A stretch of DNA of 64,000 nucleotides from Alphaproteobacteria bacterium. GTDB taxonomy: Bacteria > Pseudomonadota > Alphaproteobacteria > UBA828. The notes below the pieces were generated by a model. The model was not told the DNA's origin and made no database searches. It saw only the letters and a list, made by a program, of their open reading frames with translations. Below are positions 1 through 64,000 of this stretch, piece after piece; positions within the stretch are counted from its first letter, which is position 1, and the number at the start of each line of letters is the position of its first letter. The stretch spans positions 128,001 to 192,000 of the forward strand of contig CBDCRW010000004.1 in assembly GCA_965221125.1 (NCBI GenBank). Direction: 5' to 3'. The position numbers were made by a program, and so were the translations under genes.

Positions 1-885
1 CTCCTCCTTGTAGGCCGTGCCCTCCTGCACGAGCCGCTCGGCGGCGCCGCGCGCACGCGGGATGATGTCGTTGCGGTAGGCCTCGGCCTCGTTCTTCGCC
101 CGCTCCTGGTCGGCGCGGGCCGCCTGAACGTCGCGGAAGGCGGCAATCACGGCTTCGGGCGGCGCGATGTCCTGCGGCTCGACCTGGGTGATCTCGATGC
201 CGGCCCCGTAATCGTCCAGGATCTGCTGGGTCAGCTCGTGCGTCTGCTGGGCCAGCAACAGGCGTTCCTCGGCCAGCGCGGATTGCAGGCGGGACTTGCC
301 GATCACCTCGCGCATCGCGCTCTCGGCGGCGTCCTTCACCGTGCGCTCCGGCGCCTGGATGTTGAAGAGGAACTGCCCGGCGTCGCGGATGCGCCAGAAG
401 ACGGTGAACTTCACGTCGATGATGTTCTCGTCGCCGGTGAGCATCAGGCTCTCGTCCGGCACCGGCCGCGTGAAGGCCCCCCGCTGGGAATCGACCAGGG
501 TCCGGTAGCCGATCTCGGCGCGGTTGATCTTCGTGACCTTGGGCCTGATGACGGTCTCGAACGGCCAGGGCAGGTGGTAGTTGAGGCCGGGCTGGGTGGT
601 CTTGGTCCACTCGCCCCAGCGCAGCACGACCCCCTGCTCGTCGGGCTCGACCCGGTAGAAGCCCGTCAGCAGCCAGATGCCGATCACCACCAGGAGGAGC
701 AGGATCAGGCCCCGCCCCCCGCGCAGACCGGGCATCCACCGGCGGAACCGATCCTGGCCGCGCCGGAGCATCTCCTCCAGGTCGGGCGGTGGGGGTTGCC
801 CGCCACCGCCGCGCCGGCCACCTCCGCCGCCGGGTGAGCGCCCCCACGGGCCGCTCCCGCCGCCGCCTTGGCTAGACCAGGACAT
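1..885 (-). CDS. hflK: FtsH protease modulator HflK (runs off the window start)
   Basis: Manual minus-strand translation from ATG at 885: MSWSSQGGGGSGPWGR..., PDLEEMLRR, a TM segment, GFYRVEPDEQGVVLRWG, PGLNYHLPWPFE, MLTGDENIIDV, AFRDVQAARADQER. This is an SPFH domain with the HflK-type N-terminus. Confidence 0.93.
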   Translation of the reverse strand, partial: MSWSSQGGGGSGPWGRSPGGGGGRRGGGGQPPPPDLEEMLRRGQDRFRRWMPGLRGGRGLILLLLVVIGIWLLTGFYRVEPDEQGVVLRWGEWTKTTQPGLNYHLPWPFETVIRPKVTKINRAEIGYRTLVDSQRGAFTRPVPDESLMLTGDENIIDVKFTVFWRIRDAGQFLFNIQAPERTVKDAAESAMREVIGKSRLQSALAEERLLLAQQTHELTQQILDDYGAGIEITQVEPQDIAPPEAVIAAFRDVQAARADQERAKNEAEAYRNDIIPRARGAAERLVQEGTAYKEE

Positions 886-1015
886 CGTTCGGCCTTCCTC
901 TCAAGGCTTTGCAAGCCGTCATTGGCGCCTTATAAGTCATGCGGTTGCCGCGCGCAACGGCGCGCTTGCGCGCGCATGGTTTTCTGCGGCACGGCCCCCA
1001 AGTCAGAGTAAAGCG

Positions 1016-2176
1016 ATGGCGTCGGTCACCAAGGAGCAGGTTCTGGCGGTGCTGGCCGACGTCCTGGACCCGGAGAGCGGGCAGAACGTCGTCGCCGGCG
1101 GCCTGGTCAGCGGAGTCGTGGTGCGGGACGGCAACGTGGGCTTCACGCTGGAGGTCGACCCGGCCCAGGGCGCGGCGATGGAGCCGCTCCGCAAGGCCTG
1201 CGAGACCGCGGTCGAGCGGCTCTCCGGCGTGCTCTCCGTGACGGCCGTGATGACCGCCGAGAGACAAGGCGCCGGCCGTGCTCAGGACCGCGCGCAGGGC
1301 CAGGGTCACGCGCACGGTCACGCCCACGGCGGGCAGGCCCAGGCGCAGGGCGCGCAGCAGGCCCCCCAGCTCCTCCCCGGCGTGAAGAGCGTCATCGCCG
1401 TCGCCTCCGGCAAGGGCGGCGTCGGCAAGTCGACGACCGCCGTCAACATCGCCACCGCCATGGCGGCCCAGAACGTGCGCGTCGGGCTGCTCGACTGCGA
1501 CATCTACGGCCCCTCGATCCCGCGCATGCTCAATCTCAGCGGCCAGCCCGAGATGGCGGGCGAGCGCACGCTCCGTCCCATGGCGAATTACGGGATCAAG
1601 TGCATGTCCATCGGCTTTCTGGTGGCTGAGGACACCGCGATGATCTGGCGCGGGCCCATGGTCATGCAGGCGCTCGAGCAGATGATGCGCGACGTCGAAT
1701 GGGGCGCGCTCGACGTGCTGATCTGCGACCTGCCGCCCGGCACCGGCGATGCGCAGCTCACCATGGCGCAGCGGGTGCCGCTCACCGGCGCCGTGATCGT
1801 GTCCACGCCGCAGGACATCGCGCTGCTCGACGTGACCCGCGGCATCAACATGTTTCAGCAGGTCAACGTGCCGATCTTCGGCGTCGTCGAGAACATGAGC
1901 TACTACGTCTGCCCCCAGTGCGGCCACCGGGCGGAGCTCTTCCACCACGGCGGCGCGCGGGAGACCGCGTTTCGGCTGGGCGTGGATTTTCTGGGCGAGA
2001 TTCCGCTCGACCTCGACATCAGGACGACCTCGGATGCGGGCCGGCCCATCGTGGTCACGCAGCCCGAGAGCCCCCACGCCGGCGCCTACCGGCAGATCGC
2101 CGCCGCGCTCATCGACAAGGCGACCTCGGCGGTGGGCGGCGCCGAGCGCCCGCAGCCCCGTATCGTGATGATGTAG
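1016..2176 (+). CDS. apbC: Mrp/ApbC iron-sulfur cluster carrier ATPase
   Basis: N-terminal FeS-assembly-type domain, His-rich linker, VASGKGGVGKST, WRGPM, DLPPGTGD, ENMS..CPQCG. Confidence 0.93.
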   Translation: MASVTKEQVLAVLADVLDPESGQNVVAGGLVSGVVVRDGNVGFTLEVDPAQGAAMEPLRKACETAVERLSGVLSVTAVMTAERQGAGRAQDRAQGQGHAHGHAHGGQAQAQGAQQAPQLLPGVKSVIAVASGKGGVGKSTTAVNIATAMAAQNVRVGLLDCDIYGPSIPRMLNLSGQPEMAGERTLRPMANYGIKCMSIGFLVAEDTAMIWRGPMVMQALEQMMRDVEWGALDVLICDLPPGTGDAQLTMAQRVPLTGAVIVSTPQDIALLDVTRGINMFQQVNVPIFGVVENMSYYVCPQCGHRAELFHHGGARETAFRLGVDFLGEIPLDLDIRTTSDAGRPIVVTQPESPHAGAYRQIAAALIDKATSAVGGAERPQPRIVMM

Positions 2177-2188
2177 CGGGAGCCGCCG

Positions 2189-2872
2189 ATGGCGCGCGGA
2201 ACAGCCGACGACGCTCTCCAGGCCCTCTCCCTTCGTTCGGGCCGCAGGCGCTGGGTCGGCGCCGGTCTCGTCGCGCTGCTTCTCGCCCTGCTCGCGGCGG
2301 GATGCGCCCCCTCGGTGCCGGATCGCCAGCAGGATATCTGCGCGATTTTCGCCCAGCACCCCGACTGGTACGACTACGCCAAGGACGCGGAGGACGAGTG
2401 GGGCGTGCCGGCGCCCATCCTCATGGCCTTCGTGCACCAGGAATCGAGCTTCCGCAGTGATGCGCGGCCGCCCCGCAAGTACGTTCTCTGGATCATCCCC
2501 TGGGGCCGCGTGTCGTCCGCCAAGGGCTACGCTCAGGCGCAGGACCCGGCCTGGTCCGACTACACCGACGAGCGCGGCTCGTTCTTCCGCAGCCGTTCGG
2601 ACATGGAGGACGCGCTCGACTTCATCGGCTGGTACAACCACGGGACCTCGCAGCAGCTCGGCATCGCCAAGACCGACGTGCGCAACCTTTATCTGGCCTA
2701 CCACGAGGGGCGCGGCGGCTACCGCAGCGGCAAATGGAAGGGCAAGCCCAAGCTGCAGCAGATCGCGGACCGGGTGGCCCAGACCGCGCGGCGCTACGAA
2801 GCCCAGCTCAGGGACTGCGAATCGGACTTCCGCTGCGATTCCTGGTGGCAGGTCTGGCCCTTCTGTAGCTGA
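2189..2872 (+). CDS. SLT/transglycosylase-like lipoprotein
   Basis: Lipobox LAAGC, QESSF catalytic motif, SSAKGYAQA, YLAYHEG. Confidence 0.8.
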   Translation: MARGTADDALQALSLRSGRRRWVGAGLVALLLALLAAGCAPSVPDRQQDICAIFAQHPDWYDYAKDAEDEWGVPAPILMAFVHQESSFRSDARPPRKYVLWIIPWGRVSSAKGYAQAQDPAWSDYTDERGSFFRSRSDMEDALDFIGWYNHGTSQQLGIAKTDVRNLYLAYHEGRGGYRSGKWKGKPKLQQIADRVAQTARRYEAQLRDCESDFRCDSWWQVWPFCS

Positions 2873-2875
2873 GGG

Positions 2876-3919
2876 CTAGGGCTCGCGCCCCAGCACCGCC
2901 ATCAGCTCGCGCCACTCGCGCTTGGAGAGCCCGCTCTCCTCCTGGCCCACCGTCTCGCCCGCCAGCATGCGCCTGACCACGTCGAGCGCACCTGCCGAGA
3001 GCGATGCGGCATCCGCCGCATAGTCGCGGAAGGCCTGATGCGTGGCCGGCACCCAGCTCGCCACGATCTTGTCGAGGATCACGTCGGCGTAGGCGCGGAT
3101 CTCGTACTGGGCGTGGGCATCGGCCCGCAGTGAGAGGAAGTGCAGCAGGTTGTGCAGGTCGATCTTCCAGTAGAACTGGGTGTAGTAGTTGACCGGCAGC
3201 GCCGCCCGCGCCAGCTCGCGGGCGAGACCGGCGCGGTCGGGGTCCTTCTTCTCGCCGCTCTCGTTCTCGTTGAGCAGGTTCTCGTAGACGCCGTAGGCGC
3301 GGGTCGAGATCCAGTCGAGGCGCGAGAGCGCCTGCCGGGCCTCCTCGTCCTTCAGGTCGTCGTCCCGGCCCTGCTTGTTGGTGCCGGACTGCGCGGCCAG
3401 CTCCTCACGCTGCTCCGCTGCCGCCCGCCAGCCGAACAGGTCGTTCATGCCGCTGCTGCTGGCGCGCTGGCGGTCGATCTGCTCTTCCCGGACCGATTGC
3501 AGGTGGGCCGGGTCCGGCACGTAGAACTCGCGGTCGAGCCGGGAATAGCGCGCGGAATACTCGTTGACGCTGGCGGTGCGGTGGCGGAGCCACTGGCGCG
3601 CCACGAAGATCGGCGCCTTGATGTGCAGCTTGAGCTCGCACATCTCGAAGGGCGTCGTGTGGCGGTGGCGCAGGAGGTAGCGGATCAGCGCGCGGTCCTC
3701 CCGCACCTTGCGCGTGCCCGCGCCGTAGGAGACCCGCGCTGCCTGCACGATTGCCCCGTCGTCCCCCATGTAGTCGATCAGGCGGACGAAGCCGTGATCG
3801 AGCACGTCGAAGCGCTCGTAGAGGATCGCCTCCATGGCCGGCACCGTGGCGCGCCTGGTCTCGTGCGCGGCAGCGCGCTGGGCCTCGATCTCCGCCCGCT
3901 TGTGGTCGTCGATCGGCAT
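2876..3919 (-). CDS. thyX: FAD-dependent thymidylate synthase ThyX (with a 34-aa insertion)
   Basis: [15 protein letters not shown], ThyX motif [21 protein letters not shown]. Start placed at ATG 3919. Confidence 0.95.
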
Positions 3920-4044
3920 GGTGGGGAGCAACTCCGGTAAAGTGAAGCGGTGGTCCGGGCTGCGATCATACCCGCTCCCGCGGCCGAGTGCAGAGTTACC
4001 GCTTCCCGCTTCCCAAACGCGTCCCGAGCGCCTATATAGACGGG

Positions 4045-4325
4045 GTCAGCGGGCGACCGCCGACTATGGCGATAAACGCTGCTCGAAATAAGCGTTGCGG
4101 ACCCGGGGGCAGTACCCGGCGCCTCCACCACTCCCTGGGCCGGCGGGCCTCGGTTGCGGGGGCGAACCAGGATCGACGTGCGTGGTAAAGGTGTGGTTTT
4201 CGCCCGGCATGGTACCGCCGTTATCGGGCCAACTCAGAGGTGCGAACGACAACGAAGTCGCCCTCGCTGCCTAGCATCGCTAGGTAAGCGCGGCTTGGGG
4301 GGCGCCGGGCAACAGAAGCCCCCCG
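4045..4325 (+). ncRNA. ssrA: Two-piece (circularly permuted) tmRNA
   Basis: Acceptor piece ends ...CGCCTCCACCA at 4130. After a short intervening segment, the coding piece starts GGGGGCGAA...GATCGAC at 4158 and pairs with 4120-4126, including a G3-U70 pair. Tag frame ANDNEVALAA* at 4242-4274. Outer boundaries approximate. Confidence 0.93.
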
Positions 4326-4451
4326 CTCACCGCGATATTCTCGTCCCGGTTCAGGCCCGTGCCCCTGGCGCGACGCCAGCCGTGACCGTGCCGCCATATC
4401 CGGGCTAAGCTGCCCGCAGGCGTGGGCAGACGAGCGGACACGGACGCGGGA

Positions 4452-4955
4452 ATGGGAAAGGACCTTATCGGCTACGACGTGTTGGTCGAGACCGGCCTGC
4501 GCTCGGTGATCCGCGAGGCGCTTCGCCGCGTCGCCGCAGAGGGCTGGCCCGGCACCCATCACGCCTACATCACCTTCAGGACCGATGCGCCGGGCGTCGA
4601 CGTGCCGGATTCGCTCCGCGCGCGCTATCCCGACGAGCTGACCATCGTGCTCCAGCACCAGTTCTGGGACCTGGAGGTGGACGACGACCACTTCGCCGTG
4701 ACGCTGAGCTTCAGCAAGGTCGGCCACCGCCTCGTCGTGCCGTTCTCGGCGCTCACCGGCTATGCCGACCCTTCGGTGAAGTTCGGCCTGCAGTTCGGCG
4801 CTTCGCCGAAGGGGAGTGAGAAAGCGGCTTCGCCGAAGGCCGCTGAAACGAAGGCAATGCCGGAGACCGCGCCGGAGGCGGACGAGGGCGATGCTGCGAC
4901 CCCGGAGGCGGGCGGCGAGAAGGTCGTGGCGCTGGAGCAGTTCCGCAAGAAGTAG
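4452..4955 (+). CDS. sspB: SspB-family ClpXP adaptor (alphaproteobacterial type)
   Basis: HHAYITFRT, YPDELTIVLQHQFWDL, ADPSVKFGLQF, C-terminal VVALEQFRKK ClpX-docking tail. Lies directly after ssrA. Confidence 0.92.
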   Translation: MGKDLIGYDVLVETGLRSVIREALRRVAAEGWPGTHHAYITFRTDAPGVDVPDSLRARYPDELTIVLQHQFWDLEVDDDHFAVTLSFSKVGHRLVVPFSALTGYADPSVKFGLQFGASPKGSEKAASPKAAETKAMPETAPEADEGDAATPEAGGEKVVALEQFRKK

Positions 4956-4957
4956 CC

Positions 4958-5225
4958 AGCCCGCATTTCTCGCCAGGGTCATGTTCTGCGCGGCGCTGTC
5001 CGGCGGACAGAGTAGGAGCGGCGCGCAACGCGATGCGGGGACATCGGGTAAGCGCCGCGACGCACGCTGTCGGTCGGAGAGCGCCGCCCTTCGGGTCGCG
5101 CCCAGGCGCCCGCCCGCGTCGTTGCGGGCCTCAACCGTATTCCCTGATACGCTTTTCGGCCCGCTCCTAGCGGATCGAGCGCCTGGGCGCGACGCAGGCC
5201 GTGACCCTGGTGAGAATTGCGGGCT
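4958..5225. mobile_element. Putative MITE / palindromic element (about 268 bp)
   Basis: 26-bp terminal inverted repeats at 4958-4983 and 5200-5225 (3 mismatches). Perfect internal 15-bp IR at 5095-5109 and 5179-5193 enclosing further stems. Confidence 0.7.
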
Positions 5226-5997
5226 ATTCTTCCCATTCGAGGTTACCGCACACCCCGATCAGCTGCCCGGTGATGTTGCGCGCCCCGTCCTGCGCCAGGA
5301 AGAACGCGGCGTCGGCGACCTCTTCGCAGGAGATCAGCGAGCGCGTGGAGATGAAGCTCACGTAGCGCTCGTGCGCCTCCGCCACCGTCTGTCCCCGCTT
5401 GGCCGCGAGGTTCGTGATCAGGCGGCGGCCGCGCGGGTTGTCGATGATGCCGGGCAGGATGGCGTTGCAGCGGATGCCGAAGGGCCCCAGCTCGCGCGCG
5501 AGGTTCCGCGTCATGCCGTCGACCGCGCACTTGGTGGTCACGTAGGAGGTCCGGAGCGGCATGCCCACCCTGGTGGATGCTGTCGAGATGTTGATGATCG
5601 CGCCGCTGGCGTGCGCTTTCATCACCGGCACGGCGCGCTTGATGCAGTGGAACATGCCGTTGAGGTTGACGTCGATCACCCGGTACCAGTCTTCGTCCTC
5701 GATCTCCTCGACCGGCGCGCGCGGGCCGCTGATGCCGGCGTTGTTCACCAGCACGTCGATGGTGCCGAGCGCGGCGATCCCTTCGTCGAACCAGCGCGCG
5801 ACCGCGTCGGCCGAGCCCACGTCGGCGATGCTGCCGGACATGCCGGGGTTGGCGCCGAGAACGTCCTCCAGGCTCGCGGTCGTCAGGCAGCAGATGTGGA
5901 CGCGCGCGCCGGCGGCGTGGAAGCGCTCGGCCACGGCGCGGCCGATGCTGCGGCCGGCGCCGGTGACCATCACCGCCTGCGGAGTCTCGCCTGCCAT
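5224..5997 (-). CDS. SDR family oxidoreductase
   Basis: TGAGRSIG, NNAG, YVTTK (YxxxK), NAILPG. Confidence 0.9.
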   Translation of the reverse strand: MAGETPQAVMVTGAGRSIGRAVAERFHAAGARVHICCLTTASLEDVLGANPGMSGSIADVGSADAVARWFDEGIAALGTIDVLVNNAGISGPRAPVEEIEDEDWYRVIDVNLNGMFHCIKRAVPVMKAHASGAIINISTASTRVGMPLRTSYVTTKCAVDGMTRNLARELGPFGIRCNAILPGIIDNPRGRRLITNLAAKRGQTVAEAHERYVSFISTRSLISCEEVADAAFFLAQDGARNITGQLIGVCGNLEWEE

Positions 5998-6286
5998 GGC
6001 TTACCCTCGGGCTTCCGTGGACGACGGCGCGAGGATAGAGCGGCCACCCGCTTGCGCCAAACGCTCCGCCGGTGGCCAGCGAGGTTTGCGGCACGAGCGA
6101 ACCGGGCCGCAGGCCCGGACGGCGCGACCGCGCGTCGCGCGCCCATGCGCGCGCGGGCGCATGATGCACGGTCACGTGCGCGGAGCGCACGATGCGCCGC
6201 ATGGCGCGAGAGCCAAGCGAGCGGAGCGAGCGCCCGGCGACTGAGGGATATGGTAAAGGAAACGCGCAACCGGAGAGGGTACGGCC

Positions 6287-7693
<1,407 letters not shown>

Positions 7694-7763
7694 CCCGGAA
7701 GGGGATACCCCGCCCGGCCCTGCACCCGAGACGTTGGCCACTGATGGGAAGCTTGTCGCAGAG

Positions 7764-8210
7764 TCAGTCTATCGCGCTCATGCTGAGGTTGACCGGGGTC
7801 GAGTTGGCGATGTTGTCGCTCACCGGGCAGCGTGCCTGAACTTCGGCCAGCAACGCGGCAAGCTGCTCGGGGCTGGCACTGCTCCTGACCTGGATCTCGG
7901 CGTCGATCGACTGGTAACCAGCCCGGACGTTGCGGTCGGTCCCCGCAAACTTGGCCGGGTCCAGTGATCCTCCCAACGTGATCTCCGTGCCCTCGATCTC
8001 GATCCCCATCTCTTTCGCGATGAAGTGGGTCATGTAGTTCAGGCACCCGGCGTGCGCCGCGAGAATGAAGTCCAGAGGCGACGGCGCGGCGTTCTTGCCG
8101 CCCAGCGATTCCGGCTCGTCCATGAAAATCTTGAAGGCGTGCACGTCGGTCATGCTGCGTGCCATGCTCTCGCCCACCGTCCGCACCTGGGCGCTGTACA
8201 TTTCGGTCAT
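7764..8210 (-). CDS. OsmC family protein
   Basis: DEPESLGG..PSP..LAAHAGC and RCPVS, the two conserved Cys. Confidence 0.85.
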   Translation of the reverse strand: MTEMYSAQVRTVGESMARSMTDVHAFKIFMDEPESLGGKNAAPSPLDFILAAHAGCLNYMTHFIAKEMGIEIEGTEITLGGSLDPAKFAGTDRNVRAGYQSIDAEIQVRSSASPEQLAALLAEVQARCPVSDNIANSTPVNLSMSAID

Positions 8211-8284
8211 GTCTCACTCCCTTTTGGTCTGATGACTGTTCGTCGCGAAAGCACCTGGTCCCTCCCCGTGTACACCGCACGAGA

Positions 8285-10315
8285 TCAGGCGTCTTCCAGA
8301 GGCGCGGTCGCCGCCCTGAGCCAGGCGAGTGTCGCCGCATCGCCTGCGAGCAGGGGCGCGAGGGTCTCCGCCACGCGGGCGTGGTAGGCGTCGAGCCAGG
8401 CGCGCTCGTCCGCCGTCAGCATCGCGGGCTCGATGAGCGCGCGGTCGATGGGAGCGAGCGTCAGCGTCTCGAAGCCGAGGAAGCCATTCTCCGCTTCGTC
8501 CCCCTCGCTCACCGCCACCAGGTTCTCGATGCGGATACCGTAGGCGCCGGTCTTGTAGTAGCCGGGCTCGTTGGAGACGACCATGCCGGGCTGGAGCGCC
8601 GCGCCCGAGCCCGGCCGCGAGATGCGCTGCGGGCCCTCGTGCACGTTGAGGTAGTGGCCGACGCCGTGCCCGGTGCCGTGATCGTAGTCGAGCCCCGCCT
8701 GCCACAGGAACTGCCGCGCAAGCGTGTCGAGCTGCGCCCCGGTGGTGCCGCGCGGGAAGCGTGCCGTCGCCAGCGCGATGTGGCCGCGCAGCACGCGGGT
8801 GAAGCGGTCGCAGTGCTCCGGCTCCGGCGTGCCGATGGCGACCGTGCGGGTCACGTCCGTCGTGCCGTCCAGGTACTGCCCGCCGGAATCGACGAGGTAG
8901 AGCGTGCCGGGCTCCAGCGTCCGGTTCGTCTCCGCCGTCACCCGGTAGTGGACGATGGCGCCGTTGGCGCCTGCGCCCGAAATCGTGTCGAAGCTCGGGC
9001 CACGAAAGTGCTCGCCGCCTGCCCGCATCGCCGCCAGCCGGTCGACCGCGTCGAGCTCGGTCACCGAGCCGGGCGGCGCCGCCGCGAGCCAGGCGAGGAA
9101 GCGCGTGAGCGCCGCGCCGTCCCGGCGGTGGGCGGCGCGGATGCCGTCGAGCTCGGCCTCGTTCTTGCAGGCCTTGGGCAGCGCGCAGGGATCGCTGCCG
9201 CGGACCACACCGGCACCGCCTTCAGCCAGGCGATCGACCATCCAGACCGGCGTCGCCGCCCCGTCGATCAGCACGGCCTTGCCTGCTTCGGCCAAGCCGT
9301 CCAGCACACTCGACAACGCGTCCGGCGCCTGCACCCGCACGGCATTCCCGAGATGCTCTGGCACCTCGGGCAGGAGCTTGCGGCGATCCACGAACCAGTC
9401 CACCCCGCCCTCGCCGTGCACGATGGCGAAGGAGTGGGGCAGGGGGCTGTTGGCTACGTCGGCGCCCCGCACGTTGAGCAGCCAGGCGATCGAATCGGGT
9501 GCGCTCAGCACGGCGGCGTCGGCGTCCTTCTCCGCGAGACGGGCCGCGATCGCCTGCCGCTTCTGGCCGGCGTCCGTGCCGGCGAAGCGCAGCGGGTGCG
9601 GCGCGATAGGGCCGAGCGGCGGCGGCGGCTGGTCCGCCCACAAAGCGTCGATGGGATTGTCCTCGCAAGCGGCGAGGCGGGCGCCCGCGGCCTCGCACGG
9701 CGCCGCCAGCCGGTCGCGGCCCTGCGCGCCGTGCAGCGCCGGGTCGTAGCCGAGCGTCGCCCCGTCGGCGAGGTGCTCCCTGAGCCACGCGTCCGCCGGC
9801 GCCTCGGTGACGTGACGGTGCTCGTAGAGCGTGCCGTCCACCTGCGCTGCCGCCTGCAGGGTGTAGCGCCCGTCGACGAAGAGCGCCGCCCGCTCGGCCA
9901 GCACGATCGCCATGCCGGCCGAGCCCGTGAAGCCCGTGAGCCAGGCCAGGCGCTGGGAGCGCCGCGCCACGTACTCGCCCTGGTGCTCGTCGCTGAGCGG
10001 CACGACGAAGCCGTCGAGCCCGCGCCGCGCAAGCTCGTCCCGGAGCGCCGCGAGCCTTGTCGCCTGCTGCGGCGTGTCGATGCCGTCCGCCGCTGCGGCA
10101 TGGGTCTGCCGCAGCGCTTCGAGCTGCTCGGCCAGCGCGCCGTTGGCCTCGGCGCCGGGGTGGATCAGACGCAGCCAGCTCCGGTCTTGCGGTGCCGCCA
10201 CGGCCACGCCCCGAACCAGCGCCTCGACCTCGCCAACGGGCTTGTCGATCCCGGCGCCGGCCAGTGCGTGCGCGAGCGCAGCCCGACGCTCGCTGGTCGC
10301 GGTTTCCTTTGTCAT
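8285..10315 (-). CDS. pepP: Xaa-Pro aminopeptidase (M24B) with N-terminal extension
   Basis: DEHQGEY, GFTGSAG, DGRYTLQ, DSGGQYLDGTTD, HGTGHGVG, SNEPGYY, GIRIEN. Confidence 0.92.
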   Translation of the reverse strand: MTKETATSERRAALAHALAGAGIDKPVGEVEALVRGVAVAAPQDRSWLRLIHPGAEANGALAEQLEALRQTHAAAADGIDTPQQATRLAALRDELARRGLDGFVVPLSDEHQGEYVARRSQRLAWLTGFTGSAGMAIVLAERAALFVDGRYTLQAAAQVDGTLYEHRHVTEAPADAWLREHLADGATLGYDPALHGAQGRDRLAAPCEAAGARLAACEDNPIDALWADQPPPPLGPIAPHPLRFAGTDAGQKRQAIAARLAEKDADAAVLSAPDSIAWLLNVRGADVANSPLPHSFAIVHGEGGVDWFVDRRKLLPEVPEHLGNAVRVQAPDALSSVLDGLAEAGKAVLIDGAATPVWMVDRLAEGGAGVVRGSDPCALPKACKNEAELDGIRAAHRRDGAALTRFLAWLAAAPPGSVTELDAVDRLAAMRAGGEHFRGPSFDTISGAGANGAIVHYRVTAETNRTLEPGTLYLVDSGGQYLDGTTDVTRTVAIGTPEPEHCDRFTRVLRGHIALATARFPRGTTGAQLDTLARQFLWQAGLDYDHGTGHGVGHYLNVHEGPQRISRPGSGAALQPGMVVSNEPGYYKTGAYGIRIENLVAVSEGDEAENGFLGFETLTLAPIDRALIEPAMLTADERAWLDAYHARVAETLAPLLAGDAATLAWLRAATAPLEDA

Positions 10316-10340
10316 GGCGGCGTTTCTGCCAGCGCGCCGC

Positions 10341-11246
10341 TTACGGCGTCAATATCAGCGTGGCCCAGTCGCCGAGCCGCATGCGCCGCCACAGCCTGAG
10401 CCGGACGGCGCAAAAGGCCGCAAGCACCTGCGGCTCCTCGGTGGTGAGCAGGCCGGAGAGGACCACGACGCCACCCGGCTGCAGATGCCGGGCGAAGGCC
10501 GGCGCCAGCGCCGCGATGGGCCTGGCCCTGATGTTGGCGCAGATCAGATCGGCCCGTCCGAGCCGCGTTCCCGGCCTCGTGCGGAGGCCCTCGCCCTGCG
10601 TCACCGTCACCCGGCGGGAGAGCCCGTTGCGCCGCGCTGTCTCGCGCGCGGCCGGCACCGCCATGGGATCGTTGTCGAGGGCGACGACACGCGCCGGCCA
10701 GAGCTTCGCCGCCGCCACCGCGAGGATGCCGGAGCCCGTGCCGATGTCCAGCGCGAGCCGCACCCGGCGGCGGCGGGCCAGCCAGTCGAGCGCGAGCAGG
10801 CAGCCCTGCGTCGTCTCGTGGCGGCCGGAGCCGAAGGCGGGGCCGGCGGCGACGGAGATGACCAGGCGCCCACTCGGCGGGTCATCGTGTGCATCCACGA
10901 CCGTGAAGCGCCCGACCGAGACGGGCGGAAAGGAGGCGCGGGACTGCGCCGCCCAGTCGGCGGCGCCCACGGGCTCGACCGCCGCGCCGCCGGTGGCGAC
11001 GCCGGCCGCGCGGAGCAGCGCCAGCAGCCGCGCGGGCCTCGGGTCCTCGGCCGCCGGGCCGGCGCCGAACAGGGTGGCGCGCAATTCGTCCGACGGTGCG
11101 TCGCGGCCCGGATGCACTGCCGCCACCGTCTCGGCCACCACGGCGTCGGCCAGCTCGCCGAGCGCGTCCTCCAGCGCCTCGTAGGCCGCCCGGCCGAGCG
11201 TCACCGAGAGCCGCCAGCCTTGCGCCTCCCGGCGATCTCCGCTCAC
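10341..11246 (-). CDS. prmA: Ribosomal protein L11 methyltransferase
   Basis: AFGSGRHETT, LDIGTGSGIL, ANI, LSGLL. Confidence 0.88.
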   Translation of the reverse strand: MSGDRREAQGWRLSVTLGRAAYEALEDALGELADAVVAETVAAVHPGRDAPSDELRATLFGAGPAAEDPRPARLLALLRAAGVATGGAAVEPVGAADWAAQSRASFPPVSVGRFTVVDAHDDPPSGRLVISVAAGPAFGSGRHETTQGCLLALDWLARRRRVRLALDIGTGSGILAVAAAKLWPARVVALDNDPMAVPAARETARRNGLSRRVTVTQGEGLRTRPGTRLGRADLICANIRARPIAALAPAFARHLQPGGVVVLSGLLTTEEPQVLAAFCAVRLRLWRRMRLGDWATLILTP

Positions 11247-11314
11247 TGACCGCTCCGGTCCGGTCGATTCCCGGCTATGATGGGGGCAGCGGAACGCACG
11301 GTCGGAGGCCCACG

Positions 11315-12019
11315 ATGCCCGAGATGCCGGACTGGCAGCGCTACCTGAGCGACGAGGACAGGACCACCATCGAACGCGGCCGCTGGGCCAGGAGGGTCGG
11401 CTTCGGCGCGCGCCCCGCAGTCATCCTCATCGACGTGCAGAACTACATGGTGGGGGAGGAGGGCAACCACGACCTTGCCGCCTACCCCTACAGCTGCGCC
11501 ACCGGCTGGGCCGCCGTGGAGCAGACCCGGCGCATCGTCGGCGCGGCCCGCGCCGCCGCGGCCCCGGTGATCTACACCCGCTTCGCCATCGACCGCACCG
11601 TGGGCGACGCCGGGCTCTTCGACGCCAAGATCGGCGCCGAGGCAGGCGAGAACGTCTACTTCGAGGGCACCCACGGCAGCGAGATCGTGCCCGCGGTCGC
11701 GCCCGAGCCCGGCGACCTCGTCTTCACCAAGAAGAAACCCAGCTCGTTCCACGGCACGCCGCTCCTGCCCTACCTGATCGACCGCGCCATCGATACGCTG
11801 ATCGTCACCGGCGGCGCCACCTGCAACTGCGTCCGCGCCACGGTCTTCGACGCCTTCTCCTACAACTATCGCACCATCGTACCGTCGGACGCGGTGTTCG
11901 ACCGCCTGCCGATCAGCCACGCGATCAACCTGTTCGACATGAACCGCTGCTCGGCCGACGTGACGGATACCGACGCCGTGCTCGCCTATTTCGGCGATCT
12001 CGCCAAACGCGCGGCCTAG
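11315..12019 (+). CDS. Isochorismatase / cysteine hydrolase family
   Basis: LIDVQN, KKKPSSFHGT, GGATCNCVRATVFDA. Confidence 0.88.
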   Translation: MPEMPDWQRYLSDEDRTTIERGRWARRVGFGARPAVILIDVQNYMVGEEGNHDLAAYPYSCATGWAAVEQTRRIVGAARAAAAPVIYTRFAIDRTVGDAGLFDAKIGAEAGENVYFEGTHGSEIVPAVAPEPGDLVFTKKKPSSFHGTPLLPYLIDRAIDTLIVTGGATCNCVRATVFDAFSYNYRTIVPSDAVFDRLPISHAINLFDMNRCSADVTDTDAVLAYFGDLAKRAA

Positions 12020-12119
12020 CTCGCAGGTCCGCGCAACATCGCAATCCGCTCTTGGTTTATGACGTTGCAGGGGCGGCCTTCCTTGGTGCATTGGTGGGAG
12101 GTCGGGCAACGCGGTCATT

Positions 12120-12467
12120 TTGGTATGCTGCCGTGCTTCGAACATAGGGGATGGCGTGATGGGAAGCCTCGACAACTTTCACCGCACAATCGTCCAGCGG
12201 GTCCACGCGGGTGAGTTGTTGCTAGGCGTCCGGCGAAGCATGTGGAAAGGGAGAACACGGAGGCTGGCGATGTCGGACCCAGCGACGTTCGACCGCTTGT
12301 GGAATGAAGGCGTCCTGTCTCTCAAGCTAGCGATTGTGTCGCCCTCGCGGGCCGGGTCGGAAATCTGCACGTCGCCGGATGACGACTATCGTCAGTTCAT
12401 AGCGCGACACTTCCTTCGCAAGCGCGAGTACGGCAATCGGGTCGAGAGAGCGAGAGTGTTCTCGTGA
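12120..12467 (+). CDS. Hypothetical protein or gene remnant in a lower-GC patch
   Basis: 115-aa ORF with no recognised motif; composition differs from its neighbours. Confidence 0.3.
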   Translation: MVCCRASNIGDGVMGSLDNFHRTIVQRVHAGELLLGVRRSMWKGRTRRLAMSDPATFDRLWNEGVLSLKLAIVSPSRAGSEICTSPDDDYRQFIARHFLRKREYGNRVERARVFS

Positions 12468-12558
12468 GCGAGACTGTAAACTCATTTCGCTAACCCTATA
12501 GGTCAAGTTTGATGTGCAACTTCCTTTAGGTTGCTCCGATTGATTGGGAGCACTGGCG

Positions 12559-12834
12559 ATGTCGACGTCGGAACGGCTCACCACCACCCTGTCGACAAGG
12601 GGGCAGGTCATTCTGCCCAAGGCGATTCGCCAGGCATTGCATTGGAAGGCCGGAATGCGGCTGGTCGTGGAGAACACGCCCGAGGGCGTGCTGCTGAAGC
12701 CCTTGCCAGCCTTTGTCCAGACCCGACCCGAGGACGTGTTCGGGAGCCTCGCCTGCGACGGCACACCCAAGTCCTTGGCCGACATGGACGCGGGCGTTCT
12801 GGCGGAAGCAAAGCAGAGCCCGTCCGGCGATTGA
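12559..12834 (+). CDS. AbrB/MazE/SpoVT-family DNA-binding protein (orphan antitoxin)
   Basis: TTLSTRGQVILPKAIRQALHWKAG..L.V...PEGVLLKP. No toxin ORF follows. Confidence 0.85.
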   Translation: MSTSERLTTTLSTRGQVILPKAIRQALHWKAGMRLVVENTPEGVLLKPLPAFVQTRPEDVFGSLACDGTPKSLADMDAGVLAEAKQSPSGD

Positions 12835-12893
12835 GAAATACAAACAAGACGCCGGGCGCTGATGCCGGCGCACGTGGCTCCTGCTATAGTGCG

Positions 12894-12995
12894 GGCGGGA
12901 GATCGGCGTCGGACGGCTTTCTCGCTAACCCGGTCAGGTCCGGAAGGAAGCAGCCGTAACGAGTTTCAAGCCGGGTCGTCTGCCGGTCTCCTGCC
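12894..12995 (+). ncRNA. ffs: SRP 4.5S RNA
   Basis: Domain IV CCGGTCAGGTCCGGAAGGAAGCAGCC, closing stem 12894-12907 / 12982-12995, TATAGT just upstream, located before dnaX. Confidence 0.95.
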
Positions 12996-13051
12996 GCCAA
13001 CCGGACGCGCTGCCCGCCGCGCACTGCGGGCCGAAGGACGCCGATGCACCG

Positions 13052-14800
13052 ATGAGCGAGGACGCCGCCGCCTATCGCGTGCTCGCGCGCAAGTATCGGC
13101 CCACGAGCTTCGCCGGCCTGATCGGCCAGGCCTCCCTCGTGCGCACGCTCAGCAACGCGATCGCGATGGACCGCCTGGCCCACGCCTGGCTGCTGACGGG
13201 CGTGCGCGGCGTGGGCAAGACGTCGACCGCGCGGATCATCGCCCGCGCGCTCAACTGCATCGGCGAGGACGGGAACGGCGGCCCGACGCCGGAGCCCTGC
13301 GGCGTGTGCGATCACTGCGTCTCGATCGCCGAGGACCGCCACGTCGACGTGATCGAGATGGACGCGGCCTCGCGCACCGGCGTCGACGACGTGCGCGAGC
13401 TGATCGAGAGCGTACGCTACCGCCCGGTTTCCGCCCGCTACAAGATCTACATCATCGATGAAGTGCACATGCTTTCGAAGCAGGCCTTCAACGCGCTGCT
13501 GAAGACGCTGGAAGAGCCGCCGCCCCACGTGAAGTTCGTGTTCGCCACCACCGAGGTCCGCCGCCTGCCGGTGACGGTGCTCTCGCGCTGCCAGCGCTTC
13601 GACCTGCGCCGGGTCGAGATGGAGGTGCTGATCGAGCATTTCGGCGCCATCGCCGCCAAGGAGGGGGCGGAGGTGGAGCCTGCGGCGCTCGCGCTCATCG
13701 CCCGCGCCGCCGACGGCTCGGTGCGGGACGGGCTCTCCGTGCTCGACCAGGCGATGGCGCACGAGGGCACGCGGATCACCGAAGACGCGGTGCGCGCCAT
13801 GCTGGGCCTCGCGGACCGCACCCGGCTGTTCGACCTCTTCGACATGCTGATGAGGGGCGCGATCAAGGATGCGCTGGACTGCTTCGCGGAGCTTCACGAC
13901 GCGGGCGCGGAACCGCAGGCCCTGCTGCAGGACCTGCTGGAGCTCTGCCACTGGCTCACGCGGCTGAAGCACGTGCCCGCCGCCGCGGACGATCCGGCGG
14001 TGCCCGAGGCGGAGCGCACGCGGGGCCGCACCATGGCCGAGGCGCTGGCGGTGCCGGCGCTCGCCCAGACGTGGCAGATGCTGCTGAAGGGGGTCGAGGA
14101 GGCCAACCGTGCGGCGCGGCCGGCGCTGGCCGCCGAAATGACCCTGGTGCGGATCGCCTACGCCGCCGACCTGCCGAGCCCGGCCGATGCGCTCCGCGCC
14201 ATCGGCAGCGGCGGCGCGGCCGCGGGGCCGAAGGATGCGCCGGAGCCGTCCGCGCCTGAGCCCGCAGCGCGCAGCGCCGCAATCGCCGGCGGGGCGCCCG
14301 AGCCCACTCCCGCACCGGCACCGGCGACTGCGCCCGCACCGGCGGCTGCGCCTGTGCCGGCGCCCGAGGCGGAGCCCTCCTCCGCGCCGCAGCCGCGCCT
14401 GGACTCGCTCGCGGCGCTCGCCGCGCTCGCCGATGAGCAGCGCGAGCCGATCCTCAGCGCGTGGCTCAGGACCGAGGTGCGCCCCGTGCGCATCGGCCCC
14501 GGCACGGTGGAGATCAACTGCGGACCTTCGCCCGACGGCAGGATGCTCGACCTGCTGCGGGACCGGCTTCAGGAATGGACCGGCGAGCGCTGGATGATCG
14601 CGCTGACCGACGACGGCGGCGCGCCGACCCTGGCGGAGCGGGATCGCGCCCTGCAGGAAGAGGCCGACAGGGCGGCGATGGACCACCCGCTAGTGCGGCA
14701 GGTCCTCGACGCCTTTCCCGGCGCGCGCGTGCGCAAGGTGCATCGGACGACGACCCCACTGCCGCCTGACAGCGGAAACGACGGAGACGCCTCCCCATGA
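13052..14800 (+). CDS. dnaX: DNA polymerase III subunit gamma/tau
   Basis: YRVLARKYRP, GVRGVGKT, Zn-binding Cys, DAASRTGVDD, IIDEVHML, SRC, Pro/Ala-rich linker. Confidence 0.97.
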   Translation: MSEDAAAYRVLARKYRPTSFAGLIGQASLVRTLSNAIAMDRLAHAWLLTGVRGVGKTSTARIIARALNCIGEDGNGGPTPEPCGVCDHCVSIAEDRHVDVIEMDAASRTGVDDVRELIESVRYRPVSARYKIYIIDEVHMLSKQAFNALLKTLEEPPPHVKFVFATTEVRRLPVTVLSRCQRFDLRRVEMEVLIEHFGAIAAKEGAEVEPAALALIARAADGSVRDGLSVLDQAMAHEGTRITEDAVRAMLGLADRTRLFDLFDMLMRGAIKDALDCFAELHDAGAEPQALLQDLLELCHWLTRLKHVPAAADDPAVPEAERTRGRTMAEALAVPALAQTWQMLLKGVEEANRAARPALAAEMTLVRIAYAADLPSPADALRAIGSGGAAAGPKDAPEPSAPEPAARSAAIAGGAPEPTPAPAPATAPAPAAAPVPAPEAEPSSAPQPRLDSLAALAALADEQREPILSAWLRTEVRPVRIGPGTVEINCGPSPDGRMLDLLRDRLQEWTGERWMIALTDDGGAPTLAERDRALQEEADRAAMDHPLVRQVLDAFPGARVRKVHRTTTPLPPDSGNDGDASP

Positions 14801-15120
14801 AGAACATCGGCAAGATGCTGAAGCAGGCGCAGGAAATGCAGACCAGGATGGCCGAGCTGCAGGAGAGCCTGGGCAGCCTCGAGGTCGAAGGCACCGCCGG
14901 CGGCGGCCTGGTACAGGTGACGCTGACGGGCAAGGGCGAGATGCGCCGCCTCTCCATCGACCCGGCGCTGGTGAAGGGCGACGAGGTGGAGGTGCTGGAA
15001 GACCTGATCGTCGCCGCCTTCAACGACGGCAAGGCCAAGGTCGAGCAGCTCGTTCAGGAGCGGATGGCCGAGGTCACCGGCGGGCTCAAGCTGCCGCCGG
15101 GTCTCGACCTCGGGATGTGA
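14797..15120 (+). CDS. ybaB: YbaB/EbfC nucleoid-associated protein
   Basis: [27 protein letters not shown]; sits between dnaX and recR. Confidence 0.95.
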
Positions 15121-15157
15121 GCACGCAGCGCAGCCCCTGCACGAGCGACAGCCGGCG

Positions 15158-15754
15158 ATGACGAGCCCTGCGATCGAGCGGCTGGTGGGGCATCTCGGCA
15201 AGCTCCCCGGTCTCGGGCCGCGCTCCGCCCGGCGCGCCGCGCTGCACCTGCTGGAGCGGCGCGAATCGCACCTGGAGCCGCTGCTCACGGCGCTTCGGAC
15301 GGCGGCCGAGAGCGTCCGCCCCTGCGGCATCTGCGGCAATCTCGACGTCCGGGACCCCTGCGCCATCTGCGCCGATCCCGAGCGCGACCGCTCCGCCATC
15401 TGCGTCGTCGAGCAGGTCGCGGACCTCTGGGCGCTGGAACGCACGCTGATGTTCCGCGGCCGCTATCACGTGCTGGGCGGCCTCTTGTCGGCGCTCGACG
15501 GGATCGGGCCGGAGGATCTCGCCATCGCCGGCCTGGTCGGGCGCGCCGGCGCGCCCGAGGTCAGCGAGATCATCCTCGCCACCAGCGTCACGGTGGACGG
15601 GCAGACCACGGCGCACTATCTGACCGACCGGCTGGCGGACAGCGGCGTCACCATCTCCCGCCTCGCCCATGGCCTGCCGGTCGGCGGCGAGCTCGACTAT
15701 CTCGACGACGGCACGCTCGGCACGGCGCTCAAGGCGCGCCAGCGGCTTCTCTGA
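15158..15754 (+). CDS. recR: Recombination mediator RecR
   Basis: [12 protein letters not shown]4 zinc finger, Toprim domain, GGELDYLD. Confidence 0.97.
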
Positions 15755-15845
15755 ACGGACGCGAATGCACGCTGGATTGTCCGGCGTGCGCCCTCTATGG
15801 TCGCCGCCGCCGCTGGGGCGGCAGACGCGGGCAGCGGAGCAAACG

Positions 15846-16775
15846 ATGGCGGACGAGACGAAGAGCGCGGGCCGGCTGGAGCGCGTGCTGCGCGCGGGCG
15901 AGTTCGCCATCACGGCGGAGATGGGACCGCCGGATTCGGTGGATCCGGCCGACGTTCTGGCCCGCGCGGGGTGCCTCAAGGGGCTCGCGGACGCCGTCAA
16001 CGTGCTCGACGGCGCCGGCGCACGCGCCCACCTCTCGCCGCTGGCTGCGGCGGCGATCCTGGCGCGCGAAGGCATCGAGCCGGTGCTGCAGTTCACCATG
16101 CGCGACCGCAACCGTCTCGCGCTGCAGGCCGACGTGCTGGGGGCGGCTGCGCTCGGCGTGCACAGCCTGCTCTGCCTCACCGGCGATTCGGTCGACGCCG
16201 GCGATCAGCCGGAGACGAAGCCGGTGTTCGACCTCAAGTCCAACGAGTTCATGGCGACGGTCCGCACCATGCGGGACGATGGGGTGCTCCCCGGCGGGCG
16301 GACGCTCGCCTCGGCGCCGCGGCTTCTCATCGGCGGCGCCGATGCGCCCCGCGAGCCGAAGGCGGGCGACACGCCCACCAGCCTTGAGGCCAAGATCGAG
16401 GCTGGCGCGGACTTCTTCCAGACCCAGTTCTGCTTCGACATGGCGATGCTCGGGCGCTACCTCGCCTGGCTGGGCGACTTCGGGATCCCCGAGCGCGCCG
16501 CCATCATCGTCGGCATCGGGCCCATACGCTCGGCAGGCTCGGCGCGCTGGATAAACGAGAACCTTTTTGGGGTGCACATCCCGGACGCCGTCATCGCCCG
16601 CCTCGACGGCGCCGAGGATCCGCAGGCCGAGGGCATCCGCATCTGCATCGAGCTGATCGAGGCGCTGCGCGGCATGGAGGGCGTCGCCGGTGCGCACCTG
16701 ATGGCGCCCCGCGGCGAGCAGGCCATCGCCGAGGTCATCGCTCGCTCGGGATTACGCCCTGCCGGCGACGCCTGA
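15846..16775 (+). CDS. metF: Methylenetetrahydrofolate reductase family protein
   Basis: TAEMGPP, RDRNRLALQ, LCLTGD, KIEAGADFFQTQF. Confidence 0.85.
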   Translation: MADETKSAGRLERVLRAGEFAITAEMGPPDSVDPADVLARAGCLKGLADAVNVLDGAGARAHLSPLAAAAILAREGIEPVLQFTMRDRNRLALQADVLGAAALGVHSLLCLTGDSVDAGDQPETKPVFDLKSNEFMATVRTMRDDGVLPGGRTLASAPRLLIGGADAPREPKAGDTPTSLEAKIEAGADFFQTQFCFDMAMLGRYLAWLGDFGIPERAAIIVGIGPIRSAGSARWINENLFGVHIPDAVIARLDGAEDPQAEGIRICIELIEALRGMEGVAGAHLMAPRGEQAIAEVIARSGLRPAGDA

Positions 16776-16824
16776 GGCCACCCGCCTGGGCGCGGCCTTG
16801 CCTTATGGCGCCGGCGGCGCCCCT

Positions 16825-17667
16825 TCAGAACCGATACCGGATGCCGATCTCGAGGAAGTGGATGCGGAGGTCGGTGTTCGAGCTGATCGTCAGCCCGTCG
16901 TCGTTGGAGCCGCCGTACGACAGTCCGTTGACCATCTGCAGGCGGTAGCCGACCTGGAGCGTCGTGCTGTCCGACAGCGCATAGCCGATTCCCCCGCCGA
17001 TCTGATAGGCAAAGGCGGTATCGGTGGCTGAAAGCGAAGGCGCGTCGGGGATGGGTACCGGGGGAACCTGCTCGGGAGGGGTGCCCTGCTGTGCGGCCTG
17101 GGCTTGGGCCAGTGCGTTCCCGACCGCTCCCGCCACCGCGCCCGTGTCGTAGCGAAGGCCGCCCTGGTCGACCCGGACGAAGCCGAGGCCGCCGCCGACG
17201 TAGGGGGTCCATGTGTCGCCAACATCGAAGTCGTACCAGAGGTTCACCATGGCACCGAGTTGCTCGGCGCTACCCGACACGGGGACCGGCAGTTCGTTCG
17301 GATGGGTGTAGGAGAGCGCCGGCACCGTGATGCTGCTGTTGGTCAGTCTGCTCACGTCCGCCCGGGCCATGAAGATCTCGCCCTCCACGCGGAGGCCCGA
17401 TCCCAAGTGGCGGCCGATCATGCCGCCGAACTTGAAGCCCGTGTCATGTTCCGTCTTGACGTTCGCCGTGTACTCGACCATCCGCGGGCCTTGACTGAAG
17501 CTCCCCGTGGACGTCGAGTCCGTGTCGTCGATGAACATGAGGGGCATGGTCAGCCCCATGTACCAGTCGCCGTCCTGCGCCTCGGCGCTCGCGGCCCCGC
17601 CGAGCGCCACACATGCGGCCGCGGCTGCTCCCACGAGCAAGCGCGATCCGAAACTGTTTCCCGTCAT
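16825..17667 (-). CDS. Outer-membrane beta-barrel protein (8-stranded type)
   Basis: Signal peptide, GLRVEGE, NLWYDF, PYVGGGLG, FAYQIGGG, C-terminal GIRYRF. Confidence 0.82.
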   Translation of the reverse strand: MTGNSFGSRLLVGAAAAACVALGGAASAEAQDGDWYMGLTMPLMFIDDTDSTSTGSFSQGPRMVEYTANVKTEHDTGFKFGGMIGRHLGSGLRVEGEIFMARADVSRLTNSSITVPALSYTHPNELPVPVSGSAEQLGAMVNLWYDFDVGDTWTPYVGGGLGFVRVDQGGLRYDTGAVAGAVGNALAQAQAAQQGTPPEQVPPVPIPDAPSLSATDTAFAYQIGGGIGYALSDSTTLQVGYRLQMVNGLSYGGSNDDGLTISSNTDLRIHFLEIGIRYRF

Positions 17668-17825
17668 TTTCCGGTTCTCCCTCGCGACGCCTTACCCACC
17701 CGTCTAGTCTAGGCTATTGCGAGACGAAAGGTGGTGCAAACGTCTGCAGCAGCTACGACGCCTTCGCGTCTCGAACTTGCCGAGATGCGTGTCCGCCATA
17801 AGCGGCGCTGAGCCCGCTTCCCTGC

Positions 17826-18692
17826 TCATCGGCCGGCATCGCGCTCGCGCGCATCCTCGTAGCCAGAGGGCAGGTAGCCGAAGCGCCCCATTTGTGCGCG
17901 GTGACGCTCCACCACGCGACGGACTTGCGCATCGTCCAGCACCTCCCGCCAGCCGTCCACCTTGCCGGCCCGGAAGAAGTGGTCCTGCGACGGGGTACGC
18001 TCGATAAAGCCAGCGCGGTCCTCCTGCGCGCGCAGTGAGCGGAAGGACGAGTGCCGCATCGCCCGCTCCAGGCGCTCGCGCGGCGGCTTGAGGCCGAGGA
18101 AGGCCGCTATGGCGCGAAAGGTCGGGCCGGGCCGGCGGCTCATGTCTTCGTAGCGTACGACGTGGAGCTGCGGGTGCGATCGAGCGGTCCAGCTTTCGAC
18201 ATGGGTGGACCAGTCGCTGTGATGCTCGGGCACCTGCTCAGCGGTCGTAGGTGAATGGAAGCCTCTGGTTTCCATGAGCGTGATGATGTCGTCCGTCGGT
18301 TGGCCCAGGTGGTGGGCGTACGAGACGACCACGTCGAGCGGATTGCGCACGACATAAATCGCCCCAGCCGTGAGCGACTGGGTGATCATGGGCACGCCGT
18401 CGGCCTCCACGAGGGCGTTGTGCGTCTTGACCATGACGGTATCGGGTGCGCTCTCGGCGATGAGAGCGTGCACGCTAGGGCGGAGGCGCGCCAGGTCTCC
18501 CCCGCCCAGCGCCGCTGGCGGTCGGGGGTCAAGGCGCCTGTACCAGTGCGCCTGACTGTCGCCAGCCGTGAGTTCGGACATCCGGTTGATGTCAAAGGGC
18601 GTGCTCGAGTTTCGAAATAAATTGTGCAGGAAGGCACGTAGCCATGTGTTGCCCGACTTGGGGTAGGAGGCGAGCCACAGAATTCCACTCAT
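17826..18692 (-). CDS. Sulfotransferase domain protein
   Basis: 5'-PSB WLASYPKSGNTW, KTH, 3'-PB VRNPLDVVVS, RYED, FFRAG. Confidence 0.9.
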   Translation of the reverse strand: MSGILWLASYPKSGNTWLRAFLHNLFRNSSTPFDINRMSELTAGDSQAHWYRRLDPRPPAALGGGDLARLRPSVHALIAESAPDTVMVKTHNALVEADGVPMITQSLTAGAIYVVRNPLDVVVSYAHHLGQPTDDIITLMETRGFHSPTTAEQVPEHHSDWSTHVESWTARSHPQLHVVRYEDMSRRPGPTFRAIAAFLGLKPPRERLERAMRHSSFRSLRAQEDRAGFIERTPSQDHFFRAGKVDGWREVLDDAQVRRVVERHRAQMGRFGYLPSGYEDARERDAGR

Positions 18693-18832
18693 ACGAGGTG
18701 TACTTCTCATATGACCGATCCGATGTGATCCCGACAGAGACGGCCCTGCGTGCCGGGCGCAAAGATGGTCATCCCCCGCAGTCTGAACAGCCGTCGCGGC
18801 CGGACGGGCCGACGGCAAAGCCCACGGGGACG

Positions 18833-18867
18833 AAAAAGGGGCGGCGGTGCCAAAGCACCGCCGCCCC
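18833..18867 (-). terminator. Intrinsic terminator of the minus-strand porin
   Basis: 13-bp perfect stem (18838-18850 / 18855-18867) followed by T5 on the minus strand. Confidence 0.85.
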
Positions 18868-18926
18868 CGGAATGATTGGCCGAGGAGGCTGAAGACGCAT
18901 CCAGCCCCTAGACCAACTCCCGAGCG

Positions 18927-19991
18927 CTAGAAGTTGATCGTGGTGCCGAGGATCATCTCGGTTGCCTCGTCGGCGCCACTTTCGACCATGTTGACCTTGC
19001 CGGCAAGGTCAATGCCGGGACCGAGGTTGTAGCCCGCTCCGAGCATGGCAATCGTCGTGTCGTCCCCCATGTCCTTCTCGTGGGATCCATACGCGACGGC
19101 CAGCGAGATCGGGCCTTGCGACCAGCCGATACCGACATCGCTGAGGGTTTCGTCCCCATCGCCGGTGTCGCTTCGCGTTTGCACGGCGCCGCCGATCGAA
19201 ATCTGATCGATGCTGAGGGACGCCCCGAAGCGGGTGGCCGTGGCATCTTCGCCGCCATCCTCGCTTGTATACGTCTCGTAGCCGACATTGGCGGCGAAGC
19301 TGCCGCCCATGACGTCAGTCGAGAAGTTGAGTGCAGCCTGAATGCCCTCCCCATACTTGCCCATATCGTCGTTGGTGCGGCCCGCGTAGGAGTTGGTCGA
19401 GTCCTCGGGCGCGTAGCTCACGCCAAGGCTGAGGCCGTTGAACGCCGGCGAGTAGTAGGAGATCTTGAGGGCGTCCTCGTCCATGGCGCCGGTCGTCCAC
19501 CCACCGATGCCGCTACCGAACCAAGGTGACTTGACGCCGCCGATCGTGTTCCCGCCCGGCGACCAGATCGTCCCATTCTGCGCGGCGCCCTCGACGGTGC
19601 CGTATGCAATGCGGCCGAACCCGCCGCTGAGGTTGACCTCGGTCTCGTCGGTGTTGATGCCTCCGTTGGCCGCGCCGACGTTGCCGTCATCGTCTACTTC
19701 TGCATCATGAGTGTGATCGCCATTGTTCCCGTTGACCCGAATTCTGACGCTGGCCGTAATGCCGTTGTCCAAGGTCGTCGATCCGCCGACCTCCAGCTCG
19801 ATATTCTGGTTGATGCCGTGACCGCGATCATTGTCATTGTCCTTGTCATTGGAAACAGCAACGAGGGCGGCGTGATAGTATCCGCCGACGCCGACCGAAA
19901 TCGGTTCAGCCATCATCTCATCGGCTTGTGCGGCGCTGGCAAACGCACCTGCAGCCACAAGCGCCGTGGTGCCGAGAAGCAACTTCTTCAT
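18927..19991 (-). CDS. Alphaproteobacterial general porin
   Basis: MKKLLLGTTAL signal, TTLDNG, SGGFG, KISYYSPAFNGLSLGVSYAP, acidic composition, terminal Phe. Confidence 0.9.
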   Translation of the reverse strand: MKKLLLGTTALVAAGAFASAAQADEMMAEPISVGVGGYYHAALVAVSNDKDNDNDRGHGINQNIELEVGGSTTLDNGITASVRIRVNGNNGDHTHDAEVDDDGNVGAANGGINTDETEVNLSGGFGRIAYGTVEGAAQNGTIWSPGGNTIGGVKSPWFGSGIGGWTTGAMDEDALKISYYSPAFNGLSLGVSYAPEDSTNSYAGRTNDDMGKYGEGIQAALNFSTDVMGGSFAANVGYETYTSEDGGEDATATRFGASLSIDQISIGGAVQTRSDTGDGDETLSDVGIGWSQGPISLAVAYGSHEKDMGDDTTIAMLGAGYNLGPGIDLAGKVNMVESGADEATEMILGTTINF

Positions 19992-20493
19992 GCTTCTATC
20001 CTCCTGGTTTTCATTAGGTCCAAAGCTCCGGGGTCTCACACCGCCCCTTACCCGGACCGGTCCCAACCCACTACCGCCGCAGGATGGTGCACGCACCCGC
20101 CCCGTGCAATGAAATTGCGTGACAGTTTTCTAACGGACAGTCGTTTTCCCCTCAAACTGTGGCCGAAATGCCACGATCGCGCCTTTCCACCACGCGCTAT
20201 CCCATCGATCCGGCCCACAGTCCCTGACCCATCCTCGCTCTCCGGCCTCGTCATGGACCGGCACCATGCGATGCCGTCTGCACGTCGCGGCTCCCCATCG
20301 CGAATTATTCCCGCCTTCGAGGTGTAGGAGTTTACCGACAAGAATACGGAGGAACACGCTTTCGTTGGAATCAATCCGCTTCCCTGTCGCTTACGGAATT
20401 TTGCAGACGACCGACGGCAGGGTGTCAGGATCGTATTTTATTCCTTTATATCAACGCTATACAGGACTCCCGCCAAATTTCCGCTCGCGAAGC

Positions 20494-21528
20494 ATGAAGC
20501 GAGTTCTATTGGCAACGACGGCTCTCGTAGCCGCCGGCGCTTTCACGGTCGGTGCCGCCCAAGCCGACGAGATGATGGCAGAGCCGGTGTCCGTCGGCGT
20601 CGGCGGCTATTACCGGGTCGCCGGTGGCGCCATCGACATCGACAATTCGATGAACGACCGTGGCCACACCGTCAATCAGAACATCGAGATCAACCTCTCC
20701 GGCGAAGCTGCCCTGGACAACGGGTTGACTGCTGGAGTCAATCTCTGGCTCGATGCGAACCAAGGCTTTCAGGACGACACTTCGGAGACCAGGATCTATC
20801 TGAGCGGCGGGTTCGGGACACTCACTGCCGGTGCGTTCGAGAGTGCCGCGCAGCTTGGCACGGTCTGGGCGCCTGGGGGCAACGCCAACTTCGGCGTCAA
20901 GTCGGCGTTTTTCAATCCCAGCGGCGCTGGAGCCAGCTGGCAAGGCATCATCGGGAACAATGAGGACGATTTGACGCTGATGTATGCGTCTCCGAGTTTC
21001 AACGGGTTCAGCTTCAGTGCCAGCTACGCACCTGAGGACAATAAGGACTCATATGCTGAACGTGGCACGGCGGATACCAATGACGATGGTGATAGCGAAA
21101 TCTCCGAGACCGTGGGGCTCAGCCTGAACATGTCGCTTCCCATGATGGGCGGCAGCGTGAGCGGCGGCATCGGCTACGAAACCGGCACGCCCGAAGTCTG
21201 CACGGGGGAATGCGACGCTACTTCCCTTCGTGGTGGCTTGGTGGTCAGCATCGACGAGTTCTCTGTCGGCGGTGCCGTATTGCAGATCGACAACCAAGGC
21301 GCGGAGACAACGCACTCCGATGTCGGCGTAGGCTGGTCACAGGGTGGCATGAGTATTGGCCTCCAGTACGGAAGCTCGGACTCGGATGACGGCGACACTG
21401 ACATCACGGCCTTCAATGCAGCCTACGCTCTGGGGCCTGGCGTCGAAGTCAACTCGCAAATCGCTGTGGGCTCGGATGGAGATAACGATTGGTCTCAGTT
21501 CTTGCTCGGTACGGCGATCATCTTCTAA
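20494..21528 (+). CDS. Alphaproteobacterial general porin (paralog)
   Basis: MKRVLLATTAL signal, LDNGL, SGGFG, YASPSFNGFSFSASYAP, terminal Phe. Confidence 0.9.
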   Translation: MKRVLLATTALVAAGAFTVGAAQADEMMAEPVSVGVGGYYRVAGGAIDIDNSMNDRGHTVNQNIEINLSGEAALDNGLTAGVNLWLDANQGFQDDTSETRIYLSGGFGTLTAGAFESAAQLGTVWAPGGNANFGVKSAFFNPSGAGASWQGIIGNNEDDLTLMYASPSFNGFSFSASYAPEDNKDSYAERGTADTNDDGDSEISETVGLSLNMSLPMMGGSVSGGIGYETGTPEVCTGECDATSLRGGLVVSIDEFSVGGAVLQIDNQGAETTHSDVGVGWSQGGMSIGLQYGSSDSDDGDTDITAFNAAYALGPGVEVNSQIAVGSDGDNDWSQFLLGTAIIF

Positions 21529-21551
21529 TCGACCATCGTCAATCTGCGACG

Positions 21552-21579
21552 AAGGGGAGCACCCAGTGCTCCCCTTTTT
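21552..21579 (+). terminator. Intrinsic terminator of the plus-strand porin
   Basis: AAGGGGAGCAC-cca-GTGCTCCCCTT followed by a T-run. Confidence 0.88.
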
Positions 21580-21630
21580 CTTATGCCGAGTATTGAACGA
21601 AGCGTCGGAGAGTCGGCGCCTCTTTTGCGT

Positions 21631-21747
21631 TCAGCCGGCGCTTGAATCCAGCGCGTAGCCGGTTGAGCGGACGGTCCGGATCAGATCCGGGCGCCGGTCC
21701 GCGTTGAGCGCCTGTCTCAGCCCGCTCACGTGCACGGCGGCGGTCCG
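21631..21747 (-). pseudogene. C-terminal remnant of a PhoB/OmpR-family winged-helix regulator
   Basis: RTAAVHVSGLRQALNADRRPDLIRTVRSTGYALDSSAG*. An in-frame stop lies immediately upstream. Confidence 0.7.
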
Positions 21748-21938
21748 TCAACCGACGGCGATGGCATAATGCCGGGCGACGGCGACTTCATGATGCAGGG
21801 TTTTGCACGACACGCGTACGCTCTGGTGCACAGGACGGCACTGGAGTTGGAATTCACTCGCTTACGCAGTGTTGACGGCGGGCGATTCCGGGGACCGCGG
21901 TCTCTCGGTTTGCGTCGCGCTATATGTCCTCGTGCGCC

Positions 21939-22010
21939 GCCGTCGGCGGTGGTGTAGGTGCCCTGCCCGTGCGGCCTGCCGCCGCGCCACGCGCCTTCGT
22001 AGCGCTCGCC
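21939..22010 (-). pseudogene. Single MORN-repeat remnant
   Basis: GERYEGAWRGGRPHGQGTYTTADG matches the MORN consensus; the surrounding frame looks non-coding. Confidence 0.55.
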
Positions 22011-22299
22011 CGGACAGGCGTCCCCTTGCCGCGCTGTCGGACTTCTGTTGGTGACCAGACCCTTCGCGCGATGCCGCTCTGAGCGCAGCATCGGCGACCT
22101 CCCCGTGTGGAACATACAGAGGACAAATGCCCTTTCCATTCGGGTTATCGCGAAACTTTGAGGTCTTTCCCGGTCGTGCTGGGTAGGGCTACAGCACACT
22201 CCAGGGTGCTCTTGACCTCTGAGATCTCTAAAGTCCGATATTTTATATGCAAAAATGTTATAGTTGCTTAGGGGGCTTCTTCCTCTACATTTGTTCTCC

Positions 22300-22475
22300 A
22301 TGAGCATATCGCTGCACAACGACGGCATTGCCCCGAGCAGCCGCCAGGCGCTGATCGACAACATCAAGACGTACATCGCTCGCGAGCGGCTCTCGCGTCG
22401 TGCCTTCGGCGCGGCCGCACTCGGCGACGCGTCCTTCCTTGGCCGGCTCGGCCGGGGCTCGGACGTGCGCCTCGG
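22300..22475 (+). pseudogene. 5' part of a tandem Cro-like + HTH_17 regulator gene split by the transposon
   Basis: MSISL...RRAFGAAALGDASFLGRLGRGSDVRL joins in frame with 27102-27669 once the element and one TSD copy are removed. Confidence 0.88.
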
Positions 22476-22880
22476 TGTTGTTTCGCACGTTATTTGACGC
22501 CGAATCTCCCAGATTATTTGACGTGATCGCTGCCCTGATTTCCCAGATTGCTCGGTCTTTTCCGGATCGAAGCGTAGGAGCTCATGGTCTCTGCGGGCGG
22601 TCCGGGGTCGCTGTCTGATTGAGGTTTGGACTGGTGCTTGAGGAGAGCTGACGAGGTGTCGCGCGGCCGTCGGCGCGTCAAGCGGCTGCGCCGCTCCTGC
22701 GCTTCGCTTCGGCCCTTCGGGTGACTCGCCACCGTCCACACGACGAAGTGCTGCCATGGCCTGAAGCAAGCTTCCGGCCACGGACTGGCCGCTCACCTGA
22801 CGTAGTATCCCGGTGGAGGCGCAGCGCCTTCCGGACCGTTGGGGAAGGGTGGTTCCCGACGGCGGTTCCGGCTCGAACCC

Positions 22881-23921
22881 CTAGGCGTTGGCGGAACCGG
22901 GCTCCGGGAACCGCGGGGCCTGCGGCCGACTGCTGCCGTTGGCGGCGGCGGCCGCCGCCCGCTTGTCCGCTGCGCCTGCGACGACGCTGTAGCCGCCCTC
23001 GGCGTTGCGCGCGACGCGACCCTCCTGGACGAGCTTTTGCAAGATTACGCCGACGGTCTTGTGCCGGGTCGCGGCGCGTTCCCGGATCTGGCGTTGCGAG
23101 AGCGGCGCCCCGGCGTCGGCGAGCGCCTTGAGAACGCGGCATTCGGGTGTTTCGGGCTGAGGCGCCCCGCCGCCGGCCGTGGGCGGCTGGCGCAGCCGGA
23201 AGGAGGGCTCCTCTCCGTCTTCCTTGAGCTCGATCTCGATGTCGTCGAGACCGCGTGCGGCGCGATGCTCGACGGTCATGAGGGTCTGCCGGTCCCGGCG
23301 GCGCAGGTAGAGGTTCGAGTCCCCCCAGGCGTGCAGCTCACTGCTGCCCCGCAGGGCCTGCCCCGGCCTCGTGGCCCCGCTCTTGCGGGCGTGGTGGACG
23401 AGGAGGACGGCGGTCTCGAAGCGGCGTTGCAGGTCGCGCAGGAAGCCGAGGATCGGGGCGACGTCCGCAACCGTGTTCTCGTCCACGCCGTGCAGGCGGA
23501 CCAGGGGGTCGAGGACCACGAGGCGCGGTGCGATGCGCTCCACGGTCTGCTGCAGGCGGCGGCGGTCGTCGAGATGGTCGAGGCGCAGTGTGGGCACGTC
23601 GATGACGGCGATGTCGAGGGTCTCGAAGCGGGCGCCTGCGGCGCGGGCGATCCCCTGCAGGCGCTTGCGCACGAGGTGGCCGGCGTCTTCTGCGGCGAAC
23701 AGCAGGACCGGGCCAGGCCGGGCCGGGGCGAAGTGCCGCAGGCATGGGACGCCGGCGGCGACTGCGACCGCGAGGTCCAGCGCCAGGATGGACTTGCCGC
23801 ACTTCGGCTCGCCGCCGACGATGCCGACGGCCTGCTCGCCCCATAGCGTGTCCACCAGCCATTGCTGCTCGCGCGGCCGCTCCTCCAGCTCGATCGGGGC
23901 GCGGGTCGGGAAGCCGGTCAT
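22881..23921 (-). CDS. RecA-fold AAA_25 / RepA-like (SF4 helicase-type) ATPase with C-terminal winged helix
   Basis: WLVDTLW, Walker A GEPKCGKS, AAED, Walker B VVLDP, DEN, LVHH.RK, LRGSS, C-terminal LSQRQIRE...LQKLVQEGRV. ATGA overlap with the upstream gene. Confidence 0.85.
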   Translation of the reverse strand: MTGFPTRAPIELEERPREQQWLVDTLWGEQAVGIVGGEPKCGKSILALDLAVAVAAGVPCLRHFAPARPGPVLLFAAEDAGHLVRKRLQGIARAAGARFETLDIAVIDVPTLRLDHLDDRRRLQQTVERIAPRLVVLDPLVRLHGVDENTVADVAPILGFLRDLQRRFETAVLLVHHARKSGATRPGQALRGSSELHAWGDSNLYLRRRDRQTLMTVEHRAARGLDDIEIELKEDGEEPSFRLRQPPTAGGGAPQPETPECRVLKALADAGAPLSQRQIRERAATRHKTVGVILQKLVQEGRVARNAEGGYSVVAGAADKRAAAAAANGSSRPQAPRFPEPGSANA

Positions 23922-24718
23922 GGCCGCAGTTCCTCGAGCGCGTGCTGCAGGTGGTCGGCACTGACGGTCCTCGCCTCGTCGAGAGCGGCGGCGGAGAGCG
24001 CGTAGTGGGCGATGCGGTTGATCTGGCGCGGCAGGCCGCGCGCGCCCTGGAACAGGGCCTCGACGGCGGGCTCTTCGAACAGCGGCAGTTCGCATCCCGC
24101 GAGCCTGAGGCGGTGCTTGATGTAAGCGTCGACCTCGTCGCGGTCGAGACCGCTCAGGTGGTGGCGGACGACGAGGCGCTGGCTGAGGGATTCGTGCATG
24201 GCCATGGCCAGGCGGCGCCTGAGCTCGGTCAGACCGACGAGGACGAGGCACAGGCGCTGCTCTGCATCCATGGCGAAGTTGGTGAGCAGGCGCAGGTCCT
24301 CAAGGACGTCGTTGCGCAGATGATGGGCCTCGTCGATGACGAGGACCGGCAGCTGCTTGGCCTCGGTGACGAGGCGGGAGATCTCGTTTCGGATGGCCTG
24401 ATAGGCCGAGGCGCGGGAGCGCTCGATGGGCAGGCCGATCTCCCACGCGATCGCCTTGTACATGTCGAGCACGTTGCCCGTGGTCAGCGAGACGTAGTGG
24501 ACCCGGTAGAGGCCTGGATGAAGCTGCGCGGTCAGATGCCGGCACACGGTGGTCTTGCCGGAGCCCACCTCGCCGGTGAGCAGGCCGATGCCGCGCAGGT
24601 CGATGAGGTGGCCGAGCCTGGCCTCGGCCTCGCGGCGCGCGTTGGACTCGAACAGCTCGTCGGTCTCTGCCGGGGTCTCGAAGGGCAGGCGGGTGAAGGC
24701 GAAGTGGCGCAGGTACAT
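23918..24718 (-). CDS. ExeA/TnsC-like AAA+ ATPase (transposition helper)
   Basis: MYLRHFAFTRLPF, GEVGSGKT, VIDEAHHL, LVGL.EL, G.PRQIN. TGATG overlap with the transposase gene. Confidence 0.9.
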   Translation of the reverse strand: MYLRHFAFTRLPFETPAETDELFESNARREAEARLGHLIDLRGIGLLTGEVGSGKTTVCRHLTAQLHPGLYRVHYVSLTTGNVLDMYKAIAWEIGLPIERSRASAYQAIRNEISRLVTEAKQLPVLVIDEAHHLRNDVLEDLRLLTNFAMDAEQRLCLVLVGLTELRRRLAMAMHESLSQRLVVRHHLSGLDRDEVDAYIKHRLRLAGCELPLFEEPAVEALFQGARGLPRQINRIAHYALSAAALDEARTVSADHLQHALEELRP

Positions 24719-26046
24719 CACTCGTCCTCCTTCTTGTCCTTGAGGTTGCGCATGGCCAGCGGCGAGGGCGGAGGCTCGGGCGCCGGATCTTCGGCCTCGA
24801 TCTCCCTGGCCGGGTAGGTGCGCCTGACGGCGGTATTGGCGTAGGCGTCGAGAGGGCTGGCCTTGCCGGCCGGCTTGCCGTCATGGACCACGTCGAGAGG
24901 GCGCGAGGGCGGCGCGGCCGGGTCGTAGCGCAGGATGACGTTCTGACCCACCAGGAGGGCGTCGACCTCGTAGACGCGGCCGTTCAGACTAACGGTGCGG
25001 TCCTTGTAGACACGGCGCCTGGCCTCGAAGAGGAACAGATCGTCGAGGTCCATGGTGGCGTCGGGATAGCGCACGCCGGCCGAGGCCAGCGCCCACTGCT
25101 CAAGCGGGGTGCGCCCCTCGTCGAGGCCACGATGCGGGCTGTTGTGATACTCCCCCTCGATCCAGGCCCAGAGGCTGCGGTTGAGCGCCTCCAGGCTGTC
25201 GACGTCATCGCCGAGGTGGCGGAGCCAGCCGGCCCGGAGGGTGCGGAAGAAGCGCTCGATCTTACCCTTTCCCGCTGGCTGGAACGCCCTTGCGTGAATC
25301 AACGCAACGCCGAGCCTGGCGCAGACCAGGGAGAGATGACGGGAGCGGTAGGCGCTTCCGTTGTCGACGTACAAGCGGGCCGGGAGGCCGCGCCGGATCA
25401 GCGCGTCCTTGAACACCGGCAGGAACGCCGCAGTGTTCTCCGCCATGGCGAAGGCGGCGAACGGGATGACGCGGGTGGCGTCGTCGATGAAGGCGATCAG
25501 GTAGGTCTTGCGCCGGGTTCGGCCGTGCCGGACCTTGGGTCCGTGCATGACGTCGCTCATCCACATCTCGCCGGCATGCCGGAAGGCGAAGCGGCGGCGA
25601 TCCGCCCCGTCGGGCGGCTTCTTGTCGAACAGGCCCTCGCGGCTGAAGAGGCGGTGCACGGTGGACGAGGCGAGCGGGTGGTCGATACCCTCCTCCTTGA
25701 CCTTCTGGATGATGGCGCGAACCGACAATGCGTCGTTCTCGGTCTTCAGCGCGATGAGGCGCTCGGCGACCTCGGGCGGCAGCCGCCGGGGCTTCCCCCG
25801 GTCGGTGCGGGGCTTGGGGTAGAGCGCGTCGAAGCCGCCGTAGCGGTAGTCCTTGATCCAGCGCCGCATGGTCTCGGCGGCGACCCGGGTCCTGGTGGTT
25901 CCGGGGATCGTGTAGGTCTTCTCGGCTTTGGCGCGCATCATCGCGCCGGCACCCGGTGCACCCACGGGCAGATGCACCAGATCGGCGATGACGTCGTATC
26001 GGAAGAGCGCGATCTGTTGGCGAAGGTCGTCGTCTGAGCTGTTCAT
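24718..26046 (-). CDS. DDE transposase (rve core plus Mu-transposase-like C-terminal domain)
   Basis: IALFRY N-terminus, HTH TMRRWIKDYR, WMSD (D1), YVDNGS (D2), GKIERFF (E), YHNSPH, RRVYKDRTVSLNG.YEV. Confidence 0.93.
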   Translation of the reverse strand: MNSSDDDLRQQIALFRYDVIADLVHLPVGAPGAGAMMRAKAEKTYTIPGTTRTRVAAETMRRWIKDYRYGGFDALYPKPRTDRGKPRRLPPEVAERLIALKTENDALSVRAIIQKVKEEGIDHPLASSTVHRLFSREGLFDKKPPDGADRRRFAFRHAGEMWMSDVMHGPKVRHGRTRRKTYLIAFIDDATRVIPFAAFAMAENTAAFLPVFKDALIRRGLPARLYVDNGSAYRSRHLSLVCARLGVALIHARAFQPAGKGKIERFFRTLRAGWLRHLGDDVDSLEALNRSLWAWIEGEYHNSPHRGLDEGRTPLEQWALASAGVRYPDATMDLDDLFLFEARRRVYKDRTVSLNGRVYEVDALLVGQNVILRYDPAAPPSRPLDVVHDGKPAGKASPLDAYANTAVRRTYPAREIEAEDPAPEPPPSPLAMRNLKDKKEDE

Positions 26047-26091
26047 GGTGCGATCCTCGTTCAGGGACTCCCTGGCCCCGGGATCGTCACG

Positions 26092-26727
26092 CTACGAACT
26101 CTCCGGCGGCGGGTCCGGCCCCGCCCGTTGTTGGAACTGCGGTTTGCGATTCCCCACGTCGATGCCGTGGGGTTGGAAGCCCAGAGGCGCGGGTAGCGTC
26201 CGGAGCTGCCCGGCGACCAGGCCGCGCAGTTCCATCAACGCGCTGTCGCTCTTCAGACGCTCGCGCACCGCGCTCATGGTGGGCGCGCAGCCCGCGAGCA
26301 GGTCGGGGATCAGGCCGATGACGCGCACAAGCGCGTCGTGCACAAGCTTCAGCCTGCGGCGGATCCAACGCACGGCGCCGGGAAGCTCGATGGCGTCCTC
26401 GTCCTCGGGGCAGCGCACCTCGTCCGCTGCCTCCTCCAGGCTGCCGGCCTCCTCCGCCACGACAACAACCGCTTCCAGCGCATCGAGCGTGCCCGGCAGC
26501 CGCGCCGCCAGACAGTCGGCCAGCAGGCCGATGGTCGTATGGCTCTCACGGCAATACCAGCGAGGAACCCTTGCGCCGGGCGGGGTCTTCCGCTCGTAGG
26601 TGCCGTGGCTTGCCACAGAACATCCGCCGTGCGGGTGATTCGGGCAGCGCTCAAGCCTTGCGTCGCGCCACGCCTCGGTCTTAACGTATTCCTCGCTGGT
26701 GAGCCCCGTTTCGTAGCGAAGCTGCAC
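26092..26727 (-). CDS. Transposon-associated Cys/His (putative Zn-binding) protein
   Basis: CPNHPHGGC...HGTYER...RWYCRESH..LLADCLA, then an HTH-like segment. First gene of the element operon, GTG start. Confidence 0.75.
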   Translation of the reverse strand: MQLRYETGLTSEEYVKTEAWRDARLERCPNHPHGGCSVASHGTYERKTPPGARVPRWYCRESHTTIGLLADCLAARLPGTLDALEAVVVVAEEAGSLEEAADEVRCPEDEDAIELPGAVRWIRRRLKLVHDALVRVIGLIPDLLAGCAPTMSAVRERLKSDSALMELRGLVAGQLRTLPAPLGFQPHGIDVGNRKPQFQQRAGPDPPPESS

Positions 26728-26738
26728 CGGCCCTGGCC

Positions 26739-26950
26739 CGGCGGGAGTTCCGTCCCCCGGGCCTCTCTTTGTCGTTCAGTGAGAGGCCAAGATTACGGAC
26801 GCTCCCCGCCGCCGCCAAGCTGTGGAGCCGTGGACGCGTCCTGCGGACCGATCGGCGTCCTGCGGACCGTGTGGACAGCCCGTGGACAAGCTGGCGCTTG
26901 CCCACCGCCTGACCACACTCGCCGATCTCGCGCCCACCGCTCCACAGCTT
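26739..26950 (-). ncRNA. Putative structured non-coding leader of the transposon
   Basis: Two adjacent nested stem-loop domains (26739-26811 and 26817-26950; outer stem 20/22 complementary). Transcription not demonstrated. Confidence 0.4.
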
Positions 26951-27101
26951 CAACAGCAATGAGGATTCTGCTGAGGATCAAAAAAATGCCGCAGGCAGCG
27001 TCCTTCCCGCACTCGGCCACCATCCCGGGAAATCCACCAACCAATCAAAGTGAGAAAAAAACCCGTGCTTCTATCCGGCTAGACCGGAAAACAACACTCG
27101 G

Positions 27102-27669
27102 CACTGCGGACAAGGTGCTGGCCTACATGAACCTGGAGCCCATCGGCCCCCGCTTCCTGCAGGAGGTCGAGGCCTTCCTCGAGGTGACCGGCATAAAGCC
27201 GCACGTCCTGGGCGAACAGGCGCTGGGAGATCCCAGCTTCGTGCTCCGGCTGGAGCAGGGAAGATCCCCGATGCTCGGCACAGTCGACAAGGTGGGTGCG
27301 TGGATGGCGGACAACGCGAGCGCGGCGGAGCTCGAGGCGGTGCGGGCCGCAGTCGAGGACGCCTCGCCCGCCGTTCCGTTCGATGCGGCAGGACGGGAAG
27401 AGACGGAGGAGGAGGAGACTCACTACATGAGCACGCGTCAAGTGGCGGCGTACCTGGGACTGAGCCCACGCACACTGGAGAACTACCGGTGTCGCGGTGG
27501 GGGCCCGCCTTTCCACGTCTTCGGCGGCGCGGTGCGCTATCTGCTGTCCGACGTGGTGAACTGGGCGTCGAAGCGGCGCAGGCGTTCGACCTCCGACGAC
27601 GGGGTGCGGAGCGCGATCCCGAAAGACAGAGGGCACGCTTTAGATGGGGCTACCTCGTTTTCCGATTGA
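27102..27669 (+). pseudogene. 3' part of the split tandem Cro-like + HTH_17 regulator gene
   Basis: TADKVLAYM...ALGDPSFVLRLEQGRSPMLGTVDKV...YMSTRQVAAYLGLSPRTLENYRCRGGGPPF...VRY. Confidence 0.88.
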
Positions 27670-27677
27670 CCACGCCG

Positions 27678-28409
27678 TCAGACGGTGTCGGCCAATCTTC
27701 GCCCGAGCCTCGCCTTCGCCCACACCTCGAGATCGAAGCGCGCGTACAACACTCGACGCCCGAACTTGTGGAACCCAGGTCCCTCGCCGGTGACCCGGTA
27801 GCTCTCGAGCGTTTTGGACGAGAGCCCGACGACGGTCGCAGCCTCGCGCGGGGTGAGAAAGGTCCGCTCATCGATCTTCGGGATCTGCTCGTCGTCGTCG
27901 GTCCATGGTGGGAACGCTGCGCCAAGCCCGTAGGGCGGGACCGTGACATCGCTTGCGAGCAGCCACGCGATACCGGTGCGTTGGAAATCGTCCGCAGCGG
28001 TGTGCATCCAGAACCTCACCCGCGCAACTCTGTCGAGCGTCGGCGATGCTCCGCTTCGGAGCTCCCGCACGAACGAGGATTTTCCGACCGCCCTGGTCCC
28101 GACCAGGGTCGGGCTGGTCCTGGTGACGATGAGGAACGCCTCGACCTCCCGCCGGAACCTCGGACCGATGGGGGCGATGTCCATGAAGCGGAGCACCCGG
28201 TCGACAGTGTCGAGACCCGGCGAAGCACCGTCATTCAGGTCCGGGACGAACTCGGGATCATCGAGCGCGAGCTCGCCGAGCCTCCTGTCGCTCATCTTGG
28301 AACGCTTGAGATACTCCGAGATGGCGTCCCGAAACGCGGCGTCGATCACGGTCCTCTGCCCGGTCTCCAGCGATGGACCGGGCCGGCGCCGGCCCGAACG
28401 CACGGGCAT
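27678..28409 (-). CDS. Tandem Cro-like domains + HTH_17 (excisionase-like) protein, intact paralog
   Basis: Two repeats of ALDDPEFV.DL..GASP.LDTVDRV..FM, then FLTPREAA..VGLSSKTLESYR..GEGP.F.K.GRRVLY. Start uncertain. Confidence 0.8.
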   Translation of the reverse strand: MPVRSGRRRPGPSLETGQRTVIDAAFRDAISEYLKRSKMSDRRLGELALDDPEFVPDLNDGASPGLDTVDRVLRFMDIAPIGPRFRREVEAFLIVTRTSPTLVGTRAVGKSSFVRELRSGASPTLDRVARVRFWMHTAADDFQRTGIAWLLASDVTVPPYGLGAAFPPWTDDDEQIPKIDERTFLTPREAATVVGLSSKTLESYRVTGEGPGFHKFGRRVLYARFDLEVWAKARLGRRLADTV

Positions 28410-28473
28410 TCGGAATTCATGCGACACCGTCAGCTGTCCCGGCGGCACCGATCCTGACACGACATCGCCCCGA

Positions 28474-28728
28474 TCAGAGCGCGTCCGGCTGGCCGGTATG
28501 GAACTGGCCGGTGTGGTGATAGCGTTGCCCGGCCGCCCAATCGGCGAGGTCGGCCAGCGCGTAGACGATGGAAGTGCCGAACATGTAATAGGCGGGCCCA
28601 CCCCCACGTATCCGGTAGCGGCGGAGGGACTCTGTGCTCACGCGCAGGATGGCGGCCGCCTCGCGGGGTTTCACGAACTCCGGCAGGATGCCGTCATGCA
28701 CGGCCTGAGTCTCGTCCCGAGTCTCCAT
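28474..28728 (-). CDS. Stand-alone HTH_17/excisionase-like DNA-binding protein
   Basis: FVKPREAAAILRVSTESLRRYRIRGGGPAY....IVY...DLADW. Confidence 0.75.
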   Translation of the reverse strand: METRDETQAVHDGILPEFVKPREAAAILRVSTESLRRYRIRGGGPAYYMFGTSIVYALADLADWAAGQRYHHTGQFHTGQPDAL

Positions 28729-29388
28729 CTTCGTCACCGCCGTCGCACCGAAACGGGGACGGGGACCGGGGATGTCGAAGCGTGCCGCCGGTCGACGACC
28801 GGGCCCGATCGCCCCTCCGGCGGTGTCGAGCGGTGGAGCCGCCCTGGTTCGAACCGGACGCTCACGATCATCATCGGCCACGTTCCTCCCCAACTGCCGA
28901 GCGTGCAGTCCGCCCCGCCGGGCGACGACGCCAAACGGCTCCTGGCCACGGCCCGTCTGTCGGTCGCTCGGTCGCCCTCTGACAGTCTCGGTTAGCAGCC
29001 CGCTGCCGGAAATGGAAATGCCTATTGAAGCCAAATGCATGCCACTGCCGTATGCAGGAATGCGAGCAGGGCAGAGCGATCACGGGGTCTGTCTGATCGA
29101 CCCCGCTCCGGGCAGGTTATCGGATATCTCGTGAGATTCTCACGGATGGGACCGCCTCGGCGGCAGCCGGTGCCCCGCGGCCGGTCGCGCTCGGCCGGGA
29201 GCGGGCTGCGGCATGGTGGTGCCACGAGTCCCCTACGATTATGTGAGACTCGATGTCGCGTTGACGACGAGACCACCGGAGGTTGTGTGAGCGACTGGAA
29301 CAATGTGGGACACCCTTCCGGAACTGGGACGGTTGGCCGTCATCGCCAGCTGGTTTTCTACGGTCACCTTTGGAAAGAAGTCGTGTGT

Positions 29389-29535
29389 AAGGCGCACTTG
29401 CGCAAGGCCGCCGAGCGCACTGTAGAAGGCCTGTGGAAAGCCATCGCCGCATCCTCGAAACCTTCCAGCCCCAGGAATGCCGAAACGATTTCGCTGCCGC
29501 AGGATATGATCCAACCCGATCGGATGACGCTCTAG
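29389..29535 (+). pseudogene. IS630-family transposase 3' remnant with right end
   Basis: KAHLRKAAERTVEGLWKAI, a frameshift, then ILETFQPQECRNDFAAAGYD. Ends ...GCTCTAG. Confidence 0.75.
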
Positions 29536-29578
29536 TCTGAACAGGCTCCGCAAGAGGAAAACAGGGAGGAGGCGAACC

Positions 29579-30394
29579 GTGGTGGATTTTTTCGATCGGA
29601 ACCGCCGGACAGTGGCGGACATGCGCGCGATGAAGGCGAGGGGCGAGAAGATCTCGATGCTCTACGTCCAGACACTGGAGGAAGCGGAGGCGGCGGACCG
29701 GGCCGGCATCGACATGCTCTCGATCGAAGCGCGATTCTTCTCGCCCGAAATGCGCGAGGCGGCGGGGCGATGCTTCGTGCAGGTGGGCCTGCCCTACGGG
29801 CAGTTCGGCGATTACGTGACAGCCGAGGACTACCTGCGGGGGGCGTTCCACTTCGCGCGCATGGGGGGCGATTGCTTCTATTGCTCGGCATCCTTCGACA
29901 TCCAGAAGGTGCTCTGCGACAACCACGTGCCGATCGTGGCCCATGTGGGCTTCGTCCCGGCCCTCGTGACCTGGACCGGATGGCGGGCGGTCGGCAAGAC
30001 GGCAGTCGAGGCGCTGGCCGTCTGGAAGCAGGTGAAGCGGCTGGAAGCGGTCGGCGCCTTTGGCGCAGAGCTGGAGGTGGTGCCCGACCGCGTCGGCGAG
30101 ATGATCTCGAAGAACACCTCGATGCTCATGCTCGGCATGGGCGCGGGCCCTCACGCCGATGCGCAGTACCTCTTCGCCGAGGACGTGCTGGGCCACACCT
30201 CGGGCCACAAGCCGCGGCACGCCAAGACCTACCGGAACTTCGCCGCCGAGTACGAGCGGCTTCAGAACGAGCGCGTCGCCGCCTTCGAGGAATTCATCGC
30301 CGACGTGCGCTCCGGCGCCTACCCTGAGCCCGCGCACATCGTGCCCATCTCGGATGAGGAATTCGAGGCGTTCCTGGCAGGCACGGAGGACTGA
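29579..30394 (+). CDS. PanB-like (ketopantoate hydroxymethyltransferase family), divergent
   Basis: K..GEKISML, AHVGFVP, GWRAVGKT, ELEVVP, GAGPHADAQ, DVLG, PRHAKTY, V.SGAYP. Lacks the TAYD and GDS motifs. Confidence 0.82.
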   Translation: MVDFFDRNRRTVADMRAMKARGEKISMLYVQTLEEAEAADRAGIDMLSIEARFFSPEMREAAGRCFVQVGLPYGQFGDYVTAEDYLRGAFHFARMGGDCFYCSASFDIQKVLCDNHVPIVAHVGFVPALVTWTGWRAVGKTAVEALAVWKQVKRLEAVGAFGAELEVVPDRVGEMISKNTSMLMLGMGAGPHADAQYLFAEDVLGHTSGHKPRHAKTYRNFAAEYERLQNERVAAFEEFIADVRSGAYPEPAHIVPISDEEFEAFLAGTED

Positions 30395-30456
30395 TCGGAT
30401 GTCGAACACGTGGCCGCCGCCGTCACTCGGCGCCGCACGGGCCGGATGGCGCTGAC

Positions 30457-30597
30457 ATGGCCGGCGCGATCGGAATCGGATTGATCGGAACGGGCGGGGT
30501 CGCGACGCTGCATGCGAACGCGATCAACGCGGTCTCGGGAATCGAGGCGGCGGAGAAGGCGATCGGGGGTGCGGCGACGCCGATCGCCTACGACTGA
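30457..30597 (+). pseudogene. Collapsed Gfo/Idh/MocA oxidoreductase remnant (46 aa)
   Basis: MAGAIGIGLIGTGGVATLHANAINAVSGIE-AAEKAIGGAATPIAYD*: a Rossmann start joined to a C-terminus-like tail. Confidence 0.55.
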
Positions 30598-30632
30598 ACC
30601 AACGATGCGGGCCAAGAGGGTCGAATGCGGCT

Positions 30633-31412
30633 TCAGTGAGTGACGAGAAGCTCCGTCAGCTCCTCTATGGTGGTCTCTTCCTTGCGGGCGACCTTGATCA
30701 CCCGTCCGTGGGCCATCACCACGAAGCGGTGACAGACCTGCGACGCCTGGTAGAGGTTGTGGGTCACGAAGACGCACGAGACCCCGGTTGACGCGAGCTC
30801 GGTCATGAAGCCCAGCACCTTTTCGGTCTCGCGGACGGAGAGCGCGCTGGTCGGTTCGTCGAGCAGCAGCATGTCGTGCTTGAAATGCACCGCGCGGGCG
30901 ATGGCGACCGCCTGCTGCTGGCCGCCCGAAAGCTCCTCCACCATCAGCTCGGGCGAGGTGATGCCGGCGATGCGGACGTACTTGTCAAGGATCTCCATCG
31001 CGGTGTCGCGCATCTCCTTCATGCGCAGGAAGCCGGCCCGGTTGACCAGCTCCCGCCCGGCGAAGATGTTGCGCATGATCGACATCGAGCCCACCAGCGC
31101 GATGTCCTGGTAGATCGTCTCGATGCCCGCCGCCTCCGACGCCCTGCGGGAGTGGATGGAGATCGGGTCTCCGTTTCGCAGGAACGACCCGCTGTCGGGC
31201 TGCACGACGCCTGACATGATCTTGATGAGGGTGGACTTGCCCGCGCCGTTGTCGCCGAGGAGTCCGACCACCTCGTTGGGATAGATCTCGAAGTCCACGT
31301 CGATCAGCGCTTCCACGTGGCCGTACGACTTCGAAACCCCGCGAACCTCGAAGATCGGTGCGCCCGCTTCGGCGCTGTCGGCCTCGTCGATCGCTACTTG
31401 AGCTTCCGCCAT
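30633..31412 (-). CDS. Sugar ABC transporter ATP-binding protein
   Basis: GDNGAGKST, LSGGQQQ, LLDEPT. Confidence 0.93.
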   Translation of the reverse strand: MAEAQVAIDEADSAEAGAPIFEVRGVSKSYGHVEALIDVDFEIYPNEVVGLLGDNGAGKSTLIKIMSGVVQPDSGSFLRNGDPISIHSRRASEAAGIETIYQDIALVGSMSIMRNIFAGRELVNRAGFLRMKEMRDTAMEILDKYVRIAGITSPELMVEELSGGQQQAVAIARAVHFKHDMLLLDEPTSALSVRETEKVLGFMTELASTGVSCVFVTHNLYQASQVCHRFVVMAHGRVIKVARKEETTIEELTELLVTH

Positions 31413-31434
31413 TTTCGCTCCTCCCGCGGCGCCG

Positions 31435-32448
31435 TCAGTACTTCTTTCGGGCGAGCTGGTTGAGCACGACCCCGAAGACGATGACGATGCCGATGAACAT
31501 GTCGAGATAAAAGCCCGGCAGCTTCGCCAGAATGATGACGTCCTTGACCATCTGCAGGATGAAGGTCCCGACGACGATGCCGACGATGGCTCCGCGGCCG
31601 CCGGCGAGCGCCAGGCCGCCGATTACGCAGATCGCGATCGCCTCCAGCTCGAGGTAGAGCACGGGCGTCGACGTCGCGGAATTGATTCGCGTGGTGCTGA
31701 TGATGCCCGCGAACGTGGCGAGGCCGGAGCAGAGGACGAAGGCGAGCATCTTCGTCCGCACCACGTTGATGCCGACCGAGAGCGCCGCGTCGCGGTTGCC
31801 TCCGGCAGCGAAGAAGTGGTTGCCCAGGCGATGCCGGTTCAGGAAGAGGTAGCAGACGGCGGCGATCCCGAGGAACCAGAGGAACTGCGCCTGCATGTAG
31901 GAGCCGAGCCGCCCGGTCAGCGCATCCTCGAAACCGTCCGGCGGGAAGAAGCTGAGCGGGCGGTTGCTGGCGATGATGCGTGCCCCCGCACGCAAGATAA
32001 ACAACATGCCGAGCGTGGTTATGAAGGATGGTATGCCGAACCGGGTCGTGATGACCCCGTTGATCAGCCCGATCCCCATCCCGGATGCCATGCCGGCGAG
32101 GATGGCGAGGGCAAGGGGCACGTCGTTCACGTAGGCGAACACCATGATGTAGGGCGCGACAATGAAGACGGCGCCCACGGACAGGTCGAACTCGCCGCAG
32201 ATCATCAGCAGGCCGACGCCCAGCGCCATGATCCCGAGCGGCGGAATCGCGCGCATCAGGATCCTGATGTTGGCCGGCTGCGTGAACCGGAAATCGCTCG
32301 GATACAGCAGCGAGATGATGACGCAGACGGCGAGGAACACGAGGAACACGATGATGACGTTGCCGGCCGGATGGGCGCGCAGCCGGTCGAGGGCGTTCGC
32401 CCCGGCGTAGCGGTCCACGCCCGTGTTGCCGCGCCCGGTATCCACCAT
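31435..32448 (-). CDS. Sugar ABC permease (RbsC type)
   Basis: GEFDLSVG, IPSFITTLG, GGN..AA..VGI, ELEAIA..VIGG. Confidence 0.92.
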   Translation of the reverse strand: MVDTGRGNTGVDRYAGANALDRLRAHPAGNVIIVFLVFLAVCVIISLLYPSDFRFTQPANIRILMRAIPPLGIMALGVGLLMICGEFDLSVGAVFIVAPYIMVFAYVNDVPLALAILAGMASGMGIGLINGVITTRFGIPSFITTLGMLFILRAGARIIASNRPLSFFPPDGFEDALTGRLGSYMQAQFLWFLGIAAVCYLFLNRHRLGNHFFAAGGNRDAALSVGINVVRTKMLAFVLCSGLATFAGIISTTRINSATSTPVLYLELEAIAICVIGGLALAGGRGAIVGIVVGTFILQMVKDVIILAKLPGFYLDMFIGIVIVFGVVLNQLARKKY

Positions 32449-32459
32449 GCCGGCCCCGC

Positions 32460-33521
32460 TCAGCCGGACTGTCCGCCGACCCGCCGGGCGAACCAGGCGT
32501 TGGCGATGACCGCGATAATCACGATCGCGCCGACGAACCCCTGCAGGTAGACGCCAGGCGCGCGCAGAAGGATGAGGAGATTGTCGACGGTGAGGATGAG
32601 GGCGACGCCGAGACAGATGCCGAGCACCGTGCCCCGACCGCCGAAGAGGAAGACGCCGCCGACGACGCACGCGGCGATGGCCTGGAGCTCGAGCCCGGTG
32701 AGGGTCTGGGCGGGGATGATCGCGTTGACCCGGGTTGCCGAGATCGTTCCCGCGATTGCCGCGCCCACCGAGCAGATGACGAATCCGACCTGTTTGACCC
32801 GTTTCGCGTTGACGCCCACGGCGATCGCCGCCTCGCGGTTTCCGCCGACGGCGAGGAAATGATTGCCCAGCCGATGCCGGTTCAGGAAGACGTAGGCGAG
32901 GATCGCGAAGAAGATGAACCACAGGAACTGGGCATGCAGCGGCCCCACGATGTGGCCGGTAAGGACCGCCTCGAAGGTCTCGCCAGGATATATCGATACC
33001 TGCTCGGAAGACGTCGACTTGGGGTCCGACGAGAAGTAGCGGACCACGCCGCGCAGGAAGAACATCATCCCCAGCGTGGCGATGAAGGAGGGGATCACCA
33101 GCCGGGTGGTGATGAGCCCGTTCGCGACCCCGACCGCAACGCCGACGAAGAGGGCCAGCAGGACCGCCGCCCAGAGCGGCCAGCCCCATTCGTTGAGCGA
33201 CAGCCCCATCAGGTAGGGGGCGAGAGTGTAGACGCCGGCGACCGACAGGTCGAACTCGCCGGCAATCATCAGGAGTCCGACGCCGAGAGCGAGTATCCCG
33301 AGGGTCGGTATGGTCTGGAACAGAACGCCGAGATTGCCCGCGGCGAGGAACCGGAAGTCGCTGGGGACCACCAGCCCGATGACGATGAGGGTGAGGAGAA
33401 AGGTGCCGTAGAGGACGACGATGTTGGCGGCGGGGTAGCGGCGGAAGCGGGTCCACGGCGTCTGGTGGACATAGCGGCCCGCACCCGCATCCGTGCCGGC
33501 GTTCGGTTCCGATGCGCTCAT
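32460..33521 (-). CDS. Sugar ABC permease (RbsC type)
   Basis: GEFDLSV, IPSFIATLG, ELQAIAACVVGG. Confidence 0.92.
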   Translation of the reverse strand: MSASEPNAGTDAGAGRYVHQTPWTRFRRYPAANIVVLYGTFLLTLIVIGLVVPSDFRFLAAGNLGVLFQTIPTLGILALGVGLLMIAGEFDLSVAGVYTLAPYLMGLSLNEWGWPLWAAVLLALFVGVAVGVANGLITTRLVIPSFIATLGMMFFLRGVVRYFSSDPKSTSSEQVSIYPGETFEAVLTGHIVGPLHAQFLWFIFFAILAYVFLNRHRLGNHFLAVGGNREAAIAVGVNAKRVKQVGFVICSVGAAIAGTISATRVNAIIPAQTLTGLELQAIAACVVGGVFLFGGRGTVLGICLGVALILTVDNLLILLRAPGVYLQGFVGAIVIIAVIANAWFARRVGGQSG

Positions 33522-33633
33522 GTCCGTTGGGGAGTCCCTTGCGGAGACCGAGCCTGCCCCTCCCTGCGGCCGCCCGTCTACGGACGGCCGCGAGGAGGGG
33601 TTTCGCTTACCGAATCAGGCTGCGGGCTGAACC

Positions 33634-34584
33634 CTAGCGATAGGTTCCGGCGAAGTCGGTCGCCGCCTGGGCATTGGATGCATCGACGACGCCGTTGCCC
33701 GTGTCGACGCTTCCCGGCGCCAGGTTGTAGCGAACCTGGTAGGCGATGAACATGACGGGCAGGAAGCCCTGCCAGAAGGGCTGCTGATCCATGGTTGCCG
33801 TGGTCAGTCCTGCGTTGATGTTCTCCATGATACGCGGATTGACGTCGAACCCGCCGTTCGGCAGACCGTCGAGTCCCGCCTCTTCAGCGGCCTGGGGCAG
33901 CACCGAGGTGGGTACGTTGCCGAGCCCGATGGCGCAGTCGGTATCCGGATTGGCGAGCAGGTACTCGGCCACGATGTTGAGGTTCTCGGCGACCTGATCG
34001 CCGGTCCCGATCATCTCGCTCGTGATCCCCGCTGCGTCCAGCGCATTCTTGACGCCTTGGTAGCGCTCGCCGGCGTAGATGAGATCGGGGAACTCCACCG
34101 GCGCGACACAGTGATCGCCTTCCTTGAGGCCGTGCTCCGCGATCATCCTCGACCCGATGATGTACCCGGAAGCGATGAAGTCCTGGCCGACGAAGGCCTG
34201 GCGCGCGGTATCGGCGTCGTCGATGTTCGAAGAGACGACCGCCATCCCCGCCTCACGCGCCTTGGCGATGACCTCGATCATCGCGTCCTCGACGGAGATC
34301 ATCGGCACCACGCCGTCCTGCCGGTTGGCGATGGCGGTCTCGATGATGTTGATCTGACGCTGCGGGTCGCCCTCGGCATTCTGGATGTCGAGGTTGACGT
34401 TGAACTTCTCGGCCGCTTCCCGCGCGCCGAACATCACCGGCTCGAAGAAGACGTTGCCAGGGCAGCAGTGGACGATGAGGGTCACGTCCACCTCGTCGTT
34501 ATCCAGCTTGGCCTGAGCCGGCAGCGCTATCGACAGTCCGAGGATCGCCGCTGACAGCGCGGCGAGAAGTCGGTTTCGAGTCAT
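33634..34584 (-). CDS. Sugar ABC substrate-binding protein
   Basis: Signal peptide, FVGQD, GFD, DQQPFWQGF. Confidence 0.9.
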   Translation of the reverse strand: MTRNRLLAALSAAILGLSIALPAQAKLDNDEVDVTLIVHCCPGNVFFEPVMFGAREAAEKFNVNLDIQNAEGDPQRQINIIETAIANRQDGVVPMISVEDAMIEVIAKAREAGMAVVSSNIDDADTARQAFVGQDFIASGYIIGSRMIAEHGLKEGDHCVAPVEFPDLIYAGERYQGVKNALDAAGITSEMIGTGDQVAENLNIVAEYLLANPDTDCAIGLGNVPTSVLPQAAEEAGLDGLPNGGFDVNPRIMENINAGLTTATMDQQPFWQGFLPVMFIAYQVRYNLAPGSVDTGNGVVDASNAQAATDFAGTYR

Positions 34585-34718
34585 GGTCTGATTTCCTCCC
34601 TAGGGCTTATGATTTGTGGCTGGCGGGCTTCGCGGCACACCCAGCCGGAGCGGCCGGGCACCCGTTCCGGGTTCGCCTACTCCCGAGTCGTTCGTGTCGC
34701 ATTCGCGCAGGACCTTCG

Positions 34719-35651
34719 TCAGGCCGCCTCCTCCCAGCGATCGAGCCAGGGCCCGGAGCACGAGTACTCGAAGCTGTCGTCGGCAAGGCCCCGGTACGCC
34801 TGGATGTCGTCGAGCTGCCCCCGCGACCATTCCTCCAGGTCGAGGCGGAAGCCGGGGTCGCCGCCTTTCCGCATCGGCACCAGCGGCCGTTCGTCGAACC
34901 CCGCCGGCTCGCCCGGACGCTGCCAGCGAAGGTCGGCCGTCCACCGAATCTTGTCGGAGAAATTCTCGGTCGAGCGGTGCGGCATCATCGTGTTGTGAAA
35001 GAGGACCGAGCCCACTTTCATCTCGCAGGTGACGCGCTCGCCTTCCGGCAGGTCGGCCTCGTCGATGTAGACGTACCAGGACTTCGGATGCCCGACCATG
35101 CACTCCTTGCGATGGCGGAACACCTGCCCCGAGCGGTGCCCGCCACGGATCACCTCGAGCGTTCCGTTCTCCCGGCTCGCATCGATGAACGGGATCCATG
35201 CGACCGGCTGCAGCGTGCGCTCCATTCCCGGGGTGAAGTAGGCGGCGTCCTGGTGCCACGGCACCGTCATGAGCTGCGTGTTCGGAGTCTTGGGCCGGAT
35301 CACGCTGATCGGATGGCCGCAGATGTCGGGGCCGAGAAAGCGTTCGACGACGTCGAGGAGCTTGTCCGAAGACCACAGCCGGGCCAGCGCGGGCCGGACC
35401 TGCTCCCGGTTGTGAACCAGCGGGGCGGCGCCCGGCCACTGCTCTTCAAGCTTCGTGAGGCGGTGGAAGAAATCCTCGTCCGCGCACTTGTCCGCGATCT
35501 TGCCCGCTAGGTGGAGCTTCTCGGCCCATTCGTCCACGACCTGCTCGAACTCGTCCATCACCGGCTGAAGGTCGTCGGCCGTCAGCAGATCCTCCACGAT
35601 GAGAAAGCCGTCGTCGAAGTACTGCTGGACCTGCTGGTCGGTGAGCGCCAT
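34719..35651 (-). CDS. Phytanoyl-CoA dioxygenase (PhyH) family Fe/2OG oxygenase
   Basis: YFDDGFL, PWHQDAAY, WIP...ENGTL, HRS..N.S..IRW. Confidence 0.88.
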   Translation of the reverse strand: MALTDQQVQQYFDDGFLIVEDLLTADDLQPVMDEFEQVVDEWAEKLHLAGKIADKCADEDFFHRLTKLEEQWPGAAPLVHNREQVRPALARLWSSDKLLDVVERFLGPDICGHPISVIRPKTPNTQLMTVPWHQDAAYFTPGMERTLQPVAWIPFIDASRENGTLEVIRGGHRSGQVFRHRKECMVGHPKSWYVYIDEADLPEGERVTCEMKVGSVLFHNTMMPHRSTENFSDKIRWTADLRWQRPGEPAGFDERPLVPMRKGGDPGFRLDLEEWSRGQLDDIQAYRGLADDSFEYSCSGPWLDRWEEAA

Positions 35652-35882
35652 GACGTTCCTCCCTCGAACCCGTCAGCGTGCCCGGACCCTGGGCAGCATA
35701 CGAGACCGCCACTCAGGCAGCGTAACAAGCGCAAATTGCGATTTCAACGCCGCCTGTCCGATTCACGGCGCCCCGCGTCCCGAAGCCGCAGCTGCCGGCC
35801 GCGCCCCCGGCTGCGGAGAAGAATTGGAGCGCAAGGGCAGGCATGGGCTAACATCCGTGCGGGCTGACGGCATGGCAACGGC

Positions 35883-36944
35883 ATGGACATTGCACGCAGG
35901 GACTACAGCCTGAACGGCGAGGAGACCAGGCGCGCCTGGGAGAAGGGCCTCGTGTCCGCGGAGTGGTACCGGAGCCCGGTGCCGCGTGCGCGCCTCAAGG
36001 AGCTCATGAAGCGCCGCAACTTCCCCGCGCTCTGGCATCTGTTCCTCTGGTACGCGCTGATCGCCGGCTTCGGCGTGCTGACCTGGCTGACCTGGGGCAC
36101 GTGGTGGATGGCGCCCGCCTACCTTGCCTACTGCACCATTCTCACCGGCTCTTCGGATCCGCGCTGGCACGAGTTCGGCCACGGCACGGCGACCGCGATC
36201 CCGTGGCTCAACAACGCCGTCTACAACTTCGCGTCGTTCTTCCTGCTGCGCGAGCCGACGGTGTGGCGCTGGAGCCACACGCGCCACCACACCGACACGA
36301 TCATCGTCGGCCGTGACCCGGAGATCGTGAATCCGCGGCCACCGGACTTCCGTGCGCTCTTCCTCACCGCCTTCAACCTCATCGGCGGAACGAAGACCAT
36401 CAAGCACGTTTTCATTCACGCGCTCGGCAGGAAGACCTTCCCGGAAGAGGACTTCGTGCCGGAGGCCGAGTGGTGGAGAGTGCACCTGGCGGCGCGAGTG
36501 TGGATCGCGATCTGGCTCGGCACCATCGCGCTTGCGATCGCGACCGGCTCGGTGCTGCCCGTCGCGCTGGTGCTGGTGCCGCCCTTCCTCGGTCACTGGA
36601 TCGTGCTCTTCTTCGGCATGACCCAGCACCTGGCCCTTGCCGAGGACGTGCTCGACCATCGCCTCTGCACCCGCACCGTCTACATGAACCCGGTGCTGCG
36701 GTTCCTCTACCTGAACATGAACTACCACGTGGAACACCACATGTACCCGCTGGTGCCCTACCACGCGCTGCCCAGGCTGCACGAAGAGGTGAAGGCGGAC
36801 TGCCCGCCGCCCTGCCCGAGCGTCTGGGCGGCCTACCGGGAGATCATTCCGACCATGTTCAGGCAGCGGCGGGACCCGGAGACCTGGATCGAGAAGGAGT
36901 TGCCCGCGGCCACCGCCGAAGCGAAGGTGGCGGCAGCGGAGTAG
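35883..36944 (+). CDS. mocD: MocD-like membrane di-iron oxygenase (fatty-acid desaturase family)
   Basis: WHEFGHGT, SHTRHHTDT, QH, NYHVEHHMYP His boxes; adjacent to a Rieske ferredoxin. Confidence 0.85.
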   Translation: MDIARRDYSLNGEETRRAWEKGLVSAEWYRSPVPRARLKELMKRRNFPALWHLFLWYALIAGFGVLTWLTWGTWWMAPAYLAYCTILTGSSDPRWHEFGHGTATAIPWLNNAVYNFASFFLLREPTVWRWSHTRHHTDTIIVGRDPEIVNPRPPDFRALFLTAFNLIGGTKTIKHVFIHALGRKTFPEEDFVPEAEWWRVHLAARVWIAIWLGTIALAIATGSVLPVALVLVPPFLGHWIVLFFGMTQHLALAEDVLDHRLCTRTVYMNPVLRFLYLNMNYHVEHHMYPLVPYHALPRLHEEVKADCPPPCPSVWAAYREIIPTMFRQRRDPETWIEKELPAATAEAKVAAAE

Positions 36945-37001
36945 AGCGGCGTCGGGAGGCAGCGGCCGGGCTCGCGGCGCAGGAGTTCGGAGAGAGTTGC
37001 C

Positions 37002-37316
37002 ATGAGCGGCTGGGTCAGGGCGTGCGCGGTCGACGACATCGAGCCCGAGGACGTGATCCGCTTCGATCACGGCGGGCGGACGTTCGCGATCTACCGCAGC
37101 CCCGACAACGAGTTCTACGCGACCGACGGAAACTGCACGCACGAGGAGACGCACCTCGCCGAGGGCTTCGTAATCGACGAGGTTATCGTGTGCCCGAAGC
37201 ACAACGGCCGCTTTGACTACAGGACGGGCCGGGCGCTCGGCGCCCCGGTGCTCGACGACCTGGACGTGTATCCGGTGCGGATCGAGAACGGGTCCGTCTA
37301 CGTGAATATCGGCTGA
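37002..37316 (+). CDS. mocE: MocE-like Rieske 2Fe-2S ferredoxin
   Basis: CTHE...CPKHNGRF, DVIRFDHGGRTFAIYR. Confidence 0.9.
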   Translation: MSGWVRACAVDDIEPEDVIRFDHGGRTFAIYRSPDNEFYATDGNCTHEETHLAEGFVIDEVIVCPKHNGRFDYRTGRALGAPVLDDLDVYPVRIENGSVYVNIG

Positions 37317-37382
37317 CAGGGCCACCGGAGCGAGAGGCGGACGCAAGGCACGCGACCTGCTCACCCGAAAGGGGAACGAACG

Positions 37383-38402
37383 ATGACGGAGCCAACTCTC
37401 GGTACCCGCGACGCGCGCGGCAACTGGCGTCCGCCCTACATCATCGAGAAGCCGATCTTCATGTCGTGGCCGCTCAAGCCGGTCGCGGTCCTCAAGTTCT
37501 TCTTCGGGTGGCCCGGCTATCTCTGGCCGTGGAATGCCCTCTTCTTCGCGTTTCCGCTGGTGGCGTGGCTTTACATGACGCCGCCTCTCGCCGACATGCA
37601 GACGTTCGAGGCGTGGTGGATCGCCGTCGTCTTCGCCCGCAACCTGGGGTTCACGGTGCTCCTCTTCGGTGCCTGGCACCTGTGGTTCTACGTCTTCAAG
37701 GCCCAGGGCACGCACACCAAGTACACGCTTCGCCCGTTCGCCCGGAACAGCAGGGTCTTTGCCTTCAACAACCAGCTTGCGGACAACATCTTCTGGTGCC
37801 TGGCGAGCGGCGTGCCGATCTGGACGGCCTACGAGGTCGTTACGCTGTGGGCCTTCGCCAACGGCTACGTGCCGTTCGTCGAGCTGCGCACGGACCCGGT
37901 GTGGTTCGTCGTCTTCATGCTGCTGATCCCGCTGATCCGGGAATTCCACTTCTACGCCGTGCACCGCCTGCTGCACTGGCGGCCGCTCTACGAGCTCGCT
38001 CACAAGGTGCATCACCGCAACGTCAACGTCGGCCCCTGGGCCGGCATGTCGATGCACCCGGTGGAGCACGTGCTCTACTTCTCGGGCGCGCTGTTGCACT
38101 GGGTCGTTCCCTCGCACCCGCTGCACATGATGTTTCACCTGCACCACGCCGCGCTCTCGGCGCCCCAGGGCCACCATGGCTTCGAGAGCTTCGGCGTCGA
38201 AGGCAGGGCGGTGTCCTTCGGCGGCTACGGACACTACCTCCACCACAGGTACTTCGAGTGCAACTACGGCGGCGGCGACGGCCTGCTGATCTGGGACGTC
38301 CTGTTCGGCACGTGGCACGACGGCTCCGACGAGGCCCACGAGCGCATGAAGCGGCGCCTGGCCAAGCGTCGCTGGGCGGAGAAAGCGGCGGGCGCCGCGT
38401 AG
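37383..38402 (+). CDS. Sterol desaturase / fatty-acid hydroxylase family protein
   Basis: HFYAVHRLLH, HKVHH, SMHPVEH, HYLHHRYFECNYG, DVLFGT. Confidence 0.88.
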   Translation: MTEPTLGTRDARGNWRPPYIIEKPIFMSWPLKPVAVLKFFFGWPGYLWPWNALFFAFPLVAWLYMTPPLADMQTFEAWWIAVVFARNLGFTVLLFGAWHLWFYVFKAQGTHTKYTLRPFARNSRVFAFNNQLADNIFWCLASGVPIWTAYEVVTLWAFANGYVPFVELRTDPVWFVVFMLLIPLIREFHFYAVHRLLHWRPLYELAHKVHHRNVNVGPWAGMSMHPVEHVLYFSGALLHWVVPSHPLHMMFHLHHAALSAPQGHHGFESFGVEGRAVSFGGYGHYLHHRYFECNYGGGDGLLIWDVLFGTWHDGSDEAHERMKRRLAKRRWAEKAAGAA

Positions 38403-38491
38403 TCTGTTGATGGAATGGACGCCCCCTCCTGACGGCATCGCAATGTGCCAAGGTGGTGTTGTGTTTCAACCCCCTGAAGGAGGAGGCATCC

Positions 38492-39514
38492 ATGGAAGAG
38501 GTTAGCATCATCGGGATCGATCTGGCGAAGCGCAGCTTTCAGCTTCACGGTGTTCGGGCAGACGGGTCGGTTGCATTCCGCAAGAAGCTGAGCCGGGAGA
38601 AGCTTGAGAGCTTTCTGGCCTCTCGGCCGCGTTGTGAAGTGGCGATGGAGGCTTGCGCGAGTGCACACCACTGGGGCCGGGCGTTCCATGAGCTTGGCCA
38701 CGACGTGAGGTTGATCCCGCCGATCTACGTCAAGCCGTATGTGAAGCGGCAGAAGAACGACGCGGCGGACGCGGAGGCGATCTGCGAAGCCGCGCAGCGG
38801 CCGAGCATGCGCTTGGTGGCGGTGAAGACGCAGGATCAGCAGGCCCGGGCGATGTTGTTCCGCACGCGCGATCTTCTGGTGCGTCAGCGGACGCAGACGA
38901 TCAACGCGCTGAGGGGCCACCTGGCGGAGTTCGGCGTGATCGCGCCCAAGGGACCGGCTCATGTCGGTCGGCTGGCTGTGGCGCTGGAAGCCCCGGGTTG
39001 CGACTTGCCGGAGCAGGTTCGGGAGTTGGCCGGCCTTCTCCTCGAGCAGATCGCCGTGCTCAGTGCGAAGATCGACAGCCTTGGGAAGGCGCTTCAGGCG
39101 AGCGCGCGCCAGGACGAAGAGGCGATGCGGCTCATGACGATCCCCGGGATCGGTCCGATCTGTGCGATGGCGCTCCAGGCCTTTGCACCGCCGATGGAGA
39201 GCTTCCGGCGCGGGCGCGATTTCTCCGCCTGGCTCGGCCTCGTGCCGCGCCAGCACACGACGGGCGGCAAGCCGAGGCTGGGCAAGATATCGAGGATGGG
39301 CCAGCGCGACCTCAGGCGCCTCCTGATCACGGGCGCCATGACGGTTGTCAGGCACGCGATTCGACGCGGCGAGACGGCTGACCCCTGGCTGGCCAGGATG
39401 CTGGCGCGCAAGCCGAGGATGCTGGTCGCGGTGGCCCTGGCCAACCGCATGGCGCGTATCGTGTGGGCGCTGGAGACGAGGAAGGAGACCTACCGGCTTC
39501 CCGTCGCCGCCTGA
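38492..39514 (+). CDS. IS110 DEDD recombinase/transposase
   Basis: GIDLAK, MEAC, KNDAADAEAI, IPGIG, GLVPRQHTTGG. RBS GGAGGAGG before the ATG. Confidence 0.95.
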   Translation: MEEVSIIGIDLAKRSFQLHGVRADGSVAFRKKLSREKLESFLASRPRCEVAMEACASAHHWGRAFHELGHDVRLIPPIYVKPYVKRQKNDAADAEAICEAAQRPSMRLVAVKTQDQQARAMLFRTRDLLVRQRTQTINALRGHLAEFGVIAPKGPAHVGRLAVALEAPGCDLPEQVRELAGLLLEQIAVLSAKIDSLGKALQASARQDEEAMRLMTIPGIGPICAMALQAFAPPMESFRRGRDFSAWLGLVPRQHTTGGKPRLGKISRMGQRDLRRLLITGAMTVVRHAIRRGETADPWLARMLARKPRMLVAVALANRMARIVWALETRKETYRLPVAA

Positions 39515-39770
39515 GAAGGCGAAGCGCGGAACGTCGTCGGGGATGCGGGCAGGACGGAGGACGGGCAAGGGCAAAACGGTCAACGAGACGGGATCGGGCA
39601 AACCAGCTTCCGAACAAAGAGCCTTCGAGCTCGCACTGTTGATATGGACCCGATCCGCGTATCTCCATGCGGGCCAGCGGCGCCAGAGTTACGCGCCGCA
39701 TCAACAGGCCGGATAGATGTAAGCACCTGACCGCATGCTCCAAGGCGTTCAAAGAACTGCTTGCATCAAC
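39515..39770 (+). ncRNA. Predicted bridge/seek RNA region of the IS110 element
   Basis: Stems GGATCGGG/CCCGATCC and GCGGCGC/GCGCCGC enclose segments matching the target and the element ends (see findings). Boundaries approximate. Confidence 0.75.
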
Positions 39771-39958
39771 GGGGGCGTCCATAGATGTTCGGCATGCGGG
39801 TTGCGCGCCGATCGGCGCGGTAACTCATTGATCTGGCTGGATTGTGGGGGATCAATATAGCGTGCTTAACGACACGCGTGTTCTTTCAGACCATTGACAT
39901 GCAACGAATTTGTCCGCTTGCGCGGCAGACCGTGTTGGTGGTGAGAAATACGGGCTAG

Positions 39959-41092
39959 CTAGATGTCCCGATACCTGACGGGGATGCGCTGGCCCGAGCC
40001 CCATGACTCGATCATGTGATCGACGACTTCCGCCACGCGGTAGCCGTCCCGGAAGGTCGCGGCGAGGGGGGAGACCTCGTGCCGGCCGATCACCGCGCCG
40101 ATGAAGTGGTGGACCTGGTGCACGAAGCACTCGACCCAGCCGATGGGGTGGCTGCCCTGCACGCCGCCGTCCCACCAGAAGTCGGCCAAGGGGTGCTCCG
40201 GCTTGATGACCTGGATGGTCCGAAAACCCTGGTCGCGGCCCTCGGCGATCTGCAGCTCGTTGAGCTTGCCGACCTGGTAGCGGAGCGAGCCGCCGCTGCA
40301 GTCCACCTCGATGCTGCCGAAGTGGCCGTAGCCGGCGGCGACGCGGGACGCCTGGATGGTGCCGACCATGCCGTTCTCGAAGGTGACGATGGAGGCGAAG
40401 GCGTCGTCGACCTCGACCCGGTGACCCTCGACCTCGGGCACGTTGACCCGGGCGATGGCCATGACCTCGTCGATCTCGCCGACGAGGTAGCGCGCCGTGT
40501 CGATGTGGTGCGAGCCGAGATCGCCGAAGGTGCCGGTGCCGGCCACCGCCTTGTCGAGACGCCAGGCCATGGGCAGGTCCGGCCGCAGGTAGTCGGACAT
40601 CAGGTAGCAGGAGCGGAAGTGGATGGGCTCGCCCAGCGTGCCGCCTCGGATCAGCTCGCGCATGTAGCGGATCGCCGGGATGAAGCGGTGGATGAACGCG
40701 GCCTGGTGGACGATCCCGGCGCCCTCGGCCGCGCGCCACATCTCGTAGGAGGCATCGGCGTCGTGGGCGAGCGGCTTCTCGCACAGCACCGGGATACCGC
40801 GCCGCGCCGCCTCCACCGTCGGCTCCCTATGGAGGTTGTTGGGCGCCGCGTTGACGAAGATGTCGATCCCGGCGCCGTCCAACATCGCCCGCCAGTCGTC
40901 GCCCGTCTCCTCGTAGCCGAAGCGGTCCTGCACCTCATCGCGGGTGGCCTCGTCGAGGTCGACGATCCGCTTCAGCCGGATCGCGACGGGGAGCCGGTTC
41001 TTGACCAGCTTCTGCATGGCGAACGAATAGGAATGGAACGAGCCGATGAAGCCTGCTCCCAAGGTTCCGACGACGAGTTCGCGATTGGACAT
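39959..41092 (-). CDS. Gfo/Idh/MocA family oxidoreductase
   Basis: GAGFIG, PNNLH, CEKPL, GDLGSHHID. Confidence 0.9.
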   Translation of the reverse strand: MSNRELVVGTLGAGFIGSFHSYSFAMQKLVKNRLPVAIRLKRIVDLDEATRDEVQDRFGYEETGDDWRAMLDGAGIDIFVNAAPNNLHREPTVEAARRGIPVLCEKPLAHDADASYEMWRAAEGAGIVHQAAFIHRFIPAIRYMRELIRGGTLGEPIHFRSCYLMSDYLRPDLPMAWRLDKAVAGTGTFGDLGSHHIDTARYLVGEIDEVMAIARVNVPEVEGHRVEVDDAFASIVTFENGMVGTIQASRVAAGYGHFGSIEVDCSGGSLRYQVGKLNELQIAEGRDQGFRTIQVIKPEHPLADFWWDGGVQGSHPIGWVECFVHQVHHFIGAVIGRHEVSPLAATFRDGYRVAEVVDHMIESWGSGQRIPVRYRDI

Positions 41093-41166
41093 CCGCTCCG
41101 ACTCCTTCCAGTGCTCAGGCAACGGTTCTCCCCGGCCCGGAGCCGGGTAGCGGTGTAGTGTTGCGC

Positions 41167-42336
41167 TCAGAACTCCGCCACGTCGACCCAGCGGCGGGTC
41201 CGCGACGATTCCACGCAGGCGTCGACGATCTGCATGATCTTCCAGCCGTCGCGGAAGGTGGGCCAGGCGGGCGTGCCGCTCGCCACCGCCTCCATCAGCT
41301 CGCGGATCTCGATCGCCTTGTACTCGTTGTAGCCGAGGCCGAAGTTCGCCACCGGGTAGAAGGCGCCGTAGCGCCCGTGCTCCGGGCTGGCGTCGATCGA
41401 CTTGAAGCCCTGGTCGCCGGGCGGATCGCCGACGCGGTAGACCTGGATGCGGTTCACGTGGTCGTAGTTGAAGCGGAGCGCGCCCTTGGTCCCGTAAAGC
41501 TCGTAGTTCTGGGCGTGCTTCTGCCCGGTGGCGACCCGGCTCACGTCGATGGTTCCCATGCCGCCGCCCGCGAAGCGGCAGAGCAGGGTCACGATGTCGT
41601 CGGTGGTCACCTCCTTGCGGGGCGCGTCGTCGGAAACCTTCTGCTGCGCGCCGTAGTTGAAGCCCTCCAGCACCGGCCGCGACCTGGTGACGATCTCCAT
41701 GTCCGCCACCAGGCTCTCGACGTCGCCGATGAGGTACTGGGCAAGGCTGAAGATGTGGGAGGCGATGTCGCCCACCGCGCCGGTCCCCGCCTCCTCCTTA
41801 TCGCAGCGCCACATGAAGGGGATGTCCGGGTCGGCCAGGAAGTCGACGTGCATGGAGGCGCGGAAGTGGACGATGCGGCCGATCTCGCCCCGCTGGATGA
41901 AGTCGCGCGCGATGCCGTGCGCCGGGTTGCGGGGGAAGTTGTGGCCGATCATGGTGACGACGCCTTGCGCGTCCGCCGCATCGGCGAGGGTCTTCGATTC
42001 AGCCGCCATCATCGTGAGCGGCTTCTCGCAGTAGACGTGCTTTCCCGCCTCGATCGCGGCGAGCGCCACCTCGAAGTGCATGTTGTTGGGGAGGCAGATG
42101 TCGACCAGGTCCACGGCGGGGTCCGCGATCGCGGCCCGCCAGTCGGTGCCGCTGCCGTGGGCCTCGTAGCGGGTTGCGAGGCCGCGCGCGACGTCGGCGT
42201 CGACGTCGGTCACGCTGTGCAGGACCGGCACCGCCGGCTCGCTGCCGAATATCACCTTCTGGATGCGGTAGCCCATGGTGTGTGCCTGGCCCATCCAGCC
42301 GGCGGCCCCGACGATGGCAACGCGAATCTCCCTCAT
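41167..42336 (-). CDS. Gfo/Idh/MocA family oxidoreductase
   Basis: GAAGWMG, PNNMH, HVYCEKPL, GDIASH. Confidence 0.9.
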   Translation of the reverse strand: MREIRVAIVGAAGWMGQAHTMGYRIQKVIFGSEPAVPVLHSVTDVDADVARGLATRYEAHGSGTDWRAAIADPAVDLVDICLPNNMHFEVALAAIEAGKHVYCEKPLTMMAAESKTLADAADAQGVVTMIGHNFPRNPAHGIARDFIQRGEIGRIVHFRASMHVDFLADPDIPFMWRCDKEEAGTGAVGDIASHIFSLAQYLIGDVESLVADMEIVTRSRPVLEGFNYGAQQKVSDDAPRKEVTTDDIVTLLCRFAGGGMGTIDVSRVATGQKHAQNYELYGTKGALRFNYDHVNRIQVYRVGDPPGDQGFKSIDASPEHGRYGAFYPVANFGLGYNEYKAIEIRELMEAVASGTPAWPTFRDGWKIMQIVDACVESSRTRRWVDVAEF

Positions 42337-42353
42337 GGCGGACTGCTCCTCGT

Positions 42354-43448
42354 TCAACGAATGGCGTTCCCCGTCTCGGGGTCGAATAGGTGGGCTTGTT
42401 CGGCGTCGATGGCGAGGCTCACGCGCTCGCCCGTCCTGAATTTTTGGCGCGTATCCACGCGGGCCGCGATCTGGTTGCCCTCGAGGTCGAGGCCGATCAG
42501 CGCCTCGCCCCCCATGGGCTCGACGAAGACGATATCGACGGCGGGGTCCGTGCGCGACGCATCGTCGCCGTCGCGGCGCAGCTCGCAGTGCTCCGGCCGG
42601 ATGCCGAGGAGGACGCCGCTCGCCGCAGAACCGAGCGCGGCCTGAGGGACGGCATGCAGCGGAAGCGACTGGGCGCCCACGGCGAAGCCGGGTACGCCGT
42701 CCCGCACCTCGATGCGGCCGGGAACGAAGTTCATGGCGGGGCTGCCGATGAAGCCCGCGACGAAGCGGTTCTTCGGCGCGCCGTAGAGATCGTCCGCCGT
42801 CCCGATCTGCTCCAGAATGCCGTCTCTCAGCACCGCGATGCGCGTCCCCATGGTCAGCGCCTCCACCTGGTCGTGGGTCACGTAGACGATGGTGGTGGCG
42901 AGCTGCTCGTGCAGCTTGATGAGCTCCGCCCGCATGGTCACGCGAAGCTGGGCGTCGAGGTTGGACAGCGGCTCGTCCATGAGGAACACGGCCGGCTCGC
43001 GCACGATCGCGCGCCCGAGTGCCACGCGCTGGCGCTGCCCGCCGGAGAGGTGGCGCGGCGGCCGCTGCAGCAGGTCCGTGATCTCCAGCAGCTCGGCCAC
43101 GCCCTGCACGCGCCGGTGGATGTCGGCCCTGGGCACGCGGCGGTTGCGAAGGCCGAAGGCGAGGTTCTCGTAGACGGACTTGTGCGGGTAGAGCGCGTAG
43201 GACTGGAACACCATGGCGATGTCGCGGTCGCGGGGCGGCAGGTCGTTCACCACGCGGTCGCCGATCATGATCTGGCCTTCGGTGGCCTCCTCGAGGCCGG
43301 CCAGCATCCTGAGCGTGGTGGACTTGCCGCAGCCGGAGGGGCCGACGAGCACCAAAAACTCCTTGTCGGCGATCTCAAGATCGAGCCGGTCCACCGCGGT
43401 CACGTCGCCGAAGCGCTTGGTCACCGATTGGAAGGTCACACTTGCCAT
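42354..43448 (-). CDS. Carbohydrate ABC ATPase (MalK/UgpC type)
   Basis: GPSGCGKST, VFQSYALYPH, LSGGQRQR, DEPLSNLD, TOBE domain. Confidence 0.95.
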   Translation of the reverse strand: MASVTFQSVTKRFGDVTAVDRLDLEIADKEFLVLVGPSGCGKSTTLRMLAGLEEATEGQIMIGDRVVNDLPPRDRDIAMVFQSYALYPHKSVYENLAFGLRNRRVPRADIHRRVQGVAELLEITDLLQRPPRHLSGGQRQRVALGRAIVREPAVFLMDEPLSNLDAQLRVTMRAELIKLHEQLATTIVYVTHDQVEALTMGTRIAVLRDGILEQIGTADDLYGAPKNRFVAGFIGSPAMNFVPGRIEVRDGVPGFAVGAQSLPLHAVPQAALGSAASGVLLGIRPEHCELRRDGDDASRTDPAVDIVFVEPMGGEALIGLDLEGNQIAARVDTRQKFRTGERVSLAIDAEQAHLFDPETGNAIR

Positions 43449-43469
43449 GAACGAGACCTCGTGCCCGGT

Positions 43470-44315
43470 TCAGCCCTTGACGCTGCCCGCTGACAGCCCC
43501 CGCACGATCCAGCGCTGGGCGGCGAGCCCGACGAGGATCATCGGGACCACCGCGATCATCGCGAGCGTGGCCATGATCCACCAGTAGGAGCCGAGTTCAG
43601 TCGCCTGGCCGGCGATCATGACGGGCAGCGTCTGCGAGCGCCGGAAGGTCAGCACCAGGGCGAACAGGAACTCGTTCCAGGCGAAGATGAGGCAGATGAT
43701 GAAGCTCGCGACGATGCCGGGCGCAGCCAGCGGCAGCGCGACCTTCCAGAACACGGAGAGGCGGCTGCAGCCGTCGACGAGCGCGCTCTCCTCGATCTCG
43801 ACGGGGACGGCGCGGAAGGCGTCGCGCATGATCCACACCGCGAGCGGCAGGTTGAAGAGCGTGTAGGCGAGCGCGAGCGACCAGGGATTATCGAGAAGCC
43901 CGAGGAAGCGGTACATCATCAGGAAGGGGAAGACGATCACCACCGGCGGCAGCATGCGCTGCGAGATGAAGAAGAACGCGATGTCGTCGTTCTTGAGCGG
44001 CCCGAAGCGGAAGCGGGTCAGCGCGTAGCCGGCGAGCGCGCCCAGGATGGTCGCCGCGACCGCGCTTGCCGTCGCCGATATCACCGAGTTCTCGAACGCG
44101 TTCACGAGCTGCGAGCGGTACTGCGTCAGCACGGTGCGAAAGGCGTCGAGCGTGGGCTCGAACTCGAGCCAGGGGATGTACTTCGGCGTGGGGAAGATCG
44201 CGCCCTGCGTCTTGAACGCGGTCGAGAACATCCAGAGCAGCGGCAGCACCACGACCGCAGTCCAGACGATGAGAACCGCCCGGGTGAGGATTCGCGTGCG
44301 CCGCCTGCGCGCCAT
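43470..44315 (-). CDS. Carbohydrate ABC permease
   Basis: EIEESALVDG EAA loop, FAWNEFL. Confidence 0.92.
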   Translation of the reverse strand: MARRRRTRILTRAVLIVWTAVVVLPLLWMFSTAFKTQGAIFPTPKYIPWLEFEPTLDAFRTVLTQYRSQLVNAFENSVISATASAVAATILGALAGYALTRFRFGPLKNDDIAFFFISQRMLPPVVIVFPFLMMYRFLGLLDNPWSLALAYTLFNLPLAVWIMRDAFRAVPVEIEESALVDGCSRLSVFWKVALPLAAPGIVASFIICLIFAWNEFLFALVLTFRRSQTLPVMIAGQATELGSYWWIMATLAMIAVVPMILVGLAAQRWIVRGLSAGSVKG

Positions 44316-44321
44316 GCCGGA

Positions 44322-45236
44322 CTACGCCGTCGACCGCGCGATCGCGCGCCGCAGGATGAGGAGGAAGATCGTGGTCGCGACGAGGGCGAAGCCCAGCAGG
44401 GAGAACGCCACCGCCGAGGCGTAGCCCAGATCGAAGTGCACGACGCCGATGCGATACGCGAAGAGCGTCAGCGATTCGGTCGCGATCCCCGGGCCGCCGT
44501 TGGTCAGCACGACGATTACGTCCACGATCTTGAGCATCTCGACGGAGCGGATCAGCACCGCCGTCACGCTCCACGGCAGCAGCAGCGGGAAGGTGACGCG
44601 CCAGAACGCCTGCCAGTCGGAGCGCGTGTCGATGCGGCCCGCCTCGACCACCTCCTCCGGCACGCTCTGAAGGCCGGCGAGCAGGATGAGGGTCATGAAG
44701 GGCGTCCACTGCCAGACGTCCACCATGATGACCGTGAGCAGGGCGAGGAAGCTGTCGGTGAGCCAGGGCACCGGCTCCAGGCCTGCGGCCACGATGGCCT
44801 GGTTGATGGGGCCGAGCGCCTCGTTGAACATCACCCGGCCGACGATGAAGGAGATCGCGACCGGGCTCAGCATCATCGGGAGCAGGAACAGCAGGCGGAA
44901 GAACGCCTTGGCCTTGAGCTCCTCGTTCAGCACCACAGCGAGGAGCAGCCCGAGGCCGTACTGGATGGGCACGCCGATGACGACGTAGAGGACGGTGTTG
45001 AGCGCGACCCGATGAAAGTGGTCGTCGTGGCCGAGCCGGCTCCAGTGATCGAGGCCGGCCCAGGTGACGCCGGCGGCGGGATTGGCGACGTTCCAGTGCA
45101 CGAACGCCAGCCCGAGCGACATGACGAGGGGGAAGATTGCCATGACGATCACGAGCGTGAGCGGGGCCATCAGGAAGATGGCCGCCGCTCGCCGCTCGAG
45201 GAACCGGCTCGCGCCGTACAGAACTGCCGCCGTCAC
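44322..45236 (-). CDS. Carbohydrate ABC permease
   Basis: DVWQWTPF, EAGRID, TNGGPG. Confidence 0.92.
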   Translation of the reverse strand: MTAAVLYGASRFLERRAAAIFLMAPLTLVIVMAIFPLVMSLGLAFVHWNVANPAAGVTWAGLDHWSRLGHDDHFHRVALNTVLYVVIGVPIQYGLGLLLAVVLNEELKAKAFFRLLFLLPMMLSPVAISFIVGRVMFNEALGPINQAIVAAGLEPVPWLTDSFLALLTVIMVDVWQWTPFMTLILLAGLQSVPEEVVEAGRIDTRSDWQAFWRVTFPLLLPWSVTAVLIRSVEMLKIVDVIVVLTNGGPGIATESLTLFAYRIGVVHFDLGYASAVAFSLLGFALVATTIFLLILRRAIARSTA

Positions 45237-45278
45237 ATTTCCGCCCCCTCGCGGAGGTGTGGACGCCGGAAGGCCGGA

Positions 45279-46793
45279 TCAGCCGGCAGTGGACGCGAGG
45301 TAAAGCTCCCGCTGACGGTCACGGCCGAGGCGGTCGGTCGTGCGCTCCCACTCGTCGCTCGCGCTCTTCATGGCCGCCTCGGCCGAGATCTCGCCCGCCA
45401 TGAAGCGCGACGTCGCAGTGTCGAGCTTGTTGTAGTACTCGCCGCCGCCGGGGATGCGGAGATCAAGCACCGCGTTGGGATGCCCGATCGATTCGCCGAT
45501 GGCGCCGAGGTACTCCTCCGCATCGCGCGGGTCCATGCCGGCGTCGATCAGCGGCTGGGTGCCCGTGATGTTGCTGTTCCGCGACGGCTGGATGCCGGAA
45601 TCGGGGAACGCGACGAGGGTCGTGCTCGACTCCGGGTTGCAGAAGAACGCGACGAGATCCCACGCCGCCTCCTTGTTCTCGGCGGTCTTGGGCACGCCGA
45701 AGAGCCACGCGGTCACCGCCAGGTAGGGCGCGTGGTTGGCGCCGCCCGGCGAATCCATCCACGACTGCGACTCGCGGTCGAAGAACTGCGCGGGGCCCGG
45801 AACGAGCGCCGTGCCGCACATGCCCCGGATCGTCGAGTCCTTGCCGTAGGAGAGGGTGCCGATGTCGCCCCAGTCGGTCACCATCGCGGCCTGGCCGCCG
45901 GTGAACGCAGGGCGTGCTTCCGAGAAGCCGAAATTGATCAGCCCCGGAGGGCCGTTCTCGGAATTGCGCCGGCGGTCCTCCAGCGCCTGGATCCATCCCG
46001 CCTCGGTGAGCCTCGGCTCCATGGAGTCCGGATGGAAGAAGGCGTGCGGGTCGCCCTGCCTCTTGGAATAGCTGAGGCCCCGGCCGATGAGGAAGAACAC
46101 GCCGCCGGAGCCGCGCCCCATGGGCTCGACGAAGCCGAAGCTGTTGCCCGTGCCGGCCCAGTCGAAGGAGTTGAAGAACTCGGTGACCCGGTGGAATGCA
46201 TCCCACGTGCGGGGCACGGCCAGCGGCTCGCCGTACTTGTCCTCGTAGGCCTTCTGGTTGTCCGCGTTCTCGAACAGATCGCGGCGGTAGAAGAGGTTGT
46301 GGACGTTGCCGTCGTAGACGACGCCGCTCATCGTCCCGTCCCAGCTCATCGTGTCGCGATAGGTGGGGTAGTAGTCGTCGATGCCGATGAGGGGCAGAAT
46401 CTCGTCCGGCACCGTCTCGAGGAAGCCGCCGCCGATGAAATCGCCGGACCAGCCGCTCTGGAAGTTGACGAGATCGGAGGTGTAGGCGCCGGAGACCAGC
46501 TCGGTGCGGAGCTTCTCGAAGAACTCGCCGTGCGGATACGTCACCAGGTCGATGGTGGCGCCGGTCGCCTCTTCCCAGATGTGCCCGAAGTGCTGGATCG
46601 GCCCGCTGATGGGAGGGCCGGCCTCCGACGTGACGATGACGGTCTGGCCTTCGAACTTCTTGTCGGAGACGATCGGCAACGTGACGTCGCCGGACTGGGC
46701 CAGGGCCTTGCGGCCGGGAAGCGCCGCCAGCGCGGCGGCCGAAGCGGATGCCAACAGGAATTGACGGCGTCCAAGGGTCAGTTTTCGCAGCAT
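45279..46793 (-). CDS. Carbohydrate ABC substrate-binding protein (Tat signal)
   Basis: GRRQFLL twin-arginine signal, LFYRRDLF, P.TWD. Confidence 0.9.
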   Translation of the reverse strand: MLRKLTLGRRQFLLASASAAALAALPGRKALAQSGDVTLPIVSDKKFEGQTVIVTSEAGPPISGPIQHFGHIWEEATGATIDLVTYPHGEFFEKLRTELVSGAYTSDLVNFQSGWSGDFIGGGFLETVPDEILPLIGIDDYYPTYRDTMSWDGTMSGVVYDGNVHNLFYRRDLFENADNQKAYEDKYGEPLAVPRTWDAFHRVTEFFNSFDWAGTGNSFGFVEPMGRGSGGVFFLIGRGLSYSKRQGDPHAFFHPDSMEPRLTEAGWIQALEDRRRNSENGPPGLINFGFSEARPAFTGGQAAMVTDWGDIGTLSYGKDSTIRGMCGTALVPGPAQFFDRESQSWMDSPGGANHAPYLAVTAWLFGVPKTAENKEAAWDLVAFFCNPESSTTLVAFPDSGIQPSRNSNITGTQPLIDAGMDPRDAEEYLGAIGESIGHPNAVLDLRIPGGGEYYNKLDTATSRFMAGEISAEAAMKSASDEWERTTDRLGRDRQRELYLASTAG

Positions 46794-46958
46794 TATTTGT
46801 TCCTCTCTGCGGTATCGGACGAGGGTTCGGAGCCGATCGTACCCACCGTCCTTGGTGCGCATTCGATTGTAGCGACGGGCGAACGACTCCTGTCAAGGTT
46901 GGGCGCTTATGTGCCTGACCCAACAGTGCTCCTAAATGCGGGAAACCGCCGGAGCACG

Positions 46959-47288
46959 ATGCTGCAGTCCCTGTCCGATCGACCGGACGACAGGGCGCTT
47001 CGAACCACCATCTGCGAGGGCGTCGACGCGGTATTCCTGTCACCGCACACTGCCATCGAGAGCGACGACGACGAATTGTGGTCGATGGCGAAGAAGCTGG
47101 TCGGCGATCGCAGCGACTTGATGTCGAACATTCGCCGCACGTACCGGCAATCGGGACAGCCTCTCGACGAGGCGGCGCGCGCTCGCATCGTGGAGATCAC
47201 CAATACGGTCGAAAGATCTTCTTTCTTCTGTCCAAGTTGGTCCGGGAGTTGGACGCCTCTCCGATCCCGTCCACGTACGACCTGGTGA
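46959..47288 (+). pseudogene. Remnant resembling the helical C-terminal region of a Na/Pi-cotransporter-like protein
   Basis: Amphipathic helical text ICEGVDAVFLS...GDRSDLMSNIRR.Y...ITN.VE at the tail of a long shadow ORF. Family assignment tentative. Confidence 0.3.
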
Positions 47289-47499
47289 GCCGGCACATGC
47301 GGCCCGACCGGGCCGGTAGTGGACCATAAGGCGGATGTTCCAGACTTGTGCGGCGGTCGACCGACATTGCGGGCATCCGGCACTGAACGATCCGAAGCGA
47401 GCGGCAATCGTCCGGATGCAGAAACTGCAGTAGCCTTGTGATCCATACCCCGGCACATTCGGTGCTTACGTGCCCGGCTCGATGGGAGTGGAAAGGCTG

Positions 47500-48240
47500 A
47501 TGAGACTTCTTGCGGTTGCCTTGGTTCTGGCGCTCCTCGCGGCGGCGCCCACGCTCGCGGCCGAGAGGCTGCGCATCGCCACGACCGGCGGCTATCCGCC
47601 GTTCACCTACGTCGACGATGCCGGCGAGATCATGGGCTTCGATGTCGACATCGCGCTTGCGCTCTGCGCGGAACTCGGCGTCGAGTGCGAGGTGGTGCTG
47701 GAGGAATGGGAGCGGTTGATCCCGGAGCTGCGCGCCGGCAGCTTCGATGCCATCGCCGCCAGCATGTCGATCACCGAGGAGCGGCGCCAACTGGTGAGCT
47801 TCACGGAGCGCTACTACAGCAACGTGGTCCGCTTCGTGGCACGCGAGGGCTCCGGCTTCGACCCGGCAGACGCGGCGGGCAAGACCATCGGCGCGGCGCG
47901 TGCCACCATCGCCTCCGACTGGCTCGAAGCGAACCTGGCCGGAACGGCGACGATCGAGCTCTATAGCGGCCAGCAGGAACTCTTCGGAGACCTCGTTGCC
48001 GGTCGCCTGGATGCCATGTTCGGCGACGGCCTGGGCTCATACGCCTGGCTGCAGGGTCCCGAAGGCGCCGGTTTCGCGTTCGTCGGCGAGGGATACCGGC
48101 TCGACGAAGGGATCGGCATCGCGGTGCGCCACGAGGACGCGCCCCTTCTGCAGCGCCTGAACGGCGCACTCGAGGCCATCCTGGCGAACGGCACCTATGA
48201 GCGGATCAACGCGCGCTACTTCCCGTTCATCATCCATTAG
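47500..48240 (+). CDS. Polar amino-acid ABC substrate-binding protein (orphan)
   Basis: YPPF, GFDVDIA, SMSITEERR..V.FT..YY, NGTY..I..RYF. Confidence 0.92.
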   Translation: MRLLAVALVLALLAAAPTLAAERLRIATTGGYPPFTYVDDAGEIMGFDVDIALALCAELGVECEVVLEEWERLIPELRAGSFDAIAASMSITEERRQLVSFTERYYSNVVRFVAREGSGFDPADAAGKTIGAARATIASDWLEANLAGTATIELYSGQQELFGDLVAGRLDAMFGDGLGSYAWLQGPEGAGFAFVGEGYRLDEGIGIAVRHEDAPLLQRLNGALEAILANGTYERINARYFPFIIH

Positions 48241-48289
48241 GCTGTGGACCTATCGGCGCGCAACCGCGCCCGTCACCCTCGATACGGCC

Positions 48290-51166
48290 ATGAAGCCCTC
48301 GGCACCGCCGGCCGGCGAAGCGGAAGCCGACCATTCGGCCCATCTGCTTCGCCTGATCGAGATCCTGTACCGGGAGGTCCACCCCGGACGCGCGCCGCCG
48401 CCAGTCGCTCTCGAGAGCAGGCTGACCGAGGACCTGGGCTTCGACAGCCTGGGACGCACGGAATTGCTGCTGCGCGTCGAACGGGAGTTTTCCGTCTCGC
48501 TGCCCGCAGAGACGCTGGCCGGGGTGGAGACCGCCGCCGATCTCTGGCGCGCCATCGAGGCGGCCGCTCCTAGAGGCGAAGGCCGGATCGCACAATCTGT
48601 TACGTCCGCGCTTCCGGGTCCGGTCGAATCGATACCGCGAGACGCCGGGACCCTGACCGAGACACTGGACTGGCAGGCGGCGGTCCATCCGGACCGTACC
48701 CACGTCTGGCTGACGGAACGGGAAGGCGAGTGCGAGACCATCAGCTACGCGCACCTTCGCGAGCGGGCACTCGCCGTCGCGGGCGGGCTTCTGGAAGCCG
48801 GACTGGCGCCCGGCGCCCGCGTCGCCCTGATGCTGCCCACATGCGCCGGATTCCTCCATGCCTTCATCGGCATTCTCTATGCCGGATGCATCCCGGTTCC
48901 GATCTATCCGCCCGCGCGCCTGTCGCAGCTCGAAGATCATCTGCGCCGTCAGGCCGCGATCCTCGCGAATGCAGAGGCCGAACTGCTGATCACGGTGCGC
49001 GAAGGCCTCGCGCTGGCGCATTTCCTGCGCTCGACGGTCGAGAGCATGCGGTCGATCGAGACCGTGGACAGCCTGGTGGCCGCCGGCAACTCGGAACGGG
49101 GTCCGACCCGCACAGCGGAGGACGTGGCCCTTGTTCAATACACCTCCGGCAGCACGGGGGATCCCAAGGGCGTGGTGCTGAGCCATGCCAACCTTCTCGC
49201 CAACATCCGCGCCATGGGCCAGGCCATGGCCGTCGAGCCCGACCGCGACGTCTTCGTGAGCTGGCTGCCGCTCTACCACGACATGGGACTGATCGGCGCG
49301 TGGCTCGGCAGCCTCTACTTCGCCGTTCCGGTGTCGATCATGTCGCCATTGGTGTTCCTGGCCCGGCCGGAGAGCTGGCTGTGGGAGATCCATGCGCGCC
49401 GTGGAACCCTGTCGGGAGCGCCGAACTTCGCCTATGACCTCTGCGCCCACCGCATCGACGACCGAGCGATCGAGGGGCTCGATCTGAGTTCGGCCCGGAT
49501 GGTGGTGAACGGCGCGGAGCCCGTGCGCGCCTCGTCGGTTCGTGCCTTCTGCGAACGCTTCGCCGCCTACGGATTCGACCCCGGGGCGCTGTCCCCGGTC
49601 TACGGTCTGGCCGAGAACAGCGTGGGTCTGGCGTTCCCGCCGCCCGGCCGGGGTCTGCTGTGCGACCGCATCGATCGAAGCGCGCTGGCGGCGCGTTCCG
49701 AAGCGGTGACCGTGCCGGCCGGTCACGGCGATGCGCTGGAAGTCGTGGCGTGCGGCTCCCCGATCCCCGGACATCAGTTCCGGGTCGTCGACGAGAGCGG
49801 CCGCGAAGTGGCGGAACGCCGCCAGGGGCGGCTGCAATTCATGGGTCCTTCCGCGACCCGCGGCTATCGGCTCAACGAGAAGGCGACGCGGGAGCTGTTC
49901 GACGGAGAGTGGCTGGAGACCGGCGATCTTGCCTACGTCGCTGGGGGTGACGTCTATCTCACAGGCAGGATCAAGGACGTCATCATTCGGGGCGGACGCA
50001 ACATCCACCCGCACGAGGTGGAGGCCGCCGTCGGGGACCTGACGGGCGTTCGGCGGGGATGCGTCGCGGTGTTCGCTGCCTCTGTTGCGGACGAGGCCGA
50101 AAAGCTGGTGGTGGTCGCCGAGACGCGCGAGGAGTCCGGCGAGACCCGTGCGCGGCTGCGACGCGACGTGGAGGCGGCGGCCTTGGACGTCGCGGGAGTG
50201 GCACCGGACGAGGTCGTGCTGGCGCCGCCGCGTTCCGTGCTCAAGACCTCGAGCGGCAAGGTGAGGCGCGGCGCCACCCGCGCGTGCTACCTGGAAGGGC
50301 GTCTGGAGCGACCCGGTGCCGCACTGTGGTGGCAGCTCGTTCGGCTGTCACTGTCGGGGGCGGCGGCCAGGGTTTCAGCGGCGCACCGCGCGATCCTGGA
50401 CCATGCATTCGCCGCCTACTGGTGGGCGGTGCTGGCTGCGCTGGCGCTCGTCGTGTGGCCTTCGGCGATCGCATTGCCGCGGCGCGCGTGGCGCTGGTGG
50501 GCGCTCCGCGTCGCCGCGCACCTGATGTTGACGCTCACGGGCACGCGCTTGACGGTGGATGGCGCGATCGTGGCGGAGCGAGGCGCGATCGTCGTGGCCA
50601 ATCACTCCAGCTATTACGACAGTCTGGCGCTGGTGGCGGCCCTGCCCGGCGAGATCGCGTTCGTCGCCAAGGCGGAGCTGGCGCCGCAGTTCTTTGCGGG
50701 GACGCTGCTGCGGCGCATCGGCACGCTGTTCGTGGAGCGGTTCGACGAGGCGCGCGGGGTCAGCGATCTGGACGTCGTGATCGAGGCGGCCCGCGCGGGG
50801 CGGCGGGTGGCGGTCTACCCGGAAGGGACCCTGACCCGACGCCCCGGCCTCCTCGCCTTCAAGCTCGGTGCTTTCGCCGCCGCAGCAGCCGCAGACGTTC
50901 CCGTGGTGCCGATGACGCTGCGCGGTACCCGGTCGATACTGCGGGGCGGGCAGTGGTTTCCCCGCCCGGGAGACGTGCATGTGACGATCGGCCCTCCGGT
51001 CAGTGCGAGGGGGGCCGGCTTCGATGCGGCGATCCGGCTGCGGGACGAGGCGCGGGCGGCGATCCTGGCCAGCTGCGGAGAGCCGGATCTCGCCGAGGAA
51101 GCGACCCTGCTGGCGGATCGCAGGAAGAGGCGACCGTCGCCGGCCGGCAGCGCCGCCCCGTCCTGA
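48290..51166 (+). CDS. ACP + fatty acyl-AMP ligase + PlsC-type acyltransferase fusion
   Basis: DLGFDSL (Ppant Ser), YTSGSTGDPKG, SWLPLYHDMGLIG, YGLAE, KTSSGK, NHSSYYD (HX4D), YPEGT. Confidence 0.88.
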   Translation: MKPSAPPAGEAEADHSAHLLRLIEILYREVHPGRAPPPVALESRLTEDLGFDSLGRTELLLRVEREFSVSLPAETLAGVETAADLWRAIEAAAPRGEGRIAQSVTSALPGPVESIPRDAGTLTETLDWQAAVHPDRTHVWLTEREGECETISYAHLRERALAVAGGLLEAGLAPGARVALMLPTCAGFLHAFIGILYAGCIPVPIYPPARLSQLEDHLRRQAAILANAEAELLITVREGLALAHFLRSTVESMRSIETVDSLVAAGNSERGPTRTAEDVALVQYTSGSTGDPKGVVLSHANLLANIRAMGQAMAVEPDRDVFVSWLPLYHDMGLIGAWLGSLYFAVPVSIMSPLVFLARPESWLWEIHARRGTLSGAPNFAYDLCAHRIDDRAIEGLDLSSARMVVNGAEPVRASSVRAFCERFAAYGFDPGALSPVYGLAENSVGLAFPPPGRGLLCDRIDRSALAARSEAVTVPAGHGDALEVVACGSPIPGHQFRVVDESGREVAERRQGRLQFMGPSATRGYRLNEKATRELFDGEWLETGDLAYVAGGDVYLTGRIKDVIIRGGRNIHPHEVEAAVGDLTGVRRGCVAVFAASVADEAEKLVVVAETREESGETRARLRRDVEAAALDVAGVAPDEVVLAPPRSVLKTSSGKVRRGATRACYLEGRLERPGAALWWQLVRLSLSGAAARVSAAHRAILDHAFAAYWWAVLAALALVVWPSAIALPRRAWRWWALRVAAHLMLTLTGTRLTVDGAIVAERGAIVVANHSSYYDSLALVAALPGEIAFVAKAELAPQFFAGTLLRRIGTLFVERFDEARGVSDLDVVIEAARAGRRVAVYPEGTLTRRPGLLAFKLGAFAAAAAADVPVVPMTLRGTRSILRGGQWFPRPGDVHVTIGPPVSARGAGFDAAIRLRDEARAAILASCGEPDLAEEATLLADRRKRRPSPAGSAAPS

Positions 51167-51193
51167 CGGCGCGGTTTGCCGAGGGTGGCGCTG

Positions 51194-53283
51194 CAGGGCT
51201 CGTTTTTTGTCCGCCCGGCGAGCGGCGTGAGGTGATCGCGGCGCTGGTCATTTCGTTTTCGCTGTGGCAGTGTAGCGGCCATGGCGACGTTGCCGGGCCT
51301 GGATTCGTCCATTGATCTGCGTGCGGTCACGGTGCGCCCGACCTGGGGCGCGCGGGAGCACCGGCGCTGGGACCGGCTGGTGGAGGAGCACCACTACCTG
51401 CGATTCCACGGCGTCGTCGGCAAGGGGCTGCGCCATGTCGCGGTGCATGGCGAGACCTGGCTCGCCCTGATCGGCTGGCAGCCGGGCGCGTTCAAGCTGG
51501 CCGCGCGCGACCGCTGGATCGGCTGGTCGGCGGAGCAGCAGTTCCGGCGCCTGCATCTGATCGCGAACAACTCGCGCTTCGTGATCCTGACGCCTGAGCG
51601 GGTTCCCAACCTGGCCTCGCGGGTTCTGGGGCTGAGCCTGCGGCGGCTGTCTGCGGACACCCAGGCGGTGCATGGATACCCGGCGCTCCTGGCCGAGACC
51701 TTCGTCGATCCCGCGCGCTTCGCCGGCACCTGCTACCGCGCGTCGAACTGGCGCTCGCTGGGGATGACGCGCGGCTTTGCCCGTGACCCCGGAGCTGCTC
51801 CGCGCTGGCGCCACCACGGCCAGCCCAAGGAGGTCTTCGTGTTCGAACTTAGCGATGGCGCCGCCGAAGCGCTGAGCCGGGCCGAGATCCCGGCGAACTG
51901 GAACGCCGAGCAACACAGCGAGCCGATGACGGCGCCCCGGCTGCGCAGCCTGTTCGAGTGCCTGGGCGAGGTGCCCGAGTGCCGCCATGCCCGGGGCAAG
52001 CGCTATCCCTTGAAGACCGTGCTGGCGGTTGCCGTCGCCGCCCGCCTTGCCGGCTACCGGGGCTCGACAGCCTTCGCCCAGTTCGCCGCCCTGCTCTCGC
52101 AGGAGCAGCTCGAGGCGGTCGGCGCGTTCTGGAGCCCTTCGAAGAAGCGCTACACCGCGCCCGCGATCACCACCTTCCACAACATCCTCGCCGCCCTGCC
52201 GCCGGAGACGCTGGACAACGCCATCGGCCGGTGGACCGGCCAGCACGACGGCGCGCACGCCCCGGTCGCCATGGACGGAAAGGACCTGCGCGGCGCCTCG
52301 AAGCAGACCGAAGACGGGCGGCGCATGATGGTCGCGGCGCTGGTGCACAAGACCGGCATGGTCCTGGGACAGGTCGAGGTCGATAGAAAGAGCAACGAGA
52401 TCCCCGCCGTGCGCGAACTCTCCAGCAGTCTCGACCTCGCAGGCCGGACCGTCACCCTCGATGCGATGCACGCCCAGCACGAGACCGCGCGCTGCCTGCT
52501 CGGGCGTCGCGCCGACTACGTGGTCACCGCGGTGAAGGACAATCAGGAGACCATCCTCGAAGACCTCAAGGCGATCGACTTCTCCGACGCGCCCTGGCAC
52601 GAAACCGTCGACAAGGGCCATGGCCGCATCGAGCGCCGCCGCTGCGCCGTCGTCGACCTCTCCGCTGCCGAATGGGACGGCTACGCCAACCTTCACGGAC
52701 GCCGCCAGGCGATGCGCATCGAACGCGAGCGCGAGATCCTCAAGACCGGCGAGCGCAGCGTCGAGGTGACCTGGAGCCTGACCTCGCTCGGCGCAGACCG
52801 CGCCGGGCCCGAGGAGCTTCTGGCTCTGGTCCGCAATCACTGGCACATCGAGAACCGGCTGCACTACGTGCGCGACTTCACCTATGACGAAGACCGCTGC
52901 CGGGCGTACGTGCGCCACCTGCCGCGCAATCTCTCCTGCCTGACCAACGCGGCCATCGCCATCGTGCGCTGCGACGGGCGCTTCCGCTTCCTGCCCGAGG
53001 CCAACCGGCATTATGCCGCCCGCGCCCAGGAGGCTCTCGACGCGATCCTGATCGCGCCCGCTGCATGATCCTGCGGGCGTAACCGCGTCGCAGAGCGCGA
53101 CGGGACGCGCCGTCGAACGGCGCGGCGGGATCGCTTTGCCCGGCGAGCCCGAAAACCGAGCCCTACCGGCCCCCGCGGACCCCATGCAGCCGCCCAGCCA
53201 AGCTCGGCCAGGACCTTCATCGGCCCAAGCCTGCCCGCTCTCGGTCATCCCGCCCTCTCAGCCATGACTAAAAAATGTTCCTG
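51194..53283 (+). mobile_element. ISAs1-family element, 2,090 bp
   Basis: Imperfect IRs CAGGGCTCGTTTTTTGTC and GACTAAAAAATGTTCCTG. 10-bp TSD GGTGGCGCTG at 51184-51193 and 53284-53293. Confidence 0.9.
51281..53068 (+). CDS. ISAs1 transposase with N-terminal DUF4338-like domain
   Basis: N-terminus HHYL, ARDRWIGW, NNSRF, NLASRVL, ETFVD, GTCYRASNW. C-terminus MDGKDLRG, KSNEIPA, DAMHAQ, VKDNQ, HGRIERR, HWHIENRLHYVRD...EDR. Confidence 0.9.
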   Translation: MATLPGLDSSIDLRAVTVRPTWGAREHRRWDRLVEEHHYLRFHGVVGKGLRHVAVHGETWLALIGWQPGAFKLAARDRWIGWSAEQQFRRLHLIANNSRFVILTPERVPNLASRVLGLSLRRLSADTQAVHGYPALLAETFVDPARFAGTCYRASNWRSLGMTRGFARDPGAAPRWRHHGQPKEVFVFELSDGAAEALSRAEIPANWNAEQHSEPMTAPRLRSLFECLGEVPECRHARGKRYPLKTVLAVAVAARLAGYRGSTAFAQFAALLSQEQLEAVGAFWSPSKKRYTAPAITTFHNILAALPPETLDNAIGRWTGQHDGAHAPVAMDGKDLRGASKQTEDGRRMMVAALVHKTGMVLGQVEVDRKSNEIPAVRELSSSLDLAGRTVTLDAMHAQHETARCLLGRRADYVVTAVKDNQETILEDLKAIDFSDAPWHETVDKGHGRIERRRCAVVDLSAAEWDGYANLHGRRQAMRIEREREILKTGERSVEVTWSLTSLGADRAGPEELLALVRNHWHIENRLHYVRDFTYDEDRCRAYVRHLPRNLSCLTNAAIAIVRCDGRFRFLPEANRHYAARAQEALDAILIAPAA

Positions 53284-53363
53284 GGTGGCGCTGCCGGCAG
53301 ATCGACACCCCGACAGCGTGTCCCTAGAGTGTCGTGGACAGGGCGGACCGCTGGGGGAACGGC

Positions 53364-54719
53364 ATGCGGGGCAAGCGCAAGGCCATATGGGGGTGGATGT
53401 TCTTCGACTGGGCGGCCCAGCCCTTCTACACGCTCGTCCTCACCTTCGTCTTCGGTCCCTATTTCGTGTCCGAAGTGGTTGCCGATCCCGCGCAGGGCCA
53501 GGCCTTGTGGGGTCTTGCGATCGCGGTGGGCTCGATCGTCGTCGCGTTGACGGCGCCGTTGCTCGGCGCCGTCGCCGACGCGAGAGGACCGCGCAAGCCG
53601 TGGATCGTCGGCTTCTCCGTCCTCTATGTCGTCGGTGCCGCCGGGCTTTGGGGAGCAGCACCGGGATCGGCCGACCTCACGGCGATCCTGTTCTTCCTCG
53701 TTCTTGCCCTGATCGGGGCCGAGTTCACGGGAGTGTTCACCAACGCCGCCTTGCCGTCGCTCGGCGGCAAGAACGAGATCGGCCGCATTTCCGGCTCCGG
53801 CTGGGCGCTGGGATATTGGGGAGGGTTGGTGAGTCTCGTGATCGTGCTCGGTCTGATGGCGCCGGTGCCGGGTTCGGAAAGAACCGTGACCGGCCTCGTC
53901 CCGATCTTCGGCCTCGACCCCGCGCTGGGCGAGGGCGCCCGCGCCGCCGGCCCGCTGTCGGCCGTCTGGTACATCGTCTTCATCGTCCCGTTCTTTCTCT
54001 GGACCCCTGACACGAAGCGCCAGGCCCCGGCCACGAACACCGTCATCCGGGGCCTGAAGGACCTGAAGGACACTCTCGCTTCCCTGCCCTCGCGGGGCAG
54101 CTTCCTCGCCTATCTCGCCTCCTCGATGTTCTACCGCGACGCGCTCGGCGGGCTCTTCATCTTCGGCGGCATCTACGCGGCGGGCGTTCTGGAATGGGGC
54201 ATGTTCGAGCTCGGCGTGTTCGGGGTGGTCGGCCTCGTCGCCGGCGCGGCGGGAGCCTGGATCGGTGGCCGTGCCGATGTGCGGTTCGGACCGAAACCCG
54301 TGATCGTCGCCACCATCCTTACGTTGATGATCTTCTCCTTCATCATCATCACCACCGGCCCGGACGAGGTTCTGTTCATCGGCGTCGGCACCGCCGAGGC
54401 GCCATCGAGCCTGCCGACCATCGTGTTCTACGTCTGCGGTGCGGTCATCGGGGCGGCGGGAGGGCCGCTCCAGGCGGCGTCCCGAACCATGCTCGTGCGC
54501 TAGGCCGGAGAGGAGCGAATGACCGAGGCGTTCGGGCTCTACGCGCTGGCCGGCAAGGTGACCTCGTTCGTGGCCCCCCTTCTGGTCGCATTCGCCACCG
54601 ACGCAAGCGGCAGCCAGCGCGTCGGCGTCACGCCGATCCTGGCCCTCTTCCTCGTCGGCCTGGTCCTCATGGTCTGGGTGCGCGCCGACGGCGCGCAGGC
54701 CCGCCGCCGGCAGGCCTGA
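53364..54719 (+). pseudogene. UMF1-type MFS transporter with a single in-frame TAG at 54501-54503
   Basis: WMFFDWAAQPF, GRISGSGW..GY.GG, ...SRTMLVR*AGEERMTEAFGLYALAGK continuing in the same frame. Confidence 0.85.
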
Positions 54720-54744
54720 TCGAAGAGAATCCAGCGGGCGATGA

Positions 54745-54894
54745 CGGCAACGATCTCGGCTCGACCGCGCGGCGTGAGTTTTGCATTCTTGTGGACGTTC
54801 ATCCGGGGCTCTCCTCTCGGTTCGCTGACAGGCTTTCTTCACCCATCGGCTTCCGAGATTCGGCTCCGGATGGACAACCTATTGAGAGATCACA
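54745..54894 (-). mobile_element. Truncated IS481-family left end
   Basis: Minus strand CTAGA-TGTGATCTCTCAATAGGTTGTCC resembles the IS481 left end, followed by MNVHKNAKLTPRGRAEIV and then loss of similarity. Confidence 0.78.
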
Positions 54895-54990
54895 TCTAGC
54901 CCCGGTGCGAGGTGGAGGTACCTGCAGGAGCGCGTCCGCTACTGCCGGACGCGCTCCTGCGATCGACTCATACTCTGGTCGCAGCTCTGC

Positions 54991-55992
54991 TTAGCGGATG
55001 CCGGCCTCGATTTCGGGAATGAGCTGATCGATGTTGTCCGGCGTCACCAGGCCGATGCCGGTGTCGATGTCGAGACCCGGAATGGCGTAGGTCGAGGACA
55101 GAACGCACTGAACCACCGGCAGGAAGCCCTGCAGGAAGAGGTTCTGATCGAACAGGACGTGGACATAGCCGTCCTGCACCGCTTCGACGGCGGCGGGCAC
55201 GATGTCGTAGCCCGCACCGAAGATCTCGCCGGGCTCCTTGCCGGCTTCCTTGAGAGCCTTGCCCAGGAACCCGGTCACCGTGCCGTGCGAGGTGATGATC
55301 GACTTCACGTCGGGGGTGCGCTCGATATAGGCGACGAGGATCGGCACGGCGAGCGACGGGTCGGCGTTCACTTCCGGGCTGATCTCGATGTAGTCGATGG
55401 TCATGTTGTTTTCTTCGTAGACGTCGAGAGCGCCCCGCTCGAGCTTGCCGCGTTCGTCCTGCGAAAGCAGGCCGTAGACCATGACGCGGTCGCCTTCCTT
55501 GAGGCCGGCGTTCTTGATCGTCGCGCCCGCGACGAGGCGGCCCGAGCGGTAGTTGTCCATCCCGACGAAGCCGAAGCCGGATTGGCGGTACTCGTTGAAG
55601 AGATCGCTGAGCTGGGAGTTGCCGCTGGTCAGCACGATGCCGCGCTCCCGGGCCTCTGCGGCGAGATCCCAGAAGGCATCGTTGCCGGGGTGCCCCATGA
55701 TCTCGATGCAGTCCGGATTGGCCGCCATGGCCTCCTTGAACTGGTTGATCATGACGTCGGGCTGCCACGCGGAATACTGCTCGCGCAGGTCGACGCCGAA
55801 GGCCTCGGCTGCGGCGCGGGCGCCATTGGTCCGCGCCAGCGTGGCGCCACCGCCGGGGTTCCCGCCCATCTGGAAGTACATTACCAGGCCTTCGCCGATG
55901 GTCTGGGCCTGGCTCGGGGCCGCCGCACCCGCCGCGATTACCAAACCCGCTGCGACGGCAACGGCGCTGAGATACTTGCGTGTTCCGGACAT
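54991..55992 (-). CDS. Sugar ABC substrate-binding protein
   Basis: Signal peptide, FVGMDNY..G, GYD, DQNLFLQGF. Confidence 0.88.
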   Translation of the reverse strand: MSGTRKYLSAVAVAAGLVIAAGAAAPSQAQTIGEGLVMYFQMGGNPGGGATLARTNGARAAAEAFGVDLREQYSAWQPDVMINQFKEAMAANPDCIEIMGHPGNDAFWDLAAEARERGIVLTSGNSQLSDLFNEYRQSGFGFVGMDNYRSGRLVAGATIKNAGLKEGDRVMVYGLLSQDERGKLERGALDVYEENNMTIDYIEISPEVNADPSLAVPILVAYIERTPDVKSIITSHGTVTGFLGKALKEAGKEPGEIFGAGYDIVPAAVEAVQDGYVHVLFDQNLFLQGFLPVVQCVLSSTYAIPGLDIDTGIGLVTPDNIDQLIPEIEAGIR

Positions 55993-56091
55993 TGTCCTCT
56001 CCCTGGTTGCAAGGTGAACGAACTCACCGCGCCTCGGCATCGGACTGCATTGGCGCGGGGTGGTGCTGGCGCATCGCGCCCTCAAGGCCGC

Positions 56092-57189
56092 TCAAGGCGG
56101 CCTCGTTCTTCGCGGCCCTTCGGAGTCTTCCTGAGGCCCAAGGCCGCCCATTCCGGCAATCTTTCTGACACCGGCCAATCCCCTCGGCTTCTCCACGGTC
56201 AGGTGGAACGTGACGGCCGCGATGAACACGAGACCGACGACCAGGCGTGTCCAGAAGCCGCTGATGCCGCTGCCGACGACCCCGGCTTCGACCGTGCCGA
56301 CGATGAACGAGCCGAAGACCGTGCCGACGATGCTGCCCTTGCCGCCGGATATCGACGTGCCGCCGATGAAGACCGCGGCGAGCGCGACCAGCAGGAATCC
56401 GGTGCCCTGGGTGGTGAAGAAGTTCTTGTTCTCCAGCGTCAGCATGACGCCGGACAAGGCGCCGAGCACGCCCATCAGCGTGAACAGCTTGATCTTCTCC
56501 CGATCGACCTTGACGCCCACCACGCGGGCCACGTTCGCATTGTCGCCGATGAAGAGAAGGTGCTCGCCGAAGCGGTGCCGGTTGAGGATGAACCACATCA
56601 GCGCCGCCAGCGCGATGGCCCAGAAGAACTGAACCGGCACCGGGCCGATCCGTCCCGTGAGCACGTCGAAGATCACGTACTCCTTGATGTCCCGGATGTT
56701 GTGACTCAACCCGCCCGAGGAGATGACCGTCGCGCCCTCCCAGACGAAGAGGGTCGCAAGGGTCGCGATGATCGAGGGAATGCCGATCCGCACCACAAGG
56801 AGGCCGTTGAGGAAGCCGATCAGGCCGCCGACGAGAAGCGCCACGACGAAGGCGCCCCATACCAGCAGGTCGTGCTTGTCGGCCATGTCCTCGTCGAGAG
56901 GGAAGACGCCGAACTTGGTGATCATCACGAAGACCAGGCTGGACACCTTGAGCACGGAGGGGAAGGAAAGGTCGATCTCCCCGGCGGCGATGACCAGGGT
57001 GAGGCCGAGGCCGAGAATGAGCGGGGGCACGACCGTGCTGCCCAGCGTCGTGTACATGCGATAGCCGAGGAAGCTCTCGGGCGCCGTGATCATGAAGGCG
57101 CCGATCACGACGAGGAACGCGAGGATGATCGGCAGGCCTTCGACCCGCGTCCAAAACGTCTGATGGGTCTTGAGCTCAGGCCTCGGCAT
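56092..57189 (-). CDS. Sugar ABC permease
   Basis: GEIDLSF, IPSIIATL, GDN..VARVVG, AAVFIGGTS. Confidence 0.9.
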   Translation of the reverse strand: MPRPELKTHQTFWTRVEGLPIILAFLVVIGAFMITAPESFLGYRMYTTLGSTVVPPLILGLGLTLVIAAGEIDLSFPSVLKVSSLVFVMITKFGVFPLDEDMADKHDLLVWGAFVVALLVGGLIGFLNGLLVVRIGIPSIIATLATLFVWEGATVISSGGLSHNIRDIKEYVIFDVLTGRIGPVPVQFFWAIALAALMWFILNRHRFGEHLLFIGDNANVARVVGVKVDREKIKLFTLMGVLGALSGVMLTLENKNFFTTQGTGFLLVALAAVFIGGTSISGGKGSIVGTVFGSFIVGTVEAGVVGSGISGFWTRLVVGLVFIAAVTFHLTVEKPRGLAGVRKIAGMGGLGPQEDSEGPRRTRPP

Positions 57190-57964
57190 GCTGGCGTTCG
57201 GTCTGCAACTCGATAAGGAAGGAGGTCAGCTCGGCGACCGTCATTTCTCCCCGCTGGACCTCGTTGACGATGGTGCCGCGGTCGATAATGACGATGCGGT
57301 CGGCGACCGCGTGCACGTGGGCGAGGTTGTGCTCGATGTAGAGGCAGGCGCGGCCGGAGGTCTTGATGTCGTCGACGAACTCCAGGACCTTGCCCACCTC
57401 CTTCACGCCGAGCGCCGCCGTCGGCTCGTCGAGCAGGATGAGATCGGCGTTGAAGTGCATGGCGCGGCCGATGGCGATGCCTTGCCTCTCGCCGCCCGAG
57501 AGGTCCTCGACGATGGTGTCGACCGTGATGCCGGCGCCGCGGAAGCCGATCGACTTGAGCAGGATCTCCTGGGCGAGCTCCTTCTGCTTGCGGACGTTGA
57601 TGAAGCCCAGGCGATTGGTGATCTGACGGCCGACGAAGAAGTTGCGCCAGAGCGGCTGCTTCTCGCAGAGCGAGCGTTCCTGGTGGACGGTCTCGATGCC
57701 GTACTGATGCGCCCTGAGGACGGAGTAGTCCCGGAGGTCGATTTCCCGGTCGCGGATGTAGAGGCTGCCCGCCGTCGGTCGCAGCACGCCGGTGATGATC
57801 TTGATGAGAGTTGACTTGCCGGCACCGTTGTCGCCGACGAGGCCGACGATCTCGTTGCGGCCGACGCTCAGGTCCACGCCGGTAAGCGCGCCGACGTTGC
57901 CGAACCACATCTCGATGCCTTCGGCGCGGAGGGCGTTCGCGTAGTCTTGACCGCCTCGATCCAT
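57176..57964 (-). CDS. Sugar ABC ATP-binding protein
   Basis: GDNGAGKST, LSGGERQ, LLDEPT. Confidence 0.92.
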   Translation of the reverse strand: MDRGGQDYANALRAEGIEMWFGNVGALTGVDLSVGRNEIVGLVGDNGAGKSTLIKIITGVLRPTAGSLYIRDREIDLRDYSVLRAHQYGIETVHQERSLCEKQPLWRNFFVGRQITNRLGFINVRKQKELAQEILLKSIGFRGAGITVDTIVEDLSGGERQGIAIGRAMHFNADLILLDEPTAALGVKEVGKVLEFVDDIKTSGRACLYIEHNLAHVHAVADRIVIIDRGTIVNEVQRGEMTVAELTSFLIELQTERQHAEA

Positions 57965-58155
57965 CGGTGACTCCGCACTCGCCTCTCGGACCGATTGCCT
58001 GGGGGCAAGAGTAGAGCAAAGGCTGTGCGCGGAGCAAAGAAACGCCAGGGCAAGTGTCGCCAGCACATGACCTGTTCGGCTTGGGTAGCGCACGGGTTTT
58101 TCGGTCAGGCTTTTGATCGGCGCACTGGTTCGGTGCCGATCGGCGCGGTAACCCA

Positions 58156-58422
58156 ACCCTTGGGTGCGACGGCCTGGTCCATCGAAACCGGCGGGGCGAG
58201 GCACAGCACCATGTGGTCCGCCTTGTATCGGTAGTTTCCGCCCACGGTGCCGGCGACGTGTTCGTGGGCGCGATCGCAGCCCGCGTGGCCGCGTCCGCCG
58301 CGATGGAGGATGCCATCGCCACAGCCCAGGCCGCCGCCGCCCGCTTCGTGTCGACACCTCTTGAAGAGAGAGGGATTTCGGTCGCCGCCGGCAGCGGTCA
58401 GTCGCGGGCGCGCCGGATATAG
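58156..58422 (+). pseudogene. PfkB/ribokinase-family C-terminal remnant
   Basis: TLGCDGLV...VVSAHGAGDVFVGAIAA.....AI..A.AAAA..VS contains the GAGD anion-hole motif; no N-terminal part. Confidence 0.75.
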
Positions 58423-58485
58423 ACCGCCGCGGCGAACGGTCCCCCGCCGGCCCGGGCCGGGGGATCGCCCACCATCATCGGTGGT

Positions 58486-59613
58486 CTACTTCGGATAGTC
58501 GGCCGAGAAGGTCTCCGGATCGTAGTCCGGGCCCACACCGCTCGACATGATGACCGAGCCCGGCTTGTCCATCAGGGCGTAGTCCTTGACGTAGACATCC
58601 GCCTGCACCGAGGCGGTCTCGGCGCCTTCGGAGACCACGATCTGCTGGTTCACTTCGATCCGGCGCGGAATGCCCTTGCCGGCCAGCACGTCGAACAGCA
58701 GCTCGAAGGACACGGCGCCCATGGCGGGCGGATAGTCGATGCCGACCATCGGAACCTGGTTCTGCACGCTCAGCTGGTACATCGCGTTGAAGTCCCCGCC
58801 CGTATGCGGCGGGATCGACCCGGCCTCGTAGCCGGCGGCGAGGAAGGCCTCGATCGAGCCCGAGCCCTGCAGGCCGGAATCGGCCCAGACGCCGGCGATG
58901 TCCTGGCCGTACTTCTGGATGAGCGCCGCCATGATGGTCTTGCCGTTGGCCGGCGACCAGGACGTGTACTGGACCTCCAGCACCTCGATGCCGGGGTACT
59001 GGTTGAAGACCTCGTGCGCCGCCTTGATGCGGTTCTCCGCAGGCGAGGCGCCGGCCAGCCCGCCCAGCATCACAACCTTGCCCTCGAAGTTCAGCGTCTC
59101 CGCCAGCCACTGGGCGGAGATGCGCCCCAGCGCCTGGTCGGAGGCGGTCACGAAGGTGATGTAGCTGTCCTTGGACGTGACCTCGCGGTCCACCAGCACG
59201 ATCGGCACACCGCTCTTGTTCGCCCTGCGCAGCGCGGGATCCAGCGCTTCGGCGGTCGCCGGGCTGACGAGCAGGATGTCGACTCCCTGGGCGAGCAGGT
59301 CCTGAATGTCGGCGGCCTGCTTGGACGGGTTGTCGTTGGCGTCGGTGATGATGAAGCGCTCGAGCTTGTCCTTGTTGCGCTCGGCGGCGGCTTCGATGCC
59401 GTGAAGCATGGCGACGCGCCAGGGATTGGACAGGCTCGCGTTGGAGAAGCCAATGACGTAGGGGCCGTCCTTCTTGTGCTCGGCCGCGTCGTAGATGTCG
59501 ACGCTGCCGGGGTTCCACAGGAAGGTGCGGGGCACGCCCTCGTAGTCGGCGCTCGCCGACACCGCGACGAACATCCCGGCGGCGGCCAGGGCGCATATCT
59601 TGAGCAGTCGCAT
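58486..59613 (-). CDS. Ribose-type ABC substrate-binding protein
   Basis: Signal peptide, IGFSNAS..NPWR, KQAADI.DL, VPIVLVDR. Confidence 0.9.
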   Translation of the reverse strand: MRLLKICALAAAGMFVAVSASADYEGVPRTFLWNPGSVDIYDAAEHKKDGPYVIGFSNASLSNPWRVAMLHGIEAAAERNKDKLERFIITDANDNPSKQAADIQDLLAQGVDILLVSPATAEALDPALRRANKSGVPIVLVDREVTSKDSYITFVTASDQALGRISAQWLAETLNFEGKVVMLGGLAGASPAENRIKAAHEVFNQYPGIEVLEVQYTSWSPANGKTIMAALIQKYGQDIAGVWADSGLQGSGSIEAFLAAGYEAGSIPPHTGGDFNAMYQLSVQNQVPMVGIDYPPAMGAVSFELLFDVLAGKGIPRRIEVNQQIVVSEGAETASVQADVYVKDYALMDKPGSVIMSSGVGPDYDPETFSADYPK

Positions 59614-59780
59614 GGTCTCCTCCTGTTCGTAAATTGCCTGTCGACCAGGTCGAAGCGGGTGCAACCGGCCCCGCGGGACGGTCCACATCGGATGTTAGTT
59701 GAGTGCAGGCGGCGAGGCCATGCTCTGCGAGGCTGACCGGGCACCCGGATGCGTTTTGCAGTTCGATGTTTCGCCTGGGA

Positions 59781-60245
59781 CTACTTGTCGGCGAGCCAGG
59801 GGTAGCGCGCGTTATCGCCCCCGGCGTAGTCGGGGTCGAGATAGATGAAGCAGCGCTGGATCTTCCAGTCGCGGATCTCGAACACGTCGCACCAGCGCCC
59901 GGCACCGTGCTCGGGCACGCCGGCCCGCCAGGGGCCGTCGCGATGCTCGCCGTGGCTGGTGCCCTCGACCACGAGATAGTCGCTGCCGGAGAAGATGTAG
60001 TTGAAGTGCGAGTAGTGGTGCAGGATCGACTTGATGGTGCCGCCCACGTCGGTGAAGAGCTGGCCGATCTCCTCCTTGCCGGTGGCGATGCCCCATTTCG
60101 GGAAGTAGACCTGCGCGTCGTCGGCGAACAGGTCCATGATGCTTCCCCCCGTGGACGTCACGCCGCCGTTGTCGAAGGCCTTGAGATATTCGAGGGCGAC
60201 CGACTTGCGCTGCTCGTCGGTCATCGTCTGCGTGCAAAGCGCCAT
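59781..60245 (-). CDS. NTF2/SnoaL-like protein
   Basis: LFADDAQVYFP, VVEGT, WCDVFEIRD.KI...IYLD. Confidence 0.85.
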   Translation of the reverse strand: MALCTQTMTDEQRKSVALEYLKAFDNGGVTSTGGSIMDLFADDAQVYFPKWGIATGKEEIGQLFTDVGGTIKSILHHYSHFNYIFSGSDYLVVEGTSHGEHRDGPWRAGVPEHGAGRWCDVFEIRDWKIQRCFIYLDPDYAGGDNARYPWLADK

Positions 60246-60295
60246 GTTGTTCCTCCTTGCGCGTTCGATCTCTTGCAGATGTCCGGGCGGATGCC

Positions 60296-61969
60296 CTAGT
60301 TGGTGAGCTTCAGCGGCTCGCGGTCGGCCTCGTTCGCCGCCAGATAGGCAAAGGCCAGAATGGGACCCAGGGTAGCGCCGCCGGCCCAGTAGGCGCGGGC
60401 CGAGGCCGAGGCGACGCAGTTGCCGACGCCGTAAAGCCCCGTGATCGGCGTGTCCGTGTCGTCGAGGATATTGCCGGTGGGCGTGGCCTTGGGCCCGCCC
60501 TTGGTGTCGAGGGTTCCGCCGGAAAGCAGCGCCGCGTAGTAGGGCCCCTCGGCGCCGATCGGGTACATGGTGGCGTTGGGCGCGGACGGCTCCTCCGCCA
60601 CCGGCCCGTTGAAGAGCTGCTCCACCTGGCGCTCGCCGCGATGGAAGTCGAGATCCTTGCCGCTCTCGGCAAAGCCGTTGAAGCGCTCGATCGCCGTTGC
60701 CAGGTTGGCCTCGAAGTCCGACGAGAGCCGGACCCCGCCGGTCTCGGCCTCGTAGCGCGCGAGCCGCTCGTCGATGGCCTTGGTCAGCGCGCCCAGGGTC
60801 TCGCCCTTGATGACGTGGGCGTCGTCCACACCGGGCGGCACGATGAAGCGGCCGTATTCGTCGCTCGCACAGTGATCCTGGCTGCGCTGGTCCCATATCG
60901 CGATCAGCACCAGATTGGGATACTCGCCTGCCGTCGGGTCCCACTCGTAGAACTTTTGGGCCATCTCGTTGTAGGCGAGCTTCTCGTTGGCGACACGGTG
61001 CCCCTGCCTGCTCACGTAGATCATGGAATCGCCCGAGGGCGAGAAGGTGCCGATCAACGAAGGATCGCGGGCAATCGCCTTCTCCAGCACCACCGGGCAC
61101 ATCCAGGCGTAGTTCATGTTCCGAAGCTGCGCGCCCACGCTGCCTGCGATGGGGATGAAGTCGCCCTCGTTGGTCTTCGCGGCGCAGCCGCCGTAGATCG
61201 GCACGTTCAGGAAATTCTTGCGGATCTCGACATTGTGAGTGAAGCCGCCAGTGCAGAAGACCACGGCCTTGCGGGCGTGGAAGCGCCGCGCCGTGCCGTT
61301 GCCGGCGCTGGCCTCGACACCGACGACATCGCCCGCGAGGTTGCGGACGATGCGCTGCACCCGGTGCCCGGTGCGGATATCGACGCCGGCCTCGGCGGCC
61401 GCGCGCGACATCGATTCCACGGCCCGAAGGCCGCCGTCCGACATGGTGTCCCTGGCATCGACGGGAACCAGAACCCGGCCTGTGGGCGCCTTGTCCTCCG
61501 GCAGCTCGGCCCAGTAGTCCGGCACGAAGTCGCAATGCCGATAATCGAGCGCACCCTTCTCCTTCAACAGTTCGGTCGCGGTCGCAGCATTGTCGTAGAT
61601 CGCCTCGAACATCGCGTACTCCCACGCCGGCATGCCGAGATGCTCATCCGTGGGGTCGTAGCACTCCGGCCGCGATAGCCGCGCCATGTAGCGCAGGCAG
61701 TCTTCTCGCGGGTCCTCCATGCCCTTGTCCCGCATCGCCTGGTTGTTGGGGACCCAGTACCAGAAGGCGGCCTTGCGCGTGGTCCCGCCGATCTCCGGCG
61801 CCTTCTCCAGGATCAGCACGCTGTTGCCGAGCCAGCGAGTGAAGAGCGCGGTCGCCAGGCCGCCGGCGCCGGCGCCGACACAGACGATGTCGAAGGCGTC
61901 GTCATAAGGGCCGCGCGCGGCGGCTGGGCGGGCGGATTCGCGTTGCGGGATCGGCGAAAGCTCTGTCAT
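60296..61969 (-). CDS. FAD-dependent oxidoreductase (KstD/flavocytochrome-like family)
   Basis: VGAGAGG, LEK...GGTT, TGGF, LDTKGG, GLYGVGN, GGATLG. Confidence 0.85.
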   Translation of the reverse strand: MTELSPIPQRESARPAAARGPYDDAFDIVCVGAGAGGLATALFTRWLGNSVLILEKAPEIGGTTRKAAFWYWVPNNQAMRDKGMEDPREDCLRYMARLSRPECYDPTDEHLGMPAWEYAMFEAIYDNAATATELLKEKGALDYRHCDFVPDYWAELPEDKAPTGRVLVPVDARDTMSDGGLRAVESMSRAAAEAGVDIRTGHRVQRIVRNLAGDVVGVEASAGNGTARRFHARKAVVFCTGGFTHNVEIRKNFLNVPIYGGCAAKTNEGDFIPIAGSVGAQLRNMNYAWMCPVVLEKAIARDPSLIGTFSPSGDSMIYVSRQGHRVANEKLAYNEMAQKFYEWDPTAGEYPNLVLIAIWDQRSQDHCASDEYGRFIVPPGVDDAHVIKGETLGALTKAIDERLARYEAETGGVRLSSDFEANLATAIERFNGFAESGKDLDFHRGERQVEQLFNGPVAEEPSAPNATMYPIGAEGPYYAALLSGGTLDTKGGPKATPTGNILDDTDTPITGLYGVGNCVASASARAYWAGGATLGPILAFAYLAANEADREPLKLTN

Positions 61970-61982
61970 GACCTTATACCCG

Positions 61983-64000
61983 TTATGTTGGCGTGGCGCG
62001 GCGGCTGGCTAGGATACGCAGGAGATGACCCACGCGGCCGGTCGGCAGACGCCCGGAATAGAGAAGGACGGCCAGCAGAGTCAATGCGCCGCTGACGATG
62101 ACTCCAAGCGCGGTGTTGACCGCAAGGAACGGCATGATGTTGACGATCAGCGTGAAGAAGATCGCGCCCAGCAGTGCACCGGAATAGGAGCCGCGCCCGC
62201 CGGAGAGCGCGGCCCCGCCCAGCACCGCGGCGGCGATGCTCGTGAGCGTGTAAGTGGTGCCCACCGTCGGGTGCCCGACGCCCACCTCGGTGCTGAGGAA
62301 GAGCCCGGCGAGCGCCGCGATGCCGCCCGAGATCACGTAGGCGCGGAAGTGCACGAAGCCGGTCTTGATGCCGTTGCGCCGCGCCGCTTCCTCGTGGAAG
62401 CCGACGGCCCGGAGCCGGAGCCCGCTCTTGGTGCGGTAAAGCCAGAGATCGCCGATCACGGCGAGCGCGATCAGGCCGAGGAAGGAGACCGGCAGAAAGT
62501 CGATCCGTGTGCGCAGCGCGGACATGAAGACCGGCTCCACCAGCCCCGTCGGCACCGGCCTGAAGTGGAGAGCCACGCCCTGCAGCACGCTGAGCATGGC
62601 GATGGTGGTGATGACCGGGTTGATGTGCAGCCGCCGCACCATCGTCCCGTTGATGACCCCGACCGCAAGCCCGGCACCGAGACAGGCGAGCGTGCCGCCG
62701 AACAGCACCGGGATATCCACCCCCATGCCAATCAGGAAGGAGGCGGCGACGACCGTCATGCTCATCAGCGAGCCGACCGACATGTCGAACCCGCCGACCA
62801 GCAGCGCGTTCAACTGGGCCATCGCTACGAGCGCGAGCGGCGCGGTCGCCAGCAGCAGGTGGCGCCCGTTGAGCGGGGAGAGGAAGGCGTCGGACTGGCT
62901 CGAGGCGTAGGCGCCGACCAGGACGATCAGCAGCAGGAGAAAGCCCAGAGGCGTCCACCACTGATTGCGTGCGAGCGCGAGCCGCCCGACATCCCGCGCG
63001 AGAGAGAAGCCTGCGGGCGTTGCGGACGTGCTTGGCGCGGCGGCGGTCTCCGTCGTGCGCCCCACTCGCGACGTCAGGAACGAGGAGACGATGTTCTCCT
63101 CGCTCACCTCGTCGCCCACCAGCTCCCTGATGAGGCGCCCGCGCGAGAACACCAGCACCCGGTCGCAGAGGCCGGCAAGCTCCAGCGCGTCCGACGAGTT
63201 GATGACGAAGGTGGTGCCGCTGTCGGCCTTGGCGCGCACCGCCTGATAGATGTCGAAGCGCGCGGCCGCGTCCACGCCCTGGGTGGGCTCGTCGATCAGC
63301 ACCACCTTGGCGCCGTGCAGGAAGCTCCGCGCCAGCATGCTTTTCTGCTGGTTGCCGCCGGAGAGCGAGACGATGGGCTGATCCAGCGACGCGGTGACGA
63401 TGTCGAGCTCCTCGATCATGTCGCGCGTGCGCCCGCGCTCCTTGCGGCCCGAGACCACGCTAGCGGTCGCGAAGTCCTTGAGGACCTGGATCGTGATGTT
63501 TTCGCGCACGCTCAGGGCCGGATAGATCGATTCCACGGCCCGGTCGCCGCTCAGCATCATCACGCCGGCGCCGAGCGCACGCTGCGGCGCGTCGAGCGGG
63601 AAGCGCCGTCCTTCGCAGGCGAGAGTGCCCGCCGCGTCCTCGAAGCCGCCGACGGCGCGCAGCACCTCGCGCTGCCCGTTGCCCTCGGCGCCGGCGAGGC
63701 CGAGGATCTCGCCCCGATGGACCTCGAAACTGACGTCACTGAAGGCGTTGCCGGAAAGCGCCTGCGCCGTGAGGCACACCTCGGTCGACAGGATCTCCCG
63801 CTTGGACGGAAACTCCGCCTCGATCGGCCGGCCGACCATGAGCGCGATGAGGTCGTCCTCGGAGAGCGCGTGGGTGTCGAAGGTGCCCTGCCCCTCACCG
63901 TCGCGCAGCACGGTCACGCGCTGGGCGAGGGAGAGGATTTCGGGGAGACGATGGCTGACATAGACTACCGTCGTGCCCTCGGCGACGATTCCACGGACGA
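61983..64000 (-). CDS. Fused sugar ABC ATPase-permease (runs off the window end)
   Basis: Second NBD with LSGGNQQK and DEPTQGVD continues without a stop into an RbsC-type permease (GFDMSVG, SIAAAVLGG). Confidence 0.88.
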   Translation of the reverse strand, partial: VRGIVAEGTTVVYVSHRLPEILSLAQRVTVLRDGEGQGTFDTHALSEDDLIALMVGRPIEAEFPSKREILSTEVCLTAQALSGNAFSDVSFEVHRGEILGLAGAEGNGQREVLRAVGGFEDAAGTLACEGRRFPLDAPQRALGAGVMMLSGDRAVESIYPALSVRENITIQVLKDFATASVVSGRKERGRTRDMIEELDIVTASLDQPIVSLSGGNQQKSMLARSFLHGAKVVLIDEPTQGVDAAARFDIYQAVRAKADSGTTFVINSSDALELAGLCDRVLVFSRGRLIRELVGDEVSEENIVSSFLTSRVGRTTETAAAPSTSATPAGFSLARDVGRLALARNQWWTPLGFLLLLIVLVGAYASSQSDAFLSPLNGRHLLLATAPLALVAMAQLNALLVGGFDMSVGSLMSMTVVAASFLIGMGVDIPVLFGGTLACLGAGLAVGVINGTMVRRLHINPVITTIAMLSVLQGVALHFRPVPTGLVEPVFMSALRTRIDFLPVSFLGLIALAVIGDLWLYRTKSGLRLRAVGFHEEAARRNGIKTGFVHFRAYVISGGIAALAGLFLSTEVGVGHPTVGTTYTLTSIAAAVLGGAALSGGRGSYSGALLGAIFFTLIVNIMPFLAVNTALGVIVSGALTLLAVLLYSGRLPTGRVGHLLRILASRRATPT

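Follow-up and report, generated by a model that had tools for sequence, protein, structure and literature searches.

Does the non-coding DNA behind an IS110-type transposase gene encode an RNA that reads both the target of the element and the ends of the element itself? The question is raised by a locus within a 64,000-nucleotide stretch of an alphaproteobacterial genome, which is referred to here as the window and to which all positions refer. An original prediction, made from the letters of the window, placed a bridge or seek RNA at this locus, with target guides in one loop, donor guides in a second loop, and a three-base TGT core. We consider it very probable that the element is an intact, recently active IS1111-type member of the IS110 family, and that about 155 nt (39578-39732) represent a bridge/seek RNA carrying both target and donor guides. 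The features are collected in Table 1.

Table 1. Features of the element, its putative guide RNA and its target site (window positions)
Feature	Positions	Strand	Basis or remark
Left target flank, putatively read by the guide (CTGT in copy 1, TTGT in copy 2)	38404..38407	+	Flanks of both copies; guide tracking
Left core copy, TG	38408..38409	.	Empty sites; same dinucleotide at both junctions in relatives
Left end: ATGGA extension, then subterminal inverted repeat 38415-38426	38410..38426	+	Inverted repeat match
Transposase gene	38492..39514	+	340 aa; DEDD/RuvC-like N-terminal domain and Tnp C-terminal domain
Putative bridge/seek RNA core; closing stem GGUCA/UGACC (39578-82 with 39728-32) encloses target and donor arms	39578..39732	+	Consensus fold
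Predicted target-binding arm: P1 39591-98 with 39649-56; CCA 39603-05 with UGG 39645-47; hairpin 39619-22 with 39629-32	39591..39656	+	Helices
Right target guide CCGAACAA, predicted to pair with top strand T + TG + TTCGG	39610..39617	+	Covaries with right flank
Left target guide CTGTTG (RNA CUGUUG, 39636-41), then invariant AU	39636..39643	+	Covaries with left flank
Predicted donor arm: GGCC 39672-75 with GGCC 39707-10; GCGGC/GCCGC hairpin 39677-81 with 39695-99	39672..39710	+	Helices
Candidate right donor guide CAUCA, would pair with top-strand TG + ATG at left end	39699..39703	+	Conserved, not covarying
Left donor guide AUAGAUG, same sense as last 5 bases of right end plus core	39713..39719	+	Covaries with right end
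Right subterminal inverted repeat (39771-39782) and terminal AGA	39771..39785	+	Inverted repeat, consensus fold
Right core copy, TG	39786..39787	.	As for left core copy
Right target flank TTCGG (TTCGGC common to both copies)	39788..39792	+	Flanks of both copies

The insertion sequence, its copies and its core

When occupied junctions are overlaid on empty sites, the element extends from 38410 to 39785, plus one TG. The transposase matches the Pfam families PF01548 (DEDD_Tnp_IS110, 6.1e-18) and PF02371 (Transposase_20, 2.3e-22), and it scores 315.8 bits, against a cutoff of 140, with the NCBIfam model NF033542, 'IS110 family RNA-guided transposase'. The catalytic residues D10 (IGIDLAK), E53 (AMEAC), and D90 and D93 (NDAADA) are present, as is the S/T-G finger GLVPRQHTTG at residue 249, with TG at 257-258; these residues and the finger were placed by motif and by partial alignment to ISCro4, with no structure behind the placement. 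The protein is distant to solved proteins, with phmmer E values of 2.2e-11 (ISCro4, 9t56) and 2.3e-9 (IS621, 8wt6) in the C-terminal domain only, and it shares 41.2% identity, over 98% of its length, with transposases that carry the annotation IS4321 or IS5075.

The non-coding DNA comprises 271 nt downstream of the transposase gene (39515-39785) versus 82 nt upstream (38410-38491). A perfect 12-bp subterminal inverted repeat, 100% complementary, is formed by 38415-38426 and 39771-39782, and terminal extensions of 5 bases on the left and 3 bases on the right lie outside the repeats and inside the core copies. The left-end motif GATGGrrTGGACG is conserved in relatives. The IS110 family is recognized here by both protein domains, by the D/E/D/D residues and the finger, and by site-specific insertion with a 2-base core and no long target duplication. 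The IS1111 group has been described as having subterminal inverted repeats of 7-17 bp, short terminal extensions, a long non-coding region downstream, and a transposase of 330-350 aa with a GL-P----S/TG motif (PMC11187229; PMC11208160). This element shows the subterminal repeats, the downstream non-coding region, 340 aa with GL-P----TG, and full-length relatedness of its transposase to the group. The original prediction of an apparently intact IS110/IS1111 member with a structured RNA 3' of the transposase is supported by domains, layout and consensus fold. The element sits 5 bases past the TAG stop codon (38400-38402) of a gene of the fatty-acid hydroxylase family (PF04116).

The host genome (7 contigs, 4.58 Mb) contains a second full copy at another locus, 100% identical over 1384 bp, and because two identical copies occupy different loci, the element is considered recently active. 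In both full copies the left junction reads ...TGTTG|ATGG and the right junction ...ATAGATG|TTCGGC. Copies at unrelated sites had been named as grounds for rejecting the original prediction; copy 2 occupies the same motif, and the prediction holds on this point. Copy 2 adjoins the end of a ~90-nt repeat, dispersed and common in the genus; dozens of matches to the last 86 flank bases were obtained from 19 of 20 same-genus genomes.

The target motif coincides with the tip of this dispersed intergenic repeat, which is about 90-100 nt long with inverted ends TGTTGTTCGGC ... GCCGAACAACA (window 39788-39880), and which exists in dozens of copies per genome in the genus and in few copies in the host genome. 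Both copies of the element, as well as the two unoccupied 10-mers described below, sit at tips of the repeat. A contig from a sponge-metagenome run contains the right part of the element (39609-39793) with no differences and runs on into the flank of copy 2; therefore, the same insertion exists in that data set.

The host genome also holds a 5'-truncated relative, L003 (G000:C2:60016-61101), at 81% identity with the whole downstream region kept. L003 is without about the first 295 bp, hence without the first catalytic residues, and has a complete RNA region with guides different from those of the element. The 5' guide of L003, GGGGTCA, fits the right flank of that locus, TGACCCC, and on sequence grounds L003 may possibly be an orphan guide RNA.

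The position and length of the core determine how target and circle junction are to be read. The original prediction proposed the same system with TGT as a core of 3 bases, in which the empty site would read ...GTC+TGT+TCGGCA and the circle junction ...CATAGA+TGT+TGATGG, and TGT, even TGTT, does stand at both junctions of both copies. We regard that version as very improbable, since every unoccupied site found reads TGTTGTTCGG, which is 3 bases longer. These sites are an IS-free orthologue of the copy 2 locus (L095), five further copies of the repeat in other genomes, and two sites in the host genome (L102 and L103). L095, with a flank 93% identical, reads ...ATTGT TG TTCGGCGTC... in the orientation of the element and refutes the TGT core for copy 2; the five repeat copies end in TGTTGTTCGGCGTC as L095 does. 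The 10-mer TGTTGTTCGG is unoccupied twice in the host genome, which is the chance level for a 10-mer (backwards control, 3 and 2); L102 and L103 both lie at tips of the same repeat family, and the sequence that follows in L103 agrees at 34 of 36 bases with the right flank of copy 1, the copy in the window. Additionally, relatives carry the same YG dinucleotide (CG or TG) at both junctions in 59 of 68 loci, and the four bases preceding GATGG do not recur at their right junctions. Because occupied junctions overlaid on the TGTTGTTCGG empty sites share TG only, the core is read as the dinucleotide TG, and the target, as it stands in the sequence, is (C)TGT + TG + TTCGG. The empty site of the original prediction is off in register by 3 bases. 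Its circle junction, derived from the TGT core, falls with that core, and the predicted junction should instead read ...ATAGA + one TG + ATGGAATGG (starting ATGG...).

For copy 1, the gene upstream is conserved in four same-genus genomes at 90-95% identity. An empty site was sought at these four orthologous loci and was not found, the intergenic DNA past the stop codon being unrelated or too diverged; one of the orthologous loci (L088) has an intermediate spacing that cannot decide the junction register. Part of the 64-kb stretch is present in 20 of 23 listed public runs, and among the contigs of the four runs examined, all short pieces, none skips the element or joins its ends.

The fold of the downstream RNA

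A scan of one genome per species yielded 250 encoded relatives, and the best 80 of these 250, at 71-83% protein identity, were used. Together with three host loci (L001-L003), they comprise 42 element types by loop-1 sequence, with 62 different junctions on the right and 60 on the left. The RNA scaffold is nearly constant among the relatives, and the two stretches of loop 1 vary by element type. Parsing by regular expression missed or mis-set features in some loci, including the right end of L077. Loci with rearranged or unalignable non-coding regions (L013, L017, L029, L045, L050, L055, L066, L075 and L079) were excluded from the fold alignments, as was the duplicate L002, and L052 was additionally excluded from alignment A2.

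The consensus fold was computed with RNAalifold from 38 distinct relatives, in an alignment that was not fitted to structure. It contains 39 pairs, with 98% of cells paired and 9 of the 39 pairs changed on both sides. None of 500 shuffles reaches the observed values, and slid partners are only 27-45% paired; these control figures are not probabilities, because the aligned sequences are kin. The target arm shows GC to AU swaps at two pairs in 14 of the 38 sequences, and in the donor arm one pair changes from GC to AU in 5 sequences. Across about 40 distinct relatives, compensatory changes maintain the stems of the scaffold. The fold fits the plus strand only, because its frequent G-U pairs would become A-C if the opposite strand were transcribed. 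The helix P1 is the stem GGATCGGG/CCCGATCC of the original prediction, and two further outer helices extend into the right inverted repeat. Of the donor guides, the left one falls in a junction strand and the right one in an internal loop, and the variable stretches occupy precisely those loop strands that separate covarying helices.

An alternative outer stem, CAUGCGG/CCGCAUG (39666-72 with 39731-37), pairs in 62.8% of cells in 40 relatives, with two middle pairs mostly broken, and was dropped in favor of GGUCA/UGACC because of this poor pairing. The single-sequence fold of 39515-39790 is only mildly more stable than shuffles (z -2.53). No match was found among the 4227 models of Rfam 15 for window 38000-40200 with E up to 1. 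A search for sigma-70-like promoters in 38350-39900 found none, and no promoter-like hexamer pair, at 4 of 6 bases per hexamer, was found across the circle junction built in silico. One RNA library, available as contigs only, contains mostly relatives at 90-95% identity and says nothing for or against transcription of the element.

Target guides and donor guides

The strings on which the original prediction was built are all in place: the stem at 39591-39598 and 39649-39656, CCGAACA at 39610-39616 and CTGTT at 39636-39640, and in the donor region CATCAACA at 39699-39706 and ATAGATGT at 39713-39720, with their partners at 38405-38412 and 39781-39788. Such matches could in principle have arisen by chance in a conserved 3' untranslated region that guides nothing and acts, for instance, as a terminator or in the control of translation. 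When the non-coding region was dinucleotide-shuffled 1000 times, the best-match lengths of the four were attained singly by 66, 510, 153 and 141 shuffles, each being unremarkable by itself, and all four together by 1 of 1000; the fourth observed length belongs to the 7-mer TATGGAC (39643-39649), which is not the match of the original prediction. Thus, within this one window, the four guide matches are only modestly beyond chance. Because single-window matches are weak evidence, the support for the guides stems from the relatives, where the association between guide and flank is reached in 0 of 5000 permutations, twice, and where the variable stretches keep to the loop strands of a covarying scaffold. 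With this evidence we consider chance similarity to be practically negligible as an explanation.

The 7-mer TATGGAC lies at the 3' edge of the target loop, and its reverse complement, GTCCATA, is part of the right inverted repeat; ATGGAC is also found in the left end of the element. The likeness may be chance, because TGGAyC belongs to the conserved scaffold.

The covariation of loop 1 with targets across homologs, proposed as a check on the original prediction, is seen for both strands. The 5' stretch of loop 1 is the reverse complement of the core plus the right flank, with a mean longest match of 6.34 to its own junction and 3.26 to those of others. Taking one locus per guide (35 guides), the mean longest match between right guide and right flank is 6.26 versus 3.34 +/- 0.17 when permuted (0 of 5000). 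The match is of 4 bases or fewer in 9 of the 35 guides; one of the nine (L077) is a parsing error, and among the remaining poor matches several become paired when G-U is accepted, and some are true misfits. The left target guide has the same sense as the left flank plus core, so it would pair with the bottom strand, and the invariant AU that follows matches the first two bases of the left end. Over 31 guides, 5.03 of 7 flank bases are identical versus 1.99 +/- 0.22 permuted (again 0 of 5000), the agreement being high only at the 5 flank bases beside the core and at background beyond. In this element the left flank agreement is short, with 4 bases in copy 1 and 3 bases in copy 2. The claim that loop 1 reads the target with inferable specificity is supported by the 35 and 31 guides. 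The string CTGTT, described as running across the core, is indeed identical to the target, and its meaning changes: it represents the left flank CTGT plus the first core base.

Within the loop, CCGAACAA, complementary to the top strand, stands 5' of CTGTTG, which has the sequence of the top strand itself. Left guides are assigned here to the bottom strand, and right guides to the top strand, after the model of IS621 (PMC11208160). In the IS1111 seekRNAs described in PMC11187229, the top-strand match likewise precedes the bottom-strand match and the two overlap at the insertion point, with the order reversed in the IS110 type.

A multi-copy relative in one complete MAG chromosome (L006, L008, L012-L016, L018-L020, L022 and L023) speaks in part against the preferred reading. 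Its left target guide is fit by 12 of 12 left flanks (3 to 5 of 5 bases), and its right guide is in register with only 3 of 10 readable right flanks, one more fitting when shifted by one base. These insertions resemble the 'half-match' insertion described for IS621 in a preprint (10.64898/2026.08.31.748434). L018 and L022 have their left flank in common and not their right, which suggests a rearrangement between copies. In addition, near L024, L025 and L083, unoccupied target-like sites GGCGTCCAAATT + TG + (A)CCCCCC are found ~40 nt past the right end; they adjoin occupied ones in a REP-like palindromic repeat, and they fit the guides and YG core of that element.

The second region was predicted to read the element's two termini, and this is supported for one of its two stretches. 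A donor stretch with the consensus GGAyAnAyG follows the GGCC helix and repeats the last bases of the right end. Its 5-mer occurs as ATAGA, ACAGA, ACACA, ACATA or ATACA, and in 71 of 73 loci the variant present agrees with the right end of the same element; all 7 bases of the left donor guide, core included, agree in 62 of 73, and most others differ in the last core base. The reading of AUAGAUG as a left donor guide for the right end and core is supported by this sequence tracking. On the other side, CAUCr before the GGCC helix is complementary to yGATG at the left end, an end which is invariant. Perfect complementarity of the right stretch to yGATG is limited to 7 of 34 element types, and in 14 of 34 CAUCA faces CGATG, with an A-C clash at the first core base. 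Because only the left stretch covaries, the left donor guide is supported, and a right donor guide CAUCA that would read the left end is plausible only. Element anatomy, the TG core, three guide stretches that covary with DNA, and the scaffold helices are matters of direct observation.

The details of the predicted donor matches require some correction. From the 8-nt match of CATCAACA with TGTTGATG, the pairing of CAUCA with TG+ATG can be retained, and the remaining AACA cannot, as it is conserved despite unrelated targets. The eighth base of ATAGATGT is flank and lies outside the element. Furthermore, the reading of loop 2 as a simple internal loop is not supported; the two stretches lie on the 3' sides of two different helices of the three-way junction.

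The extra bases beside the donor stretches were also considered as handshake guides, a role described for IS621 (PMC11208158). The ACA(G) following CAUCA matches the left flank of this element; however, AACAGG is conserved despite differing left flanks (L036, L077, L041, L044, L032 and L052, with L038 fitting by its own TGT). It is not read as a guide, because it is present in relatives with unrelated flanks, and a handshake role of AACA in this one element is possible by analogy, though unsupported by relatives. Similarly, U39720 matches the first flank base, and relatives have A there whatever their flank.

The donor guides bear on a further explanation, in which the RNA is a seek RNA only: loop 1 would guide the target, the transposase protein would recognize the ends via the 12-bp subterminal repeats, and AUAGAUG and CAUCA would be DNA-level copies of the ends (an internal transposase binding site) or scaffold. 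For ISEc11, an 82-nt seekRNA with the target matches alone was reported to be enough for movement, and the authors propose that end recognition may differ in IS1111 (PMC11187229). CAUCA does not covary, and the same-sense identity of AUAGAUG with the right end is equally expected of a repeated protein-binding DNA site. We nevertheless judge this explanation unlikely, as the five 5-mer variants track their own right ends and AUAGAUG is single-stranded within a conserved three-way junction. The donor layout also mirrors the target loop, with the top-strand reader 5' and the bottom-strand reader 3', both with the core, and donor-binding bases in the multi-loop have been reported for IS1111 bridge RNAs (PMC11208160).

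With a bispecific RNA as the preferred reading, the system would operate through a three-way-junction RNA. The internal loop of one arm would carry the two target guides, specifying (C)TGT+TG+TTCGG, and the other arm and the junction strand would carry the donor guides, holding the ...ATAGA+TG+ATGG... junction of the circularized element. Strand exchange by the DEDD transposase would follow at the TG core. The action of the RNA, its binding by the transposase, the formation of a circle and the order of strand exchange are what we infer from published work on IS621 and ISEc11.

Relation to known systems and meaning for the family

There is a close likeness to the IS1111 seekRNAs of ISEc11, ISPa11, ISKpn4 and ISPst6 (Siddiquee et al. 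2024, PMC11187229), a likeness that rests on layout and description and not on RNA sequence comparison. The downstream region, the subterminal repeats and GL-P----TG are shared. Both have two short target matches in one stem-loop, with the same strand order and the same overlap at the core, and in both, natural retargeting takes place by replacement of loop bases on a constant stem. Unlike the IS1111 seekRNAs as described there, the present RNA has donor stretches, the left of them backed by covariation, and a three-way-junction fold of ~155 nt; similarly long folds of IS1111 members may already be in print.

The bridge RNA of IS621 (Durrant et al. 2024, PMC11208160; Hiraizumi et al. 2024, PMC11208158) is bispecific and has four guides, each with the 2-base core, as the RNA here would have. 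In both systems the left guides address the bottom strand and the right guides the top strand, and the recombinase combines a DEDD and a Tnp domain. The differences, on the descriptions in the same two reports, are several. The IS621 RNA lies in the left end, upstream of the gene, whereas here it lies downstream. The order of guides within each loop is reversed with respect to IS621, and the core is TG or CG here and in relatives versus CT in IS621. The donor guides here are 9 nt apart (39704-39712, GGCC strand included) on the 3' sides of two helices, whereas those of IS621 face each other across one internal loop.

IS4321 and IS5075 (IS1111 family), which have the 41.2% identical transposase, resemble the element in that both insert at the terminal repeat of another repeated element. 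They target the inverted repeats of Tn21-type transposons, and target and host range differ; the comparison covers the transposases. ISPpu9 and ISPpu10 (IS110, Pseudomonas putida), with targets in REP or conserved intergenic repeats, share with this element a target in a dispersed intergenic repeat. They have orphan or extra copies of the small-RNA gene, beside which the 5'-truncated relative here has an intact RNA region. They represent a different subgroup with a different RNA and are set beside the element by description only.

In kind, the element is ordinary: it is a known kind of system with little that is new, and downstream guide RNAs with target and donor matches have already been reported for IS1111 elements. 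Its practical use is that the element is intact, is present in two identical copies and has a defined target of 10-11 bp, and the corrected TG core matters for primers or reprogrammed guides that would be designed from the original reconstruction. Tentatively, and with some doubt, the clade might serve as a natural 'specificity atlas' of an IS1111-type bridge recombinase, with an RNA built unlike that of IS621 (a three-way junction, donor guides 9 nt apart on different helices). At least one multi-copy relative keeps the left half-site and often not the right, which would be a natural 'half-match' recombination of the kind so far described for IS621 in the 2026 preprint (10.64898/2026.08.31.748434). 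On a single scaffold the family presents at least 35 guides that have been retargeted in nature, together with five variants of the donor guide. It could yield pairing rules, including guide lengths, core and the mismatches that are tolerated, for the IS1111 type, on which less work has been done than on IS621.
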